NCBI GenBank assembly: GCA_963802945.1
Contig: CAWDKY010000028.1
Span: 64,001 to 128,000 of the forward strand
DNA length: 64,000 nt
Source of the DNA: an uncultured delta proteobacterium
GTDB lineage: Bacteria; Desulfobacterota; RBG-13-43-22
Direction of reading: 5' to 3'
This document shows, one piece after another, positions 1 through 64,000 of this stretch; position 1 is the stretch's first letter; each line of letters opens with the position of its first letter. The position numbers were made by a program, and so were the translations under genes. Below the pieces are notes generated by a model that did not search any database, had not been told where the DNA came from, and saw only the letters and a program-made list of their open reading frames with translations.

Positions 1-317
1 ATCATGGCCAGCCCGACCGTGAGAAGAAGCTGGTACAAAGGGTTCAGGCCATAGAGAGGACGGATAGTAAAGGCTTCCATTAAAATACCGATCCCGGCCA
101 CGATCAAGGGGGCCACGATCAGGGAAATCCAGAAATTGCCGGTTACCTGAACCAGGGTATAGCCGAAGTAAGCCCCCAGCATACAGAGGCCACCATGGGC
201 GAAGTTGAGAACACCCATCACCCCGAAGGTCAAAGAAAGTCCGCTGGCGATGAGGATCAGGGCGCTGCCGATGGTGACCCCGTAAAGGAGGTTGGTTAAT
301 AAAAGAGAGAGGTCCAA
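1..317 (-). CDS. Branched-chain amino acid-type ABC transporter permease (LivH-like), runs off the window start
   Basis: Manual translation from TTG at 317: LDLSLLLTNLLYGVTIGSALILIASGLSLTFGVMGVLNFAHG, the LivH N-terminal signature; downstream of a substrate-binding protein gene. Confidence 0.85.
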   Translation of the reverse strand, partial: MDLSLLLTNLLYGVTIGSALILIASGLSLTFGVMGVLNFAHGGLCMLGAYFGYTLVQVTGNFWISLIVAPLIVAGIGILMEAFTIRPLYGLNPLYQLLLTVGLAM

Positions 318-443
318 GGTCGTTATAAGCCTTCTCTGTTTCAATAAAATAAGAGCCCTCAGCTTTCAGCAAAACCCTTGGAAAATATCGACTTGCCTAA
401 ATGCAAAATGCTAATCGCTGAACGCTGATAGCTAACCGCTCCA

Positions 444-1697
444 TCACTTGCTCATTTTGCATTCGCCGCCCGGTGCATCCGGTCCAGAATACGGTGTGCC
501 GAAATTGCCCACACTGGCTGCCGTTTTCAGGAAATATTTTCCGTCTTTCTGCTGAACCTGGAAGAGATAAATGGGCACATTAGCCACATGGTTGGGATCC
601 ATTTTGATATGGCCACGCGGACTCTTATAATCGGCTTTTTCAATCCCATCAATAATCTTTTCCGTATTTTCCGGGTTACCGCCGGCGGCATCCAGACCTT
701 TGATCATCATGGTTCCCACTTCATAACCGAGAATGACGCTTTCATCAGCCAAATCTCCGGGAAACATTTTGGCAAAAGCGGCCTTGAAGGCGGTATTTTC
801 CTTATTCTCCAGCCAATAGCTCCAATGGAAGACGTGGTAATTGCCGAGAACTCCATCTCCCATGGAGGGCAGGATGGCCGGGCCGAAGCCGCCCAAGCCG
901 ACGATGATGGGAACATTTTCTTTCCTAAGCCCGAACTCGTCAAACTGCTTGACGAAATTAATTAAATCATTCCCACCGAGGAAACCGAAGATGCCATCAG
1001 GTTTGGGGCTAGCACTCTTGATCTTGGCCAGATAAGGGGCGAATTCAGTCGTTCCCAAGGGCGCGAAGAATGACCCAACCACCTGGCCCCCTTTTTTCTC
1101 AAACTGGTCTTTAAAGAATTTAACGACTTCATGCCCGGTGGAATAATCGGCCCCGATGAGGTAAACTTTTTTCCCTAATGTTTTCAGAAACCAGTCTGCA
1201 GCCGGATAGCTCTGGTTCCATGGGGTATGGCCGCAGAGGAAGGTGTAGCGGCTGCATGACTCGCCGCAAAGCTTGATATTCGCCCCATAGGCCAACAGCA
1301 TCAACTTCTTTTTCGGTTTAAGCATCTCGCTGACGGCCAAAGATTCATGTCCGGCGATGGGTCCTACCAGCATATGGACCTTTTCTTTATCGAAAAGTTT
1401 TTGGGCCTTTTCTATAGCCACGTTTGGTTTGCCCTGGGTGTCTTCGCTAAAAAACTTTACCTGGTCCTTGTATTTGGATAGGGCAAAGGCCAACCTCACC
1501 CCGTCTTCCACCCTTTTCCCGACCATGGCGTAAACCCCCGAATAGGACAGGGTCAGGCCGACCCTTATCTCTTGTTTGGCCGCCTGGGCCGGTAGGAACG
1601 GACTTGAAACGATTATGGCTGTCGCAACAAAGGCCGTTGCCTTTAAAAATTTTTTCCAATTAATTCCTAATGTTCTATTTTTATCATTGCTTTTCAT
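444..1697 (-). CDS. ABC transporter substrate-binding protein (LivJ/LivK periplasmic fold)
   Basis: Signal peptide; EDTQGKP, GADYSTG and APLGTTEFAPYLAKI motifs; upstream of a LivH-like permease. Confidence 0.9.
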   Translation of the reverse strand: MKSNDKNRTLGINWKKFLKATAFVATAIIVSSPFLPAQAAKQEIRVGLTLSYSGVYAMVGKRVEDGVRLAFALSKYKDQVKFFSEDTQGKPNVAIEKAQKLFDKEKVHMLVGPIAGHESLAVSEMLKPKKKLMLLAYGANIKLCGESCSRYTFLCGHTPWNQSYPAADWFLKTLGKKVYLIGADYSTGHEVVKFFKDQFEKKGGQVVGSFFAPLGTTEFAPYLAKIKSASPKPDGIFGFLGGNDLINFVKQFDEFGLRKENVPIIVGLGGFGPAILPSMGDGVLGNYHVFHWSYWLENKENTAFKAAFAKMFPGDLADESVILGYEVGTMMIKGLDAAGGNPENTEKIIDGIEKADYKSPRGHIKMDPNHVANVPIYLFQVQQKDGKYFLKTAASVGNFGTPYSGPDAPGGECKMSK

Positions 1698-1791
1698 AGC
1701 ATCCTCCTTTCGATACCTTTTAATTTGGTTTGGCTCTCCTTACCTCATTTTAGCGAGGGATGGCAAGACAAATTTCATCCCTTAAATCATA

Positions 1792-2752
1792 TCAGATCGT
1801 ATTCTTCCTGAGGCCCAGCTTAGCCATGCCGCCGAACTGTTCCACGACGTTGCCCGGTGATGTATCTCCTTTGAATCCCCTGTAGAGCGTCTGCACGTTA
1901 ACGACTATTCGCTCCCGATCGGTCCAAGACGCGTATCTGGTCATGTCGATGGCGGCGATGGCCTCGTCAACTGACATATTCCGATCGTAGCGTTGCCGGG
2001 CTTCGGCAAGCAGATACTCCCAGTAGCCCTTCACGGCCTCTACCCCCTTTTTGTCTGTAATGGGACCATGTCCCGGGACGATGGTCTCAACGTCCATATC
2101 GAGGATCAGGTCGCAGGCCCTGATCCAGTTTGACACAGGGCCGACCCACATCAAGGGAGTCCCCCCGATAAATAGAATATCTCCGGAAAAAAGGGTCCGG
2201 TTCTCGGGAATAAAGACTAATAGATCACTTTCGGTATGGGTGGGACCGGCCTCGATCAGACTGGATCTCCTTCTGGCCCACTTTAATGTTTAAGCGTCCC
2301 TCAAACGTGCGGGTCGGCGGGATAGGGTTGATTCCTTCGAAATTGAACGGTCCGAAACTCTGGAGTATATAGGCCCCGAGATCACCCATGCCCGGTGCTG
2401 AAGCTTTGAGCTGGGCCAACATCTGAGGCGGGGTTCGAGTCATTTCTTTGGCGCAGGCCTTGGTACTGATGATCTCCGCGCCATGGACCAGTTCATTGCC
2501 GTAATAGTGGTCGCCATTCCCGTGAGTGATCACCAGAGTATTGATGGCAGTCGCCGCCTTTGTTGCTGCGGCCATGGTCGCCAGCATCTCCCGGGTGAGA
2601 GCAAGATCGAACAAAGTGTCAATCAGCAAAGATTCTTCTCCCTCCACGACAAGCCCGGCATTGTTCCACCCCCAGGAGCCGTCGGGCTGGAGGTAGGCAT
2701 ATACCCCGTTCCCCAGATCATGAAGGCCCTTGGTATACTTCCACTTATTCAT
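1792..2752 (-). pseudogene. MBL-fold metallo-hydrolase (cyclase-like), split by a +1 frameshift near 2260
   Basis: THGNGDHYYGN motif in ORF 2225..2800; removing one base in 'cag t ctg atc gag' gives LIEAGPTHTESD...FSGDILF, which continues into ORF 1792..2154 (VPGHG). May be a sequencing error. Confidence 0.8.
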
Positions 2753-3039
2753 AACACCCTGATTGAGTCCTAACTTTCTGTTTTTATCATTGCGCTTCAT
2801 AGAACCCTCTTTCGATTCGTTTTGTTGGGTTTGATTCTTCTCGCCTTGTTTTATAGAGTGATGGAAAGATAAAAAACATATTGATTTAATGAGTAAATAT
2901 TATTCAGGTAAGTCACCCCTGTCAAGGGGAATTTGGTCTGATTTTTTGTTGGGTTAGGTGTGGAAAAATAAATGAATTAGTTATAGGTGGAATATGAGAA
3001 TGTATTCATCAGAGTGCGGAGGTAAAAGGGCCGAAGCCG

Positions 3040-3076
3040 GTTCAATGACCCCCGGCAAAACCGGAGGTCATTGAAC
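3040..3076. terminator. Stem-loop downstream of the FAD oxidoreductase gene
   Basis: gttcaatgacc-cccgg / ccgg-aggtcattgaac inverted repeat. Confidence 0.55.
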
Positions 3077-3097
3077 TTCCGATGGTCTGACGGAAAA

Positions 3098-4531
3098 TCA
3101 GAAGGCGTGCTGTTTAATTCTCTCTTGAGCCTGTTGAGCCTTTTTTTGGTATTCAGTAAAAACGGACTTGGGCAAATATTTAATACTGATGCGCGCGCCT
3201 TGCCTACTTAAGGTGTCTTGCAACAACTTCACATCGAGTTTCTTCGGACTTACATTATTCTTTGCCGATAGGGCGGCGGCCGTTCCTGCTGCCTGACCGG
3301 TACAGACACTGGGCGTGCAATACCTGGTGGCGCAGAAGGTAATGAAATCCGTAGACATGGACGAACCGGCGGACAGGAGGTTTTCGGTCTCTTTAGAGAT
3401 AAGACACCGATAGGGGATATCATAGGGCGGGATGTCGCCCAGCCAGGCATGTTCATCGTCGGGGCCGAAGACATCCGGGCACATATTGCTGATGGCAATG
3501 GAATCAGCGAAGGCCTTGCCTTGCCTCATATCTTTTTCCGTTAGGACATATTCTCCCAGCAAGCGATGCGTATCCCTGAGCATCATGGAATTGGGCGTTT
3601 TCTCTATGTAAGATTTCTCGAAACCCGGGACATTTTTCTTTAGAAGATTAAACATAGACCAAGCCTGCTTCCGCAGATCTATTTCCCCATTGGTAATGTC
3701 TGTCGTCAGCCACCCATGATGCCCCATGGGCAAAGCATACTGAGGTCCCAGAATCCATATCGATCCCCGACCCCATATTTCGCTTAAAAGAAAAGCGGCG
3801 CGGTTCCCATAGAGCGTTCCATCCGCTTTCGACTTCTTGATCAGTTCCCTGCCGCCCCATAAACCACCCCATTCTTCGGGATGTTCTTTTCTGAAGGCTT
3901 TTAACTTGGCATAGTCGACGCCGCCAAAGAAGAAGGTATAGCCGAATCCTGAATGGCGCCCCTTCTTCGGACCACTGGGAAAGCCTTCGTCCATACAGGG
4001 CGCACCGGATTTCCAGGCGATGTCTGCGCTACCCGTGGTATCGACGATCACCTTCCCTGTGACAGCCTGACGACCCTCTTTGCTCTCGATGATAACGGCC
4101 TTGAGAGTTTTGCCTTCTTTAACGGCCGAGGCGCCGAAGACGTGGTACATGGGTTTGACCCCTGCCTCCAAGATCATATTGTCCAAAAGAAATTTGTAGC
4201 TTTCAATGTCGAAGAATATACCGCCCATGCCTTTGCCGATGCGGGTATCGGCCGAGGTGTCCCGGATGAGCCCGCCGTTTCTCTTCAGGCCGTAAATAAT
4301 ATCGGAAATGACACCGCCTTGGATTTCCGGATCGATAAAAGAAAACGAGGCGTTAAAACCCTGGGTCTGCATTCCTCCCAGGCTGTTGAATTGCTCCAGT
4401 AGAATTGTTTTAGCCCCGTTTCGAGCGGCCGCAAGGGCGGCACCTATGCCGGCCGGCCCGCCGCCGACGACGATAACATCAGCCTCGTCGATTACCGGAA
4501 TTTTCTTTTGTGGTTCAATAATGCTCTTCAT
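3098..4531 (-). CDS. FAD-dependent oxidoreductase (FAD_oxidored-like family)
   Basis: DVIVVGGGPAG Rossmann motif, VDTTGSAD, YDIPYRCL and C-terminal GQAAGTAAAL. Confidence 0.85.
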   Translation of the reverse strand: MKSIIEPQKKIPVIDEADVIVVGGGPAGIGAALAAARNGAKTILLEQFNSLGGMQTQGFNASFSFIDPEIQGGVISDIIYGLKRNGGLIRDTSADTRIGKGMGGIFFDIESYKFLLDNMILEAGVKPMYHVFGASAVKEGKTLKAVIIESKEGRQAVTGKVIVDTTGSADIAWKSGAPCMDEGFPSGPKKGRHSGFGYTFFFGGVDYAKLKAFRKEHPEEWGGLWGGRELIKKSKADGTLYGNRAAFLLSEIWGRGSIWILGPQYALPMGHHGWLTTDITNGEIDLRKQAWSMFNLLKKNVPGFEKSYIEKTPNSMMLRDTHRLLGEYVLTEKDMRQGKAFADSIAISNMCPDVFGPDDEHAWLGDIPPYDIPYRCLISKETENLLSAGSSMSTDFITFCATRYCTPSVCTGQAAGTAAALSAKNNVSPKKLDVKLLQDTLSRQGARISIKYLPKSVFTEYQKKAQQAQERIKQHAF

Positions 4532-4793
4532 AAAAACCCCTCCTCAATAAGTTATATCTTCATATAATTAACATGTTTCCCCTTATAACTCAGTAAAAAA
4601 TAAACCAAATCAGCAGTTCGCAGCCCTCTGCTCTGGGGAATATTTCCCTCTTGACGTACCTTCCGCTTTTCTCTATATATGCTATAGTCAAAAAAAACGA
4701 TTTCATCAATCAAGAAATAAAATTTTTCAGCCGATCGTTTTTTAGATAATAGCCAACCTTTTTCCCGAATAAATAGAATCAGGAGGATAAGCG

Positions 4794-5951
4794 ATGAATT
4801 TTGCACTGACCGAAGAACAAAAGATGCTTCAGGATATGGCCAGGGATTTTGCTGAGAATGAGATCACACCTCATGTGGAGGAAGATGAAAAAAGTCAGCA
4901 CTGGCGCAAAGAGATCTTTGACAAGATGGCCGAGTTAGGCTTTTTCGGCTTTTGTATCGATGAACAATACGGCGGTAACGGCATGGGATTTCTGGAAGGC
5001 GCTCTGGCCATTGAACAAGTGGCCAAGGTCCACACCTCATGGCGGATGCCTTTTAACATGCAATGCTGGGGGCCGTCTTTGACCATTCAGAAGTTCGGTA
5101 CGGAAGAGCAGAAAAAACAATATATCCCCAAATTTGTCAGCGGAGAATACATCGGCAGTTTCGCCATGACCGAGACCGATGTCGGATCCGACGTAGCCGG
5201 CATGAAATGCCGGGCGGAAGATAAAGGGGATTATTTCCTGATCAATGGCAATAAGATGTGGATCACCAACGGGACCATCACCACCCACGGCCTGTTGTAT
5301 GTGAAAACAGACAAAGACGCCGGGGCAAGAGGGGTGACCTGTTTTATCATGGACTACAGCCTTCCCGGGATTACCCGAAAAAAGATTCATAACAAAGTTG
5401 GACTTAGGGCCTCCGATACCGCAGAAATTACCTTTGAGGATGTCAAGGTTCCCAAAAACCTGGTCCTCGGACAAGTCAATAAGGGATTTCAGATGTGCAT
5501 GACCCAATTGAACAGCACCCGTCTGGGTTGTTCCGCCGGATCTCTCGGACTTTCCGGGGCCATTTTGGAGGAATCCGTCAAATACGCCAACGAGCGGTCG
5601 CAGTTCGGACAACAGATCGGTAAATTTCAATTGATCCAGCAGCAGATCGCCGAAATGAAAATGGAGCATGAGTCTCTGGCCGCCCTGGTTTATAAGGCAG
5701 CCTGGCTTAAAGACCTGGGACAACCCAATGTTATGGAGACTTCCATGTCCAAACTTTATGGGGCCAAGGTGGTGGTTCACGCCGCCAATGAGTGCATGAA
5801 ACTGTTCGGTTCCTTCGGCTATTCCGATGAATACCCCTGCGGCCGCTTCTTAAGGGATTCAAAGCAATTTGAAACCCTGGAAGGGACATCCAATATGCAC
5901 ACCACCATCATAGCCAATACGACCCTGGGTTATTCACCCAACAGGGCCTAA
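4794..5951 (+). CDS. Acyl-CoA dehydrogenase, possibly of the non-decarboxylating glutaryl-CoA dehydrogenase-like subgroup
   Basis: FAMTETDVGSD, NGNKMWITNG, ERSQFG and catalytic LEGTSN motifs; the subgroup call rests on recalled overall resemblance. Confidence 0.9.
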   Translation: MNFALTEEQKMLQDMARDFAENEITPHVEEDEKSQHWRKEIFDKMAELGFFGFCIDEQYGGNGMGFLEGALAIEQVAKVHTSWRMPFNMQCWGPSLTIQKFGTEEQKKQYIPKFVSGEYIGSFAMTETDVGSDVAGMKCRAEDKGDYFLINGNKMWITNGTITTHGLLYVKTDKDAGARGVTCFIMDYSLPGITRKKIHNKVGLRASDTAEITFEDVKVPKNLVLGQVNKGFQMCMTQLNSTRLGCSAGSLGLSGAILEESVKYANERSQFGQQIGKFQLIQQQIAEMKMEHESLAALVYKAAWLKDLGQPNVMETSMSKLYGAKVVVHAANECMKLFGSFGYSDEYPCGRFLRDSKQFETLEGTSNMHTTIIANTTLGYSPNRA

Positions 5952-6038
5952 AATTCTGAGATTTGGGTGAGGGGCCTTACATCATAAGAATATGATGTGA
6001 GAGAGAGAAAATCAGGGAAAATTAAAAGGGTCTCATAA

Positions 6039-6338
6039 GATGGCCTCGCAAAAAGTCGCAAGAACCCTTTTCGTCATTCCGGGCTTGGAGACTGTGTCGC
6101 AATTATATTTTTGTCATTCCGTGCAAGCGAAGCGCGACACGGAATCCAGTATTTTCATTAAGTTCTGGATGCCGGCTTTCGCCGGCATGACGGCTTTGAT
6201 GGCGCTGTCCGCTATTACGACACAGTTTCTTGACCCGGAATCCAGAAACTTGAATAAGTTAACAAACCCCTGGACCCCGGCTGGAGTCTATCCCGCACTT
6301 GATGCGGGGCCGAGGTGACGACTTTTTGCGATTTCATC
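6039..6338. mobile_element. REPIN/MITE-like element with ~20-bp imperfect terminal inverted repeats and a nested second element
   Basis: Left end gatggcctcgcaaaaagtcg vs right end cgactttttgcgatttcatc; internal REP hairpin gtcattccgggcttg..acccggaatccag. Confidence 0.75.
6088..6229. mobile_element. Nested 142-bp MITE with 16-bp TIRs and a 3-bp TTG target duplication
   Basis: gagactgtgtcgcaat / attacgacacagtttc (14/16 match), flanked by ttg on both sides, inserted in a REP hairpin loop. Confidence 0.75.
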
Positions 6339-6429
6339 ATATGAAAAGCACAATATATTTATTCTGCAAACTTATTGACGCTATGTATAATAAACGTTTA
6401 AATATTTAAAGATCAAGGGAGGGAAGGGC

Positions 6430-7584
6430 ATGGATGAAAATATTCGCAAAGCCGAAGAGATGATCAAAAAGAAAATTGATCCTATTTATAAAGAAGTGGC
6501 CAAGCGGGTGCAGGCCGGACTGGAGAACTCCAAATATTTTCCTTGGATCATGGAGAGGTTGATGAATTTGGATCAGGCCAGATTGGTCCTGGCCCTACCG
6601 GACACTGATAGGGAAAATTTCCTCGGCCGACTGGAAGTATCCGAGAAATTCGCCGGGAAGTTGAATCTGGATAAGAAAACAGCGGACAGTTATGTTCGCC
6701 AGTTGTATGAAAAAGGGCTTCTTTTCCCAACCGGTAAAGGGCCTCAGCTTCCCCGCACTATGGGTCAATGGCTCGACACACAAAATAATCTCAACTACGA
6801 TCAGGAATTAGGAGATGAGTATTATGCCCTGATCGGATTATTCAGCGATTATGAGCTGGGACCTCCTCGCGAGGAAAAGATCGCTCAACGGATTACCGCC
6901 GGATTAAAGGGAACATCGGGGATCATCCCCAGATGGAAGGCCATCAAGGACATCCCGGGTGTTTTGCCTGGAGAAGACGTACGGGAGCTGCTCAAGGCCC
7001 AAGACGACTTTGCCGTTCTTCATTGCGCCTGCCGGAAACGGTATAAATCACGGGAATGCGGCGTGCCGGAGGAAATGTGTCTGGTGGTCGGCAAGGCGGC
7101 CCTTTACAATATTGACCGAGGTGCGGGAAGACGGATCACGCGAGAGGAAGCCTTGGATCTCCTCAGTAATGTTACGGCCAAATATCCGGTCGTTCATGTT
7201 GGAACCCGAACGGATGACCCCAAGAAGTTTCGAGGAGTTATTTGTAATTGCCATTATGACTGTTGCGAAGTTCTTAGAACACCTATGGTCGTCGGCAGTA
7301 AATACCCGGTAACCGAGTATTATGCCAAAAGTCGTTATCGGGCCACGGTTGATCCGGCCAAGTGCGTCGGCTGCCGGACCTGTGTGGATAAGCGATGTCA
7401 GTTCGGGGCATCTCAAATGAAATTTTACCCGGAATACGGCCAAGAGCGGGCCTATATTGATGAAGAAAAATGTATGGGCTGCGGCTGCTGCGTCGAAACC
7501 TGTCCGAAAGGCGCCCATGGGATGAAGGTGGTTGAGCCTCCTGAATCTTATGGCGGTGACGCCCGGATGAATATAGATACGTAA
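6430..7584 (+). CDS. 4Fe-4S dicluster protein with N-terminal wHTH-like region and extra Cys motifs
   Basis: CACR, CNCHYDCC, CVGCRTC..CQF and CMGCGCCVETCP motifs. Confidence 0.8.
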   Translation: MDENIRKAEEMIKKKIDPIYKEVAKRVQAGLENSKYFPWIMERLMNLDQARLVLALPDTDRENFLGRLEVSEKFAGKLNLDKKTADSYVRQLYEKGLLFPTGKGPQLPRTMGQWLDTQNNLNYDQELGDEYYALIGLFSDYELGPPREEKIAQRITAGLKGTSGIIPRWKAIKDIPGVLPGEDVRELLKAQDDFAVLHCACRKRYKSRECGVPEEMCLVVGKAALYNIDRGAGRRITREEALDLLSNVTAKYPVVHVGTRTDDPKKFRGVICNCHYDCCEVLRTPMVVGSKYPVTEYYAKSRYRATVDPAKCVGCRTCVDKRCQFGASQMKFYPEYGQERAYIDEEKCMGCGCCVETCPKGAHGMKVVEPPESYGGDARMNIDT

Positions 7585-7709
7585 CCAAAGACGAAGGATT
7601 CAAGACCAAACCCAAAGGGCAATATCCCTAGAAACGGGGACTGGAAGATAGGAATCCGAAGAAATTGAAGGCTTGAAGAAATAACAATTTACTGAAAAAC
7701 ATTTCATTT

Positions 7710-7888
7710 CAGGTTACTCAAAAAGGTTTAGATACAAGTCGCCCGAAACCGGGAACCCGCCTCGAAGGGGTGGGACTGAGCGCTGCCCTTGCCGCGAAGA
7801 AATTCTGAGGAATGAGGTGTACATAGAAGTACGCTGCAATGACAAGGAACGAGGGCAACGTAGGAGATGGGCCTTTTTCAGCAACCTG
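7710..7888. mobile_element. MITE, copy 1 (CAGGTT..AAAAAGG terminal inverted repeats)
   Basis: caggttactcaaaaagg ... cctttttcagcaacctg; homologous in reverse orientation to 19628..19893. Confidence 0.75.
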
Positions 7889-7910
7889 TCAAAAAAGGAA
7901 GGAATGAATC

Positions 7911-8987
7911 ATGAGTTCGATTGACCCGATTTATCAGAAACTGGCCGCCAAGATGGGGAAGCCGGATCTAAAAAATTTGTCTCTTCTCTTGGCCAAATTG
8001 GCTGACCTTAAAGAAGCCAGGATACTAAATGAGCTTTCGGCCAGCAGTGAAACCATAGCCCAAAAATTAAAACTGGATATAAAGACTGTAGAAAAACATC
8101 TAAAGGCCTTATTTGAGAAAGGGCTCGTTTTCCAGGGTAAAACCGGATGGCACCTGACCCGGACCTGGGGAGCGTTACACGACAGCGCCGGATCGGCCGA
8201 TGTCGTTAAATATAAGGATGTCTTTGACGAAAAATTTTTTCGTCTGCTTCAGGCTACCAGTGAGGAAGACCGGGAGCAAAGGATCAATGACGTGGTTACA
8301 GGCAAGGCCCCTTTGAGAAGAAATATGCGGGTCATTCCCAGATGGAAATCGATCAAAAATATCCCGGGACTATTGCCTTATGAAGATATCCGGCAAATAT
8401 TCAAGGCCTCGGACCCGATCGTTCTACTCCCCTGCGCCTGTAAGCGGGCGGAACCGGATAGAGAGTGCAAAGAGACCGTCCCGGAGGTAACCTGTGTAAC
8501 TTGCGGTCGTGCCGGCCAGTATAATCTCAACCGGGGGGCCGGGAAAAAATTGTCTTATGATGAAGCCTTGGCCTTATTTGATACCTTTGACCAACTTCAG
8601 CTCGTCCATCTGACCGGAAACACCAATCGCCTGCCCTCGTTGGTTTGTAATTGCCATTACGACTGCTGTGGGCAGTTCCAGGTCAACAAAAAGGCCCAGA
8701 AAGTGCTTCATCAGGACGTTATCGTTAAAAGCCGGTTTATGGCTACGATAGATCCTGAGAAGTGCAAAGGCTGCCGGCTTTGCCAAGAAAAGGGGTGTCC
8801 GGCTGGTGCCGATACTATTAAGTATTATCCTGAACTGGGCGAGGAAAGGGCCGCTATTGATCCTGAAATATGTATTGGCTGCGGTTTGTGTGTAATCAAT
8901 TGTCCCTCCGAAGCCCGTATGATGAAAATGGTGCGGCCGCCGGACCATATTCCGGAGCCGGACGCTAAGGTCGGAGAAGCGGATTAA
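7911..8987 (+). CDS. 4Fe-4S dicluster protein, tandem paralog of 6430..7584
   Basis: Shares IPRWK-IK-IPG, CAC, CNCHYDCC and YPE-G-ERA motifs and the two ferredoxin motifs. Confidence 0.8.
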   Translation: MSSIDPIYQKLAAKMGKPDLKNLSLLLAKLADLKEARILNELSASSETIAQKLKLDIKTVEKHLKALFEKGLVFQGKTGWHLTRTWGALHDSAGSADVVKYKDVFDEKFFRLLQATSEEDREQRINDVVTGKAPLRRNMRVIPRWKSIKNIPGLLPYEDIRQIFKASDPIVLLPCACKRAEPDRECKETVPEVTCVTCGRAGQYNLNRGAGKKLSYDEALALFDTFDQLQLVHLTGNTNRLPSLVCNCHYDCCGQFQVNKKAQKVLHQDVIVKSRFMATIDPEKCKGCRLCQEKGCPAGADTIKYYPELGEERAAIDPEICIGCGLCVINCPSEARMMKMVRPPDHIPEPDAKVGEAD

Positions 8988-9044
8988 AAGGCATTTGGGT
9001 TTCATTTTTAAATTCGATTAGAAAATAGGTTTGGAGAGAATGCA

Positions 9045-9965
9045 ATGGGCATTTTTCACTGCCCCGTGGGGGCAGCCTTTTATGATGATGAGGATTGTAT
9101 TGACTGCGGTATGTGTACGGCCGATACCGAAGAGCAGATGGTCGAAGCCTCTAAAAAAATCAGGGTCTATTTAAGGGCTAATGCCCCTAAGCCTGGCCCG
9201 ATCAAGAAGGTGGCTGTTTGTGGTAAAGGGGGTGTCGGCAAGAGTTCTCTGACCGCCTTATTGGCTAGGACATTGCAATCGGATGGTTACACCTTGATTG
9301 TTTTAGACACCGACGAGTCCAATCCCGGCTTGTTCCGTATGTTCGGTTTTGAGAAAGAGCCGAAACCCTTGATGACCATGCTCAGTCGATTCGCATCCGG
9401 CAAACCGGGACCTGGTACGGAATGGCTCATGAGCGATACCATCAACCTTGAGGATATACCAGCGGAATTCATCCTAAATAACGATAATCTTAAATTTCTT
9501 ATGATCGGAAAGATTGAAGACCCCTTTCAGGGTTGCGCCTGTTCGATGGCCGATATCGCCAGAGATCTCATGAGGAAACTGATCTTGAAAGCGAAGGAGA
9601 TAGTGCTGGTCGACATGGAGGCCGGTGTGGAAAGCTTCGGCCGCGGCGTGGAAAGAAATGTGGATACCGTGCTCATCATCGTGGAACCTTCCTTTGAATC
9701 CATGGCCCTGGCAGAGAAAATCGGTTACATGTGTGAGGGGATGGGGATATTCAGGGTAAGGGCTGTATTGAATAAAGTCCCTTCAGAAAAAATCAGGCAA
9801 AGGATGATCGAAGAATTGGACCGGAAAAACCTCAAAGTCATCGGTACGGTTTCATATGACCCGGAACTCAGTGAGGCCGGTTTTGAAGGCAGACCGCCGG
9901 GCCGATCAAAGGCCGCGCCGGATGTAGATGCCATTGTTAAGAATTTATTTAACGAAGCAGTTTAG
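9045..9965 (+). CDS. CooC/AcsF-like P-loop ATPase with a Cys-rich N-terminal extension
   Basis: GKGGVGKS, GCAC and DMEAGVESFGRG are CooC signatures; N-terminus CPVG..CIDCGMC. Confidence 0.85.
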   Translation: MGIFHCPVGAAFYDDEDCIDCGMCTADTEEQMVEASKKIRVYLRANAPKPGPIKKVAVCGKGGVGKSSLTALLARTLQSDGYTLIVLDTDESNPGLFRMFGFEKEPKPLMTMLSRFASGKPGPGTEWLMSDTINLEDIPAEFILNNDNLKFLMIGKIEDPFQGCACSMADIARDLMRKLILKAKEIVLVDMEAGVESFGRGVERNVDTVLIIVEPSFESMALAEKIGYMCEGMGIFRVRAVLNKVPSEKIRQRMIEELDRKNLKVIGTVSYDPELSEAGFEGRPPGRSKAAPDVDAIVKNLFNEAV

Positions 9966-10279
9966 CTGAAATTTATTTCGAAAAAAGGATGAGACTAATT
10001 CAAGAGGGTAGGGATTCAAATAAGATACGAGGCTAAAGTTATCGTTTAAATACTGTTATTTAATCTTATTATATTTAACAATATTTTAATTTCGGTTGTT
10101 TATTTTTTTAACTCTCCTTCCTGATAAATTATCTTGACGAATAAAAAGACCTTAACCTATAATTATCATACATACATTTACACCTCAAAGAAAATTCTCT
10201 CTGCTTTAAATCTTCCAACAACAGATAGAATTCGAAACACGTGAAGCCGTAAAGCTTAAACAAATAGGAGAAGAACGAA

Positions 10280-11695
10280 TTGAAGGTTGACTTTAAAAAA
10301 TTAGATCGGGCCTTTAATCCCCGTTGTCTGGTGGTCATCGGGGACAGCAATCGCAATGAGTTTCAATGGCTGAGGGCCCAAAGTACTTTTCAGGGAAAAC
10401 TGTACTCCGTCACGGTCAATCCAGAGTCAGGTGAGGCCATCAAGGCCTTGGGAATAGACAATTATCCCAGTATCCTTGATGTCCCGGAAGCGGTTGATCT
10501 GGCTATCATCACCGTGCCCCGTGCGGCGGTTCCCAAGGTATTGGAAGAATGCATCCGCAAGGACGTTGCCGCAGCTCATATGTTTACCGCTGGCTTCACT
10601 GAAACGGATACCGAAGAAGGGATTAAAGCCGAAACCTGGCTTAAACAGCGGGGAGAAGAGGCTAATTTTCATCTGGTCGGTCCCAACTGCATGGGACTGT
10701 TCAATCCCAAGATCGGGCTCAGACAATTCCCGGCACAATACACAGGGGATAGCGGGCCGCTGGGCATTATCTCGCAAAGCGGCGGTCATGCCGTCAACAT
10801 GAGCTTAAGTGCCCATATGCAGGGAGTCTATGTCAATAAGTCGGTTAGCTTCGGTAACGGCACTTTGCTCGATTCCACCGACTACCTTGAGTACTTTGCC
10901 CAGGACCCTGAGATAAAAGTGATCGCAATGTATCTGGAAGGCGTCAAGAATGGTGATCGATTTTTCAAAGTGTTACGGGAGACCTCTCGTCGAAAGCCGG
11001 TAGCGATCTGGAAGGGCGGCAGAACGGAAGAAGGAGAACGGGCGATCGCTTCACACACCGGCTCCCTGGCGGTATCCCAGACCGTATGGGAAGCGGTGGT
11101 CAGGCAAGGCGGCGGGATCAATGTGTTGGAAATGGACGATTTGATTGATACCGCCAATGCTTTGATGCATCTGCCGCCGGTTAAGGGTCTAAGAGTAGGA
11201 GTCACCGGCGGCTCCGGAGGACAGTCGGTCAATATCGCTGACACCTTTGCCGAGGTTGGGATGCGATTACCTAAACTGACTGAGGAGTCCTATGAACAGT
11301 TACGGAAGTTTTACAATATTGTCGGGGGGGGTTATCTTAATCCGGTGGATACAGGCAACCAGAACCGATTTCAAATGAATCGGATCGTTGATATTCTGGC
11401 CCGGGATCCTAATATTGATAACCTGGTTCTGCTTTCTTTGGCCCGGGTCCTGGACATGGACGGCAGACTGGACAATCTCGTCGAAACGATGGGTAACCTC
11501 AAGAAGCAGACAACCAAGCCTATCATATCGATTGTCACCTACTGCTCGTTGGAGGAAATTGCAACGGTTGCGGAGGCCGTGGATAAATTTCAGAAAGTAG
11601 GAATTCCAACCTTCAGCACCATTGACCGCGGTGCCCGAGCTTTAAAAAATGCTTATGAGTATTATCGAATGCGTGATTTGATTAGTTCGGAGTGA
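10280..11695 (+). CDS. Acyl-CoA synthetase (NDP-forming), alpha/CoA-binding subunit
   Basis: GPNCMG, SQSGG, SHTGSLA (phospho-His) and NPVD motifs; no ATP-grasp domain. Confidence 0.88.
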   Translation: MKVDFKKLDRAFNPRCLVVIGDSNRNEFQWLRAQSTFQGKLYSVTVNPESGEAIKALGIDNYPSILDVPEAVDLAIITVPRAAVPKVLEECIRKDVAAAHMFTAGFTETDTEEGIKAETWLKQRGEEANFHLVGPNCMGLFNPKIGLRQFPAQYTGDSGPLGIISQSGGHAVNMSLSAHMQGVYVNKSVSFGNGTLLDSTDYLEYFAQDPEIKVIAMYLEGVKNGDRFFKVLRETSRRKPVAIWKGGRTEEGERAIASHTGSLAVSQTVWEAVVRQGGGINVLEMDDLIDTANALMHLPPVKGLRVGVTGGSGGQSVNIADTFAEVGMRLPKLTEESYEQLRKFYNIVGGGYLNPVDTGNQNRFQMNRIVDILARDPNIDNLVLLSLARVLDMDGRLDNLVETMGNLKKQTTKPIISIVTYCSLEEIATVAEAVDKFQKVGIPTFSTIDRGARALKNAYEYYRMRDLISSE

Positions 11696-11797
11696 TGAGT
11701 TCGGAGTTCGGAGATAATAGTTCAGAGTTATTAGTTCGGGGTTCGGAGCAATAATGAACCAATAAACTTTCAACTTCGAACTCTGAACTCCGAACTG
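11684..11797. repeat. Heptamer (GTTCGGA/GTTCAGA) tandem repeat arranged as an inverted pair
   Basis: gttcggag units followed by complementary ctccgaac/ctctgaac units. Confidence 0.7.
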
Positions 11798-11824
11798 TAT
11801 TTTCAATTGGGAAAGGAACGTGAA

Positions 11825-12769
11825 ATGGAACAAGTTGCAGGTATCAACAAGGTTACTATAATCGGCGCCGGCCTCATGGGATTCGGGATCGGGGTTGATT
11901 TCGCCCGTGCCGGCTATGAAACTTGGCTCTACAATACACGAGAGGAGACCAGTCTTCAGTCCATGGACCGATCCCGGAAGGCCTTGAACCTGTTTGTGGC
12001 GGCGGAGATGATGACTACGACCGAAGTTGAAAAGGCCTACGCTTGTCTGCATCCGACCATCAGTCTGGAGAAGGCCGCAGAAGGCGCTGATTATGTCTCT
12101 GAATCGGTCATGGAGTCCTTATCGCTTAAACGGAAAATTTTTGCCGATCTGGATCGTCTCTGCCCGCCAAAGGCCATACTGGCAACTAACTCTTCCAATT
12201 TTACGACTACATCGATCGTTACCGACAATGACATTAAGCATCCGGAGCGGTGCTGTGTAGCCCATTATTTTCAACCGCCACACCTTCTGCCGCTGGTCGA
12301 AGTGGTCGGAGGCGAAAAGACCGCCAAAGAAACCATAGAACTAACCTGTCAAATTCTGTCCAAGATGCACAAGAAGCCGGTGGTCATCCCGGTTGAGGTG
12401 CCCGCACATGCCGGCAACCGCATCCAGGGGGCCATCGGCCGTGAGATTCGGTATCTTATCGACAATAAAATCTGCACACCGGAGATGATCGACGATATCA
12501 TCATGTACAGTTTCGGCCGTCGTATGGTCAACACCGGCTGGTTTATCCGCAATGATCTGATCGGTCTGGATTTCAGCTACAATACCGCCAAAGCCGCCGG
12601 TAAGGAAGCCTGGTGGCCGTTTAAGGAGCGGGTCGAGCGCGGGGAGCTGGGCATGAAGTCCGGCAAGGGTTTCTATGAATGGCCCGATTTCGGTGAGGCC
12701 TTGAAGCACAGACAGGACATGGATCTGCTTCGCTTCCTCAAAAGGGACATCGAAGAGGGCAAACTCTAA
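11825..12769 (+). CDS. 3-hydroxyacyl-CoA dehydrogenase family protein
   Basis: GAGLMGFGI, ATNSS, HYFQPPH.LPLVE and LGMKSGKGFY; ATG at 11825 follows an RBS-like ggaaagga. Confidence 0.9.
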   Translation: MEQVAGINKVTIIGAGLMGFGIGVDFARAGYETWLYNTREETSLQSMDRSRKALNLFVAAEMMTTTEVEKAYACLHPTISLEKAAEGADYVSESVMESLSLKRKIFADLDRLCPPKAILATNSSNFTTTSIVTDNDIKHPERCCVAHYFQPPHLLPLVEVVGGEKTAKETIELTCQILSKMHKKPVVIPVEVPAHAGNRIQGAIGREIRYLIDNKICTPEMIDDIIMYSFGRRMVNTGWFIRNDLIGLDFSYNTAKAAGKEAWWPFKERVERGELGMKSGKGFYEWPDFGEALKHRQDMDLLRFLKRDIEEGKL

Positions 12770-12883
12770 AGCAAAGATAGTTGAAATTCCTTAATTCAGA
12801 TTCAGATGTCAGAATTCAAAAGTGAGATCTATAGAAAAAAACTTTCTATTCTGACTGAAGAATAGGCATTTTATTTTTTCACC

Positions 12884-13135
12884 TCATCTTTTTCCCACAA
12901 GAACTTCCAGAAATTTTCTAATCGTAGTTTCGCAATATTCAGAAGCTTATAAATGGCGCTGACGGGCGTAGTTTAAAAACTTCCCGACCCAATAAGCATA
13001 AAAAGGGGCATTCTTTTCCGGCACAAGGTTTTTAGTCAACAGAAACTTCTGAAATTCGGAAAGGACTCCGGTTGTGGGGGTATTTGACAATTTATCCCAT
13101 ATTATAAGAACTTCGTTTTTATTCCATATTATCAA
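12884..13135 (-). pseudogene. intI: N-terminal remnant of an integron integrase with an internal stop
   Basis: LSEFQKFLLTKNLVPEKNAPFYAYWVGKFL resembles the N-terminal SAM-like domain of integron integrases; TAA at 12947; divergent from an attI-like site and attC cassettes. Confidence 0.7.
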
Positions 13136-13229
13136 AAATTACGAAAATCTGCAAATTATCGTTATTGTTTTAAATAATGATTTTCTTTTTACAAATATTA
13201 GTATGTGGTATAATTAATGCCAAGAGATA

Positions 13230-13261
13230 AAAAAACGAACTTCGTATATTAATTGTTGGGC
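13230..13261 (+). other. attI-like site with crossover core GTTGGGC
   Basis: GTTGGGC at 13255..13261 is the exact complement of GCCCAAC at the end of the first cassette (14072). Confidence 0.65.
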
Positions 13262-14065
13262 AAAACTTACCGATACCGGATAGGAGACACCTGTGACTTG
13301 GTTGTTTCCCATACTCACTTGTGTGGCTGCCGTCATCGCGCGTATACGCGTCGCCCGCGGCATCGCAAACTTGCCCATGCGTCCGCGCTTCTCATGGTGT
13401 TTCTAGCAGGGTGGCAAGGCTACGCGAGTTACCAACACTGGAAGACCCAACGGGCGGTCGAAAAGTATGCTTATTCACGTTTGGAGTCTGCGACTCGAAA
13501 TGTGCTCGGCTTGACTCAGCAAATCATTCTTCAAGCATCCGACGGCTGGTTGCCTGCAACCGATGGCGAGTTCTTCTCGGAACATACAGCGAGTCTGGTT
13601 TGTCGCTATCTAAACGTCGACAAGACCGCTCCGGTAGTCCCTGATCGAACTTGGCTCGTCTGGATCTACCAGCAAACAAAAGAAGCGCAAGACGAGATCT
13701 CGAACGTTCTCGGTTCCTATGCGCCGGTTCTTGACGATCAGCTTCTTAATTCTGCGATAGAGTTCAAAGGGTAATTTATGCTTACGTTTCCCGCAACGGC
13801 GGTTAGCGTGCTCCGAGACGTTGCTCCTCAGAAAGGATATCAGTACCCGCCGCTTCTCTGCAATGGGCTAGAGACTGAAATGCAGAAATCCCTCGGTCAG
13901 ATGCAACGCTTTTACGAGGTCCTGTGGAAACGCACAGGACCCGAGCGGTTTCCCTTAACCAAGAAGATATCACAAACGGCGTTAATTGGATCAGCCCGAT
14001 TTACGGATGAGGACCTAAATCGGTGGAGTGCAGAGCACCCATACGCCCCAAGCGGGAAACCTTAG
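13253..14065 (+). pseudogene. Integron cassette 1: hypothetical membrane-anchored protein with an in-frame TAA at 13772-13774
   Basis: ORFs 13253..13774 and 13778..14065 share a frame; hydrophobic ASALLMVFLAGWQGY segment; the 5' part looks frameshifted. Confidence 0.6.
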
Positions 14066-14071
14066 GTGAAT

Positions 14072-14137
14072 GCCCAACCAAGCGGTCCAGCTAACTTGGC
14101 CATAACTGCGGCTTCGTAGCTGACCCCTGTGTTGTGA
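14072..14137 (+). other. attC site 1
   Basis: GCCCAAC ... cagcta / tagctg ... GTTGTGA, a 66-bp imperfect palindrome right after the cassette ORF. Confidence 0.75.
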
Positions 14138-14161
14138 GTAAATAATAAGGAGAATATTATC

Positions 14162-14479
14162 ATGTTTAAAAACATTTCACTTCATCAAGCAGAATTAATT
14201 TATCTTGGTCTAAAATCATTAATCGAAACCAAGAGTAAACATGGTCTTGTTAATGGAGATGGTGGTCATCCGGCATATTTAGCTGGTATGAATAATGAAG
14301 ATCACTCATCTCATGATTTTGGTGATTCTCCAGATAAAAACCCCCTTTATAAAATGCTGCACGAACTTTCAAACAAACTAAAAAAAGAAGGCATTGAATC
14401 ACACCACTATAAATGGTGGTATGATTTTAAAGATTGGAAATCCTTTTGCGAGTTTGTTGTTCATAGTTACAAGAATTAG
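14162..14479 (+). CDS. Integron cassette 2: hypothetical protein
   Basis: AT-rich 105-aa ORF with RBS aaggag directly after attC1. Confidence 0.65.
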   Translation: MFKNISLHQAELIYLGLKSLIETKSKHGLVNGDGGHPAYLAGMNNEDHSSHDFGDSPDKNPLYKMLHELSNKLKKEGIESHHYKWWYDFKDWKSFCEFVVHSYKN

Positions 14480-14485
14480 TAAGAA

Positions 14486-14573
14486 AGGGGACGCCCTTTA
14501 TATATTTATATTTGGATGATTCTCAACCCCCGCAGACAATCCGATAAATGTAAATATCTAAAGGGCGTCCCCT
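14486..14573. repeat. 23-bp inverted repeat (AGGGGACGCCCTTTA...)
   Basis: aggggacgccctttatatattta / taaatatctaaagggcgtcccct, 1 mismatch. Confidence 0.75.
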
Positions 14574-14582
14574 GATCATGCC

Positions 14583-14858
14583 ATGAAAATTAATAAGTCA
14601 AACTTTAAACCGGCAAAACAGCATACGATCTTAACTACCGGAGAAGTAATTAAAATGTTGCGCGAATTAAAAGGATGGACTCAAGAGGAATTATCAAAAT
14701 ATTGCTCTATCAATGCAAAAAATATCAGTATGCTTGAAAACGACAAATTAGAAATCGGTAAAAAAAGGGCCGAGCAACTCGACAAGGCATTTACTGTACA
14801 TCCTGCGATAATTATGTTTCCTGAATACGAATCAAAAGAAATTCAAAAGGCGGCATAA
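14583..14858 (+). CDS. Xre/Cro HTH protein (HigA-like antitoxin), orphan
   Basis: LRELKGWTQEELSKYCSINAKNISMLEN helix-turn-helix; its stop codon overlaps attC2. Confidence 0.75.
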   Translation: MKINKSNFKPAKQHTILTTGEVIKMLRELKGWTQEELSKYCSINAKNISMLENDKLEIGKKRAEQLDKAFTVHPAIIMFPEYESKEIQKAA

Positions 14859-14910
14859 CATCTCACTGGTGCCGACCCAAAGGCCGGGCGTCACAGTTCG
14901 AGTGTTAGAA
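14853..14910 (+). other. attC site 2
   Basis: GCATAAC ... ctg..g / cacag ... GTTAGAA, 58 bp. Confidence 0.65.
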
Positions 14911-14930
14911 GGGGAGGGGATTTTCTTGAG

Positions 14931-15610
14931 CTAAAACAGATTCAGGAAGTCCTTTTGATCCAGCCAGTGGTCGGCATGATCGGCTTCATAAAATTCATCG
15001 TTCCAGCAAGGGAAGATATCTGCCGTTTCGTAACCTTTGAACCAATTCGTCTTCCGTCCTGATTGGCTCCGGGAACAGGGTATAGGCCCTGCCCAGAACC
15101 AAAGGCCCATGGGCATCCGATCCTCCAATGCCGTTGATGCCCAGGAGGCTCGCTGCTTTGACCGCCAGATGATTTTCCTGAAACGGCCGGCTGGCGTTAA
15201 GGGTCTCCAGGGCGAAAAGATTTTCCAATTCAAGGATTCGATCCCCGGGAAACCCATCGACGAGACCTCTTTGATAGGGATGGGCCGGGACAGCGACTCC
15301 CCCCCGTTGTTGAACCCAGTCCACGGTCCATTGCATGGGCAGTCTGGTGGGAAGATCTTCTTCTTCGACCTTCATTCCGAAAATCAAAAGATGCCCTTCC
15401 TGGGCGCGGTATTCCAGACCTTGAAAGATAGGGAAGCCGGTTTTCTGCAGAGATTTCCTGATAGGGGTCGCTTAAAAAATAGGAATGATGCTCGGTCACG
15501 CAGACCGCATCCAGGCCGACCTGGCGGGAACGGGAAACCAGCTCACCCGGTTGGATGATCGAATCGCCGCCAAAAACAGTATGAACGTGTAGGTCAATCT
15601 TGAACATCAT
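14931..15610 (-). pseudogene. PHP-domain phosphoesterase split by two +1 frameshifts (~15447 and ~15015)
   Basis: DLHVHT, VTEHH, AHPY and GGSDAH motifs are spread over three overlapping frames. Confidence 0.8.
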
Positions 15611-15628
15611 GCATCGGTTAATTACAGG

Positions 15629-16579
15629 CTATGGATTCAAGCCAATGGATTCTTCTACCCCGAGCATGAGGTTCATATTCTGCACTGCTGCCCCGGAAGC
15701 CCCTTTGCCCAGATTGTCTAATCGGGCGGCCACCAGGATCTGCTCTTCATTGCCGAAGACGAACAGGTCGATCCTGTTGGTCTGGTTGCATTCCGTGGGA
15801 ATGAGAAAACCATTGTCCAAAAAAGGACCGGATTCAAAGGGGATCACCCGGATAAAAGGTTCCGATTGATAATAATCGGCTAAAATCTCCCGAACCTCCG
15901 AGGCGGTGATTTTTTTAGAAAGCATCCGGGCCAGCAAAGGGATGGAAACCACCATACCTTGATAATAGTCATCAACAATGGGCGTGAACAAGGGAGGATG
16001 TTTCAAACCGGTTACCTTCTGCATTTCCGCAACGTGTTTGTGCTTGAGACTCAGGGCATAGTGTCGTGGGGCTTTAAGATGCTCTTTAGGTGTTTCTCCC
16101 GATTCATAGACGGCAATCAGTTTTTTTCCGCCACCGCTGTAACCGGTGACGGACTGGACAAACACCGGATAGTCCACAGGCACGATCTGCTTTTGAATGA
16201 GCGGATACAAGGCCATAATAAAACCGGTGGCATGACAGCCCGGATTGGTCAGGCGCTTTGATTTTTTGATTTGTTCCCGCTGTTGTTTGTTTAATTCCGG
16301 TATTCCGTAAGTCCAGCCATCGGCAGTTCGAAAGGCCGTACTGGAGTCGATAACCTTGGTTTGGTCGTTTTGGATCAGGTTGACGGATTCCCGTGAGGCC
16401 TCATCGGGAAGGCAAAGGATAACCAGGTCGGCTTCATTTAAAAACCGCTGTTTAACTTGGGAATTTTTCCGATCCTGATCCGCTATCTTGAGAAGATGAA
16501 GATCGGTCCTGGATTTCAGCCTCTCATGGATTTGCAATCCCGTAGTTCCTTCCTGACCGTCTATAAAAACCTTGAACAT
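15629..16579 (-). CDS. argC: N-acetyl-gamma-glutamyl-phosphate reductase (type 2)
   Basis: VFIDGQEGTTGL, NPGCHATG, GYSGGG and LDNLGKGASGAAVQNMN. Confidence 0.95.
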   Translation of the reverse strand: MFKVFIDGQEGTTGLQIHERLKSRTDLHLLKIADQDRKNSQVKQRFLNEADLVILCLPDEASRESVNLIQNDQTKVIDSSTAFRTADGWTYGIPELNKQQREQIKKSKRLTNPGCHATGFIMALYPLIQKQIVPVDYPVFVQSVTGYSGGGKKLIAVYESGETPKEHLKAPRHYALSLKHKHVAEMQKVTGLKHPPLFTPIVDDYYQGMVVSIPLLARMLSKKITASEVREILADYYQSEPFIRVIPFESGPFLDNGFLIPTECNQTNRIDLFVFGNEEQILVAARLDNLGKGASGAAVQNMNLMLGVEESIGLNP

Positions 16580-16798
16580 CTTGTACGTCTCCTTAGGATC
16601 TTTCTCCCGGGCCTGTCGCCTGTCAGTAGAAGGCCGGCCTCTATGTTTTTTAAATAACAGGAATTTATTTTAATTTCAAGGCCATAATAACGAAGGCCCA
16701 TGGATTCCATCTCCGTTTTTCAATTAAGAAAAAAAGGAATAGTACCGATAAGAGAATAGAAGAAAAGCAATCTGTATTCATCATCTTTCTCCGATTGA

Positions 16799-16848
16799 AA
16801 ATCAAAAAAGCCTGCCTTGATCGTTTATTAAGGCAGGCTTTTTGATTT
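16799..16848. terminator. Intrinsic terminator after the ETF-QO gene
   Basis: aaaaagcctgcctt / aaggcaggcttttt stem with A/T tracts on both sides. Confidence 0.8.
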
Positions 16849-16893
16849 AATGGTTGCCTTCAAACTACAAAATTGTTACTTAGGTTGCCTCGG

Positions 16894-18606
16894 TTAGGTC
16901 ATGGTATATTTGGGGCCGCCGCCGCCTTCCGGTGGGACCCAGGTTATATTTTCATAAGGATCTTTGACATCACAGGTCTTGCAATGCACACAATTGGAAA
17001 AATTGATGGTCATTTTCGGCTTGCCCGTGGACTCTTCGATTTCCATTTCATAGACCCCGGCCGGGCAAAACCGGACGCAGGGATTTCCATATTCTTCTCG
17101 GCAGCGTTCATAGCAGATGCCCAGGTCCTTGATCTTGAGATGAGGCGGTTGTTTTTCCTCGTGGGTGGCCCCGGCGTAATAGACATCACTGACTTTGTCA
17201 AAGGTTAGGGCGCCGTCATATTTGATATCCCCCTTTTTTTCATCAGAAGGGGTTCTGGTCTGGTAATAATTGGGGATCGTCTTCATATGCTTAAAGTCAG
17301 GCCCGGCTGGAAGTCGGTCTTTGAGTATCCTTCCACCCAGCAGAAATTGGAAAGGGACTTTGAACATCCCCAGCCAAAAACCTTTTTGAAAGCCCTGATG
17401 GAAATTACGGACTTGCCGAAGTTCCTTATAAATGTAGCTTTTTTCCAGCTTGGATTTGTAATTCTTAAGCTGGTTCAGAGAAAAGTCATTACTGACTAGG
17501 CATTCCATGATGGTTTCAGCGGCCAGCATCCCTGATTTCATGGCATAATGAATGCCTTTGATTTTCTCCCCATTAAATAAACAGGCGGCATCACCTATAA
17601 TAAGACCACCATCAAAAACCGGTTCGGGAATGGAAAATAATCCACTGACCGGGACCGTCTTGGCACCGTACTGGACCATCTTCCCGCCCTTCAGTAATCC
17701 GGCAATAAAAGGATGGGTTTTGAATTTTTGAAATTCCCGATGGGGGTCCATAAAAGGATCGGCATAATCCAGACTGATCATTTGTCCGATGGAGATATGG
17801 TTGTCCTTCATGCCATAAATAAATCCGCCACCAAAGGTGTCAGTTTTCATGGGGAACCCCATGGTTTCAATTACCTGCCCCGGCTTGATCCTATCGTCCG
17901 GCAATTCCCAGATCTCCTTGACGCCTACTTCATAGCCCTGGCCGTTTTTTCCCGCAGCCAAATTGAATTGCTGGATCAGGGTCTTGGTCAGATTACCCCT
18001 GGAACCGTCACCGAAAACAGTGACCTTGGCATGCAAATCAATGCCCGGTTCATAATTGGATTTTTGACTCCCGTCAGTGTCAATGCCTTTATCGCCCGTT
18101 CGAACCCCGGTCACTTTTCCATTTTCATAAAGGACCTCCGTCCCGGCAAAACTGGGAAAGATAGTCACTCCTAACTCTTCCACTTTCTGGCCGAGCCATT
18201 CCACTAACCTGGAAAGGGCAACGACATAATTCCCGTGATTATTTAAGGGGGACGGGGGAATGGTGAGGGGCAACTTGATTTTCCCTGTTTTAGTTAGGAG
18301 ATAGATTCCTTCTTTTTTGACCTCGCTTTCAATGGGAGCGCCCTGCTCAATAAAGTCCGGGATCAGTTCTTTTAAGGCCACCGGGTTCATTAACGCGCCA
18401 GAAATACCATGGGCCCCGACATAGGCGCCTTTTTCCAATACCGCAATCATGAATTCATCGGAGATTTTTTCGCCTTTTCCTCCCTGGTCGATTCTTTCAT
18501 TATGCTGTTTGATCAGATTGGATAAATGGTAAGCCCCGGATAATGAGGAGATTCCTCCTCCAATGAAAAGTACGTCAACATCCATTACTTCATGTTCATC
18601 ACTCAT
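16894..18606 (-). CDS. Electron transfer flavoprotein-quinone oxidoreductase (ETF-QO)
   Basis: N-terminal FAD motif, GVRTGDKG, KGIHYAMKSG, and C-terminal PCVRFCPAGVYE / NCVHCKTCDVKDP / WVPPEGGGGPKY. Confidence 0.92.
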   Translation of the reverse strand: MSDEHEVMDVDVLFIGGGISSLSGAYHLSNLIKQHNERIDQGGKGEKISDEFMIAVLEKGAYVGAHGISGALMNPVALKELIPDFIEQGAPIESEVKKEGIYLLTKTGKIKLPLTIPPSPLNNHGNYVVALSRLVEWLGQKVEELGVTIFPSFAGTEVLYENGKVTGVRTGDKGIDTDGSQKSNYEPGIDLHAKVTVFGDGSRGNLTKTLIQQFNLAAGKNGQGYEVGVKEIWELPDDRIKPGQVIETMGFPMKTDTFGGGFIYGMKDNHISIGQMISLDYADPFMDPHREFQKFKTHPFIAGLLKGGKMVQYGAKTVPVSGLFSIPEPVFDGGLIIGDAACLFNGEKIKGIHYAMKSGMLAAETIMECLVSNDFSLNQLKNYKSKLEKSYIYKELRQVRNFHQGFQKGFWLGMFKVPFQFLLGGRILKDRLPAGPDFKHMKTIPNYYQTRTPSDEKKGDIKYDGALTFDKVSDVYYAGATHEEKQPPHLKIKDLGICYERCREEYGNPCVRFCPAGVYEMEIEESTGKPKMTINFSNCVHCKTCDVKDPYENITWVPPEGGGGPKYTMT

Positions 18607-18795
18607 CGTATAGTCCTCCTCTCTCCTTTGATGAGAGTATATTTTCTGTTGCCGGATTATAGTGTAATCTTAAGGATAAGGTCAAGGGGAAAAATAAAGA
18701 AAAACAGGCAGGTAAAATAAAAAGCACTAGAAAAGGGATACGGGAATAGGTCATCGCCTCTCTCCGAGGCCAGGAGCATCAATTCTTTTAAGTGG

Positions 18796-19611
18796 TCACT
18801 TTTTTTTTAAATGCTTTAAGGCCCTATCCACCCTGGAAAGGCTACGCTTCCCTTCTTGTTTTTCTTTTTCGGTCCGAACCAAACCGGCTTCATGAAAAAT
18901 CATATAGTTAGAAAAAGCGGACTGAACAGCCACGCGAAACCCGGCCCCGTCCTGAACCTGATTGATGGAGAGCTTGGCCAAACGAGTGAAGATGGGATCG
19001 GATTCAGCGATCCGTTCAGCTAATTTTTGGGTTTCAGCCTTGAGTTTGTCCCTTGGGACAACCCAATTGGCAAACCCGAGTTCGTAGGCTTCTTGAGCGG
19101 TGACAAAACGGGTCTGAAAAAGAATTTCTTTGGCTTTGCGAACCCCGATGTCCCAGGGTACGCTGAAATACTGGAGTAAGGAGGGAAGAAACAAGGCATC
19201 ATCGGCAGCAATGATAATATCCATGGCCGAGGCGATGAGCCATCCTCCGAAGATACAGTATCCATGGACCTCGGCGATGGTCGGTTTAGGCAGGTCGCGC
19301 CATCTTACCCCCATGTCATGAAACAGTTCCCATTGTTTCCGATAGGCCCCCATGATTCCGGAAGGATAAGGTCTTCGGGCCTCGTCTGCTTTTTGGTCGG
19401 GGGTCCCCAAGTCGTGTCCGGAACTGAAATGATCTCCTTCACCCGACAGAATGATGACCCGAATTGCGTTGTCGGCCACAGCTTGATTAAAGGCTTGGTC
19501 AAGCTCTTCCAGTAAAAGACGGGATTGGGCGTTTCGGTATCGCGGTCGATTCATTTTCAGGCGAACCACAGCCCCATTTTTTTCATAGATGATCTGTTTA
19601 TAATCCGGCAT
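18796..19611 (-). CDS. Enoyl-CoA hydratase/isomerase (crotonase) family protein
   Basis: NRPRYRNAQS, FSSGHDL and PKPTIAEVHGYCIFGG. Confidence 0.9.
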   Translation of the reverse strand: MPDYKQIIYEKNGAVVRLKMNRPRYRNAQSRLLLEELDQAFNQAVADNAIRVIILSGEGDHFSSGHDLGTPDQKADEARRPYPSGIMGAYRKQWELFHDMGVRWRDLPKPTIAEVHGYCIFGGWLIASAMDIIIAADDALFLPSLLQYFSVPWDIGVRKAKEILFQTRFVTAQEAYELGFANWVVPRDKLKAETQKLAERIAESDPIFTRLAKLSINQVQDGAGFRVAVQSAFSNYMIFHEAGLVRTEKEKQEGKRSLSRVDRALKHLKKK

Positions 19612-19627
19612 AGTTCTTATCCATTAA

Positions 19628-19893
19628 CAGGTTGCTGAAACTGGGCACCGCCCCGAAGGGGTGGGAGTGAGACGAGATTTGGGGCGAACAAAAAGGCCCA
19701 TTTATCCCGCCAACGGCGGGATTGCCCTCATTCCTCCCCGCCTTTCGGCGGGGCAGGCTTATTGCGACGTACTTCTATTGTGCGCCTCATTCCTTGGGAT
19801 TTCTTCGCGTCAAGGGCAACGCTCAGTCCCACCCCTTCGGGGCGGGTTCCCGGTTTCGGGACGCCTTGTATCTGAATCTTTTTGAGCAACCTG
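19628..19893. mobile_element. MITE, copy 2 (reverse orientation, with extra hairpin insertions)
   Basis: caggttgctgaaa ... tttttgagcaacctg ends; internal sequence is the reverse complement of most of 7710..7888. Confidence 0.75.
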
Positions 19894-19953
19894 TAAAAAA
19901 GAGTTTTTCTGCACCCTGTTAAAGGTATAAACCACGTTTAGGCGTCTTTTCCG

Positions 19954-20006
19954 AAGAAAGCCGGAATCCCTTTTACCTGACGGGGGGAATGGATTCCGGC
20001 TTTCTT
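19954..20006. terminator. Stem-loop, likely terminator of 20063..21178
   Basis: aagaaagccggaatcc / ggattccggctttctt perfect 16-bp stem. Confidence 0.7.
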
Positions 20007-20062
20007 AGAAATTAATATTTTAAGGACGTTTTACTAGCTCAATAAAACGGATCGATCCTTTA

Positions 20063-21178
20063 TCAATCGGTCACAAATTTGGGAGCATTTTTTAAAATTT
20101 GTGTGGCTTCATTCATAATCTTGTCGACCAGATCCTGAACCTTGGGAAGATCATCCACCCTCTGGGCACACTCTCCACCGGCCATAAGGGCTTTTTCCCG
20201 GTCACCCATGCATACGGCTTTAATGCCTTCCCGTTCATAGGCAACCAATTCTTGGGATCCTTGAGAATTGTAGTCGTCCGGTGTATCTAAGTAGATGGAA
20301 GGCGCTTTAGTCAGGGTATTTTTTTGATGTTCAAGGCTTGTAGGAGTCTTCAACCACCTAGCAGGTCCAACCATACCGCGGGCCACCAAGGTCCCTCTAT
20401 CCGGTGTTTTTACTACCTGTTCCTTCCATAATTGGTGGAAGTCGCTTTCTTGAGTCGCCAGGAATCTTGTCCCCATTTGCGCTCCGGCTGCGCCCAGGGC
20501 AATGGCAGCGGCAAGAGTTTTGCCGTCACAGAATCCGCCGGCTCCGGCTATTGGAATATTCGTGCTCGCCAGGGCATCCACCACCGATGGAAGCAAGGTC
20601 ATGGAGTGGACCGGCTCCCAGGAGGTGTGAAAACCGCCCTCATGACCGGAGGCAACGATGCAGTCCACACCGGCTTTGGCGCACCGAAGAGCGCCTTTGA
20701 CCGAGGGGACGACATGCAACCAGGTAAATCCGGCCTTTTTTATCTTGTCTCCCCAGGGGAGTGGGTCCCCGGCCGAGGTAAATATTACTTTGAAATGATT
20801 TTTCATCTCAGGATTTTCATTAACGACCTGTACCGCTTTATCGATGAGGATAGTTGATAAGGGGACTAATTCCGCCGATACCATGACGTTAATGCCGAAA
20901 ATGCCTCCTTTATCCTTGGTTAGACGGTAGGTCCGTTTTAAGACCTTTTCCAGCACCGTGGGCATATCATCATCCATCGTAGCCTCAGCGGTCTCCACAA
21001 AGGCATTGTAGATCCAGGGTTGTTCTGTTTTGTTAAAAATACCGCTGGTTGAAAGCAGTCCAAGGACTCCAGCATTGGCCGCAGCCACGCAAAGGTTGTT
21101 GTTGCTGAAAGGGCCCATGCCGGCTTGAATAATCGGATGTTTAATCCCAAGTTTTTCTGTCAATTTGGTTTTAATCAT
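20063..21178 (-). CDS. Nitronate monooxygenase / FabK-like FMN-dependent oxidoreductase
   Basis: PIIQAGMG, SGHEGGFH, AGGFCDG and QMGTRFLATQES. Confidence 0.88.
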   Translation of the reverse strand: MIKTKLTEKLGIKHPIIQAGMGPFSNNNLCVAAANAGVLGLLSTSGIFNKTEQPWIYNAFVETAEATMDDDMPTVLEKVLKRTYRLTKDKGGIFGINVMVSAELVPLSTILIDKAVQVVNENPEMKNHFKVIFTSAGDPLPWGDKIKKAGFTWLHVVPSVKGALRCAKAGVDCIVASGHEGGFHTSWEPVHSMTLLPSVVDALASTNIPIAGAGGFCDGKTLAAAIALGAAGAQMGTRFLATQESDFHQLWKEQVVKTPDRGTLVARGMVGPARWLKTPTSLEHQKNTLTKAPSIYLDTPDDYNSQGSQELVAYEREGIKAVCMGDREKALMAGGECAQRVDDLPKVQDLVDKIMNEATQILKNAPKFVTD

Positions 21179-21315
21179 TTGTTCCTCCTGACTTGATGAT
21201 TGGAAAATAAGATTTTGGAAGATGATTATAAAGAATTACTTTTGGGATGTCAAAAAAAAAACAAGAAAAGACAGCTTTTTCCATTATGGTCGGGAAAACC
21301 TCTTTGTCTCGGTCT

Positions 21316-21894
21316 TCATGGTGATTGGAGTGGGAAGGGAGGCTTGAGGCCTTCAGCCAGACCGACATCAAAAGCGTTCAGGGTCATGGCAGCCAGGGTA
21401 TAATAACCAATGGTAGCTATGATATCCACTAACCCCCGTTCGCCGAACAACCCGACTGCTTTTTGATAGAGATTCATGGGAAGTTGATGGGTTTTGTGCA
21501 AGGCTTGGCAGACGTCATAGACGACCAGTTCATCTTCAGGGGCCTTCTCGGGCCGGTGTTGATCAAAGACGGCATCAATGACCTCCTGGGTGACCCCGTT
21601 TTCCAAGGCCATCTTGGAGTGACTTACCCATTCAACATTGGCTTCCCAAAATCGACCTGTGATGATGATGGCCAATTCGATCAGCCGGCGGTCGAGGGAT
21701 GTCCGTTCCCAGATGAAATTCCCGAAGCTGACGGCTCGTCGGGCGACTTCAGGGCTGCGAATCCAGGGATCAAAAGGCCCGCCATAGCTCCCATCGGGCC
21801 TCGGCTTACGGAATTTGCCGATTCGGTTATACTGTGCTAATTCCTCCGGCGTCATTTCTTCTGGTTTTTTATTGATCAGTCGCGTCATATACAA
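21316..21894 (-). CDS. Carboxymuconolactone decarboxylase/AhpD-like protein
   Basis: GPFDPWIRSPE, ELAIIITGR..EWVSH and IGYYTLAAMTLNAF. Confidence 0.8.
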   Translation of the reverse strand: MYMTRLINKKPEEMTPEELAQYNRIGKFRKPRPDGSYGGPFDPWIRSPEVARRAVSFGNFIWERTSLDRRLIELAIIITGRFWEANVEWVSHSKMALENGVTQEVIDAVFDQHRPEKAPEDELVVYDVCQALHKTHQLPMNLYQKAVGLFGERGLVDIIATIGYYTLAAMTLNAFDVGLAEGLKPPFPLQSP

Positions 21895-21981
21895 TTCCCT
21901 CTTCGGTTTAATGAGTAGAAGAACCGATTCATAGACTATAGAGATCTGGCCCTCCTCCTGAACAGTATCCTAAAAAGCGGC

Positions 21982-22554
21982 CTAGCGATTTCCCCCTATG
22001 ATTCGACGGAGAGTCCAGGCCAGTAATCCTATAATAAATATTCCAATAATAATGGTAAGTTCATAATGTTTGATATCCTTAATTAGAATGTGCAGGGCTT
22101 CACCAAAAAGATAGCCTCCCATGGAAATAATTACAGACCAAACCACCGCCCCCAAGGTATTAAGCACCAAAAATCGGGCTGATTTAATTTTATGATTCAT
22201 GCCCAATACTATCGGAGTCAAGATACGTATGCCGTATATAAATCGAAAACCTATCATAACCAAATCATTATAACGTTCTAAAAAAAGATGGATCCTGTCC
22301 ACCCGTTTCTGAGTTTTTTTAAATCTTGACAATAACGTTTGCCCTTTTAAACGACCGAGGATGAAAAAAAATTGGTCTCCGACAAAACTTCCAATAAAAG
22401 CAGTTAACATAACCCAAGGTAACTTAAGATATCCTAAATGGGCAATAAATCCTCCCACAACTAAAATAGTCTCCCCTTCAAAGAACGTACCTATAATTAT
22501 GCCCCAATAACCATAAGTACGAAGAAGATAATCTATGGTGAAAAAAGATTTCAT
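21982..22554 (-). CDS. DedA family membrane protein
   Basis: GTFFEGET, GDQFFFILGR and RFIYGIR; likely start MKSFF at 22554. Confidence 0.88.
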   Translation of the reverse strand: MKSFFTIDYLLRTYGYWGIIIGTFFEGETILVVGGFIAHLGYLKLPWVMLTAFIGSFVGDQFFFILGRLKGQTLLSRFKKTQKRVDRIHLFLERYNDLVMIGFRFIYGIRILTPIVLGMNHKIKSARFLVLNTLGAVVWSVIISMGGYLFGEALHILIKDIKHYELTIIIGIFIIGLLAWTLRRIIGGNR

Positions 22555-22898
22555 CCTGCCAGCCGTATAAATAGAACTAGGGTTATTTTCATAAAAATAG
22601 CTACTTTGAGGTCCAATAAATGGAGTCGGATCTGGGATGGTAATGAAACGTTTCTGCAAGTGGTAGATTTTTTCGTTTCCGCAAAAAGGAGCTCCCCTTG
22701 GAAACAAATTATTTAGAATATCATTTTAATAGGGTATTTCTATAAGTCAATCATTTTTTCGATGTCGGCCTTCAGCAACCGACTATGGCTTTTGTTTCTC
22801 CGCGAGTCCTTCAGAACGGTTCCTGCAAAGACCCATGAAATTCTCCAAGGGCAGAAGTGAAGGGAAAAGAAAGGAGGACTCTTGGGTTGCGTTCCATT

Positions 22899-25130
22899 TT
22901 AGAAATTTAGCGTCATTAGTATGGATGAAAGATTTTGGTCCTGCTTAATGATTTCCCGGTCATCTAAGTTCGACAGATCCCCTCCGATATGATTTTCAAT
23001 CATTTGAAGCGATTTATTGATATGACGAATAAATTCATCGGCAGGCATCATCTCTCCATAGGATTGAGTAAAAGAATAGATGCACAGGTCGATTTTTTCC
23101 ATAGATCGGGCTATTTCCAGGGCATTTTTTAATAGCCGTACAACAGTTCGAATGTTCGCGCCTGTTCGATAGGGCAAAAAATCCCAGAGGCAAACTGCGG
23201 TACAGAAATAGGTGGTGGGACGGTAGGTTTGAAGGGAGAACGAGTCGTCATGGATTTCAAAAGCCCTGGTAATGGATTGCACCAGAAAATCATATTGACT
23301 CTCTGGTGAAAGATCTTCTCTTAAAAAACCGATCTGCCACTGAAATTCCCTGGAAGGCCGTCTGACCACTTCCGGTTTGGAATCGACGGGTTTTTGGGGA
23401 TTGGTCAGGATATCTCTATCGTTTTTCAAAATCGCTTTGAGCACCCTGACACTATCGAGAAGGTAGGAGGATCGGATGCCGGACGGAGAAACCGTCATTC
23501 CCTTCTCAAAAAACTCTTCCGCCTTATCCAGGGCTTGGAAAACGATCCCCCTCAATCGATCGACCTCCGCTGGCAATCCGTGAAAGCTTTTGATGCCCTG
23601 CCGGAGGTGTCTGACCGTCAACATGGCCTTGGCCATGTTATCCACTCCATATTCACAGTAAAAATCTTCGGATTGACCGGCGCAATGCTCCTGGATGTAG
23701 AGGGCCTCTTGTTCTGCCTGTCTGAATAATCCTTCGGCAACAGCATAAGAAGAGGACTTGATGGCCAGATTGCGGAAAATCGCCATGCGAAGGGTTCTGG
23801 CAACCAAATGGGTGGGATCGATGGAAAGGACAATACGAAGAATTTCAATGGCTTCCCAGAATCTCTGCCGATAATAAAGGGTTTTGGCGATTTCAACGCC
23901 TAAGAGGGAATTATGAGGGAATTTAAAAAAGGTGGTAACGGAATTCAGTTCATCGGTTTCACCGGGCCTGGACTTGTTTTCCGGCGGAGACCAAAGCAGC
24001 CGAGTCAAATTTTTTATGGACGTCGGGTTGTTTTGCAGGATTCGATCTTCCAATAAATCGGGAACAAAGTCAAAATACAGGGTACTCCAAAGGGCGACAA
24101 CCCACCAGATCGTCAGGGCTTCGCCGTTAAATAAGGTGATTTCCGTCGGGCGTTCGCATAAAATGATCCGAATATCGTTGATCAACAGACATTGACGGGC
24201 AAAATCCGTCACCCGGATCACCGGGTCACCGGGCAGCTTGGCGTTTAAAATAGGAAGCAAATAATTATCTAGATTGCTGTATTCGCCGGCAGCGATCCCG
24301 ATGGATAAAAACCGATTCTTAGTGCAGTATTTGGACAAGGCCCAACGGATGGCGATCTGGTGGGCCAGGGAAACAGCGCTTCGCAGGCATTGTCGATAAG
24401 ATACAGGGTCGCCTGGTTCCTCTTCTTTGGGAAAGTCAACATATAAAGTCGTAATGTCGTGAGACCGGATGCGTCCCCATCGACCGTATAGAAAGTTGCC
24501 TACGGATTGTTCAATAAAATTTTTAAGGGATTTCTTAAGCCAGCCGACGATATCATGATCGATGACATCTCCCCGGCCGTAAAGGGCAAAACCGATCCGG
24601 ACACCTTCCCGATAATTCTCCGAAGGTTTGCTTTGACTGCAGAGTTTCATCAAGGTTTCATAATTCCAAAGAGGACCCAGATCTCCCCGCTCGTGACCCA
24701 GCCAAAAGGCCAGACTTCTTAAAACGTCTTGTTTATAAGATGTATCGGCCGGTTCTTTTTTCAATCGTGTCAGCATTGAATTACTCACCCGAGGCAATTC
24801 AATCCGATATTTGGCAATCAGGGCATTGACCCGATCCGTCAAGGCGCGTCCAGAAAGATTTAGTTTGAGGATCTCCTCTTTCTTTTCCAACAATTCTTTA
24901 AAATCGAGACGATTAGGCGGGGTACAGTCCTGCAGGGAACGGGCATGCTGGCGGATGAACGTTTCCAGGTTTTTAAATTCTTCTTTTTTAATGAGATGGT
25001 TCTTGAAGGCAAAGGTTATAAAGGAATTCAGGGCTTTTTTATCGTCGCTGTTTCCGGAAAATCGGGTTAGGGTCTCTATGTTCGGAAAAACCGCCAGAAG
25101 GGCTGAAAATAATTTATCCTTTTTTTTCAT
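22899..25130 (-). CDS. Hypothetical 743-aa protein (possible HTH + degenerate nucleotide-cyclase-like + TPR architecture)
   Basis: Long ORF; LSIGIAAGE resembles a cyclase strand motif; TPR-like EAIEILRIVLSIDPTH. Confidence 0.6.
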   Translation of the reverse strand: MKKKDKLFSALLAVFPNIETLTRFSGNSDDKKALNSFITFAFKNHLIKKEEFKNLETFIRQHARSLQDCTPPNRLDFKELLEKKEEILKLNLSGRALTDRVNALIAKYRIELPRVSNSMLTRLKKEPADTSYKQDVLRSLAFWLGHERGDLGPLWNYETLMKLCSQSKPSENYREGVRIGFALYGRGDVIDHDIVGWLKKSLKNFIEQSVGNFLYGRWGRIRSHDITTLYVDFPKEEEPGDPVSYRQCLRSAVSLAHQIAIRWALSKYCTKNRFLSIGIAAGEYSNLDNYLLPILNAKLPGDPVIRVTDFARQCLLINDIRIILCERPTEITLFNGEALTIWWVVALWSTLYFDFVPDLLEDRILQNNPTSIKNLTRLLWSPPENKSRPGETDELNSVTTFFKFPHNSLLGVEIAKTLYYRQRFWEAIEILRIVLSIDPTHLVARTLRMAIFRNLAIKSSSYAVAEGLFRQAEQEALYIQEHCAGQSEDFYCEYGVDNMAKAMLTVRHLRQGIKSFHGLPAEVDRLRGIVFQALDKAEEFFEKGMTVSPSGIRSSYLLDSVRVLKAILKNDRDILTNPQKPVDSKPEVVRRPSREFQWQIGFLREDLSPESQYDFLVQSITRAFEIHDDSFSLQTYRPTTYFCTAVCLWDFLPYRTGANIRTVVRLLKNALEIARSMEKIDLCIYSFTQSYGEMMPADEFIRHINKSLQMIENHIGGDLSNLDDREIIKQDQNLSSILMTLNF

Positions 25131-25411
25131 AAGGTTACTCCGAAATGAACGAAATTAATCTCATTTTTCCGAGGACCTCAAGGAAATGGTATACAGGGCC
25201 TCAAAAACAAACCATTGTTTTACAATAAAACGGCATTCTCAATAAAACACTTAAAAATATTGACTACTATTTTAACACAGCATATAAAGGCGTATAATAT
25301 AGAAAAATATTGGGACATAAAATGTTGCACTTGTCAAGAGAAGAACCGGAGGGCCCTCGATGGAAGTTGTCATTTTATAAGGCCTAAAAAAAATAACAGG
25401 AGGTATTTCTA

Positions 25412-25831
25412 ATGGTTAAATATGGTACACAAGAATGGTGTGATGTTTACATGGAGGAGATCAATAAAAGCAAAGCTTACGAAGAGGCGGCTAGGACCTG
25501 GGAAGGGGACTTTTACTTTATCTTCGATAAAGGCGGCCCGGTCAAAGAGCCGATTTATATGTATGTTGATCTGTATCATGGCAAATGTCGAAAGTCAGAG
25601 ATTGTCGATGATCCCAAAAAATACAACCCGGAGTTCATTATTCTGGCACCTTATGCCATCTGGAAGAGGATATGCCTGAAACAGCTTGATTCCACGCAGG
25701 CCCTAATCACCAAGCAATCCAAGCTCATGACCGGGAGCCGAGGCACCATGTCCAAAATCATGCGTTATACCAAGGCGGCCAATGAGCTGACCAACATCAC
25801 GTCAAAAATAGATACTGAATGGCTGGACTAA
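25412..25831 (+). CDS. SCP2 sterol/lipid-binding domain protein
   Basis: YEEAARTWEGDF, DLYHGKC and WKRIC..LD...ALI..KL pattern; RBS aggagg. Confidence 0.75.
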   Translation: MVKYGTQEWCDVYMEEINKSKAYEEAARTWEGDFYFIFDKGGPVKEPIYMYVDLYHGKCRKSEIVDDPKKYNPEFIILAPYAIWKRICLKQLDSTQALITKQSKLMTGSRGTMSKIMRYTKAANELTNITSKIDTEWLD

Positions 25832-25839
25832 AAGAGTAT

Positions 25840-25893
25840 TGAGTTCAGAGTGATGAGTTCGGAGTAAAAACTAAATATTCCGAACTCTGAACT
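25840..25893. repeat. Heptamer GTTCRGA inverted-repeat element
   Basis: gagttcagag..gagttcggag / tccgaactctgaact. Confidence 0.65.
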
Positions 25894-25962
25894 AAAAATT
25901 CGATTTACAGCACCCTTGACCCGGTGAATCCTCGGACCCTTTTATAATATAAGGAGGTCAGT

Positions 25963-27135
25963 ATGTGGACTTTTTCATCTCCCTTTATCGCTTATGGAGA
26001 CAACGCCTTGGAATACCTGGCCCAAATTTCGGGAGAAAAGGCGTTTATTGTTACGGATAAAAACATTGTTTCACTCGGCCTGTTAAAACCGGTTATTGAT
26101 CAGTTGGAAGCCAAAGGGATGACCTGGGAAATCTTCGATGAAGTGGAACCGGAGCCGTCGCTGATCACCATCAAGAAAGGCGGTGTGGCCGTGAATCAAT
26201 ACCAGCCCAATTGGGTCATCGGTGTGGGCGGAGGCTCCTGCCTGGATGCCGCCAAAGCCATTATCCTGATGCTGGCCCGACCGGATCTAGAACCGGATGC
26301 CTTTATCGCCTCGGATACATACAATTTTAGGGAAAAAGCCCGTCTAATGGCCATCCCGACCACCAGCGGAACCGGTTCCGAAGCAACCTGGGCCATCGTC
26401 CTGACCGACACAGAATTCCAGCGCAAGGTGGGGCTGGGCACTACCGAGTGTATGCCGGATGTGGCCATCCTGGATCCGGTCATGGTAGCCAGTATGCCCC
26501 TGAAAATTACGGCCGAGACCGGCATGGATGTCCTAACCCACGCTATTGAGGGATACACCTCGACCTGGGGTACCAGCTTCACGGATGCCCCGGGACTGAT
26601 TGCCGCCCGACAGGCCATGAAGTATCTTCCCAAAGCCTGTCAAAACGGGAGTGATCTCGAGGCGCGCAAAGAAATGATGTACGCCGCTACGCTGGCCGGC
26701 ATGTCTTTCGGCAATTCTATGGCCGGACTCGGGCACAGCACCGGCCACGCCTTAGGAGCTGTTTTCCACCAGCCCCACGGGCGTACTGTCGGCCTTTTCC
26801 TGCCCTATACCATGGAATATTTGATCAATGCTTCGGAAGAAACAACCGCGAAATATGCCGAGATAGCCCGTTTTTGCCAAATAGCCTCCGGCGCGGAACA
26901 AGAATGCGCCAAAGCCCTGGTAGCCAGCGTCCGTGCCCTGGCCGAAGGAATCGGTCAACCGCTCGCGGTCAAAGACTTAGGCATAGATAAGGCCAAATAT
27001 GATGAATCGATGCCCGGATTGATAGATCGGGCGCTGAATGAGGTCATGACGATAACCGTCACCCGTGTACCAGGTGAAGAAGATCTGGAAAAGATTTTCC
27101 GCTATGCCTATGATGGGCGACCCATTGATTTTTGA
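25963..27135 (+). CDS. Iron-containing alcohol dehydrogenase
   Basis: GGGSCLDAAK, PTTSGTGSE, DVLTHAIE and GHSTGH..PHG metal ligands. Confidence 0.93.
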   Translation: MWTFSSPFIAYGDNALEYLAQISGEKAFIVTDKNIVSLGLLKPVIDQLEAKGMTWEIFDEVEPEPSLITIKKGGVAVNQYQPNWVIGVGGGSCLDAAKAIILMLARPDLEPDAFIASDTYNFREKARLMAIPTTSGTGSEATWAIVLTDTEFQRKVGLGTTECMPDVAILDPVMVASMPLKITAETGMDVLTHAIEGYTSTWGTSFTDAPGLIAARQAMKYLPKACQNGSDLEARKEMMYAATLAGMSFGNSMAGLGHSTGHALGAVFHQPHGRTVGLFLPYTMEYLINASEETTAKYAEIARFCQIASGAEQECAKALVASVRALAEGIGQPLAVKDLGIDKAKYDESMPGLIDRALNEVMTITVTRVPGEEDLEKIFRYAYDGRPIDF

Positions 27136-27169
27136 AGTTGAAAATTGAGTTGGCGGATTTTTTTGTTTA

Positions 27170-27240
27170 AAGTTTGGAGTTCAGAGTTCGGAGCGTTGCT
27201 TTTCTCTGAACCCATCACTCCGAACTCCTTACTCCGAACT
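27170..27240. repeat. Heptamer GTTCRGA inverted-repeat element
   Basis: ggagttcagagttcggag / actccgaactcc..actccgaact. Confidence 0.65.
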
Positions 27241-27260
27241 AATGACCCGAGGTTAATGTC

Positions 27261-29108
27261 ATGAACGGATATCAAGGCAAGATATTGATAGCTGACCTCA
27301 CAACAGGTACACTCACCGATGAACCTCTAAAAGAAAATTATGCCCATGACTTTCTGGGCAGTACGGGCCTGGCGGCACGCTACCTGTTTGATCTGGTCGA
27401 TGAAAAAACCGACCCGCTCGGACCGGAAAATCCCCTCATCCTCATGACCGGTCTTCTCAACGGCACTATTGGGCCCAGTGTCAGCCGCTGGGGAGGTGCG
27501 ACCAAATCCCCTTACACCGGGCACTACGGCGATGCCAATGCCGGTGCCTGGTTCGGCGCGGAGCTTAGAAAAGCCGGATATGACGGCATCATCCTCAAAG
27601 GCCATTCAGCCAAACCGGTATATCTTTACATCAAGGACGGTATGGCAAGGCTTAAAGATGCCGCTTCCCTGTGGGGCCTGGATACGGCCAAGACCCAGGA
27701 AGAAATCAAAAAGAGTTGCGGGGACAAACGCACACAAATTGCCTGTATCGGCCCCGCTTCAGAAAATTTGGTCCTTTACGGCAATATCATGTCCGAATAC
27801 GGTCACAGCCTGGGCCGGGCCGGATTGGGTTGTGTCATGGGTTCCAAGCAGATCAAGGCTGTTGCGGTTCGCGGCAGTACGAAGCTGCCGATGCAGGACC
27901 CGGAAAAATTTCGTCAGTCCGCTATTAAAGCCATGACCGAGGTCAAGGAAGCCTTTTTAACCCAGTGGCTGCACGAAGGCGGAACCGCCTCATGGGTGGA
28001 TTCGGCCATTGCCTATGGCGACGGTCCTTCCAAATATTACACCGCCCCCACCATGCCGGAAGCCACAGTTATAAGCGGGGCCACGATGGTTGAGACCTGC
28101 CAGATTGGCCACACCGGCTGTTTCGGCTGTCCTATACGCTGCCGCAAGGTGCTCCAAATCAAAGAAGGAAAGTATCAGTATGAAAAGGTCGAAGGTCCTG
28201 AATATGAATCCCTGATTGCCCTGGGGGCTATGATGGGGCTCGACCTGGATATGTCCACGGCTGTTTATTTAAATGAGTTGTGTAACCAATATGGATTTGA
28301 TACGATTAGTGGTGGGGCCAGCGCCGGCTATGCCTTCTATCTCTATGAGTTGGGGATAATCTCAGACCAGGACACCGGCGGTCTTAAACTCACTTGGGGG
28401 AATACTGACGCGGCTATAGAGCTGCTGCATCTGATTGGAAAAAACAAAGGCTTTGGGGCTGTGGTGGCTGAAGGGACTAAGCGGATGGCAAAAAAGTACA
28501 GTCGCCCTCCCGGTGAGGCCGTTCAGACCAAGGGCCTTGAACTCCCCATGCACGATCCAAGGGCTTATCACTCCATGGGGGTTGTTTATGCCACTGCTCC
28601 GCGTGGAGCGGATCATAATAAAAGTGACGGATACCAAGTGGACGGGGGGACAGGCCATCCCGACCTGGGCCTTAATGCCGCTGACCGTTGGGGCGACGAT
28701 AGGGCGGAAATGGTGACCATAAGCCAGAATTTCCGAGCCTTGACTGATTCCCTGGGCATCTGTCATTTTGCACAAATACCTTTTACCTTGATAGTCGATA
28801 TGATCACTGCGGCTACAGGCTGGAATACCAACATGGAGCAGTTATTGAAGACCGGAGAACGCATTTTTCAGCTCCAACGGGCACTGTCTTGTAAGCTCGG
28901 GATCACCGCCGGGGATGACCAGCTCCCGGAACTGGTCCAGCGGCCCATTCCTGACGGCGGACAAGAAGGACACGTCCCCAACATGGAAAAGATGCTGCCC
29001 GAGTACTATAAGATCAGAGACTGGGATAACGTCAGCGGCCGGCCATCAAAACAACGATTGGAAAACCTCGGTATGCCGGAAATCGCAGCTTCAATAGGGG
29101 CTGAGTAA
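27261..29108 (+). CDS. aor: Aldehyde:ferredoxin oxidoreductase (tungsten/molybdopterin AOR family)
   Basis: DPLGPEN, KSPYTG, GRAGLGCVMGSK, CFGCPIRC, GPEYE, DTIS, HDPR and DSLGIC. Confidence 0.93.
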   Translation: MNGYQGKILIADLTTGTLTDEPLKENYAHDFLGSTGLAARYLFDLVDEKTDPLGPENPLILMTGLLNGTIGPSVSRWGGATKSPYTGHYGDANAGAWFGAELRKAGYDGIILKGHSAKPVYLYIKDGMARLKDAASLWGLDTAKTQEEIKKSCGDKRTQIACIGPASENLVLYGNIMSEYGHSLGRAGLGCVMGSKQIKAVAVRGSTKLPMQDPEKFRQSAIKAMTEVKEAFLTQWLHEGGTASWVDSAIAYGDGPSKYYTAPTMPEATVISGATMVETCQIGHTGCFGCPIRCRKVLQIKEGKYQYEKVEGPEYESLIALGAMMGLDLDMSTAVYLNELCNQYGFDTISGGASAGYAFYLYELGIISDQDTGGLKLTWGNTDAAIELLHLIGKNKGFGAVVAEGTKRMAKKYSRPPGEAVQTKGLELPMHDPRAYHSMGVVYATAPRGADHNKSDGYQVDGGTGHPDLGLNAADRWGDDRAEMVTISQNFRALTDSLGICHFAQIPFTLIVDMITAATGWNTNMEQLLKTGERIFQLQRALSCKLGITAGDDQLPELVQRPIPDGGQEGHVPNMEKMLPEYYKIRDWDNVSGRPSKQRLENLGMPEIAASIGAE

Positions 29109-29177
29109 AATAGGAGTATTTTATATCCGGCATGAAAGAGCAGAAGGAGAGCTTTTAGCTATGTGTGATTGGTATTA

Positions 29178-29256
29178 AGTTCGGAGTTAAGAGTTCAGAG
29201 TAAATATTTCTAAAAAAAATTTCCTTCTCTGAACTCCGAACTGATCGCTCCGAACT
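29178..29256. repeat. Heptamer GTTCRGA inverted-repeat element
   Basis: agttcggagttaagagttcagag / ctctgaactccgaact..ctccgaact. Confidence 0.65.
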
Positions 29257-29309
29257 AAACTTTATTTACAAAACGCATAGCAGATGAGCGAGGTGCGAGT
29301 CTATAGGTT

Positions 29310-29594
29310 ATGGCGAGGGTTACTGTCAACTTTCTCGGGCCCCTGAGGCTGTTTCTGGGTGAGCCCTCGACCATCGTCGAAGCCGGCCGTGTTATTGAAG
29401 TCAGAAAAGTTATTGAGGAAAAATACGGTCCCGTATTTCAGAAAAAACTTCAATCCATGGGAGTCAAAAAGAATCAGTCCCTTTGGGACAACAGCCTGTT
29501 CCTACTAAACGGCCGGAGCTTAAAGAAGGAAGATGATGTAGTTCTTAAAGACGGTGACAAACTTGATTTAGGGCTGGCTGTTGCCGGAGGTTAA
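29310..29594 (+). CDS. MoaD/ThiS family sulfur carrier
   Basis: C-terminal AVAGG and LLNGR..LKDGD; downstream of AOR. Confidence 0.85.
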   Translation: MARVTVNFLGPLRLFLGEPSTIVEAGRVIEVRKVIEEKYGPVFQKKLQSMGVKKNQSLWDNSLFLLNGRSLKKEDDVVLKDGDKLDLGLAVAGG

Positions 29595-29712
29595 TTGGAT
29601 ATTACCTCGGATACCGTTGGTAAAAACTTGGAAGGGGGGGAGGAAATAGAAACTGGTTAAGATTTGAAGTGAACCAAGTTCGTGACTAAAAAAAAAAGGA
29701 GGAGCAGAACTC

Positions 29713-30939
29713 ATGAAAAAATGGACTATCCTATGGGCAGTTTTATTCATCACCATTATGGCCTTTGGTTTGGCTGGTGCACAGACCGCACCCATCGTCA
29801 TCAAGGTAGGCATGCCAACGTGTCTGAGCGGTCCGGGAGCACCTTGGGGTCAGATTGGTATGGAACCCTATCTAACCTGGATTGATCTTTTCAACAAAGA
29901 AGGTTTTAAAGTAGCAGGCAAGACTTACAATTTTAAATTGATCACCGTTGACGATAAAAACACCCCCGAGGGTGGTGCGGCAGCAGCCAAACAGCTCATC
30001 TACACCGACGGCTGTAAGTTCCTAGTCGGACATTGGACCTGGAATTTTCCTTCTGTAGCTACGGTGGCCAATCAAGCCAAGGCCATTTTATTTACCCGGA
30101 ACGGAAATGAGGCCTTACCCGGCGGCCTTGGCGTCTATGACCCCAAAAAATTTCCTTACGTGGTTTTTGCCAATAACTCTTGGGACCAATATCTTCACGA
30201 TCACCTGGCCATAGTCGAGGCCTATCCCAATTACAAAAAAATAGGGGTTCTGGATTGTGTCGTGGGCAAGGGCACGTCCACGGAGTTATTAGTTGATACG
30301 TTCTTTAAAAAGAACGGAATTCGCTATGTCAGGGAATGGTTCCCCTTCGGACAACAAGATTTTACGCCTTATATCACCCGGTTCAAAGAGGCAGGATGTG
30401 ACATCATTTATCTCGCCGGATGGGTCGGGGAAACCATGGCCTTCGCCAAACAGCGCTGGGAGATGGGATATAAAGATATGAAAGTCGGTCACGCCGGTCC
30501 GTTTGTCGATGTAGCCATGTATCGTGCGGTTAGCGGCCCCGATGCAGTTCAGGGCTTAATCGGGCAGTATTGGGCCAACTGGGAGTTCAAGAAGACCAAG
30601 GTGAATCCTAAATATATAAAGATGTGTCAAGAGGTCAATGAGATTGTATCAAAGAAACAAGGTAAACCATTTGACTACACCGGGTGGGTAGGCTGGCTCC
30701 CGAACCATTTGCTGATCCTGGCCCAAGCCATGCAAAAGGCCGGGACGGTGGACGACACCGACAAAATCATGAAAGCCATCCGGGGTGGCACTTTTGACAC
30801 CACGATAGGCAAATGGACCATGTCAGGGGCAAAGACTTGGGGGTCACCGATCGTTTTCGGATGCCCGGCCGCCCTCTGCGTGATCCAAGGAAAAAAAGAA
30901 GTCTATCTGAGCGAACATCCTGTAACACCGATTCCATAG
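29713..30939 (+). CDS. ABC transporter substrate-binding protein (Liv-type)
   Basis: Signal peptide, LSGPGAPWG, DFTPYIT and AMQKAGTVDD. Confidence 0.88.
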   Translation: MKKWTILWAVLFITIMAFGLAGAQTAPIVIKVGMPTCLSGPGAPWGQIGMEPYLTWIDLFNKEGFKVAGKTYNFKLITVDDKNTPEGGAAAAKQLIYTDGCKFLVGHWTWNFPSVATVANQAKAILFTRNGNEALPGGLGVYDPKKFPYVVFANNSWDQYLHDHLAIVEAYPNYKKIGVLDCVVGKGTSTELLVDTFFKKNGIRYVREWFPFGQQDFTPYITRFKEAGCDIIYLAGWVGETMAFAKQRWEMGYKDMKVGHAGPFVDVAMYRAVSGPDAVQGLIGQYWANWEFKKTKVNPKYIKMCQEVNEIVSKKQGKPFDYTGWVGWLPNHLLILAQAMQKAGTVDDTDKIMKAIRGGTFDTTIGKWTMSGAKTWGSPIVFGCPAALCVIQGKKEVYLSEHPVTPIP

Positions 30940-31003
30940 TTAAGCAAAAAAAGAAAAGGGTTTTTCATTAAAAATTTTAAGTTGAATTTCGCAGCCTGGA
31001 CAA

Positions 31004-31072
31004 CTGGAGCAATGGAGCAATGGAGTATTGGAGTAACGGATTTTAACCAATACTCCATTACTCCCATACACC
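31004..31072. repeat. Octamer (TGGAGYAW) inverted-repeat element
   Basis: tggagcaa tggagcaa tggagtat tggagtaa / caatactccattactcc; related element at 34813..34880. Confidence 0.65.
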
Positions 31073-31156
31073 AAAATATTTTTGTTGCCGTAATTCGTTT
31101 TTCGGATTATCTTCAACATTTCATTTTATCATCAAGGTAAGGGAAGGAAAAAAGAT

Positions 31157-32008
31157 ATGCCCCCGGCTGGAATATGGATTGATGGATTGATCCAAAGTTG
31201 CGCTTACATGACCATGGCCTTTGGCATGGTTTTGGTATTCAGTATCCTGGGGATATTGAACTGGACCCATGGTCAGTATTATATGCTGGGGGCTTTTATG
31301 GTCTATTATGCCATTACAGCCGCAGGCCTACCTTTTCCCTTAAGCCTTCTGGTAGCAGGGGTGTTGGTGGCGGGATTGGGCATGTTGGTAAAAAAAATCA
31401 TTATCGACCACATCACCGGCGAGTTATATGTGGGTGCGGCCACTATGGGGCTCATCTTTTTTTTCGAAGGTGCTGCCAGCATGGTCTTCGGTATGCAGGA
31501 TAAAGGTTTGGCCATGGTTCTTCCGGGTGTACTCAACCTGGGTTCTTTTAGTGTGAGCTACCAGAAGATTGCCGTGGTTTCTTTTACTCTGGTGATCATG
31601 ATTATCCTGTATATCATGCTGAATTATACTAAGATAGGATTGGCCATCCGGGCCACGGCTCAGCAACCCGATGCCGCCAGCTTATACGGCGTCAGTGTGG
31701 AGCGGCTTTCATTGACGGTTATGGGTATCGGCTGTGGGCTGGCGGCCCTGGCCGGAGGTATCATCGCCCCCCTTTACACGATTAATCCTTTTATCGGCGG
31801 CATCCCCATGCTCATGTCTTTGCTGGCCATTGTCATCGGCGGCATCGGCAGCCTTACTGGGGCCATTGTGGGAGGCTTCATCCTGGGCTTCATCAACTGT
31901 GTCCTGGCCTACAATTTGTCCTACTTTTCCGAGGTGGTGCTCTTCGTGCTGGTCATCATCATTCTGCTGGTCAGACCTCAAGGCTTGTTTGGAGCTTCCT
32001 TAAAATGA
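31157..32008 (+). CDS. livH: Branched-chain amino acid-type ABC permease
   Basis: GILNWTHG, TKIGLAIRA and IVIGGIGSLTGAIVGG. Confidence 0.85.
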   Translation: MPPAGIWIDGLIQSCAYMTMAFGMVLVFSILGILNWTHGQYYMLGAFMVYYAITAAGLPFPLSLLVAGVLVAGLGMLVKKIIIDHITGELYVGAATMGLIFFFEGAASMVFGMQDKGLAMVLPGVLNLGSFSVSYQKIAVVSFTLVIMIILYIMLNYTKIGLAIRATAQQPDAASLYGVSVERLSLTVMGIGCGLAALAGGIIAPLYTINPFIGGIPMLMSLLAIVIGGIGSLTGAIVGGFILGFINCVLAYNLSYFSEVVLFVLVIIILLVRPQGLFGASLK

Positions 32009-33027
32009 TGACTTATATTGATTATAAGAATGTTGTCCCTAAAGCCGTCATTGGGCTGGTGGTTCTCATGATCTTGTTGGTTCCGGTAATAACGCGCAAT
32101 GAGTCCACTCTGTCCATACTTATTTTAAGCGGTATTTGGGCCGTGGCCGTTATGGGATTCACCTTGGTGCTTCGAACCGGGCAATTCAGTTTGGGGCAGG
32201 CGGCTTTCATGGCTATCGGCGGATACACCTCGGCCATATTTACGGCTCAAATGGGTTGGTCGTTCTGGCCCGCCTTTTTCATGGCCGGTCTGGTTTCGGG
32301 CCTTGTCGCCTTATTAGTGGGCATGGTGGTTCTCCGAGTGGGAGGCATCTATTTTTCCATCATCACCCTGGCTCTCTGTGAGGTTGTCCGAATTATTGCC
32401 CAGCAATGGGAATCTGTTACCCGAGGGACACGGGGACTGATTACTTCGCAACCAAACCCCATTAATTTAGGTTTTTATGAAATTAATTTTTTTGCCAGTT
32501 CCGTTCCCTATTTTTACTTAACGATAGGGCTGGTGGCTCTCACCGCTATAGTTTTCCGGCAAATCGGCGAGAGCCGTCTGGGGCGTTCTTTCGCCGGGGT
32601 GGCCCTCAATCGGGTGCTGGCCGAACACCAAGGAATGTACTTGATGAAGTACAGGGTCATTGCCTTCACCGTGGCTGGCGTGTTCACCGGTTTGGCCGGT
32701 ACACTCTATGCACACTTCCTAACGGTTTTAACGCCTACCATGCTCGGTTTATGGCAGTCCATACAAATCATGATTATGAGTATCGTGGGGGGTATCGGCT
32801 CTCTGGTCGGGGGTCCGATTATCGGCTCTGTTTTACTTTATACCTTCGGCAGCTATCTGACCCGCCTGGAAATATACGGCATTCAGCAGTTGTTATTCGG
32901 CGCGGTTATTGTGCTGGTGCTCCTTTTTCTGCCCAAAGGGACCGGCTTGGTCGATCTCTGGGGGAAATTTTGGACCAAGGTGGTCTGGAGAGAAAAAGAG
33001 TTTGAATTTGACGAGGAGGAGGAATAG
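32005..33027 (+). CDS. livM: Branched-chain amino acid-type ABC permease
   Basis: TGQFSLGQAAF, GIYFSIITLA and SRLGR. Confidence 0.85.
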   Translation: MMTYIDYKNVVPKAVIGLVVLMILLVPVITRNESTLSILILSGIWAVAVMGFTLVLRTGQFSLGQAAFMAIGGYTSAIFTAQMGWSFWPAFFMAGLVSGLVALLVGMVVLRVGGIYFSIITLALCEVVRIIAQQWESVTRGTRGLITSQPNPINLGFYEINFFASSVPYFYLTIGLVALTAIVFRQIGESRLGRSFAGVALNRVLAEHQGMYLMKYRVIAFTVAGVFTGLAGTLYAHFLTVLTPTMLGLWQSIQIMIMSIVGGIGSLVGGPIIGSVLLYTFGSYLTRLEIYGIQQLLFGAVIVLVLLFLPKGTGLVDLWGKFWTKVVWREKEFEFDEEEE

Positions 33028-33131
33028 TTAAAAAACAGGTACAAGGTACAAGGCACGAGGTATGAGGCCATAAGAGTTAAGTAAAAAATATCGTCCTATG
33101 CTTAATTTTACCCCTGAACTTATATTTCGGT

Positions 33132-33265
33132 TTTGTAAAAGGTCGTCACCCCGGCGAAAGCCGGGGTCCAGGTGAATTAAAGTACTGGATTTCGACTGGA
33201 GTTTATCCCGCACATGATGCGGGACCGGAATGACAAAAAAGGGTTTTCAGCGAGCCTTCAAAAGA
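33132..33265. repeat. REPIN-like element related to 6039..6338
   Basis: gtcaccccggcgaaagccggggtccag ... ctggagtttatcccgcacatgatgcgggaccggaatgac, shared with 6270..6320. Confidence 0.75.
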
Positions 33266-33306
33266 AAATCTTTAAATGTTTCAATTTTTTTTATAAGGTT
33301 TTTCAT

Positions 33307-34071
33307 ATGTCTTTTTTGGAATTAAAAAAGGTAACCAAAACTTTCGGTAAACTGGCTGCCCTTGAAGATATTGACCTTAGGGTGGAACCGGGAGAAATAC
33401 TGGGCATTGTGGGCCCTAACGGTTCAGGGAAGACCACCTTGATCAATGTCATCAGCGGTTATTTCCGCCCTACTAAGGGAGAGATATTTTTCAACGACCA
33501 AAAGATATCCGGTTTGCGTCCCGACCGGATAGCGGCCCGGGGTATCATAAGAACCTTCCAATCCAATGTGCTCTATGAAGGGGCCACGGTGATTGAAAGT
33601 ATGCTGATCAGTTCTTATCAGCAATATAAGACCAACCACTGGCATTCTTTTTTTAACACCAGGACCTGGAAAGATGAGAATGAAAAGGTAGTGGGCCGGG
33701 TGATCGAGCTGGTGAAACTCCTTGATCTGTTGAATGATACTTTTTTGCCGGCGAAAGGGCTGTCTCACGGGTATCAGAGGCTGCTCGGCATCGCCATGGC
33801 CATGATCGCCAATCCTAACGTGCTCCTTCTCGATGAGCCGACCACCGGCATGAATCACGAAGAGGCCATGTTTGTGGTCGATAAGATCAAGAAGCTCAGG
33901 GAACAAGGCGTCACTATTATTTTGATCGAACACAACATGAAGGTTTTGCTGGATGTGGCCGACAGGGTGGTCGTCCTCAACTTCGGTACCAAGATCGCCG
34001 AGGGGAAGCCTAAAGAAGTAATGAACAAGCAGGAGGTCATCGAAGCTTATCTGGGAACGGAGACGGTTTAA
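33307..34071 (+). CDS. livG: ABC transporter ATP-binding protein
   Basis: GPNGSGKTT, RTFQ, LLLDEP, IEHNM and VIEAYLG. Confidence 0.9.
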   Translation: MSFLELKKVTKTFGKLAALEDIDLRVEPGEILGIVGPNGSGKTTLINVISGYFRPTKGEIFFNDQKISGLRPDRIAARGIIRTFQSNVLYEGATVIESMLISSYQQYKTNHWHSFFNTRTWKDENEKVVGRVIELVKLLDLLNDTFLPAKGLSHGYQRLLGIAMAMIANPNVLLLDEPTTGMNHEEAMFVVDKIKKLREQGVTIILIEHNMKVLLDVADRVVVLNFGTKIAEGKPKEVMNKQEVIEAYLGTETV

Positions 34072-34073
34072 TC

Positions 34074-34784
34074 ATGCTGGAATTGAAAGATCTCTGGATT
34101 AGATACGGCAAAAAGGCGGCGGTCAGAAGGTTATCCTTATCGGTGAATAAAGGGGATTTTGTCACCATCCTGGGAGCCAACGGAGCGGGGAAGTCAACAA
34201 CCTTGAATGCCATCAGCGGGCTGGTCAAGGTGAAAAGAGGGCAGGGGGAAATTCTCTTTAAAGGAGAAAAAATAAACGGTCTGAAACCCGGAAAGATAGC
34301 TGCCAAGGGCATCATTCAGATTCCGGAAGGCAGAAAGCTTTTCCCTCTTCTGACAGTCAGAGAAAATCTCATGATGGGGGCCTATTTGCGAAAAGACCGT
34401 AAAGGAGTGCAGCAGTCGCTGGATAAGGTCTTAACCCTTTTTCCGGACCTCAAGGACAAGCTCGATGACGAAAGCCGAGAATTGAGCGGCGGGCAGCAGC
34501 AGATGCTGGCCATTGCCCGAGGCCTAATGGCCGACCCGGAAGTGCTGATGCTGGATGAGCCATCGCTTGGGCTCAGCCCTTTACTCCGCCAAATGCTGGC
34601 TGAAAAAATCAAGGAGATTCACCAGGAGGGCGTGACCCTGATCCTGGTGGAGCAAAATGCCCGTTTGGGTCTCATGCTGGCCAATTACGGCTATGTGCTG
34701 GAAAATGGGGAATTGGCCTTGCAGGGCAAAACTTCCGATCTGATGAACGATGAAAACGTCAAGAAAGCCTATCTGGGAGTTTAA
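34074..34784 (+). CDS. livF: ABC transporter ATP-binding protein
   Basis: GANGAGKST, PEGRKLF, LSGGQQQMLAIAR and DEPSLGL. Confidence 0.92.
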   Translation: MLELKDLWIRYGKKAAVRRLSLSVNKGDFVTILGANGAGKSTTLNAISGLVKVKRGQGEILFKGEKINGLKPGKIAAKGIIQIPEGRKLFPLLTVRENLMMGAYLRKDRKGVQQSLDKVLTLFPDLKDKLDDESRELSGGQQQMLAIARGLMADPEVLMLDEPSLGLSPLLRQMLAEKIKEIHQEGVTLILVEQNARLGLMLANYGYVLENGELALQGKTSDLMNDENVKKAYLGV

Positions 34785-34812
34785 CTGCAGGCCAATCGGC
34801 ATTTTTAAAGAT

Positions 34813-34880
34813 TTGGAGTAATGATTTCTCTTTCGTATTCTATCCATAACCCCAGTAATCCAATACTCCATCACTCCAGT
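34813..34880. repeat. Octamer TGGAGTA inverted-repeat element between convergent genes
   Basis: ttggagtaatg / ccaatactccatcactcca. Confidence 0.55.
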
Positions 34881-34888
34881 TAGAATTT

Positions 34889-35752
34889 CTAGGCTGAATC
34901 GATTCTTTTACCTTCGCTCTTTACTGCTGTATTTTTGTGTTTGTTTTTAAACCACTCAATCAGACTTCTGGCAATACTGATCCTGCCAGGGATTTTGGGT
35001 AATTGGTCGAAGGTAAACCAGTTGGCCTCCAGGATCTCCGTACCGTCTACTCGGATCTCTCCACCGGCATAACGGGCGGTGAAACCGATCATCAGGGAAT
35101 CCGGAAAAGGCCAGGGCTGGCTCCCGAAATATCGGATGTCCTGCACCTCAATGCCGGTTTCTTCTCTTACCTCTCGCCCCACTGTTTCTTCCAAAGTTTC
35201 TCCCGGTTCAGCGAAGCCGGCCAGGACACTGTAAAACCCATCTTGAAAACGAGGGGAACTGGCCAGTAAACATTGATCTCCCCGTTCCACCAAAACGATC
35301 ACTGCCGGCGATATACGGGGAAAGCTCTGGTGTCCGCAGCCGGGACATTTCTTGGCCCTCTCACCGTCTTGAATTTTCAGTTCCATCCCGCATCGTTGGC
35401 AGAATCGGGTCTGTTGAGACCATTCAAGAAGATGAATGGCGCGAAAGGACAGCAGGAGTATATCCTGTTTCAGCCGTCTATAGAGCTGGAACAGATCCTG
35501 AAAAGCCATATCAAGAGGGGCTGCATCAGAATCAGGAACGATAGCGGCAAAACAGGGTTTTCCATCCAGGGTTCCCAGGTAGGTATCTTCTATAGGTTGG
35601 AACCCCAATGCCTCCGGACCGGAGAGAAGAGGGATTTTCGCTTCTTGGCCATCGGATGTTACGAGCAGTCTGCGTTTGGAAAAAATAAACCACCAGGCCG
35701 ATTCCGTTTGTTCATTCGGCCGATCGGTTGAGGCAATAAATCGTTTGGTCAT
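34889..35752 (-). CDS. nudC: NAD(H) diphosphatase
   Basis: Zn ribbon CQRCG..CPGC, Nudix box GFAEPGETLEETVGREVREETG and SQPWPFP. Confidence 0.95.
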   Translation of the reverse strand: MTKRFIASTDRPNEQTESAWWFIFSKRRLLVTSDGQEAKIPLLSGPEALGFQPIEDTYLGTLDGKPCFAAIVPDSDAAPLDMAFQDLFQLYRRLKQDILLLSFRAIHLLEWSQQTRFCQRCGMELKIQDGERAKKCPGCGHQSFPRISPAVIVLVERGDQCLLASSPRFQDGFYSVLAGFAEPGETLEETVGREVREETGIEVQDIRYFGSQPWPFPDSLMIGFTARYAGGEIRVDGTEILEANWFTFDQLPKIPGRISIARSLIEWFKNKHKNTAVKSEGKRIDSA

Positions 35753-35890
35753 TTTACAATCAACTCCCTTGAATCCTTAAATTTTATTTTCGTATTAAAC
35801 AATTAAAAAATAGGATATATATGGAAAAAGGTCAAGGTTAAAAGCTGTAGTTGTTTATTAGATTCTTTGCCTATATATGAGGTTCTTCTC

Positions 35891-36157
35891 GTGAACGACG
35901 AATTGCTCTTAAGTGAGTTTGAAGAATTAGCAGGTAAACTTGGAATAGCCATCCGCTATGAAAATGTAAATGGGGAAGACTCATCCGGTTCGGGAGGGCT
36001 CTGCCGTCTGAAGGGGGAATATGTTTTGATCATCCATTCACAGGCAACGGTGCAAGAGAAGATTCGGGTTATCCTGGAGGCCGTTAAACCTTTCCCTATC
36101 GGCGATGTCTATGTCAAGCCGGTTATCCGTGAATTGCTGGAGGAATCAAAGGAATAA
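35891..36157 (+). CDS. Small hypothetical protein
   Basis: ORF with LAGKLGIAIRYE..GGLCRLKG pattern; GTG start after gaggtt. Confidence 0.6.
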   Translation: MNDELLLSEFEELAGKLGIAIRYENVNGEDSSGSGGLCRLKGEYVLIIHSQATVQEKIRVILEAVKPFPIGDVYVKPVIRELLEESKE

Positions 36158-36291
36158 ACAATAAAGAGAAAAAAATTTCCGATACCCGGGAGGGGCATTC
36201 TCTTAGGTGTCGAACTGTCTGCCCGACTAAAAAATTTAAAGGGATGGTTCTGATTAGTAATTGTTTCCCCCCTTTATCATCTTCGCTTACA

Positions 36292-37293
36292 TCAGTGCGG
36301 GACAATTAGAATTTGATTGAAAAGTGTTTCAGCCAGTGTGTCGGCCTCTGTTGGATCGAGGCGCCGCAGTTCCCGGACGGCGTCCAGAGCGGCCGCCTTG
36401 TTGCCGGAAAGACCGTAAGCGATTCCAAGGAAATACCAGGAGTTGGCATTTTTCGGATTAAACTTGATAGCCTGACGCAGGGCCACAATGGCGTCGTCAT
36501 AGCGCCCGAGGTGGCCGTAAACGACTCCGAGGTCATACCAGGAGTAGGCATTTTCCGAATCGCTTTTCGTCCACTTCTGGCACCAATCAAGCATGCTCTG
36601 GTAGTCTTTCACAATTTCCAGAAAGATGGCGCGCTTCAACCATTCAGTCTGACCGCGTTCCTCGGCAATCGGTTTGTGGCCTGGCTTGATCTCGCCTATC
36701 CATTCCACGGGCATGGCGAAGTTCAGACTCTGCTCGCCTTCGATGTATAGGGTGGTCAGGCCGACCAGCTGGCCTTCCCTGTCGAACAGGCCCCCGCCGC
36801 TCGAACCGGGAGAGATGGCCGCCGTGGTCCGAATGAAGGGTGGCGGTCCGCCCCGAAGCTGTACAACAAGGCCGTCGGAAAGGGAAAGCTCCAAACCTTT
36901 CGGCGCTCCCACGGCATAAACTGAGTCTCCCATTTTAAGACCTGCCGCTTTGCCGAGTTCGGCCGGTTTCCCTGTGATACCCGTGGCATTAAGGAGACAG
37001 ATGTCCTTGTCGCCATCTTCCGCATACAGGGTGGCAGAAACAAGCAGGTTGCCTCGGCCCACTTGGTAAGATGTCCCCCTTTCCACGACGTGGCAATTAG
37101 TGGCGATCTTCCCGGAAGGAAGCAGCACCCCACTCCCCTGATCTTTTACATTTCCTTGAGTGTCCAGGGTCTTTACCACAACAACGGCATCCTTGACCTG
37201 TTCGAAGACCTGATCAGGCGTAAGAGCATTGACCTGTGCGGGAAGGATCGAGAGAAAGATTACGGCGGCAATCAGCTTCAAAACTGATGGCAT
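36292..37293 (-). CDS. Secreted trypsin-like serine protease with C-terminal TPRs
   Basis: Signal peptide; TNCHV, DICLL and ISPGSSGGGL catalytic triad; TPR helices. Confidence 0.88.
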   Translation of the reverse strand: MPSVLKLIAAVIFLSILPAQVNALTPDQVFEQVKDAVVVVKTLDTQGNVKDQGSGVLLPSGKIATNCHVVERGTSYQVGRGNLLVSATLYAEDGDKDICLLNATGITGKPAELGKAAGLKMGDSVYAVGAPKGLELSLSDGLVVQLRGGPPPFIRTTAAISPGSSGGGLFDREGQLVGLTTLYIEGEQSLNFAMPVEWIGEIKPGHKPIAEERGQTEWLKRAIFLEIVKDYQSMLDWCQKWTKSDSENAYSWYDLGVVYGHLGRYDDAIVALRQAIKFNPKNANSWYFLGIAYGLSGNKAAALDAVRELRRLDPTEADTLAETLFNQILIVPH

Positions 37294-37513
37294 ATTCGTC
37301 CTTTGATAAAACTCTGCTTTTGATATAGGAAGAGTATAAAATAAGGAAAAGATAGGATCAAGAAGAAAAACAGGGCGAAAGGCAAGGGGATAAAAGGAGT
37401 CATCTGTAGAAAACAAGGCGTTACAGGTCTGCACTTTTTAAATAGATTACCTACAAATCTTCTAAATTGGTCGTTCCGAAATTTAACGATTATTGTTTGA
37501 AATGTGCATAAGC

Positions 37514-37544
37514 AAAGGCAGGGCCATTGCTGAACCCTGCCTTT
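37514..37544. terminator. Stem-loop after the substrate-binding protein gene
   Basis: aaaggcaggg / ccctgccttt. Confidence 0.6.
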
Positions 37545-37576
37545 CCGGCTTTTGGATGTTCAGGGCTATCCTTTTA

Positions 37577-38986
37577 TTAGTCTGCGGGATTTTTTCCCTT
37601 GCATCGTTCCAGTTTCGGATCCATCCAGGGGAGAATTCTTTCCGCTGGGATCCTCCATGCAGGACCAAGATAGGAATAATCGGAAGCCCAATGATAGGGC
37701 GGGATATTGAAAGCTACCTTCTGTTGATCGGGTGAGACATATTCGATGATATAAACATCTTGAATCGTATTGTGATCACAAGCCCGCATTTTTGCCACGT
37801 GACCGTTTACATATTGATAAGTGTCCCCTTCCCAGACCTTGATGATCTTTTCAGCATCCGTACTGCCGGCCCTTTCGATAACACTCAGCATCCAATACCC
37901 TTCCATCGCAAAGGCGTCCCATCCCTGCTCGTAACTCCTGTTATTAAAAGGGGGTTTGAATTTGGTTCTATATAAATTTTGCCAAGTATTATAGTATTTG
38001 ATCATTTCCGATGTTTTAAAGACCGGATTGCCATTATAAACAGGACTGCCTAGTTGCAAACCTTTGGAACCCTCAATGCCGACGTCACTTAAGGCAACGG
38101 GGTCAGTGACGAAAATTTGGGCCATGGGAAGCTTGATCCCCATTTGTCGGGCCTGTTTCAGGAGGTTGAGGGCATCCGGATTCCAATCGCCGGTGTAAAT
38201 CACCTCGGCTCCGGAGGCCTTTATCTTGGTCAGATAAGGGGCAAAATCGGTCAGGAACAGCTTATGATAATCTTCCCCGACGATTTGGGCCTCGGGATAA
38301 TATTCCTTTAAAGCTTTTTTAAAGCTGTCGGCCAGGTCATGACCGAACATATAGTCCTGGCAGAGAATGTAAAATTTTTTTTCTTTTTTCCTGACGTGGC
38401 CGTAAAAATAGGCAAAGGCCTTGCCGACCTGTGAAGTCTGCCACCAGGGCATAAAGGCATACCGGGAAAAATTAGTAGCATCCTGGAGCTCGTCGGATAA
38501 AGAAGTAAAGTTCATGGCAATGATCTTATATTTCTCGGCCGTTTGGTTCATGACCTTCACGATGTGGCTGCCGTCTGCCCCCACCAGGAACTTGACACCT
38601 TCCTCTAAGACCATCCGTTCACAGGCCTTTTTGGCTTGGGCCGGATTTCCCCCATGATCGGCTTTGAAAATCTGGACCAGCTTCTTTTTCCCGTCGACCA
38701 TGATGCCGCCCCTCTTGTTGATATCGTGGGCCGCCCACTGGAAACAACAAAAATAATATTCTCCCACTGCGGTAGCCGGACCAGAAAAGGAACCAACTAT
38801 GGCAATCTTGATGGTGTCCCCGGTGGGGATCACCGGGTTGCTGGGATCGAAGTTAGACATGTCGCCCATTTTGTTGACCTCAAACTTGGCTTTGGCCGCC
38901 ATAGCTGCATTGGAACTTATGGCCGACAGTAACAAAAATGAAAAAATACTTAAAACAATGAAAATGCCTTTTCCTTTCGATTTCAT
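37577..38986 (-). CDS. ABC transporter substrate-binding protein (Liv-type), stand-alone
   Basis: Signal peptide, DINKRGGI, QDYMFGH and TDFAPYLTKIKASGAE. Confidence 0.88.
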   Translation of the reverse strand: MKSKGKGIFIVLSIFSFLLLSAISSNAAMAAKAKFEVNKMGDMSNFDPSNPVIPTGDTIKIAIVGSFSGPATAVGEYYFCCFQWAAHDINKRGGIMVDGKKKLVQIFKADHGGNPAQAKKACERMVLEEGVKFLVGADGSHIVKVMNQTAEKYKIIAMNFTSLSDELQDATNFSRYAFMPWWQTSQVGKAFAYFYGHVRKKEKKFYILCQDYMFGHDLADSFKKALKEYYPEAQIVGEDYHKLFLTDFAPYLTKIKASGAEVIYTGDWNPDALNLLKQARQMGIKLPMAQIFVTDPVALSDVGIEGSKGLQLGSPVYNGNPVFKTSEMIKYYNTWQNLYRTKFKPPFNNRSYEQGWDAFAMEGYWMLSVIERAGSTDAEKIIKVWEGDTYQYVNGHVAKMRACDHNTIQDVYIIEYVSPDQQKVAFNIPPYHWASDYSYLGPAWRIPAERILPWMDPKLERCKGKNPAD

Positions 38987-39061
38987 TACCTTCCTCCTTT
39001 GAGAGCGTCAAAAAATAAACTTTTTTTTAAATTAACCTCCTTTCTTTTAAAAAAACAGTAC

Positions 39062-39310
39062 CTAACAAATTATAGTAGAGCCGAATTTACCAAGGTCATT
39101 CTTCGGTTTCACTCCCAACTCCAACTTAATGAGAGCCGCCGCTTTCGCCTCCCCCAATATGGTTAAGCCGAATCTCTTTTTTGATTCGAAGAGCCATTCC
39201 ATCCACCGCCGGCGATCTCTGGAAAATTTAAACAGATATTCCCTCTTATGGCATCGATGGGTGATATGCCATATCTGATTAGGAATAAAATATCGATTGG
39301 CACGCGGCAT
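39062..39310 (-). pseudogene. N-terminal fragment of a REP-associated tyrosine (HUH/Y1) transposase
   Basis: MPRANRYFIPNQIWHITHRCHKREYLF; truncated before the HUH motif. Confidence 0.75.
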
Positions 39311-39428
39311 CTCTGGTCTTCTTAACCCACTCTTTTTGGGGGGTAAAAAGATCGGTTTAAGGCCTTTTTAACCCATTATTTTTAGTATCTTTCAGTGGAA
39401 TTTCAATCTATTGTCTCGGTCCGACCCC
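39238..39428. repeat. 191-bp direct repeat, copy 1 (transposase 5' end plus GGGGTCGGACC end)
   Basis: Nearly identical to 40656..40846. Confidence 0.9.
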
Positions 39429-40281
39429 CCTTTGACTGCATGCCATGGTTGCGCGGGTCAAGGGGGTGTTCGGGGCTAAAATCAATACGTGTACCCAAAT
39501 GTAGACCAAGCATATCCAAAGCCTCCTTAATCTCGAGAACCTTACTCCTACCGAAAGCCTTCAGCATTAGCATTTCCTGCTCCGTCCTTTGAACCAACTG
39601 TCCAAGGTAGCGTATGTCCAGTTTCTTGAGCATGGTGGACGTGTCAATTCTCAGACCAAGAATGTCAATCGGGGCAAAAAACTTTGACGCACAACCAACA
39701 TAAGCTGTACGCATCTCGGAATTGAGCACCCGAACAGTGTTTAGAACCTCCTCCAGTAGCTCCCTGTCTGTTCTGAGGACTGCGCGATCCAACTGGTGCT
39801 GTTCCTTTAGTACGTCGTTTATATCCTTTTCAAGATCAGGCCACCATTTTTCGTAAACAGCGTCCAACACAGGGGCATCCAGAGCCAGTTCACCGAGTGC
39901 CTGGTTTATCGTCTTAAGGAGTTTTTTCACTTCATCTTTTCCAAAAACCGCGGCTTGAAATTGCAGTAGAGGTCCTTTCAGATCAGCACTATTAATACCA
40001 AACAACAACGGTATGACACGGGATTTATCGACACTTTTCGACAGCGCTCCTGCTTCAAACATTATCCAGGGTTCGTCTGTGTTTTCCCGCGTCAAACAGA
40101 TGAGTCCAACCTTAGATTGCTCGAGTTCTTTCGATATCTCAGTGTACCACCGTGCCCCTTTGTTAATATCGTCTGGTGAAAAATATGGTTTGACAATTTG
40201 AATAACGGCCGGTATCCACTCTCTAAATATCTCAGCAAGTTTCTTGCTGGTGGAGCCAGACCAGCTTATAAATACTCTCAT
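39403..40281 (-). CDS. TIR domain protein fused to an RNA polymerase alpha-CTD-like domain
   Basis: MRVFISWS...KGARW..EI..PWIMFEAGAL (TIR with catalytic Glu); C-terminal PIDILGL..IRYLGQLVQRTEQE..FGR..EIKEAL..LGLHLG (alpha-CTD). Confidence 0.85.
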   Translation of the reverse strand: MRVFISWSGSTSKKLAEIFREWIPAVIQIVKPYFSPDDINKGARWYTEISKELEQSKVGLICLTRENTDEPWIMFEAGALSKSVDKSRVIPLLFGINSADLKGPLLQFQAAVFGKDEVKKLLKTINQALGELALDAPVLDAVYEKWWPDLEKDINDVLKEQHQLDRAVLRTDRELLEEVLNTVRVLNSEMRTAYVGCASKFFAPIDILGLRIDTSTMLKKLDIRYLGQLVQRTEQEMLMLKAFGRSKVLEIKEALDMLGLHLGTRIDFSPEHPLDPRNHGMQSKGGRTETID

Positions 40282-40655
40282 AAATACCCCCTGTGGTTGT
40301 TTGAAAACTGCCAACCCGATTCTCGATAACTACTGCCCAAGTTATTCTAAAGATCTGCATATCTCCTTGTTTTCCATGATATACAGAAAGATAATCTTAA
40401 GTTTAACGCCCAATTTTGTTTTAATGGGCATAAATTAACCTTTTGTAAGAGTATTAACTTCAAATATTTGATCCTTACCTCATTAAAACAAAAAACCCCA
40501 CCTCTTATTTAAAAAATGGGGCTTATAGTTCTTCCCTCGACACTCCCTTAGTAAAAGGTTGCCAACAAGAAAGCTTCTTCAATTTGTTTAAGAATTCTTA
40601 CCTCCTAATTATCAATAAGTCAATTAATTTCAATAAGCTTTTTATTTATTAAGAA

Positions 40656-40846
40656 ATTCCCTCTTATGGCATCGATGGGCGATATGCCATACTTGGTTGG
40701 GAATAAAATATCGATTGGCACGCGGCATCTCTGGTCTTCTTAACCCACTCTTTTTGGGGGGTAAAAAGATCGGTTTAAGGCCTTTTTAACCCATTATTTT
40801 TAGTATCTTTCAGTGGAATTTCAATCTATTGTCTCGGTCCGACCCC
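40656..40846. repeat. 191-bp direct repeat, copy 2
   Basis: Nearly identical to 39238..39428. Confidence 0.9.
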
Positions 40847-40849
40847 GCT

Positions 40850-40990
40850 TTGCAATTCTCCTTATCGTAAGTGTAATGATAATTCCCGGACAAAGGCGTA
40901 GTCATGGTCCGGCGCAGAGTCACGCCAGTGTAATCAAAACCATAACTGATGGTTCGTGGATTGGTCAATACGATCATGCTGATATTGTCA
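40850..40990 (-). pseudogene. Truncated start of a further orphan RHS cassette
   Basis: Encodes ..LTNPRTISYGFDYTGVTLRRTMTTPLSGNYHYTYDKE, matching 43190..43330 and 47820..47960. Confidence 0.75.
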
Positions 40991-41500
40991 TTATTTTTCT
41001 TGCCCCATTTTTAGAAGATTATCTAATTTTTCTTTAAAAAGCTTAGCTTCTTGTTCATTGAATGAAAGTTCTCTCCCTTCAATGGAAAGAACAAAATTAG
41101 TAAAATCCAATAGCACGGCCATGTATTTTTTTTTAGGAATAAAAAATAAAATTTTATCTGTATATTTTATATAAATATCATACGTTGGAAAATATTTATT
41201 CGAATATCTCCTATTTTCATTATATACATTTAAAATTAACTGTACGAGTTCTGAAGAAGTAATAGTTTTATTTTTTAAAATTACTTCTTTTCGTATTTGT
41301 CCTGGAGTAACATAATTTTCACTTAACTTATTTTTTGTAGGATCGATTTCAAGGATAATTTCAACAAACCCATTATTTAAATAAGATAATTGTCTTTCAA
41401 GAGTTTTATCGTCAACGTAAACATAATAAAATGAATCACATGAAAAACATAATATTATTAAAAGGTAGAAGAAAAATATTAAAGAAATCTTTTTCCCCAT
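40991..41500 (-). CDS. Putative immunity lipoprotein for the upstream PLA2-like toxin
   Basis: Directly downstream of the toxin tip; very AT-rich; lipobox-like CFSC; paralog of 43340..43843. Confidence 0.7.
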   Translation of the reverse strand: MGKKISLIFFFYLLIILCFSCDSFYYVYVDDKTLERQLSYLNNGFVEIILEIDPTKNKLSENYVTPGQIRKEVILKNKTITSSELVQLILNVYNENRRYSNKYFPTYDIYIKYTDKILFFIPKKKYMAVLLDFTNFVLSIEGRELSFNEQEAKLFKEKLDNLLKMGQEK

Positions 41501-41511
41501 TTTTCCCTCCC

Positions 41512-43330
41512 TTATCTGCCCATAAATTCAAAAATGGTTTGTGCTCCAATACGATAACTAATAGTATACCTTGTCGGCATCCACCAAGGTGGAGGGGTTT
41601 TCCACATAAAAGGAAGTATTGGTAATTCAGATAAACATTTTGATAATTGCCTATCACAATCTTTTCTGGATTTCTTCTTACAACTATCAATATCATACCA
41701 ATCAGATATTTTGGAATTTGAATAACACTGATCATGCTGCATAAAACATTTATCCATACTATCTATGGGTTTTCCTGGGCCACTCCTTCCCGGTCCTCCC
41801 CATCTTCCGTATGGGGGAATTATCCAATTTGGAAATAGCCCTTGAGGATCTATCCAATTAACCGGATCGCTTAGGTTATACCCAAATAAATCCGTATCTA
41901 TGCCCTGGAAGAGAATAGGATCCTTGGCTGTCCAACGTCCAACTTCGGGGCTGTAATCCCGATATCCAAATCGTACCAATCCCGTGTCTCGGTCATGGAG
42001 ACCACCGGCAAAGCCAATGGGAACGCTCATTGTTGGATTCGTGTCTGAAATTATATTGCCGAAGGAATCATAGTCAATCTTTTTAACGATAGTGCCGGAG
42101 GCATCAGTGACGGTTTTAAGAGAGCCGACCTGGTCATAGGCAAGGTAATAAGTGCTACCATTGTAGGTCATAGAGACCGGCAGACGGCCATCGGCGTAGT
42201 TAAAGCTCATTATCAGGTTGTCATTACCATCATAGACGGCCAATAGGGTAATAGCATCCTTCCAGAGATATTTTTCAATTATGGTTCCATTGATACGTTT
42301 TGCAATCCTGCGTCCCATTGGGTCATGGTCGTAGGTAATGACAGCGGAGGAGGGCAGGGTGGCAGAGAGGAGTTCTCCCCGCGAAGAATAAGTAGTAGTT
42401 ATTGTTCCGGCCGAGGTTGTCTTCTGAGTCAGAAAACCATCGACATCGAATTGATATGTATCGGTGCCTGCAGTGATGACTTGATCTTCGACCGAGATGG
42501 TATAGGAACGGTTAACGCCACGGAGGGTGTTTATTTCCGTGAGGCGATTGCCATTTGGATCATAGGTGTAAGACTCCACGACCACACTATTTTTTTTGAC
42601 TTTATTCAGCCTGCCATTGGTATCGTATGCATAGTCATAGGTGTCGGTTGCTCCATCGATGGTTTCCACTTTTTGGGTGATCCTTCCGGCCAAGTCACGG
42701 GTGAGGGAGTAATTGTATTTGTTAGCCCCTCCTATTGTGTAAGCAGAGCCATCCAGTTCCCCATAGCCACTAAAGGTCCGGGAATTTGTCAAGGTTCCAT
42801 CCGAAACCGTTTCCGGCAATCCGTTCCGGGCATTGCGGGTAATAGTGAAAGACCCTGCATCGGTTAACAACCCGTCGTTATCATAAGTGAAAGGTTGGGA
42901 TGCCCCGGCATAGCTCAAAGAGGAAAGCCTGAAATCGTTGTTGAAACTATACCCGATGGTCTGGTTAAGCAATCCTGTTCGGGTATCGGTGGTTAGGAGG
43001 GAACCATCATATCCGTAAGTGACTTTTTCTGTACCTCTTGTCGCTTCCCCCAGGAGAGACGAGCAGTTATAGGTATAGCTGGTTACGCCTTCCGGGGTAG
43101 TGGTAGAACTCAGGAGACCGGTTGAGTAGGTATTCGCAATTTGCCTTCCTGATGGGAAGAGAATGGATTTCAGGTTCCGTTCCTTGTCATAGGTGTATTG
43201 ATAATTCCCGACATGGGTGTGGCCATGGACCTGCGCAGGTTCACGCCAGTGTAATCAAAACCATAACTGATGGTTCGGGGATTGGTCAGCACGGTTACAT
43301 TGCCGTTGGCATCATAGTCATAACTGATTA
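41512..43330 (-). CDS. Orphan RHS cassette A: partial YD core plus PLA2-like C-terminal toxin
   Basis: YD repeats, DPVNWIDPQGL cleavage motif, then YGRWGGPG..PIDSMDKCFMQHDQCY; 5' part nearly identical to the main gene and lacks a real start. Confidence 0.85.
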
Positions 43331-43339
43331 GCTTGTATT

Positions 43340-43843
43340 TTATGGGGATGGCATATTTAAAAGAAAATCTAATGTTGTCTGAAGTAACTTAGCTTCTTGT
43401 TCATTAAAAACAAATTTTCTCCCTTCAATAAAAATAATAGAATTTTTAAAATCAAGGATAACACCTAAAAATTTTTTCGAGGGAAAGAAAAATAAAAACC
43501 TATCAGGATATTTAATAAATATCTTATAGGTTGGGTACCACCCCTCTCCAGAGTACCTTTGGTTTTTCTTGGTTATCTCTAAGATTAAATGAATCATTTC
43601 TAATGATTTTGTCGTATTTTTTATTAAAACCTTTTCAATAATTATTTTTCCAGGAGCAACATATTTCTTGTTATTATCATCTTTTGTTGGATCAATTTGT
43701 AAAACAACTGAGACAAAGCCATTACTAATATTTGATAGTTGCTTTTGAAATGTATAATTATCGACATAAACATAATCAAATGACTCACAACATATAACCA
43801 TCAAAAGAAAAATAAAAATCTTGGGGTATATTTTCTTTTTCAT
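43340..43843 (-). CDS. Putative immunity lipoprotein
   Basis: MKKKIYPKIFIFLLMVICC signal/lipobox-like sequence; follows the toxin tip; paralog of 40991..41500. Confidence 0.7.
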   Translation of the reverse strand: MKKKIYPKIFIFLLMVICCESFDYVYVDNYTFQKQLSNISNGFVSVVLQIDPTKDDNNKKYVAPGKIIIEKVLIKNTTKSLEMIHLILEITKKNQRYSGEGWYPTYKIFIKYPDRFLFFFPSKKFLGVILDFKNSIIFIEGRKFVFNEQEAKLLQTTLDFLLNMPSP

Positions 43844-43857
43844 ATTTCGTTTTTCCT

Positions 43858-45755
43858 TTATCTGCTCATCAACCAAAATAAACCTTGAGATCCAATTCGG
43901 TACAACGTAGCGTATTCAATGGGCATCCACCAAGGAGGCCGATTTTTCCACAATAACGGATTAAAAGATAGTTTTGAAATACAATTTTTTACTTCTTTAT
44001 CGCATCCTTTCCTGTCCTTTAGTTGAGAATTATTAACCTTCCAATCATTTATACCAAATTTCTCATAATTTTTATCATGGGCTCTAAAGCATTCATCCAA
44101 ACTGTCTATTGGATCTTCCGGTCCACTTCTTCCTGGCCCCCCCCATCTCCCGTATGGAGGAACAAACCAATTGGGGAATTCTATGGTTACAAGGGAGGAA
44201 GATGCGCTTAAACCCCCTCTGGAAAGAGCTCCTTGGACATATTGTTGAATAAGCACGGCCTGTTCAGTAAGTCCAAATGGATCCATCCAATTCACTGGAT
44301 CATTTTGTAAATAGCCATATAGATTCATATCCCCACCAGCAAACAGGATAGGATCCTTGGCTGTCCAACGTCCAACTTCGGGGCTGTAATCCCGATATCC
44401 AAATCGTACCAATCCCGTGTCTCGGTCATGGAGACCACCGGCAAAGCCAAAGGGGATAGTAAATGACGGGTTTGTATCACCGATGATGTTGCCGAATGAA
44501 TCATAGTCAATCTTTTTTGTCATATTTCCAACAGTGTCCGTAACTGCTTTTAAAGATCCTACTTGATCATAAGCGAGGTAATAGGTGGCACCGGCCTTTG
44601 TCATAGAAATCGGCATCCGGCCATCGGCATAATTAAATCTCATCAGGAGATTATCATTACCGTCATAGACAGCCATTAACCTGGTCCGACCCTGCCAGAG
44701 GTATTTTTCAGTTATTACACCATTCACTTTTTTAGCAATCCTTCGGGCCAATGGATCATGGAGGTACTCGATTGTTCGCCCATCTGAAAGTAATGATGAT
44801 AATAACTCACCACGGGATGAATAATGGTAGTTCGTCGTACTTGCACCCTGATTCTTTGAAGTGAGAAACCCATCCAGATTGTATTGATATGAGACATTCC
44901 CAGCAGTCAGCAGGTGATCTTCGATAGAATAGACCAGATTCCGTCCGGCTATCCCCCTTAGGGTATTTACCTCATAGGTTCTTGTCCCATTTAAGCTATA
45001 CTGGTATTGTTCAACAATAGAGCCATTTTTAGAAGCAGTCAAAAGACGGTCCATGGGGTCGTAAGTGTAAGTGTAATTAGTAGAAGTCCCGTCAACTGTT
45101 TCTGTACGGGTTGAAATCCTACCTGTATCAGTGCGAGTCAGCGACCATGAAAGAGGAGTCTGGCTTCCGATCGTATAAACCTCTCCATCTTCCTCTCCAT
45201 AGCCATTAAATGTACGGTTCAGATTCAATGCCCCATCATTGACCGATGTTGGCAGGCCAGTAGCTGCATTCCGACCGATGGTAAAGGGCCCCGCACCGGT
45301 CAATAACCCGTCATTGTCGTAACTAAAATTCACCGGTTGACCGGCATAGGTAAATGAAGATAAGTTGAAATCGTTGTTGTACGTATACTGCAATGCCTGG
45401 TTCAGGGAGCCGTTCAAAGTCTCGGAGGTGATCAATGCGCCGTCATAGGTGTAAGTGATCCCTTCTGTGCCCTTGGTTATGTTACCAATCTTCGAATCAC
45501 AGAGATGATTATAAACGATATTTCCTTCCGGGTCTCTGTTCGGATGAGTTGACCCTGATTATAGATATTATTGATCAGTATGCCGGAAGGAAAAGTTAAC
45601 TTGACTAGGTTCCTCTCTTTATCATACAGGTATCCATAACTGCCGCTCAGTGGAGTCTGATAAGAACTGTTTAGGTTGACTTTGTTATACCAGAAAACGT
45701 GATTAATTAATGATGGATTGGTCAACACGGTCATGTTGCCATTGGCATATTTCTG
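43858..45755 (-). CDS. Orphan RHS cassette B: partial YD core with decayed 5' part plus PLA2-like toxin
   Basis: ORFs 45477..45767 and 43858..45435; DPVNWMDPFGL, then YGRWGGPG..PIDSLDECFRAHDKNY. Confidence 0.85.
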
Positions 45756-45861
45756 TATGAATTTCAAATAGATATGATGTCAATTAAATTATTAAAGAGC
45801 GTCCCCCTTCTCAGGTTCATGCTGACCCTATTTTAAGAAAATAGACCCCAAACTACTAACC

Positions 45862-46212
45862 CTATGAGATGAAGAATACTATTTTTATAATCCCTGCGGC
45901 GGCTGCAGAACAAATTAAAAATACCAAACTTATTTTGATAATTTTAATCTCAGTTGGTGAAAGTGCCCTAGGAGAATAAAAAAAATGATGCAATAACCAA
46001 AGAATCAAGCCAATCAAAAAACCTGCCAGCCCCGATTTAAGAATAAAAAATGGCAACCAAAAAATACCAATTATCCAAGTTGACGATGGGCGCCCAATGA
46101 ATAATTGGGAAATCATAATGCTTAAATAGTAACTTGCCCCCATTGATAAACCAATTATTCCACCCACAAAGGAAAAGACGTTAGGATATTTTAATTTCAT
46201 TATTTTCTCCAT
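45862..46212 (-). CDS. Putative membrane immunity protein of the main toxin
   Basis: About three hydrophobic segments; start overlaps the toxin stop codon (TAATG). Confidence 0.7.
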   Translation of the reverse strand: MEKIMKLKYPNVFSFVGGIIGLSMGASYYLSIMISQLFIGRPSSTWIIGIFWLPFFILKSGLAGFLIGLILWLLHHFFYSPRALSPTEIKIIKISLVFLICSAAAAGIIKIVFFIS

Positions 46213-49200
46213 TAACGCAAACTACCACAACAAGGGAAATAAGAAATCGAGCCACCAATTTTGACTGCATAGCTATAAAATAAGGCCCTATAATTACATG
46301 CTTCTCTATCCTTAGAAGCGACTCTCTTACATTTTTCTTTTATGCATTCACTAAATGTATTATCGCAATTCGCTTTTCCCTTACAACCCTCATAACAATT
46401 ATCATGAGCATCGCAGCATTGGCTAAAACCCCATGGATCAGGAATACTCATACCATATGGCCCGCATCCTTTAAGCCCTTCAAGGTCGACAAAATTAACA
46501 GGGTCATTGTATACATATCCATAAAGATTTGTCTCTTTAGTAGCGAAATCAATAGGGTCTTTAGCAGTCCAGCGACCGATATTGGGATCATAATCACGTG
46601 CTCCGAAGCGGACTAAGTTGGTGCCACGGTCATGAAGGCCACCGGCAAAGCCGAATGGAATTGTAAGTGAAAGATTGGAGTCGGTGACGATGGTGCCAAA
46701 GGTGTCGTAACCAATTTTTTTGACGATGGTGCCAGAAGTGTCGATGACTGTTTTTAGGGAATCTATCTGGTCATAGGCAAGGTAATAAGTACTACCATTA
46801 TAGGTCATAGAGACCGGCATTCGACCATCGGCATAATTGAAGCGCAGTATCAAGTTGTCGCTGGCATCATAGACGGCCAGAAGGGTAGTTGCGCTGGCCC
46901 AGAGATATTTTTCTACAATGGTTCCATTAACCCTTTTGGCTATTCTTCTACCCATCGGGTCGTGGTCGTAAGTGATAACAGCGGAAGAGGGCAGGGTGGC
47001 AGAGAGGAGTTCTCCCCGCGAGGAATAAGTGGTAGTCATTGTTCCTGCGGGGGTTGTCTTCTGGGTCAAAAAGCCATCGGTATCGAATTGATAAGTATCG
47101 GTTCCAGCGGTGATGACTTGATCTTCAACCGAGACGGTATAGGAACGATTGACGCCCCGAAGGGTATTTATCTCGGTCATGCGGTTGCCATTGGCATCGT
47201 AGGTGTAAGACTCCACAACCATGCTATTCTTTTTGACTTCATTCAGCCTGCCGTTGGTATCGTAACCATAATTATAAGTATCCGTCACCCCATCCAACGT
47301 TTCGATTTTTTGAGTGATCCTTCCGGCCAGGTCACGGGTGAGGGTGTAACTGTATTTGTCTGCTCCTCCTACTGTGTAAGCAGAACCATCCAATTCCCCA
47401 TAACCGTTGAATGTCCAGGTATTGGTCATGTTTCCATCTGAAACCGATACAGGTAATCCGTTTTGGGCATTACGGGTTATGGTGTATGAACCGGAGCCGG
47501 TCAACAGCCCATCACTGTCATAGGTGAAGGATTGGGATGCCCCGGCATAGCTTAAAGAGGTAGGCCTGAAATCGTTGTTATAACCATACCCGATGGTCTG
47601 GTTAATCAGGCCTGTTCGGGTATCGGTGGTTAGGAGGGAACCATCATATCCGTAAATGACTTTTTCTGTAACTCTTGTCGCTTCCCCCAGGAGAGACGAG
47701 CAGTTATAGGTATAGCTGGTTACGCCTTCCGGGGTAGTGGTAGAACTCAGGAGACCGGTTGAGTAGGTATTCGCAATTTGCCTTCCTGATGGGAAGAGAA
47801 TGGATTTCAGGTTCCGTTCCTTGTCATAAGTGTATTGATAATTCCCGGACATAGGTGTGGCCATGGACCTGCGCAGGTTCACACCAGTGTAATCGAATCC
47901 ATAACTTATTGACTTGGGGTTCATTAAAATAGTCATGTTGCCATTTGCGTCATAGTCATAACTGATCATAGTGTAGTCCGGCAGGGTCTGGGCCTTAATT
48001 CTTCCTATTATATCATAGGTGTAAGAATAAGTCTTCCCATCGGGGGCAGTCAGGCTCTGAATATTGCCTTGATTGTCATAAGTAATTGTGGAAGTCCTGT
48101 TGCCGATTACGGCGGTAGTCAACCTTCCTTTGGTGTCGTATCCATAACCTAAGGGGAGAAGACCTGTCAACGTCATATTCTGGGTGAGCAGGTTCAAAGG
48201 ATTATAGGTGCGGGTTATCATCCTCCCCAAGGGCGATGTGCTGGTCAGAGTCCCAGTGAGGGTATTGTTGAGAATTGTCCAATTGTAGCCGTTTATGCCG
48301 AGAGTTTCTGTTATGAGGTCAGGGATTGAATCCCCATTATAGTCCTGATAGATTCTGGTGTCGGTGGCGATTAGCATGAGGCCGGCAGGGGTGCGTTGGG
48401 TGAATTCTTTGAGGTATTTGTACTTGTAAGCCGAGTCAAGGTCATATTTCATGGTCTGGTTCATGCCGCAGGAAGGTTGATTGGTTTCAGTCAGGCCGTC
48501 CGACGGAACGGGTGAAGGTGCTGGCAGAGCCGGAGGGGCTGGTGGTGATGGAGGTATAGGCCCCGGTGGAATCGGTATGGTCTTGGTAGGTGGTGGTGTT
48601 GCCTTCAGCGGTTTGCATGGTTACGGTGACAGTGCCGGAATTATCCACACTCCGGGGATAACTCCAGGATCCTCCTTCCGGATCCAAGATGTTGGTAGAT
48701 CCTACCGTTGCCATCGAATTGATGGACAAAATGGTTTCCCTTGGGATCGTATTCGTCGGTCATCAAACCATCCGAAGTATAGGTAAAGGAATAGGCGGAA
48801 TTATCCGGATAGGTGACAGTGCTGAGATGGTTATTGCCATCTACGGTCAATCGGGTCACAATTCCGTCCGGTGAAGTGATCGACAGGGGCACTCCACTTC
48901 CATCCCTCTGGATAGTGGTCTGGTTGCCGAAACGGTCCGTGATGGAAAGCAGTTTATCTGGCCGAATCATATCCAAAGGTGAGCAGGGTTTTGCCCGTCG
49001 CCAGGTCGATGGTGGATTTGTGGAGACCTGTGCTGTCCATGATATAGCCCTGGCCGTTTACATCGGAGAAAATTATATCTCCAGAAATAGTATAAGGTTT
49101 AATTCCTTCGGGTAGGGGGACTTTTCTAATCCGTGATGCGTTTGAGTCTGCTATATAGATGTTCCCTAAGCTATCTAACGCAACCCCTTGAGGAAAATAA

Positions 49201-52200
49201 AGGCTAGCCTCGGTCGCAGGGACTCCTTCATCAGAAGGATCATAATAAAGTCCTCCGTCCCCGGTTCCGGCGATAGTCATAATGATCCCGCTGGTATCCA
49301 CTTTTCTTATTTTTCGGTTACCCGTATCCGCTATATAAAGATTCCCTACATTGTCTAATGTAATGCCATTTGGGATAATGCTTTCTTGTGTAGCAGGATT
49401 CCCGTCACCACTTCCAGACCAACCCCCATTCCCCGCAATAGTTGTAATGATCCCACTTGCGTCCACCTTCCTTATCTGAAGAAATTCAACTATAAATACG
49501 TTTCCTTTATTATCTACGGCTACAACTTGCGGATAATTTAGGTTCGCCTGTATAGCTAGGCCTCCATCTCCACTAGATCCTCCCTGCCCATTTCCAGCAA
49601 TAGTACTAATAGTCCCACTTGTGTCCACTTTCCTTACCCGCCAATTATCCGGAATAAAAACATTTCCGATGGTATCCACAGCTACACTGCTTGGCCAACC
49701 CAGGCCCGCCTGTGCAGCCGGACCCCCATCTCCACTGAAACTATTATTTCCATTTCCCGCAACAGTGGTAATAATTCCATTTGTATCAATCTTCCTTACC
49801 CGATAATTCCAAGTATCGGCTATGTAGATATTCCCAGGGTCGTCTACTGCTACCCCATATGGCGGACCAATGCTTGCCTGTGTGGCCGGACCCCCATCTC
49901 CACTGAAACTATTATTTCCATTTCCTGCAACAGTGGTAATAATTCCATTTGTATCAATCTTCCTTACCCGATAATTCCAAGTATCGGCTATAAAAATATT
50001 TCCAATATTGTCTACAACGATTCCTTGTGGCTTATTAATTCCGGCCTGTGTCGCAGGTCCTCCGTCTCCGCCGTAAGGCCAGCCGGTTCCAGCAATAGTA
50101 AAAATCGGCCTGGTATTATTTTTTATAATTGTTCCGTCTCCTTTAAACAGAATACTTGGGTCGGCAGGATTCATATGATGATGAGAAGAAACCGACCAAC
50201 CTTCTGCAATAGTTTCCACTTCTCCTCGAGTTACTGTTATTGTGGTATTTTTCCAGGCTATTGCCTCTTCCCGAGCTGTGATTTCGGATACCACGTTTCC
50301 TGTTATTCCAAAGGATCGAACCAAATTTACACTTCCCCAATAGACTGCTTGGTAAACAAATCCGATCTGGATATAGGCAACAGCTGACCCATATTGTCTT
50401 CCGAGGTAATCCAAACCATCCCATATAAATTCCACCTTTTGATAAGGCTGTGGGGGAAGTGTGGTTTCAAAAGTGCGGCCGGCAATCTCCATTTTGACAA
50501 TGATATTCTTCAGGCTGGCTGGGACACTTGAACCGCTGGCCGGGATGGTAACCACTGATTTATATCCTTTTACCCGGCTACTGGCATAATGGAGGGTCAT
50601 GTCCGTACCTGGAATGGAGATATCTTCATGGAAAATTCGACTTCGGTTCTCCATATAGGAGTTAAAGCACATATTATTATCGGGAGGGGGTGGTGATGGT
50701 GGAGAATCATCAACGGGTTCACCTGGTGGATTCGGTAGGATAGCATCAATTGGAAAACCCCATGCCAAGTTGTAGTCCCAAACACTAAAGTGCGTATGCT
50801 CCACCCGCCAGTATGTGGATCCTGGTCTATATTGGTTCGGATCGGTGAGGCCAGGTGCAGGATATTGATTTATACCATCCGTATAGGCATCGACGATGCC
50901 GTCTCCGTTGGTATCGAGGAGGCGGACTACGACACCGTTATCCTGGGGCACCCAGACGGCACGATCTTGGTCATAATAGCCGACCGGTACTATTTCTCCC
51001 ACATTGAAACCGAGAAAATTGTTCACATAGACCACAATCGGTTTATCAAACCGTGCGCTTTGGGCATTATCTACAGAAAGCTCGGCACAATAGGTAAAGG
51101 CCGAGGTCGGCGGCAGTTTGGCCGGCATGGATTCCGGGGTCGTGTATTCCGTGGCCCGGACAGTGATGTTGGTCATGGGCTGTTCATTGCCCTGGGCGTC
51201 TTTCACCCAAGCCCGGTTATCCCCGGTTAGAACCATAGTCAGCGACCTAGTGCCACGGCATTGGTAGTGGTCGAGCTTTTGTGAGTCAGGATGGTTGCAG
51301 CATTGCCGTCAAAGGTAAGAGCCGTGGCCGCGATATCCGCTGGGATCATAACAATGGTCTCGGCATTGGCAATGGTGTTCCAGCCGATATTGACCTGGCG
51401 GTGAGCGGCAAGAAACCCGGTCTTCTGATAATCCACTGTGACCGTACCTCCGCCGTCCAGCGGAATGGAAAATCTGCCTGCGGCATCAGTTTGGGCCGTC
51501 CCATATTCCGGATGACTGTGGATGCCGACAATCGCACCGGACAGGGGATTTCCCGACCTGTCTTTCACCAGCCCGGTGATCAAGGAAAAACGATTGGGAT
51601 CATAACTTGGTATGGTGGCATTAGGAGGAACAAGGTCTTCGTAAGTCTTCCCGTAAGATCCGTCAGGAAGGGGAGAGACATTGGATGCCGGAGCGACGGT
51701 AAAATTGATGGACCCTGAAGTACCCCCTCCGGGTGCAGGGTTGGTGACTATTATCGGGTATGTCCCTTGTGTGGCAACGGCTGTTGCTGGGATGGAGGCT
51801 GAAAGTTGAGTGTTATTTACATAGGTGACCGTTACCGGCGTATTATTGAACTTGACCGAAGAGCTGGTGACAAAATTGCTCCCGGCCAGGCTCAAAGTAA
51901 AACCCGAACTGCCTGCTTTTATTGAACTTGGGCTTATTGCAGAAAGGAGAGGCGGTTATCGAAAGAGTCCCCCCAGTTGCCAGATGGGAAGCATCCAGAT
52001 TAATTTTAAGCTCTGTTCCGCTGACATAGGTGGTTGATTCGGTCTGGCCATTTACAAAAACACTTGTACCGGGAAAGAATCCTGTGCCGTAGATTGTGAG
52101 CGTCAATCCCGAGCCTCCGGCTTGAGTGGAAGCAGGATTAATGGCGGTTATGGCCGGAACCGGGTTTATCACGGCAAGCACCAGAGTATTGGAAGAACCG

Positions 52201-53411
52201 CCTTCCGGAGCCGGGTTATTGACCGTGATTTGAAAAGTGCCAGCCTGGTTAAAAAGGGTTGATGGGAGATTTACTTCCAGATGGTGATTGTCCACAAAGG
52301 TGACCGGAAGGGTGGTGTTTATGGAGGGCTGGAAAGAAATCGTTGATGTTTTAATAAATCCGGAACCTTCTATAGTCAGCTTTGTCCCGAGACTGCCCCG
52401 GGGGATACTGTTTGGACTGATGGAGAGGATCTCCGGTACGGGATTGGGAAGCTGGATCAGGGTCAGGCTGTCTGTTTGATCGTCCACCACCGCAGCTATG
52501 TTGGTGAAGGGATTAACGGCCACCCCCCTGCTTTGCTTTTTTAAAGGATATTTCTTAATGAGGGTATTGGTGTCCAGTTCTATATGATGAAGGGTCTGAG
52601 TGCTGCTACAGATGACCAGGACACTGTTGTCTAGTGGATTCATGGCCACATCCAGGGGATATCGGTCTGTGGCTATGGAGACCGTATTCCAGTTGTTTAA
52701 GTCAACAACCGAGATAAAGGACTCCCAGAGATTGGCCACTGCCACCAGATGGGTTTCGGGATTGATGCCGATGGCCCTGGGGAAATGACCTACAGGGACC
52801 TTCCTGGTTTCCAGAAAGGTATTCAAATCAATGACCGAAAGGTTATGGTCCAATTCATTGGCCACCAGGGCCAGTTTAAGCAGCGGGTCCACGGCGATGT
52901 CCTTGGGCCCATTCCCCACCCTAACGGTCCTGATTTCCTGCATCTGCGCCAAGTCCACCACCGAAACCGTATTTGTCAAAAAGTGGGTGACCAAAGCCAG
53001 ATGGGGACCTGCGGTGCCGCCGTCATAGACTGCCACGCTGTAAGGTCCAAACCCGACCTTTACAGTTCTCTGAACCTTATTAGTATTCAGGTTAATAACG
53101 GACAAGGTACTACCCAGGGAGTTAGCAACGACAGCCAGATTTAGGGTGGCATTAATGACCAGGCCGGTCGGGAGGTTGCCTATAGGAACGACGGCCTGGA
53201 TGGTTTGGCTGTTCAGATCAACCACGTTGACCTTTTTCGGCCAGATGCTGACCACCAGGGCCTGATTCGTCTGGGGATTGATGGCCAGACAGACGGGTAT
53301 GCCGTCGAGAGGGATATTGATATCTTCTGCAGTGGAAGATGCGTAGCCGAGGGTAAAAATTAAACACAGGGGAATGAATAATAGGACAGGCAGTCTTCGG
53401 GATAGTTGCAT
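46212..53411 (-). pseudogene. Teneurin-like RHS/YD toxin (signal, YncE-like propeller, IPT repeats, FN-plug, NHL propeller, YD shell, PLA2-like tip), broken into six ORFs
   Basis: Contiguous ORFs 51843..53411, 51239..51895, 48954..51236, 48641..48976, 48487..48729 and 46212..48464; GDGGPA NHL repeats; RFSLITGLV..GNPLSG..YG...TD..GRF teneurin-like domain; DPVNFVDLEG, then CCDAHDNCY. Confidence 0.85.
49717..49991. repeat. Internal NHL blade duplication (107-bp near-identical copies, 168-bp period)
   Basis: 49717..49823 vs 49885..49991, 1 mismatch. Confidence 0.85.
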
Positions 53412-53493
53412 AAGACATCCCTTAAAGAGAGAAGATTTTCAACTAAATGGGAAAATGAGAATTTTCCCGTCGGGCATAATGGTAATTTATTTT

Positions 53494-53509
53494 AGCAAGA
53501 GGTATGCCA
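53494..53509 (-). promoter_or_regulatory. Sigma54 (-24/-12) promoter of the teneurin-like gene
   Basis: Minus strand TGGCATACCTCTTGCT = GG-N10-GC, ~80 bp upstream of the start. Confidence 0.8.
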
Positions 53510-53575
53510 TGGCTGGAAATACCAACCATTACAAACTGTTAAGGTTTTTAGGAGGATTTGGCAGAGATGAGTGGT

Positions 53576-53613
53576 TGCACAATTCTATGTGCACATGCAC
53601 AAAAACCTGTGCA
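53576..53613. promoter_or_regulatory. Tandem activator boxes TGCACA-N6-TGTGCA
   Basis: tgcaca attcta tgtgca (53576) and tgcaca aaaacc tgtgca (53596). Confidence 0.75.
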
Positions 53614-53769
53614 TTGAAGCGCAGTTTTTTTGTATCGCTTTAGTAGAATCCTTGTCGCGAACTCCCATTGGTTTTTGGGAAAAACTTATTTTAATCCTGG
53701 AACAAAACATCTATCGAGATTGATGGTACGAACAGGAAGAGAAACCGGGAATCATGACCTCTTATGGGC

Positions 53770-55314
53770 TCAATTGAGCTGATAGCTTTTTTCATTGAAA
53801 ACGCGCATACAGGCCGCCACCACTTCCGGATCGTAAAGGATGCCTTTGTTTTGAGCAATTTCACCCAAGGCCACATCAATAGTGTAGGCTGGGCGGTAGG
53901 GACGATAGGAAGCGATGGCCTCCACCACATCGGCCACAGCCAGAATCTTGGCCTCCAGTAGGATTTCGTCACCTGAAATTCCCTTTGGGTATCCGGAGCC
54001 GTTTATTCTTTCATGATGCTGTAGGGTGATTTGGGCGATAGGCCAAGGAAAATCTATATCTTTTAAGATATCATAGCCCACACTCGGATGTTTTTTAATC
54101 AGACTGAATTCCAGATCGGATAATTTGGTGGGTTTGCTGAGGATCTCTGACGGCACAGATATCTTCCCTATGTCGTGGATAGCCCCGGACATGCGTATGC
54201 CATCCACCTGATCTTCACTGAGACCCATTTCCTGGGCTATGGTCCTGGCCAAATCGGCCACACGACGCTGATGTCCGGAAGTGTAAGGGTCCCGTGCTTC
54301 CACGGTCAAAGACATGGCCTGGATGACACCGCCCATGGCTTTCCTGAGTTTTTCGATGCTGGTTCCAACTTTTTCTTCGGACAATTTTTTCTGGGTGATA
54401 TCCTGAATATGAGAAATAAAATATAGAGGGGTTCCTTCTGTATTCCGGACAAGAGAACTGGAAACCTGGCCCCAGACCGTATTCCCATTTTTGTGAAGAT
54501 ACCTTTGCTCAAAAACGGCCCTTTTGACTTCTCCTAAAATAATTCGTTTCATAAACTCCTGGCTCATAGGCCGGTCTTCCGGATGGGTAATGTCATTCAC
54601 CGTCAGGCTTTCAAGTTCTTCTTTGCTATAGCCGAACATCTTACACATGCGGTTATTGACTTCCAGGTGTTTCCCGACGGCATGGATAAGGCAAATGCCG
54701 TCATTGGCATTTTCAAAAACCAGACGAAACCGTTCCTCACTTTCAATCAATTTTTGTTCTGAAAATTTATGACTGGCAATATCCATCATCATGTGCAGGA
54801 AATGGAGTGGACGGCCGTTAATATCCTTTAATAGTTGGATCGTGAGGTTTGTCCAAATGGGATTTCCATCTTTTCGGATATATCGTTGTTGCTTGTCAAT
54901 ATGATCCATTTCTCCCTGAAGCAGTTTGCTGACCAACTCCAGGTTGTTATCTAAATCATATGGAAAGGTGAGGTCTGGATATTCCATTGAAATCAACTCC
55001 TGCTCTGCGTAACCGAGGAGGTCACAAAGCTTCGGATTTACCAATTGATAACGGAAATCCAAGGACACCAAAGCTGCCCCAAGGGGAGATTGTGCGAAAA
55101 ACTGCTTGAAGGAGTTTTTTACTTCTCTTAAAGAGTTATTTGCTTTTTCCAATTCCTTTTTTTTGAGATGAAGTTCCTCCCTGACCACTTCCAATTCCTC
55201 TAAAGCGCCGGAAAGTTGTTCCATAATCTCTGGTGTCGCAAGGTTTGAAGAAAATTGCCCACGCTCCTTAAAAACCTCTTGCGCCGCTTCTGTTAACCTA
55301 TGCTTTTCCCTCAT
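53770..55314 (-). CDS. Coiled-coil-PAS-PAS-HD-GYP cyclic dinucleotide phosphodiesterase
   Basis: Two PAS/PAC domains; RDPYTSGHQRRV, HDIGK and HHERINGSGYP. Confidence 0.92.
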   Translation of the reverse strand: MREKHRLTEAAQEVFKERGQFSSNLATPEIMEQLSGALEELEVVREELHLKKKELEKANNSLREVKNSFKQFFAQSPLGAALVSLDFRYQLVNPKLCDLLGYAEQELISMEYPDLTFPYDLDNNLELVSKLLQGEMDHIDKQQRYIRKDGNPIWTNLTIQLLKDINGRPLHFLHMMMDIASHKFSEQKLIESEERFRLVFENANDGICLIHAVGKHLEVNNRMCKMFGYSKEELESLTVNDITHPEDRPMSQEFMKRIILGEVKRAVFEQRYLHKNGNTVWGQVSSSLVRNTEGTPLYFISHIQDITQKKLSEEKVGTSIEKLRKAMGGVIQAMSLTVEARDPYTSGHQRRVADLARTIAQEMGLSEDQVDGIRMSGAIHDIGKISVPSEILSKPTKLSDLEFSLIKKHPSVGYDILKDIDFPWPIAQITLQHHERINGSGYPKGISGDEILLEAKILAVADVVEAIASYRPYRPAYTIDVALGEIAQNKGILYDPEVVAACMRVFNEKSYQLN

Positions 55315-55482
55315 AATTTTATAAAATTTCCTCTCCGTAGAATAGTTAAGTTATCCCAAATTTCCGGACCTATATACCTACTATGGCTTAAATTAAAGAA
55401 AAATCCGATTTTATGATCTTGTAAGGATTTTAACCATAAATTCAAAAAAAACCGGACTTTACTCTCCGTAAACTATTTAAGT

Positions 55483-55498
55483 TGCAGGAATTGTACCA
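55483..55498 (-). promoter_or_regulatory. Sigma54 promoter of the HD-GYP gene
   Basis: Minus strand TGGTACAATTCCTGCA = GG-N10-GC. Confidence 0.7.
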
Positions 55499-55548
55499 CG
55501 AACAATTCATTGTTATTATTACATATTTATTTTTATGATTAACGGCCC

Positions 55549-55587
55549 TTCACAAGCTCTTGTGCACTTTGCACAATTTTATGTGTA
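55549..55587. promoter_or_regulatory. Tandem activator boxes, one mismatch each
   Basis: ttcaca agctct tgtgca (55549) and tgcaca atttta tgtgta (55570). Confidence 0.7.
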
Positions 55588-55730
55588 ATGTTTATAGTAA
55601 GCTGAGAAAAAAGTGATGCAAAAATAAAGCCTTGGGCCGACCCTGGAAGGTTTAAGACCAAATCGAAAAAACAGGTGCCGGAGGGACTGGAAGAAAAACT
55701 ACCCAAAAGTGTGGGTGAAATAAAAACGGT

Positions 55731-57083
55731 CTAATAATTTATTCCTAATTCATTCATTTTGTTAATCAGGGTATTACGATGAATATCCAATAATTCAGCA
55801 GCCTCTTTCTTATTAAACCTCACTTTTTCGAGAACTTCGATGATAAAATTTTTTTCAAAATTACTGATAGCGTCTTTTAATTTCATGATCTGAACGGTTT
55901 CTTTTTTACGAGAAATTAACATCGAAACATCTTTAAGGTTAATCACCGGATCGTTGACAACGGTTGTTAATCGTTCAACCAAGTTTTTAAGTTCTCGAAC
56001 GTTACCCGGCCAGTCGTATTTGATCACAACCTCTGCGGCTTCTTTGGAAATTTTTTTGGCCGGCTTTCCTGTATTTCTCGAATAGGTTTCCAAGAAGTAA
56101 TTAATCAATAAAATAATATCATTTGGTTTCTCTCTCAAGGCCGGCAATTCTATCGGTAAAACATTTAAACGATAAAAAAGATCCTCACGAAAATTACCTT
56201 TGGCAATCAATTGGAGAAGGTCTTTATTAGAAGCGGCAATAAAGCGAACATCCAGTTTAACCACTTTCCTGCTGCCTATCTTTTCAAATTCCTTTTCCTG
56301 AATCACCCTAAGAAGCTTACTTTGCATGGCGATTTTAAGAGAATCAATGTCATCCAGAAAAACCGTGCCCTTGTCGGCAATTTCCAGCTTGCCGATCATC
56401 GTGGTCGAGGCACCGGTAAAAGCCCCTTTTTGATAGCCAAAAAGTTCACTTTCCATTAATGATTCCGGTATAGCGGCACAATTGATGACAACAAAAGGCT
56501 GATCCTTCCTGGGGCTCCGTTTATGTATGGCCCGGGCTACCAATTCCTTGCCGGTCCCGCTTTCTCCTTGAATGAGTACCGTGCCTTCCGTTTGCGAATA
56601 CATCGATATCAGCTCAAAGATTTTGATCATTTTTTCATCCTGTCCGATCATCTCCTCGAACAAATGATTAAATCTCCCCAACTCATTTTTAAGATAGATA
56701 ACTTTTCTGATCAGGTCACGTTTTTCAAGGGCTCGTCGGATAATCTTAAGAACCTCATGTACATCAAAAGGTTTAACGATATAATCATAGGCTCCCAGTC
56801 TGATGGCCTTTACCGCTGTTTGAATATCCTTCACGGCGGTGATCATGATCACTTCGATGCTCGAATCCAATTCTTTAAATTTTTCCAACAAATCAAGGCC
56901 GTTATTATCCGGCAAGAGGATATCCAGCAGGATAAGGTCAACGGCATTTTGATTAAAAAGATCTACGGCTTCGGCCCCTGATGCGGCCAGCAATACACTA
57001 AAATCATCTTTTAAAACCATTTTAAAGGATTGAAGGACCCCGAATTCATCATCCACAACTAAAATGGTCGATTTCTTTTCCAT
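55731..57083 (-). CDS. Sigma54-dependent response regulator (REC-AAA+-HTH, NtrC family)
   Basis: VVDDE / LLD receiver, GESGTGKE, GAFTGA, FREDLFYRLNV, WPGNVREL and a Fis-type HTH. Confidence 0.95.
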   Translation of the reverse strand: MEKKSTILVVDDEFGVLQSFKMVLKDDFSVLLAASGAEAVDLFNQNAVDLILLDILLPDNNGLDLLEKFKELDSSIEVIMITAVKDIQTAVKAIRLGAYDYIVKPFDVHEVLKIIRRALEKRDLIRKVIYLKNELGRFNHLFEEMIGQDEKMIKIFELISMYSQTEGTVLIQGESGTGKELVARAIHKRSPRKDQPFVVINCAAIPESLMESELFGYQKGAFTGASTTMIGKLEIADKGTVFLDDIDSLKIAMQSKLLRVIQEKEFEKIGSRKVVKLDVRFIAASNKDLLQLIAKGNFREDLFYRLNVLPIELPALREKPNDIILLINYFLETYSRNTGKPAKKISKEAAEVVIKYDWPGNVRELKNLVERLTTVVNDPVINLKDVSMLISRKKETVQIMKLKDAISNFEKNFIIEVLEKVRFNKKEAAELLDIHRNTLINKMNELGINY

Positions 57084-57191
57084 CCTAAGCTCCTCCAGGG
57101 GTTTGCTTTACTCCCCCGATAGTTACCATATTCTTAATCCCACCTTTTATCAGATAATTGTAATTTTTATTACAAGTCAAGAGAAAAAGCT

Positions 57192-57231
57192 TGCACAAAT
57201 AATTGTGCAGCGATGCACAAAAAAATAGGCA
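57192..57231. promoter_or_regulatory. Tandem activator boxes in the divergent regulator/operon intergenic region
   Basis: tgcaca aataat tgtgca (57192) and tgcaca aaaaaa taggca (57214). Confidence 0.7.
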
Positions 57232-57372
57232 CGCCGCCAAGGAGAGAAAAAAACCTAAAAATGATAAAAGCCTGTAACTCATTCTTATTATTATGATAAC
57301 ATTTTTTAAAAAGATCTCGTATGTTTTTTGCAACTTATTTTTTTATGCCTTATAATTAAGGAGGGTGTTTTT

Positions 57373-58351
57373 ATGCAATTAAGCCTGAGTAAATTTCTCC
57401 AATGGAAAATCAACATCTTGTTATGTCAAAAACTTGGATGGAATTTTGCCTTTTTTTATATCATGGTTCTGGGCAACCTATACTTCCTTTTCAAACGAAA
57501 AGAGAAGAAAAAGATTAAAGAGGCGGTTAAAATGGTTTTTGCTACGCAAAAAGGGCGATCTGAAAAAAGGACTATCGTCAGGGGAGTCTTTAAGGGTATA
57601 TTATGGCATTATTATGAAAAAATCTTTAACGTTTATACCTCACTTGAACGGTTGAAAATTTTTTTTAATCAGCATATAGAACCAGATGGGATACCGGCTA
57701 TAGAGCAGGGGATTGCCAGGGGGAAAGGTGTTCTCCTTGTTACCGGTCATTTTGGAGGGATTGAATTTATACCCAAGTACTTGGCGACTCAAAATTATCC
57801 GGTTACGATTCTGGCCAAGTTTTCATCTGAACATCTTAAAAATATCTCTGTGAAACAGGCGGACAAGCTGGCCATTAATCTTATCAACGCCAATGAATGT
57901 CCTAATATCATAAAAGCCATCATCCAGGATTTGAAACAAAACAGGATTGTTATCACACAATGTGACGAGATAGAAGAGTGGAGGCCTTCCTTAAATGAGG
58001 AGGTTTCTTTTTTGGGAAATACGAATTTATCTGGATAAAACCATCAATACCTTGATCAGAAGAGGGAATACTTTCGTTGTATTTGCGGTTATGCATAGAA
58101 TCAATAACCAGGTGTATAGATTTATTGCCCATCCATGGGAAAAAATAATTAATTCCGGGGAGCACTCAACCAATAAATCCCTGGGAGAGATGGTTTTGAA
58201 ATATCTTGAACAATATATATACCAATACCCAGAAGAATGGTATCAATGGAAAAAAGTTCCCGAGATTAAGATCGTAAAAGGGCGGGCTGTTCCAGAGAAA
58301 GAAAGAAAGGCTCAACTGTGGTTGAAACCGGCCTTTGGAAGAATTCCATAA
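57373..58351 (+). pseudogene. LpxL/HtrB-like lysophospholipid acyltransferase with a +1 frameshift at ~58019
   Basis: GVLLVTGHFGGIE (HX4E) in the first ORF and YPEEWYQW in the second; extra A in 'ggga aat acg'; possibly a sequencing error. Confidence 0.8.
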
Positions 58352-58435
58352 TTAAAAAAGTTATCAATCCAGTGACCCTCCGAAAATTCTTTGAAATTTC
58401 GAGAAAAATAATACCTTGTTGACAGGAGCGGGCCT

Positions 58436-60007
58436 ATGGATGTCTTAATTATTGCCGGAATATCCAAACACAGCGGAAGTCAATTCGGGGTAAAGCAAGA
58501 GATCATCAAAGATGGAATGGTGATGAATTATGCCAACTTGCAAAAGTACTTCGGTATTCAACCCAATGATGGCTTTTCAAGTTTTAGTACCCCTTATTTG
58601 GCGGGAATCTATTTGTATAATTACCTTTCTCGTCGTGGGATCAAATGCGGACTTATAAATTTCTTGGATAAAGAAATAGAATATTTTCAGAAACTTCTGC
58701 AACAGTCACCCAAAGCCATTGCCCTCTCTTCAACCTTCTTAATTGATATTAGATCTGTAAAAAAAGTCACCCAAATTATACGCCAATCTGCTCCGGATAT
58801 TAAAATTATTCTGGGCGGCCCGTTAGTATACAACAGTTATCTTTTATATCAGCTTAGGGACAGTGACTATGACACGGCTTCTTGTGCCCAAGATTATTTC
58901 TTTCTAAATACCGACGAGCAGTATTATGAGGATATTGATTTGTTTGTAATCGAAGAACAGGGGGAGGAAACCCTATACCGAGTGGTTGATGCCATAAAAA
59001 ATTGCCGTGATTGTACCGAGATAACAAACCTGGCTTACTATAAAAATGGCCAAGTATTTTTTACCGCCAGAAAACCCGAGCATAATGATTTTAGTGAAGA
59101 CTTAGTTCAATGGGATCAGATTCCGGATGAATATATCTATCCCATTTTTCCCATGAGAGGCTCACGAGGTTGTCCATATCGATGCCGGTATTGTAATTTT
59201 TCTCCAAATCGAACTTTTCGTTTAAAAAGTGCAGAAATTCTAGGACAGGAGGTGGCTGCTTTAGTAAATACGGGAAAGGTTAAAATAATCAGATTTACTG
59301 ATGATAATCTTTTTTTGACCCGCAAGCAGGTGGAAGAATATTGTCGTAAGATTATTGAGGTAGGAAAGGGAATAAGATGGTCGTCATTTATCCGGGCAAA
59401 CTCCATCTCCAAAGAAAATGTTAAATTACTTAGAGATTCCGGATGTATTTCTACCATGATCGGCATGGAATCCGGTAATAAAAACATCTTAAAGGAAATG
59501 AACAAAGAAGATACGCCGGAGCATTATCTGGAAGTAATAGAGTTATTAAACAAACATGGCATTTCAACTCAGCTAACCTTCCTAATCGGTTTTCCCGGTG
59601 AAACTCCCGAGACCATTGAAGATACTGTTAGCCTGATAAACCAATTCCATCATCAAGGCCCGGCCATTAACGAGGTATCGATTTTCCCTTTTGGATTAGC
59701 CCCATTGTCTCCGATATATGGCCCTGAATATAGGAAAAAATATAATTTGAGCGGATATATGATGAATTGGTCTCATTGCACGATGAATTCAGAAGAGGCA
59801 AAAAAATATGCCGCGGGACTCTTTATTAATTTTCAACATGCTCACCACCACTATGGGATTGAAGAATTACTATTGTTGGAGACAACTAAATTAAAAAAAA
59901 TTTCAGAACTTCGTTCACAAATTCGAAAAGCTGAGATATGCAAGTATCCAGCAAAACATATCGACCAATTCTGGAACGACATGAAACAATTAGTCCTTTT
60001 CGGTTAA
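58436..60007 (+). CDS. Cobalamin-binding radical SAM protein
   Basis: IILGGP / EQGEE B12-binding region; RGCPYRCRYC, FTDDNL, GMESG and IGFPGET. Confidence 0.9.
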   Translation: MDVLIIAGISKHSGSQFGVKQEIIKDGMVMNYANLQKYFGIQPNDGFSSFSTPYLAGIYLYNYLSRRGIKCGLINFLDKEIEYFQKLLQQSPKAIALSSTFLIDIRSVKKVTQIIRQSAPDIKIILGGPLVYNSYLLYQLRDSDYDTASCAQDYFFLNTDEQYYEDIDLFVIEEQGEETLYRVVDAIKNCRDCTEITNLAYYKNGQVFFTARKPEHNDFSEDLVQWDQIPDEYIYPIFPMRGSRGCPYRCRYCNFSPNRTFRLKSAEILGQEVAALVNTGKVKIIRFTDDNLFLTRKQVEEYCRKIIEVGKGIRWSSFIRANSISKENVKLLRDSGCISTMIGMESGNKNILKEMNKEDTPEHYLEVIELLNKHGISTQLTFLIGFPGETPETIEDTVSLINQFHHQGPAINEVSIFPFGLAPLSPIYGPEYRKKYNLSGYMMNWSHCTMNSEEAKKYAAGLFINFQHAHHHYGIEELLLLETTKLKKISELRSQIRKAEICKYPAKHIDQFWNDMKQLVLFG

Positions 60008-60090
60008 ATTGTTTGTATGAAATTAAAGATAAATTTTTTGAGGGGCAAGAAAATTCTAAGTAGTTTTAAAAGACCCTTCAGGAAATAATA

Positions 60091-62064
60091 ATGAAAAAAG
60101 AAGTAAGTTGTTTCAATACCAAGGGGGTCCTTGAATATGTTAAGGAATACAATCCTGAAGCTTATTCTGCCCTTTTTCGCAACCTTGATCCTGAAATCGA
60201 TGCTCATCCAGACCCGGAGAGTTTTTTACGAGATCACAACAATTGGATCTCATCCACAATTGCTTCAGAAATATTCAAAAGAGCGAGATTAATACTCAAG
60301 GACGAGATGGCCCCTATTAAAATAGCCAAATATGTCGTTGAAAATACTACATTAGGATACAGGGGAATACTTATTAAAGCATTCTGGTCTAATAAGAATG
60401 CACTTAAACACTTACAAAGAATTAATGATAAATGGAACAGGAACAAAAAAGTTGAACTCGTAGAAATTAAGATGAATACAGCGATTGTTCGACTGCATTG
60501 GAATCCCCAAATGGATGTTTCTAAGGATTTGTGTCTATACAATCAAGGGAATTATATTTTTATTTCGAGTATATGGGGTGGGACACCAATGTTCCTCGAC
60601 GAAGAATGCTGTTATTTTAATGGTGCACCTTATTGTGAATTCCATTTGAGGTGGCCTTTAAGAAATAAAGTTTATGAGATTTTTTCCAGATTTTTCTCTT
60701 CCCGGTCGGTTATGATGGAAACCATCATGGAAATGGAGGAAGACAAAAAAGTTATAGAGGAAAAATATGATGAGGTCAATCGATTGAATCTGGAATTAAA
60801 TTATAAAATCAAACAACTTTTAGCTATACAAGAAACCGGAAAGGCAATTCTCTCTGTTCTTGACTTGAATAATTTATTAACCGTTATCATGAATATTCTA
60901 TCTAATGTATGCCAAATTCATCGTGCCCTGATCATGCTGGTTAATGAAGGGAAGGGATACTTAGAATATTTATATGCAGTGGGTTTTCCAGGAGAAATCC
61001 CTCAAGAAATCATAAATTACAAACTTCCCTTAAGTCGTGTCAGTAACATTATGGCGCGGGTGGCCAATACCGGAAAATCGGAATATATTCCCGAGGTGAA
61101 TAGTTCCTTATTAAACAGAGAGAATATTGTTTTGGCCCTTGGAAAACCCACCTCAGTTTATGTTGTTCCTCTCATAACCAGGTCCAGAATAATCGGTGTA
61201 ATCGCCACCGATTCCATTGAAGGCCAAGGCATTCCCAAGGAAATCCGGGAGACCCTGGATGTCTTCGCCCCCCAGATTGCCATAGCCATTGAAAATGCCA
61301 GACTGTATAACCAACTCCAGAATCAGATGGAAGAGTTAAAAACATCCCAGGACCTGCTCAGCAGGACTGAAAAACTCTCTTTCTTTGGTAACCTGGCGGC
61401 CAGGTTGGCCCATGAAATCAAAAATCCGATGGTGGCCATAAGGACCTTTATTCAGATGCTGCCCCAAAAATATGATGATGAAGAGTTTAAAAAAGATTTT
61501 TATAATATAGCCTTGGAAGAGACCAACCGAGTAAACAATTTACTTACTGAGCTTCTTGATCTAGTCAAAACCAAAGAATCCCGCTGTGAGATGGCTGATC
61601 TCCACTCCTTGATCGAGAAAATGATCCTTTTGGTCTCACCGGAGAGCAAGTCGAAACAGATCGAGATTGTAAAAAATTTTAGCCCCCGAATTGGGCCGAT
61701 ATGGATGGATCCGGAAAAAATAAAACAGGTTATATTAAACCTGTTATCTAATGCCGTTGAGTTTACCCCCAAGGGAGGAAGGATTGAAATCATTACAACA
61801 GAAATTGTAGAAAAAGAAAAAACGCCAAGGATTTGTCTTGTAATTCAAGATAATGGAGCAGGGATTCCCCAGCCTATTATTCATAAAATATTTGATCCGT
61901 ATTTCACCACCAAACATAAAAGCAGCCTTCACAACGGAACCGGTCTGGGGCTGTTTATTGCTTATCAAAATATGTTGGATCACCAAGGAACCATCGAGGT
62001 GGAAAGTAAGGTCAATGAAGGGACAAAATTCACCTTGTTTTTGCCTGTAACAGCCCCGTCTTAA
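60091..62064 (+). CDS. Cytoplasmic sensor histidine kinase (V4R/HNOB-like, GAF, HisKA, HATPase)
   Basis: EECCYFNGAPYCEFHLRW (V4R-like), GAF ending AIENARLY, LAHEIKNP, NLLSNA, DNGAGI, FDPYFTTK and GTGLGL. Confidence 0.9.
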   Translation: MKKEVSCFNTKGVLEYVKEYNPEAYSALFRNLDPEIDAHPDPESFLRDHNNWISSTIASEIFKRARLILKDEMAPIKIAKYVVENTTLGYRGILIKAFWSNKNALKHLQRINDKWNRNKKVELVEIKMNTAIVRLHWNPQMDVSKDLCLYNQGNYIFISSIWGGTPMFLDEECCYFNGAPYCEFHLRWPLRNKVYEIFSRFFSSRSVMMETIMEMEEDKKVIEEKYDEVNRLNLELNYKIKQLLAIQETGKAILSVLDLNNLLTVIMNILSNVCQIHRALIMLVNEGKGYLEYLYAVGFPGEIPQEIINYKLPLSRVSNIMARVANTGKSEYIPEVNSSLLNRENIVLALGKPTSVYVVPLITRSRIIGVIATDSIEGQGIPKEIRETLDVFAPQIAIAIENARLYNQLQNQMEELKTSQDLLSRTEKLSFFGNLAARLAHEIKNPMVAIRTFIQMLPQKYDDEEFKKDFYNIALEETNRVNNLLTELLDLVKTKESRCEMADLHSLIEKMILLVSPESKSKQIEIVKNFSPRIGPIWMDPEKIKQVILNLLSNAVEFTPKGGRIEIITTEIVEKEKTPRICLVIQDNGAGIPQPIIHKIFDPYFTTKHKSSLHNGTGLGLFIAYQNMLDHQGTIEVESKVNEGTKFTLFLPVTAPS

Positions 62065-62129
62065 AAAAAACACTTTACAATTGGACGCTTAACTCTTAAA
62101 AGAACCTAAGGCAGAATAGGTACCGACTC

Positions 62130-63275
62130 ATGGAAATCGCTCAGCTAAAGGTCTATCAAATCTCTCTTCCTTTTCAAATGGATATTTCTCATGCCTTAAC
62201 TAAAGCTGCTTCTGCGGACAATATTGTTGTCGAAGTGATTGCCGATGGAGGGAGAATAAAAGGCTACGGCGAAGGAACGCCGAGAAAATACGTCACCGGG
62301 GAATCTCAGCAAGAAGCAGTTGCCAATATCCATCAGATAATCCGGAAAAATTCATTCCCTTGGGAATTAAAGGATGTTTCCGAGATATGGAATTTCGTGG
62401 ATAGGCTTCACGACGAAAAAAAATACAACCCGGCTATTTGTGCCCTGGAAACGGCCTTATTAGATGCCTGGGGAAAGGATCAGGAGCGGAACCTAATCGA
62501 CTTTTTCCCTCACGATTATCTTGCCTCCAACATTTATTATGGCGGTGCATTTCCATTAGGAGATAACCGGAAACTTACCGAACGTTGTCTATTGATGAAA
62601 AAGATGAAAATAAATAAACTTAAGCTTAAAATGGGTAAGAATTTTAATACAAACCAAGAGGCGTTTGAGATAATCAGTCAGGTATTCGAGGATGATTATG
62701 ATTTAAAAATTGATGTTAATTGTGTTTGGAATAAAGACCTGGCCTTAAGGCATATCCCTCTTTTGAAAAAATACCGGGTAAAGGTTGTCGAACAACCCAT
62801 GATGCCGAACGATCCGGCTACGGCCGAATTTTCCGAGGCCCTTAAAGGCAGCGGGATCATCTTAATGGCCGACGAATCGGCTTGTTCTTTTGGAGATATA
62901 CAAAAAATTATTGAAGATGGATATTATAAAATGATAAATATCCGATTATCAAAAATGGGTGGTTTTCGAAAATCGCTTAAGGTAATCGAGCTTTTACGGA
63001 AGGAAAACCTTTTTTTCCAAATCGGCTGTCACCTGGGAGAATCAGGAATTCTTTCTGCGGCTGGCAGGATATTAAGTCTCCTCTGTCGCGATGCTCTTTA
63101 TTATGACGGATCGTATGATAGCCTATTATTAAAACAGAATATTACTACTGAAAATGTTTCTTTTGGATCGGGGGGTGAAGCTGGGCCGTTAAAAGGACCC
63201 GGCCTGGGTGTAACGATCAATGAAAAGAGTTTAAATCAACTAACGGTGGATCCTGTTCGTGTTATTAAAAGATAA
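62130..63275 (+). CDS. Enolase-superfamily (muconate cycloisomerase / dipeptide epimerase-like) enzyme
   Basis: GYGE, KLK, DVN, EQP, ADES and GPGLGV. Confidence 0.85.
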   Translation: MEIAQLKVYQISLPFQMDISHALTKAASADNIVVEVIADGGRIKGYGEGTPRKYVTGESQQEAVANIHQIIRKNSFPWELKDVSEIWNFVDRLHDEKKYNPAICALETALLDAWGKDQERNLIDFFPHDYLASNIYYGGAFPLGDNRKLTERCLLMKKMKINKLKLKMGKNFNTNQEAFEIISQVFEDDYDLKIDVNCVWNKDLALRHIPLLKKYRVKVVEQPMMPNDPATAEFSEALKGSGIILMADESACSFGDIQKIIEDGYYKMINIRLSKMGGFRKSLKVIELLRKENLFFQIGCHLGESGILSAAGRILSLLCRDALYYDGSYDSLLLKQNITTENVSFGSGGEAGPLKGPGLGVTINEKSLNQLTVDPVRVIKR

Positions 63276-63284
63276 AGACTGAAG

Positions 63285-63626
63285 ATGCCCATAGACTATT
63301 CAAAACTTTTTGACCGGGAAGCCTTGAAGAGAATTCTTGCCAAATACCGGAAAAGGATTCTGAAAGAGATTGATTCCGCAAAAGACCTCACATCCCTGCT
63401 TATGAAAGGAACCCAGAGAGGTTGGACGAAGGGTGAGCTCCTGAAAATTAAAACCCATTTTGTAATTCTGGGTAAAAAGATCCCCATATTTATGGTATTC
63501 CTTTTGCCGGGCGGCGTTATACTTTTACCTGTTTTAATTGAGGTGTTGGACCGTAGGAAAAACAACGTCCCTGTTTCTGAGGATCGCAGAAAGGCCCTCC
63601 AAAAAAGTTCACGAAAAAAACTTTAA
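63285..63626 (+). CDS. Small hypothetical membrane-associated protein (LETM1-like segment)
   Basis: IPIFMVFLLPGGVILLPVL hydrophobic hairpin; 9 bp after the enolase-family gene. Confidence 0.55.
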   Translation: MPIDYSKLFDREALKRILAKYRKRILKEIDSAKDLTSLLMKGTQRGWTKGELLKIKTHFVILGKKIPIFMVFLLPGGVILLPVLIEVLDRRKNNVPVSEDRRKALQKSSRKKL

Positions 63627-63639
63627 GGTAGGCAAAACG

Positions 63640-64000
63640 TTAAAAGGCTTCTCTTAGAAGATCCCGCTTGGTTTTCATCAATTGCTTGCTCAGTCTGATA
63701 GGATAGATACGAGGATTTTTAAAGCGTTTGAATTCGGAACCCAATTGTTCTAAATTTTGTCGACTATTTTCCTGTATCTTTTTTAAGGACGGTTTACGAT
63801 AAACCAATCGGCCTTCTCGAAAAATCGGAATCAGTAAATCCTGCCTTGAGAATTTGGGAGGAATAACCTTGCTGACATGGGGAGTGGTGGGATGATAAAC
63901 CCGCAATGGCTTTGTCTCTAATTTTTCTTCCTCCAGAAACATGACATCGCCTTGCATCAAACCCGAATCATCAAAAAACCGGATTACCTTTTTCATGCCG
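63640..64000 (-). CDS. pncB: Nicotinate phosphoribosyltransferase C-terminus (starts beyond the window)
   Basis: KKVIRFF..DLLIPIFREGRLVY..PSL..IQ..FKRFKNPRIYPIRLS. Confidence 0.75.
   Translation of the reverse strand, partial: GMKKVIRFFDDSGLMQGDVMFLEEEKLETKPLRVYHPTTPHVSKVIPPKFSRQDLLIPIFREGRLVYRKPSLKKIQENSRQNLEQLGSEFKRFKNPRIYPIRLSKQLMKTKRDLLREAF

Follow-up and report, generated by a model that had tools for sequence, protein, structure and literature searches.

We find that a gene in the window analysed here, a stretch of 64,000 nucleotides from contig CAWDKY010000028.1 of an uncultured delta proteobacterium, encodes a TIR enzyme fused to a genuine RNA polymerase alpha-CTD fold. Quite possibly, this is a single-protein abortive-infection enzyme that carries an alpha-CTD mimicking that of the host as an integrated bait. 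The architecture of TIR domain, helical linker and alpha-CTD had been proposed in a sequence-only reading and was borne out by a Pfam HMM scan and by AlphaFold2 and Foldseek. Pfam TIR_2 (PF13676) matches residues 3-113 (E 4e-8, 34.2 bits against a cut-off of 28), which places the N-terminal part in the TIR superfamily, and RNA_pol_A_CTD (PF03118) matches residues 202-256 (E 7.2e-9, 35.7 bits against a cut-off of 23.8). The AlphaFold2 model of the protein has a mean pLDDT of 86.4, with block values mostly of 84-97 in the TIR domain and of 92-97 in the alpha-CTD. In Foldseek searches the C-terminal domain resembles E. coli alpha-CTD structures (TM score on the target 0.8-0.93, rmsd 0.9-1.9 A), and the N-terminal domain resembles the plant TIR domains of RPS4, L6 and L7 as well as the SPARTA TIR-APAZ protein (E ~3e-5 to 5e-4). 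Because two HMM scores exceed their cut-offs and the fold agrees, a chance origin of the domain matches is excluded. A homodimer prediction with two copies and alignment A1 scored 0.38, below the mark of 0.42, and speaks neither for nor against a dimer.

Features of the gene and its flanks in the window (positions of the whole stretch)
Feature	Positions	Strand	Basis and remarks
209-nt direct repeat, downstream copy	39226..39434	.	repeat search family D2, 95% identity; alignment A2
Whole gene	39403..40281	-	292 codons + stop 39403-39405; order TIR, helical linker, alpha-CTD-like domain, tail
C-terminal tail, residues 271-292	39406..39471	-	low model confidence; block pLDDT 67, 56, 50
Alpha-CTD-like domain, residues 202-270	39472..39678	-	corresponds to E. 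coli RpoA 254-322; Pfam RNA_pol_A_CTD
Conserved helical linker, residues 131-201	39679..39891	-	helices 136-168, 172-201; motifs EKWWP, RxDRExLEE
TIR domain, residues 1-130	39892..40281	-	Pfam TIR_2 residues 3-113; model beta-alpha fold
Glu76 codon, motif W72-x3-E76 (PWIMFEAG)	40054..40056	-	presumed catalytic glutamate, predicted
Shine-Dalgarno-like AGGGGG	40287..40292	-	5 nt ahead of ATG 40281; read from sequence
Terminator-like hairpin	40493..40524	-	upstream of gene, inside insert; consensus scan
209-nt direct repeat, upstream copy	40644..40852	.	repeat search and alignment A2

According to the list of open reading frames and their translations, the start codon is the ATG at 40281 and the product has 292 residues; an alternative in-frame TTG at 40314 would add 11 more. 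Homologues stop 10-25 residues before the end of the window protein, whose last ~10 codons fall within a 209-nt repeat that also supplies the stop codon. In the TIR domain, the glutamate of the FEAG motif had been named as catalytic from the letters alone. This residue, Glu76, is invariant together with W72 in all 44 sequences of alignment A1, as are the linker residues W147, R170, E178 and R184. Glu76 aligns, weakly (E 0.28-1.2), with the glutamate of WCLMEL in the flax L7/L6 TIR and of WCLNEL in the SNC1 TIR. In plant TIRs that glutamate is the catalytic residue. The PADLOC ThsB1 model has no significant match to the window protein (E 0.032). The surroundings of the gene show no evident partner such as ThsA or a cyclase.

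The alpha-CTD can be compared with E. coli RpoA residue by residue. With phmmer against PDB chains, residues 202-270 align ungapped to the E. coli alpha-CTD (1lb2_B, E 4.7e-9), and the alignment extends over residues 176-270, which pair with 228-322 of the 329-residue E. coli alpha chain at an offset of +52. By hand count there are 27 identities in the 65 aligned positions of E. coli RpoA 254-318, without gaps, in agreement with the earlier figure of ~27/66. Every replacement that had been listed (R265D, N268T, N294A, K298S, S299K, D259I and E261G) is present in the phmmer alignment, and T285, E286, E288, G315 and R317 are retained as claimed; G296 and E302 are likewise kept. The 265 determinant, which contacts DNA, consists of residues 265, 268, 294, 296, 298, 299 and 302 (PMC10853779). 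The window protein holds two of these seven (G296 and E302), short of an intact determinant, and three of the four residues of its 261 determinant are changed. RpoA shares the fold and clear sequence homology with this domain but also has an alpha N-terminal domain, which the window protein lacks. The NCBIfam rpoA models cover only residues 185-276 with scores of at most 56 bits against cut-offs of 228-523 (the best, 56 bits, has a cut-off of 302), so the protein is not a full-length RpoA, and a separate true rpoA is encoded elsewhere in the genome. The RpoA domains that best match the window copy all come from Desulfobacterota (60.0, 59.6 and 58.8 bits), the host's own phylum.

The fusion is recurrent, not a single occurrence, since 73 of the best 120 database relatives share the TIR-alpha-CTD architecture; another 31 end in PF and 16 have other C-termini. 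We asked of the family what had been claimed of the window protein, namely that the domain is DNA-blind and keeps most of its 287 face. The first claim fits the window protein (2 of 7 residues kept) and does not extend to the family, because R265 is retained in 41 of 71 fused copies (58%) and 6 or 7 of the 7 DNA-determinant residues are kept in 11 of 71. The DNA contacts are nevertheless the least well kept set: mean retention is 0.50 for the 7 DNA-determinant residues vs 0.72 for 18 further positions whose conservation in RpoA is 90% or more (p 0.037 by permutation). When the copies are split into gamma-type and delta-type, labels that were taken from the tree described below and make such tests post hoc, retention of the DNA determinant falls to 0.30 in delta-type copies (p 0.006), and the loss is not significant within gamma-type copies alone (p 0.15). 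C269 is retained in 13% and T292 in 6% of fused copies. The 287 face is mostly kept in the window protein, as had been stated, and only partly in the family: E286 (92%) and G315 (87%) are mostly retained, T285 (~53%) and E288 (49%) in about half of the copies. E261 is kept in ~57% of gamma-type and 33% of delta-type copies, so that no single interaction face is clearly preserved. Fold-core residues are retained at 0.87-0.99. The putative bait domain changes more quickly than the enzyme, with a mean pairwise identity of 0.42 in the alpha-CTD vs 0.64 in the TIR domain; the alpha-CTD value lies below the TIR value in 939 of 946 pairs. Among 67 RpoA sequences this domain is nearly invariant.

These domains appear to derive from RpoA itself. 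In a tree of 139 rows, 48 fused copies and 10 gamma-type RpoA share one starred clade (96), and the gamma-type fused copies nest inside gammaproteobacterial RpoA. The other 24 fused copies, the window gene's included, lie on the Desulfobacterota RpoA side, a placement that is unstarred (SH-aLRT 85-93, long branches). An AU test rejects one fused clade (p 0.0071, delta lnL 26.6) on a 41-row subset of 20 of 72 fused copies and 21 of 67 RpoA, hand-picked after the first tree had been seen; the tested group, all fused copies, had been set beforehand by architecture. For the gamma-type copies, a likewise post hoc test does not reject one clade (p 0.30), so only two captures are supported. Taken together, the tree and test support capture of the alpha-CTD from RpoA at least twice. 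An origin from non-RpoA alpha-CTD-like repeat proteins was considered and dropped because RpoA domains score at least equally, with the best RpoA domain reaching or exceeding the best non-RpoA alpha-CTD-like domain for 8 of 8 fused copies queried. Such non-RpoA repeats are common, and some are joined to sigma-70 region 4. A representative search with the alpha-CTD alone returned mostly multi-repeat alpha-CTD proteins and no other effector fusions, with 10 of the 150 listed matches scanned by Pfam.

The captured copies also correspond to their hosts. The window gene's copy groups with Desulfobacterota RpoA, its host's own type, and the alpha-CTD type equals the host class in 8 of 8 genomes, a match that could also reflect transfer within classes. 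At the level of raw identity the picture is mixed: the host's own RpoA ranks first in only 3 of the 8 genomes and stands at the median in one. P0013 and the own RpoA of this genome both have the rare W279.

The part of the protein that precedes the alpha-CTD is related to a known anti-phage protein. Residues 1-190, the TIR domain and linker, form a chassis that is homologous to gp02 of the P2-like phage AC1. The PADLOC model TIR-TM (PDLC03016) matches residues 1-192 with its positions 1-197 (E 1.7e-79); the match is not full-length, as positions 198-293 of 293 are unmatched in the window protein. This model represents gp02 of phage P2_AC1 (E 2.7e-118; model positions 1-286), and in tblastn the window protein is 49% identical to the AC1 protein over residues 1-157. 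The C-terminal third of AC1 gp02 is unrelated to that of the window protein and has no alpha-CTD. According to part of the report of Rousset et al. 2022 (PMC9122126), the AC1 system is proven anti-phage: the three-gene set, once cloned, gave E. coli protection from lambda, LF82_P8 and P2-like phages, and the authors suggested a signalling and not an NADase role for their TIR. It is chassis homology that would extend a defence role to the alpha-CTD members.

The AC1 TIR works with two membrane proteins, the neighbours of P2_AC1 gp02 being a 1TM-TIR and a 2TM-TIR protein, whereas the window gene stands alone. Its description as a single gene holds up, with no ORF conserved within +-5 kb across 8 alpha-CTD loci and no 1TM-TIR or 2TM-TIR protein found in its genome. 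A search of the genome for the partner genes PDLC02977 and PDLC02978 gave no match, although the controls were silent too, so that their absence is weakly shown.

The chassis is widespread. We confirmed it in at least 556 genome stretches (of 598 candidates) and in 84 of 101 candidate IMG/VR stretches. Its spread is mobile and moron-like: in the lambdoid phage mEp390 the chassis gene sits as a moron with Q on one side and the lysis genes on the other, and plasmids carry the chassis as well. An HMM search of six-frame translations, with the genome loci as positive control, gave no alpha-CTD in any of the best 80 viral loci.

A sister branch of the chassis appears to mimic a different host protein at its C-terminal tip. 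The chassis proteins of 16 of 68 parsed genome loci end in an acidic stretch followed by [ILV]PF, and SSB ends in [IL]PF in 20 of 20 hosts examined. In 6 of these 20 the final hexapeptide of the chassis tail equals that of the host's SSB, the rarer forms DEDLPF and DDEIPF among them. Across all loci there are 5049 ORFs of 100 aa or more, and 36 of these have an acidic-[ILV]PF end, of which 32 are SSB or chassis by motif. Going by locus and length only, the remaining 4 comprise two ORFs from Pseudomonas SSB loci and two of chassis length from the chassis loci L019 and L035. The DDDIPF motif is the hub motif of SSB, whose C-terminus docks many host proteins, as described in part of a published account (PMC5872125). 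That relatives with an SSB tail are built on the same scaffold suggests a defence family that may use host-protein imitations as phage bait.

If the window protein is such a receptor, residues 1-190 would be the effector chassis, with Glu76 in the TIR domain and the helical linker behind it, and the alpha-CTD, freed from UP-element DNA binding, would reproduce the corresponding domain of the host RNA polymerase. A phage protein that docks on or modifies the host alpha-CTD would engage the copy instead, and this engagement would release or assemble the TIR domains. These would in turn consume NAD+ or turn it into a signal, which would halt phage replication in that cell. For the window protein we infer each of these properties, namely a role in defence, the binding of the bait, the nature of its trigger, oligomerisation and NADase chemistry. 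In Thoeris, CBASS and Pycsar, TIR effectors act by NAD+ depletion or through NAD-derived signals. The window protein shares with them TIR_2 and the conserved glutamate, and the same abortive-infection logic is proposed here. The putative sensor domain is nested among RpoA alpha-CTDs, a documented target of phage factors, as would be expected of a decoy. T4 Alt and ModA ADP-ribosylate R265 (PMC2988021), P2 Ogr binds alpha and the Rac protein of phiKMV-like phages causes the CTD to be cut off (PMC7552054), and lambda CI works via the 261 and 287 determinants (PMC1874639).

Several described systems resemble this one in part. Plant NLRs with integrated decoys, such as RRS1-WRKY, are immune proteins that carry a copy of a host domain targeted by effectors, and the arrangement here is similar; unlike them, the window protein has no NLR/STAND module, and its effector binding is putative. 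Single-gene systems with extra domains also use a TIR, and those protect E. coli, as stated in part of their report (PMC11350192). For bNACHT11 the authors, in the part of the paper considered here, only hypothesise mimicry of a shared host binding partner (PMC11702601). The host mimic of the window protein is recognisable by sequence as an RpoA alpha-CTD, and that of its relatives as an SSB tip. In the literature searched we found no description of a host-protein copy as sensor in bacterial TIR defence, and no paper on a TIR-alpha-CTD fusion or an SSB-tipped TIR among what were mostly open-access main texts. Related TIR architectures may appear in the supplementary material of PMC9122126 and PMC11350192.

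Other roles for the C-terminal domain can be weighed against that of a bait. The alpha-CTD, or the SSB tip, could be an address label through which the enzyme docks on activators, sigma region 4, AT-rich DNA or the SSB interactome, monitors these host machines and fires when a phage disturbs them. The host-matching data fit this guard-like role equally well, for the alpha-CTD type, which agrees with host class in 8 of 8 genomes, as well as for the SSB tips, and so do the kept fold core, the part of the 287 face that is retained (E286 and G315), the 11 of 71 copies with 6-7 of 7 DNA-contact residues and the known docking function of the SSB C-terminus. However, the rate of change of the domain far exceeds what partners in the host would tolerate (mean pairwise identity 0.42, below that of the TIR in 939/946 pairs), the equivalent surfaces are nearly invariant in RpoA, and the window protein has D259I and E261G at the sigma contacts with 5 of 7 DNA contacts changed. 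We consider docking of this kind unlikely.

It is quite unlikely, in our view, that the alpha-CTD is a mere passenger, a relaxed captured fragment that serves for example as a cap or for solubility while the TIR and linker sense and kill. All RpoA-specific surfaces have drifted, and fast change would also fit plain relaxation. Additionally, the chassis carries many unrelated C-termini that have no Pfam assignment (10 scanned), two forms (P0093 and P0057) are truncated, and the natural 3' end of the window gene seems to have been replaced by repeat sequence. Against this stands a folded alpha-CTD in 71 distinct sequences, with core residues kept at 87-99% and block pLDDT of 92-97 in the window protein, together with capture of the same host domain at least two times and host-matched SSB hexapeptides that a passenger role would hardly explain.

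A further possibility, which we judge quite improbable as well, is that the helix-hairpin-helix alpha-CTD senses nucleic acid, binding AT-rich or unusual phage DNA to activate the TIR. The alpha-CTD is a minor-groove DNA binder, R265 persists in 41 of 71 copies and at least 6 of the 7 determinant residues in 11 of 71, and the common non-RpoA alpha-CTD-like repeats presumably bind DNA. The DNA determinant is nonetheless the worst kept of all (0.50 vs 0.72, and 0.30 with p 0.006 in delta-type copies), the window protein retains 2 of 7 residues with an Asp at position 265, and C269 and T292 are lost from most of the family (13% and 6% retained). The SSB-tip branch has no DNA-binding element, and a common DNA-sensing logic therefore fails to carry over to it.

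The genomic setting bears on the role of the gene as well. The 209-nt repeats flank a unique insert of 1209 nt (39435-40643) with the gene inside, and the downstream copy contains the 5' part of ORF 39062-39310, which we take from its N-terminal peptide to be a RAYT/IS200-like transposase fragment; Pfam gave no match for this ORF. An assembly chimera was considered and dropped because both repeat junctions are bridged by read-length contigs, from sequencing runs with a DNA share of at most 0.19 that may be the MAG's own source. The terminator-like hairpin is a candidate that might perhaps insulate the gene from the array upstream of it, in a scan that found 2 sites vs a shuffle mean of 2.1 and so no excess. 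The gene had been described as part of a conflict island. Its neighbourhood is in fact an RHS polymorphic-toxin array and not an anti-phage island, and the defence-island enrichment that had been proposed as a check is not seen at the 7 other alpha-CTD loci. Neighbours at these 7 loci are mostly housekeeping genes (29 ORFs by Pfam, 5 by PADLOC); one locus has an AriA/PDC-M49A-like ATPase and a Phd antitoxin, and another has a transposase. That the gene is not phage defence at all, and instead an orphan toxin/immunity cassette of the RHS array or a transcription-linked regulator, draws on the RHS C-terminal and immunity cassettes that lie immediately upstream of it on its strand and is highly improbable in view of its own ribosome-binding site and start, its place in the 1209-nt insert between the repeats, the lack of any ORF common to the 8 alpha-CTD loci within +-5 kb, the lack of an RHS family in the scan of 29 ORFs neighbouring the 7 other copies and the location of chassis relatives in phage defence hotspots.

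We thus return to the alpha-CTD as bait. More tentatively than for the window protein itself, we suggest that this large, cross-phylum TIR family could consist of modular integrated-decoy receptors, in which swappable copies of host hubs, recaptured from the host or tuned to it, link a phage trigger to NAD+-based abortive infection. The host-hub modules would number at least two, the RNA polymerase alpha-CTD and the SSB C-terminal tip. How phages are sensed is the central question in most single-gene systems, and here the putative sensor can be read from sequence as a host copy. The predicted triggers are phage proteins that bind or modify the alpha-CTD and, for the SSB-tip branch, SSB-tip binders such as phage recombination and replication factors. 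If true, this would be the first bacterial immune receptor with a decoy readable from sequence, and the integrated-decoy principle established in plant NLRs would reach bacteria. Bait swaps on a fixed TIR effector would offer a simple system for the origin of sensor specificity, and the many other C-termini found on the chassis would become a list of candidate weak points of the host that phages exploit.

We found that both domains proposed in the sequence-only reading score above cut-off in Pfam, TIR_2 at residues 3-113 (34.2 bits against 28) and RNA_pol_A_CTD at residues 202-256 (35.7 bits against 23.8). The protein is not an RpoA paralogue, since the NCBIfam rpoA models cover only residues 185-276 and fall far under their cut-offs (top score 56 against 302); the true rpoA of this genome lies on a different contig. 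In the phmmer alignment to PDB chains, residues 202-270 match the E. coli alpha-CTD ungapped (add 52 for E. coli positions); the ~27 identities in 66 claimed by hand were counted as 27 at positions 254-318, and every named substitution and retention was present. An AlphaFold2 model built from a 44-sequence alignment (mean pLDDT 86.4) recovers both folds: a TIR fold at residues 1-130 is followed by a pair of long helices (136-168, 172-201) and, at the C-terminus, by a compact domain made of helices. By Foldseek, the C-terminal domain resembles crystal structures of the E. coli alpha-CTD (rmsd 0.9-1.9 A, TM by target 0.8-0.93) and the N-terminal domain resembles plant TIR domains and SPARTA TIR-APAZ. 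Glu76, in the motif W72-x3-E76, is invariant in 44/44 aligned relatives; weak sequence alignments pair it with the WCLMEL glutamate of flax L6/L7 TIR, the presumed catalytic residue. The fusion as first described therefore holds in its domains, fold, identities and substitutions.

Coordinates of the TIR–alpha-CTD gene, its surroundings and one comparison locus (L006)
Feature	Position	Strand	Basis or remark
Intact TIR–alpha-CTD ORF, 292 codons	39403..40281	-	ORF call, translation
AGGGGG ahead of ATG 40281	40292-40287	-	sequence
Unique insert carrying the TIR gene, 1209 nt	39435-40643		flanked on both sides by the repeats listed next
209-nt direct repeats, 95% identical	39226-39434 and 40644-40852		5' part of presumed RAYT/IS200-like gene fragment
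Polymorphic-toxin locus, RHS/teneurin-type	40991-51236	-	upstream of TIR gene
Teneurin-like NHL protein	48954-51236	-	
RHS/YD-shell protein with phospholipase-A2-like tip	46212-48464	-	
Orphan RHS C-terminal cassette	43858-45435	-	
Orphan RHS C-terminal cassette, PLA2-like	41512-42972	-	
NudC-type NADH pyrophosphatase (NUDIX, NUDIX-like, zinc-ribbon)	34889-35752	-	~4 kb from TIR gene
713-aa ATPase, PDC-M49A and AriA-like PADLOC models	L006:11021-13159	+	beside a TIR–alpha-CTD gene
Phd/YefM antitoxin	L006:8912-9298	-	same locus as the ATPase

The downstream repeat supplies the final ~10 codons of the TIR gene together with its stop, and contigs of read length, built from public runs, span both repeat junctions. 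The arrangement resembles what a circle with one repeat copy would leave on integrating by a single crossover; the repeated gene fragment has no Pfam match and from its peptide is presumably RAYT/IS200-like. In the upstream toxin locus a small gene, probably for immunity, comes after each orphan RHS cassette, and the cassettes are 71-79% alike in DNA. On the downstream side lie genes for a periplasmic binding protein, a trypsin-TPR protein and the NudC-like NUDIX enzyme; the nearness of this last gene to the TIR gene is probably coincidence. The proposed conflict-island setting was not borne out in the family: the 29 nearest ORFs at seven other alpha-CTD loci are mostly metabolic and show no evident defence-island enrichment (PADLOC on 5 of the 29). 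Only L006 among these loci has a defence-like neighbourhood, and another carries a DDE transposase.

A word-indexed search gave 2914 relatives at E <= 0.001 among 4768 candidates. The fusion has homologs of the same architecture: among the best 120 of the 2914, the C-terminus is alpha-CTD-like in 73, of a ..PF class in 31 and of other kinds in 16; one alpha-CTD member, P0114, also ends ..AIPF. The constant part of the family, here called the chassis, is residues 1-190, comprising the TIR domain and a linker in which W147, R170, E178 and R184 are invariant in the alignment. It matches the PADLOC model PDLC03016 'TIR-TM' (E 1.7e-79) at model positions 1-197 of 293 only, and this model corresponds to gp02, the TIR protein of Escherichia phage P2_AC1 (E 2.7e-118). 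Rousset et al. (PMC9122126) cloned the three P2_AC1 genes from the P2 hotspot, report that they protect against P2-like phages as well as lambda and LF82_P8, and propose that the TIR protein makes a nucleotide messenger for the two membrane proteins. The window protein is homologous to gp02 in the chassis but has no match to the TIR-TM model past position 197, and whereas two genes matching '1TM-TIR' and '2TM-TIR' in PADLOC lie upstream of gp02, neither partner was detected in the window's genome, an absence weakly shown because the search controls also matched nowhere. That genome holds a single chassis copy, and no other conserved gene was found within +-5 kb across 8 alpha-CTD loci. The TIR–alpha-CTD variant is a stand-alone gene, as had been claimed. 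Chassis genes also occur on plasmids, in lambdoid phage mEp390 (as a lone moron that separates Q from the lysis genes), in IMG/VR (84 of 101 candidate stretches), and in at least 556 stretches (of 598 candidates) from one-genome-per-species contigs of many phyla. The alpha-CTD is present at only 7 of the best 80 genome chassis loci and at none of the best 80 viral ones.

The fused domains were placed in a tree of 72 fused and 67 RpoA alpha-CTDs, the latter sampled from the window's phylum (28) and from that of a gammaproteobacterial host (29), or taken from chassis-locus genomes (10). We found 48 of the 72 fused copies (gamma-type) in a starred clade with 10 gamma-type RpoA (SH-aLRT 96), and 24 (delta-type), the window's among them, on long branches on the Desulfobacterota RpoA side with no starred support. 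When a 41-row subset was treed with care, the AU test rejected one common clade for the fused copies (p 0.0071); one clade for the gamma-type copies was not rejected (AU p 0.30), supporting two captures and no more. The type of the fused copy equals the class of the host's own RpoA in 8/8 genomes holding both genes, a match that could also come from transfer within classes, and the delta-type copies group together in a FastTree chassis tree too. Ranked by plain identity, the host's own RpoA comes first in only 3/8 and no higher than the median in one. Gamma-type copies retain the DPILLRP lead-in and ENWPP end of gammaproteobacterial RpoA, and the rare W279 is common to delta-type P0013 and the RpoA of the window's genome. 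The window's alpha-CTD scores highest against Desulfobacterota RpoA (60.0, 59.6 and 58.8 bits), and no alpha-CTD-like domain from outside RpoA among 150 representatives scores above these.

Many non-RpoA proteins (P0121-P0270) carry 2-10 tandem alpha-CTD-like domains, with sigma-70 region 4 also in P0132, P0136 and P0125, and a recurrent ~455-aa family joins TPR repeats to two such domains (P0195; 455-aa ORFs G007:C30 and G008:C7; L093, L094, L102, L103). Two ~240-kb records labelled Acinetobacter phage MD-2021a with an annotated rpoA (H5, CAKLQH020000003.1; H6, CAKLQF020000004.1) may be mis-binned bacterial DNA.

The ..PF class drew our attention because its ends read (D/E)(D/E)IPF, like DDDIPF, the hub motif conserved at the C-terminus of bacterial SSB (PMC5872125). 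An acidic-[ILV]PF end was observed in 16 of 68 parsed genome chassis loci (L010, L014, L027, L028, L031, L034, L036, L040, L045, L054, L058, L065, L067, L078, L080, L082), with close variants in four more. The SSB of 20/20 hosts of such chassis ends in [IL]PF (host SSB loci L166-L189), and in 6/20 the last six residues of chassis tail and host SSB are the same, including the less common DEDLPF and DDEIPF. Among LPF-SSB hosts, the chassis tails of G077, G078 and G087 end VPF, LPF and LPF, respectively, and that of the fourth, G076, ends IPF. Of 5049 ORFs of >=100 aa at the loci examined, 36 carry the motif end, a count that shows motif specificity and not frequency because the loci were chosen for containing SSB or chassis genes. 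Motifs identify 32 of these as SSB or chassis. The remaining four were assigned by locus and length only: two lie in Pseudomonas SSB loci and two, of chassis length, in the chassis loci L019 and L035. One effector scaffold thus carries two unlike C-terminal modules, the alpha-CTD copy and the SSB-like tip, and each imitates a host hub element.

Phages are known to target the alpha-CTD: T4 Alt and ModA ADP-ribosylate R265 (PMC2988021), Ogr of P2 binds alpha while Rac of phiKMV-like phages leads to the CTD being cleaved off (PMC7552054), and lambda CI works through determinants 261 and 287 (PMC1874639). We tentatively favor, at somewhat below even odds, a TIR enzyme that would act by abortive infection as a single protein, its C-terminal module being an integrated copy of a phage-engaged host protein. 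The phage would engage the alpha-CTD copy as a stand-in for the host protein; the binding step, trigger, oligomerisation and chemistry are all inferred. The integrated-decoy idea is raised for a bacterial NLR-related protein in PMC11702601, with no mimicked partner identified there, whereas here the RpoA alpha-CTD is recognisable. We found no description of the TIR–alpha-CTD architecture in the literature searched, supplementary files excluded. That alpha-CTD and SSB-tip modules instead serve for docking, or as guards, is unlikely.

The module evolves much faster than the enzyme it is joined to (mean pairwise identity 0.42 against 0.64; lower in 939/946 pairs), which fits either an arms race or relaxation. 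It is improbable that the alpha-CTD is a passenger domain; L260, L270, L307, L312 and L314 are kept in 94-99% of 71 distinct fused copies. E286 (92%) and G315 (87%) are also well kept, but the activator-contact 287 face is retained only in part across the family, with no single preserved face standing out. At the DNA-binding 265 determinant (seven residues as defined in PMC10853779), mean retention is 0.50 against 0.72 at 18 other positions >=90% conserved in RpoA (permutation p 0.037 overall, 0.006 delta-type, 0.15 gamma-type). T292 is kept in 6% of fused copies, C269 in 13%, and N268 and S299 in 34% each; across the 67 RpoA sequences there is no variation at positions 262, 265, 268, 269, 270, 296, 302, 312 and 315. 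DNA contacts would decay first because a freed copy needs no promoter-DNA binding. The term "DNA-blind" fits the window protein, which keeps two of the seven residues, and the family trend, but is not a family rule, since R265 is kept in 41/71 copies; six or seven residues persist in 11/71. DNA sensing by the helix-hairpin-helix alpha-CTD has little probability, and a function outside defence is very unlikely.

The decoy interpretation is partly supported: recurrent host-lineage capture and the SSB-tip sister branch speak for it, while family-wide DNA-blindness, a defence-island signal and a single preserved face did not hold. The best reading of these sequence comparisons is that the window gene encodes a putative TIR-based defence protein whose proposed sensor module mimics a host protein.
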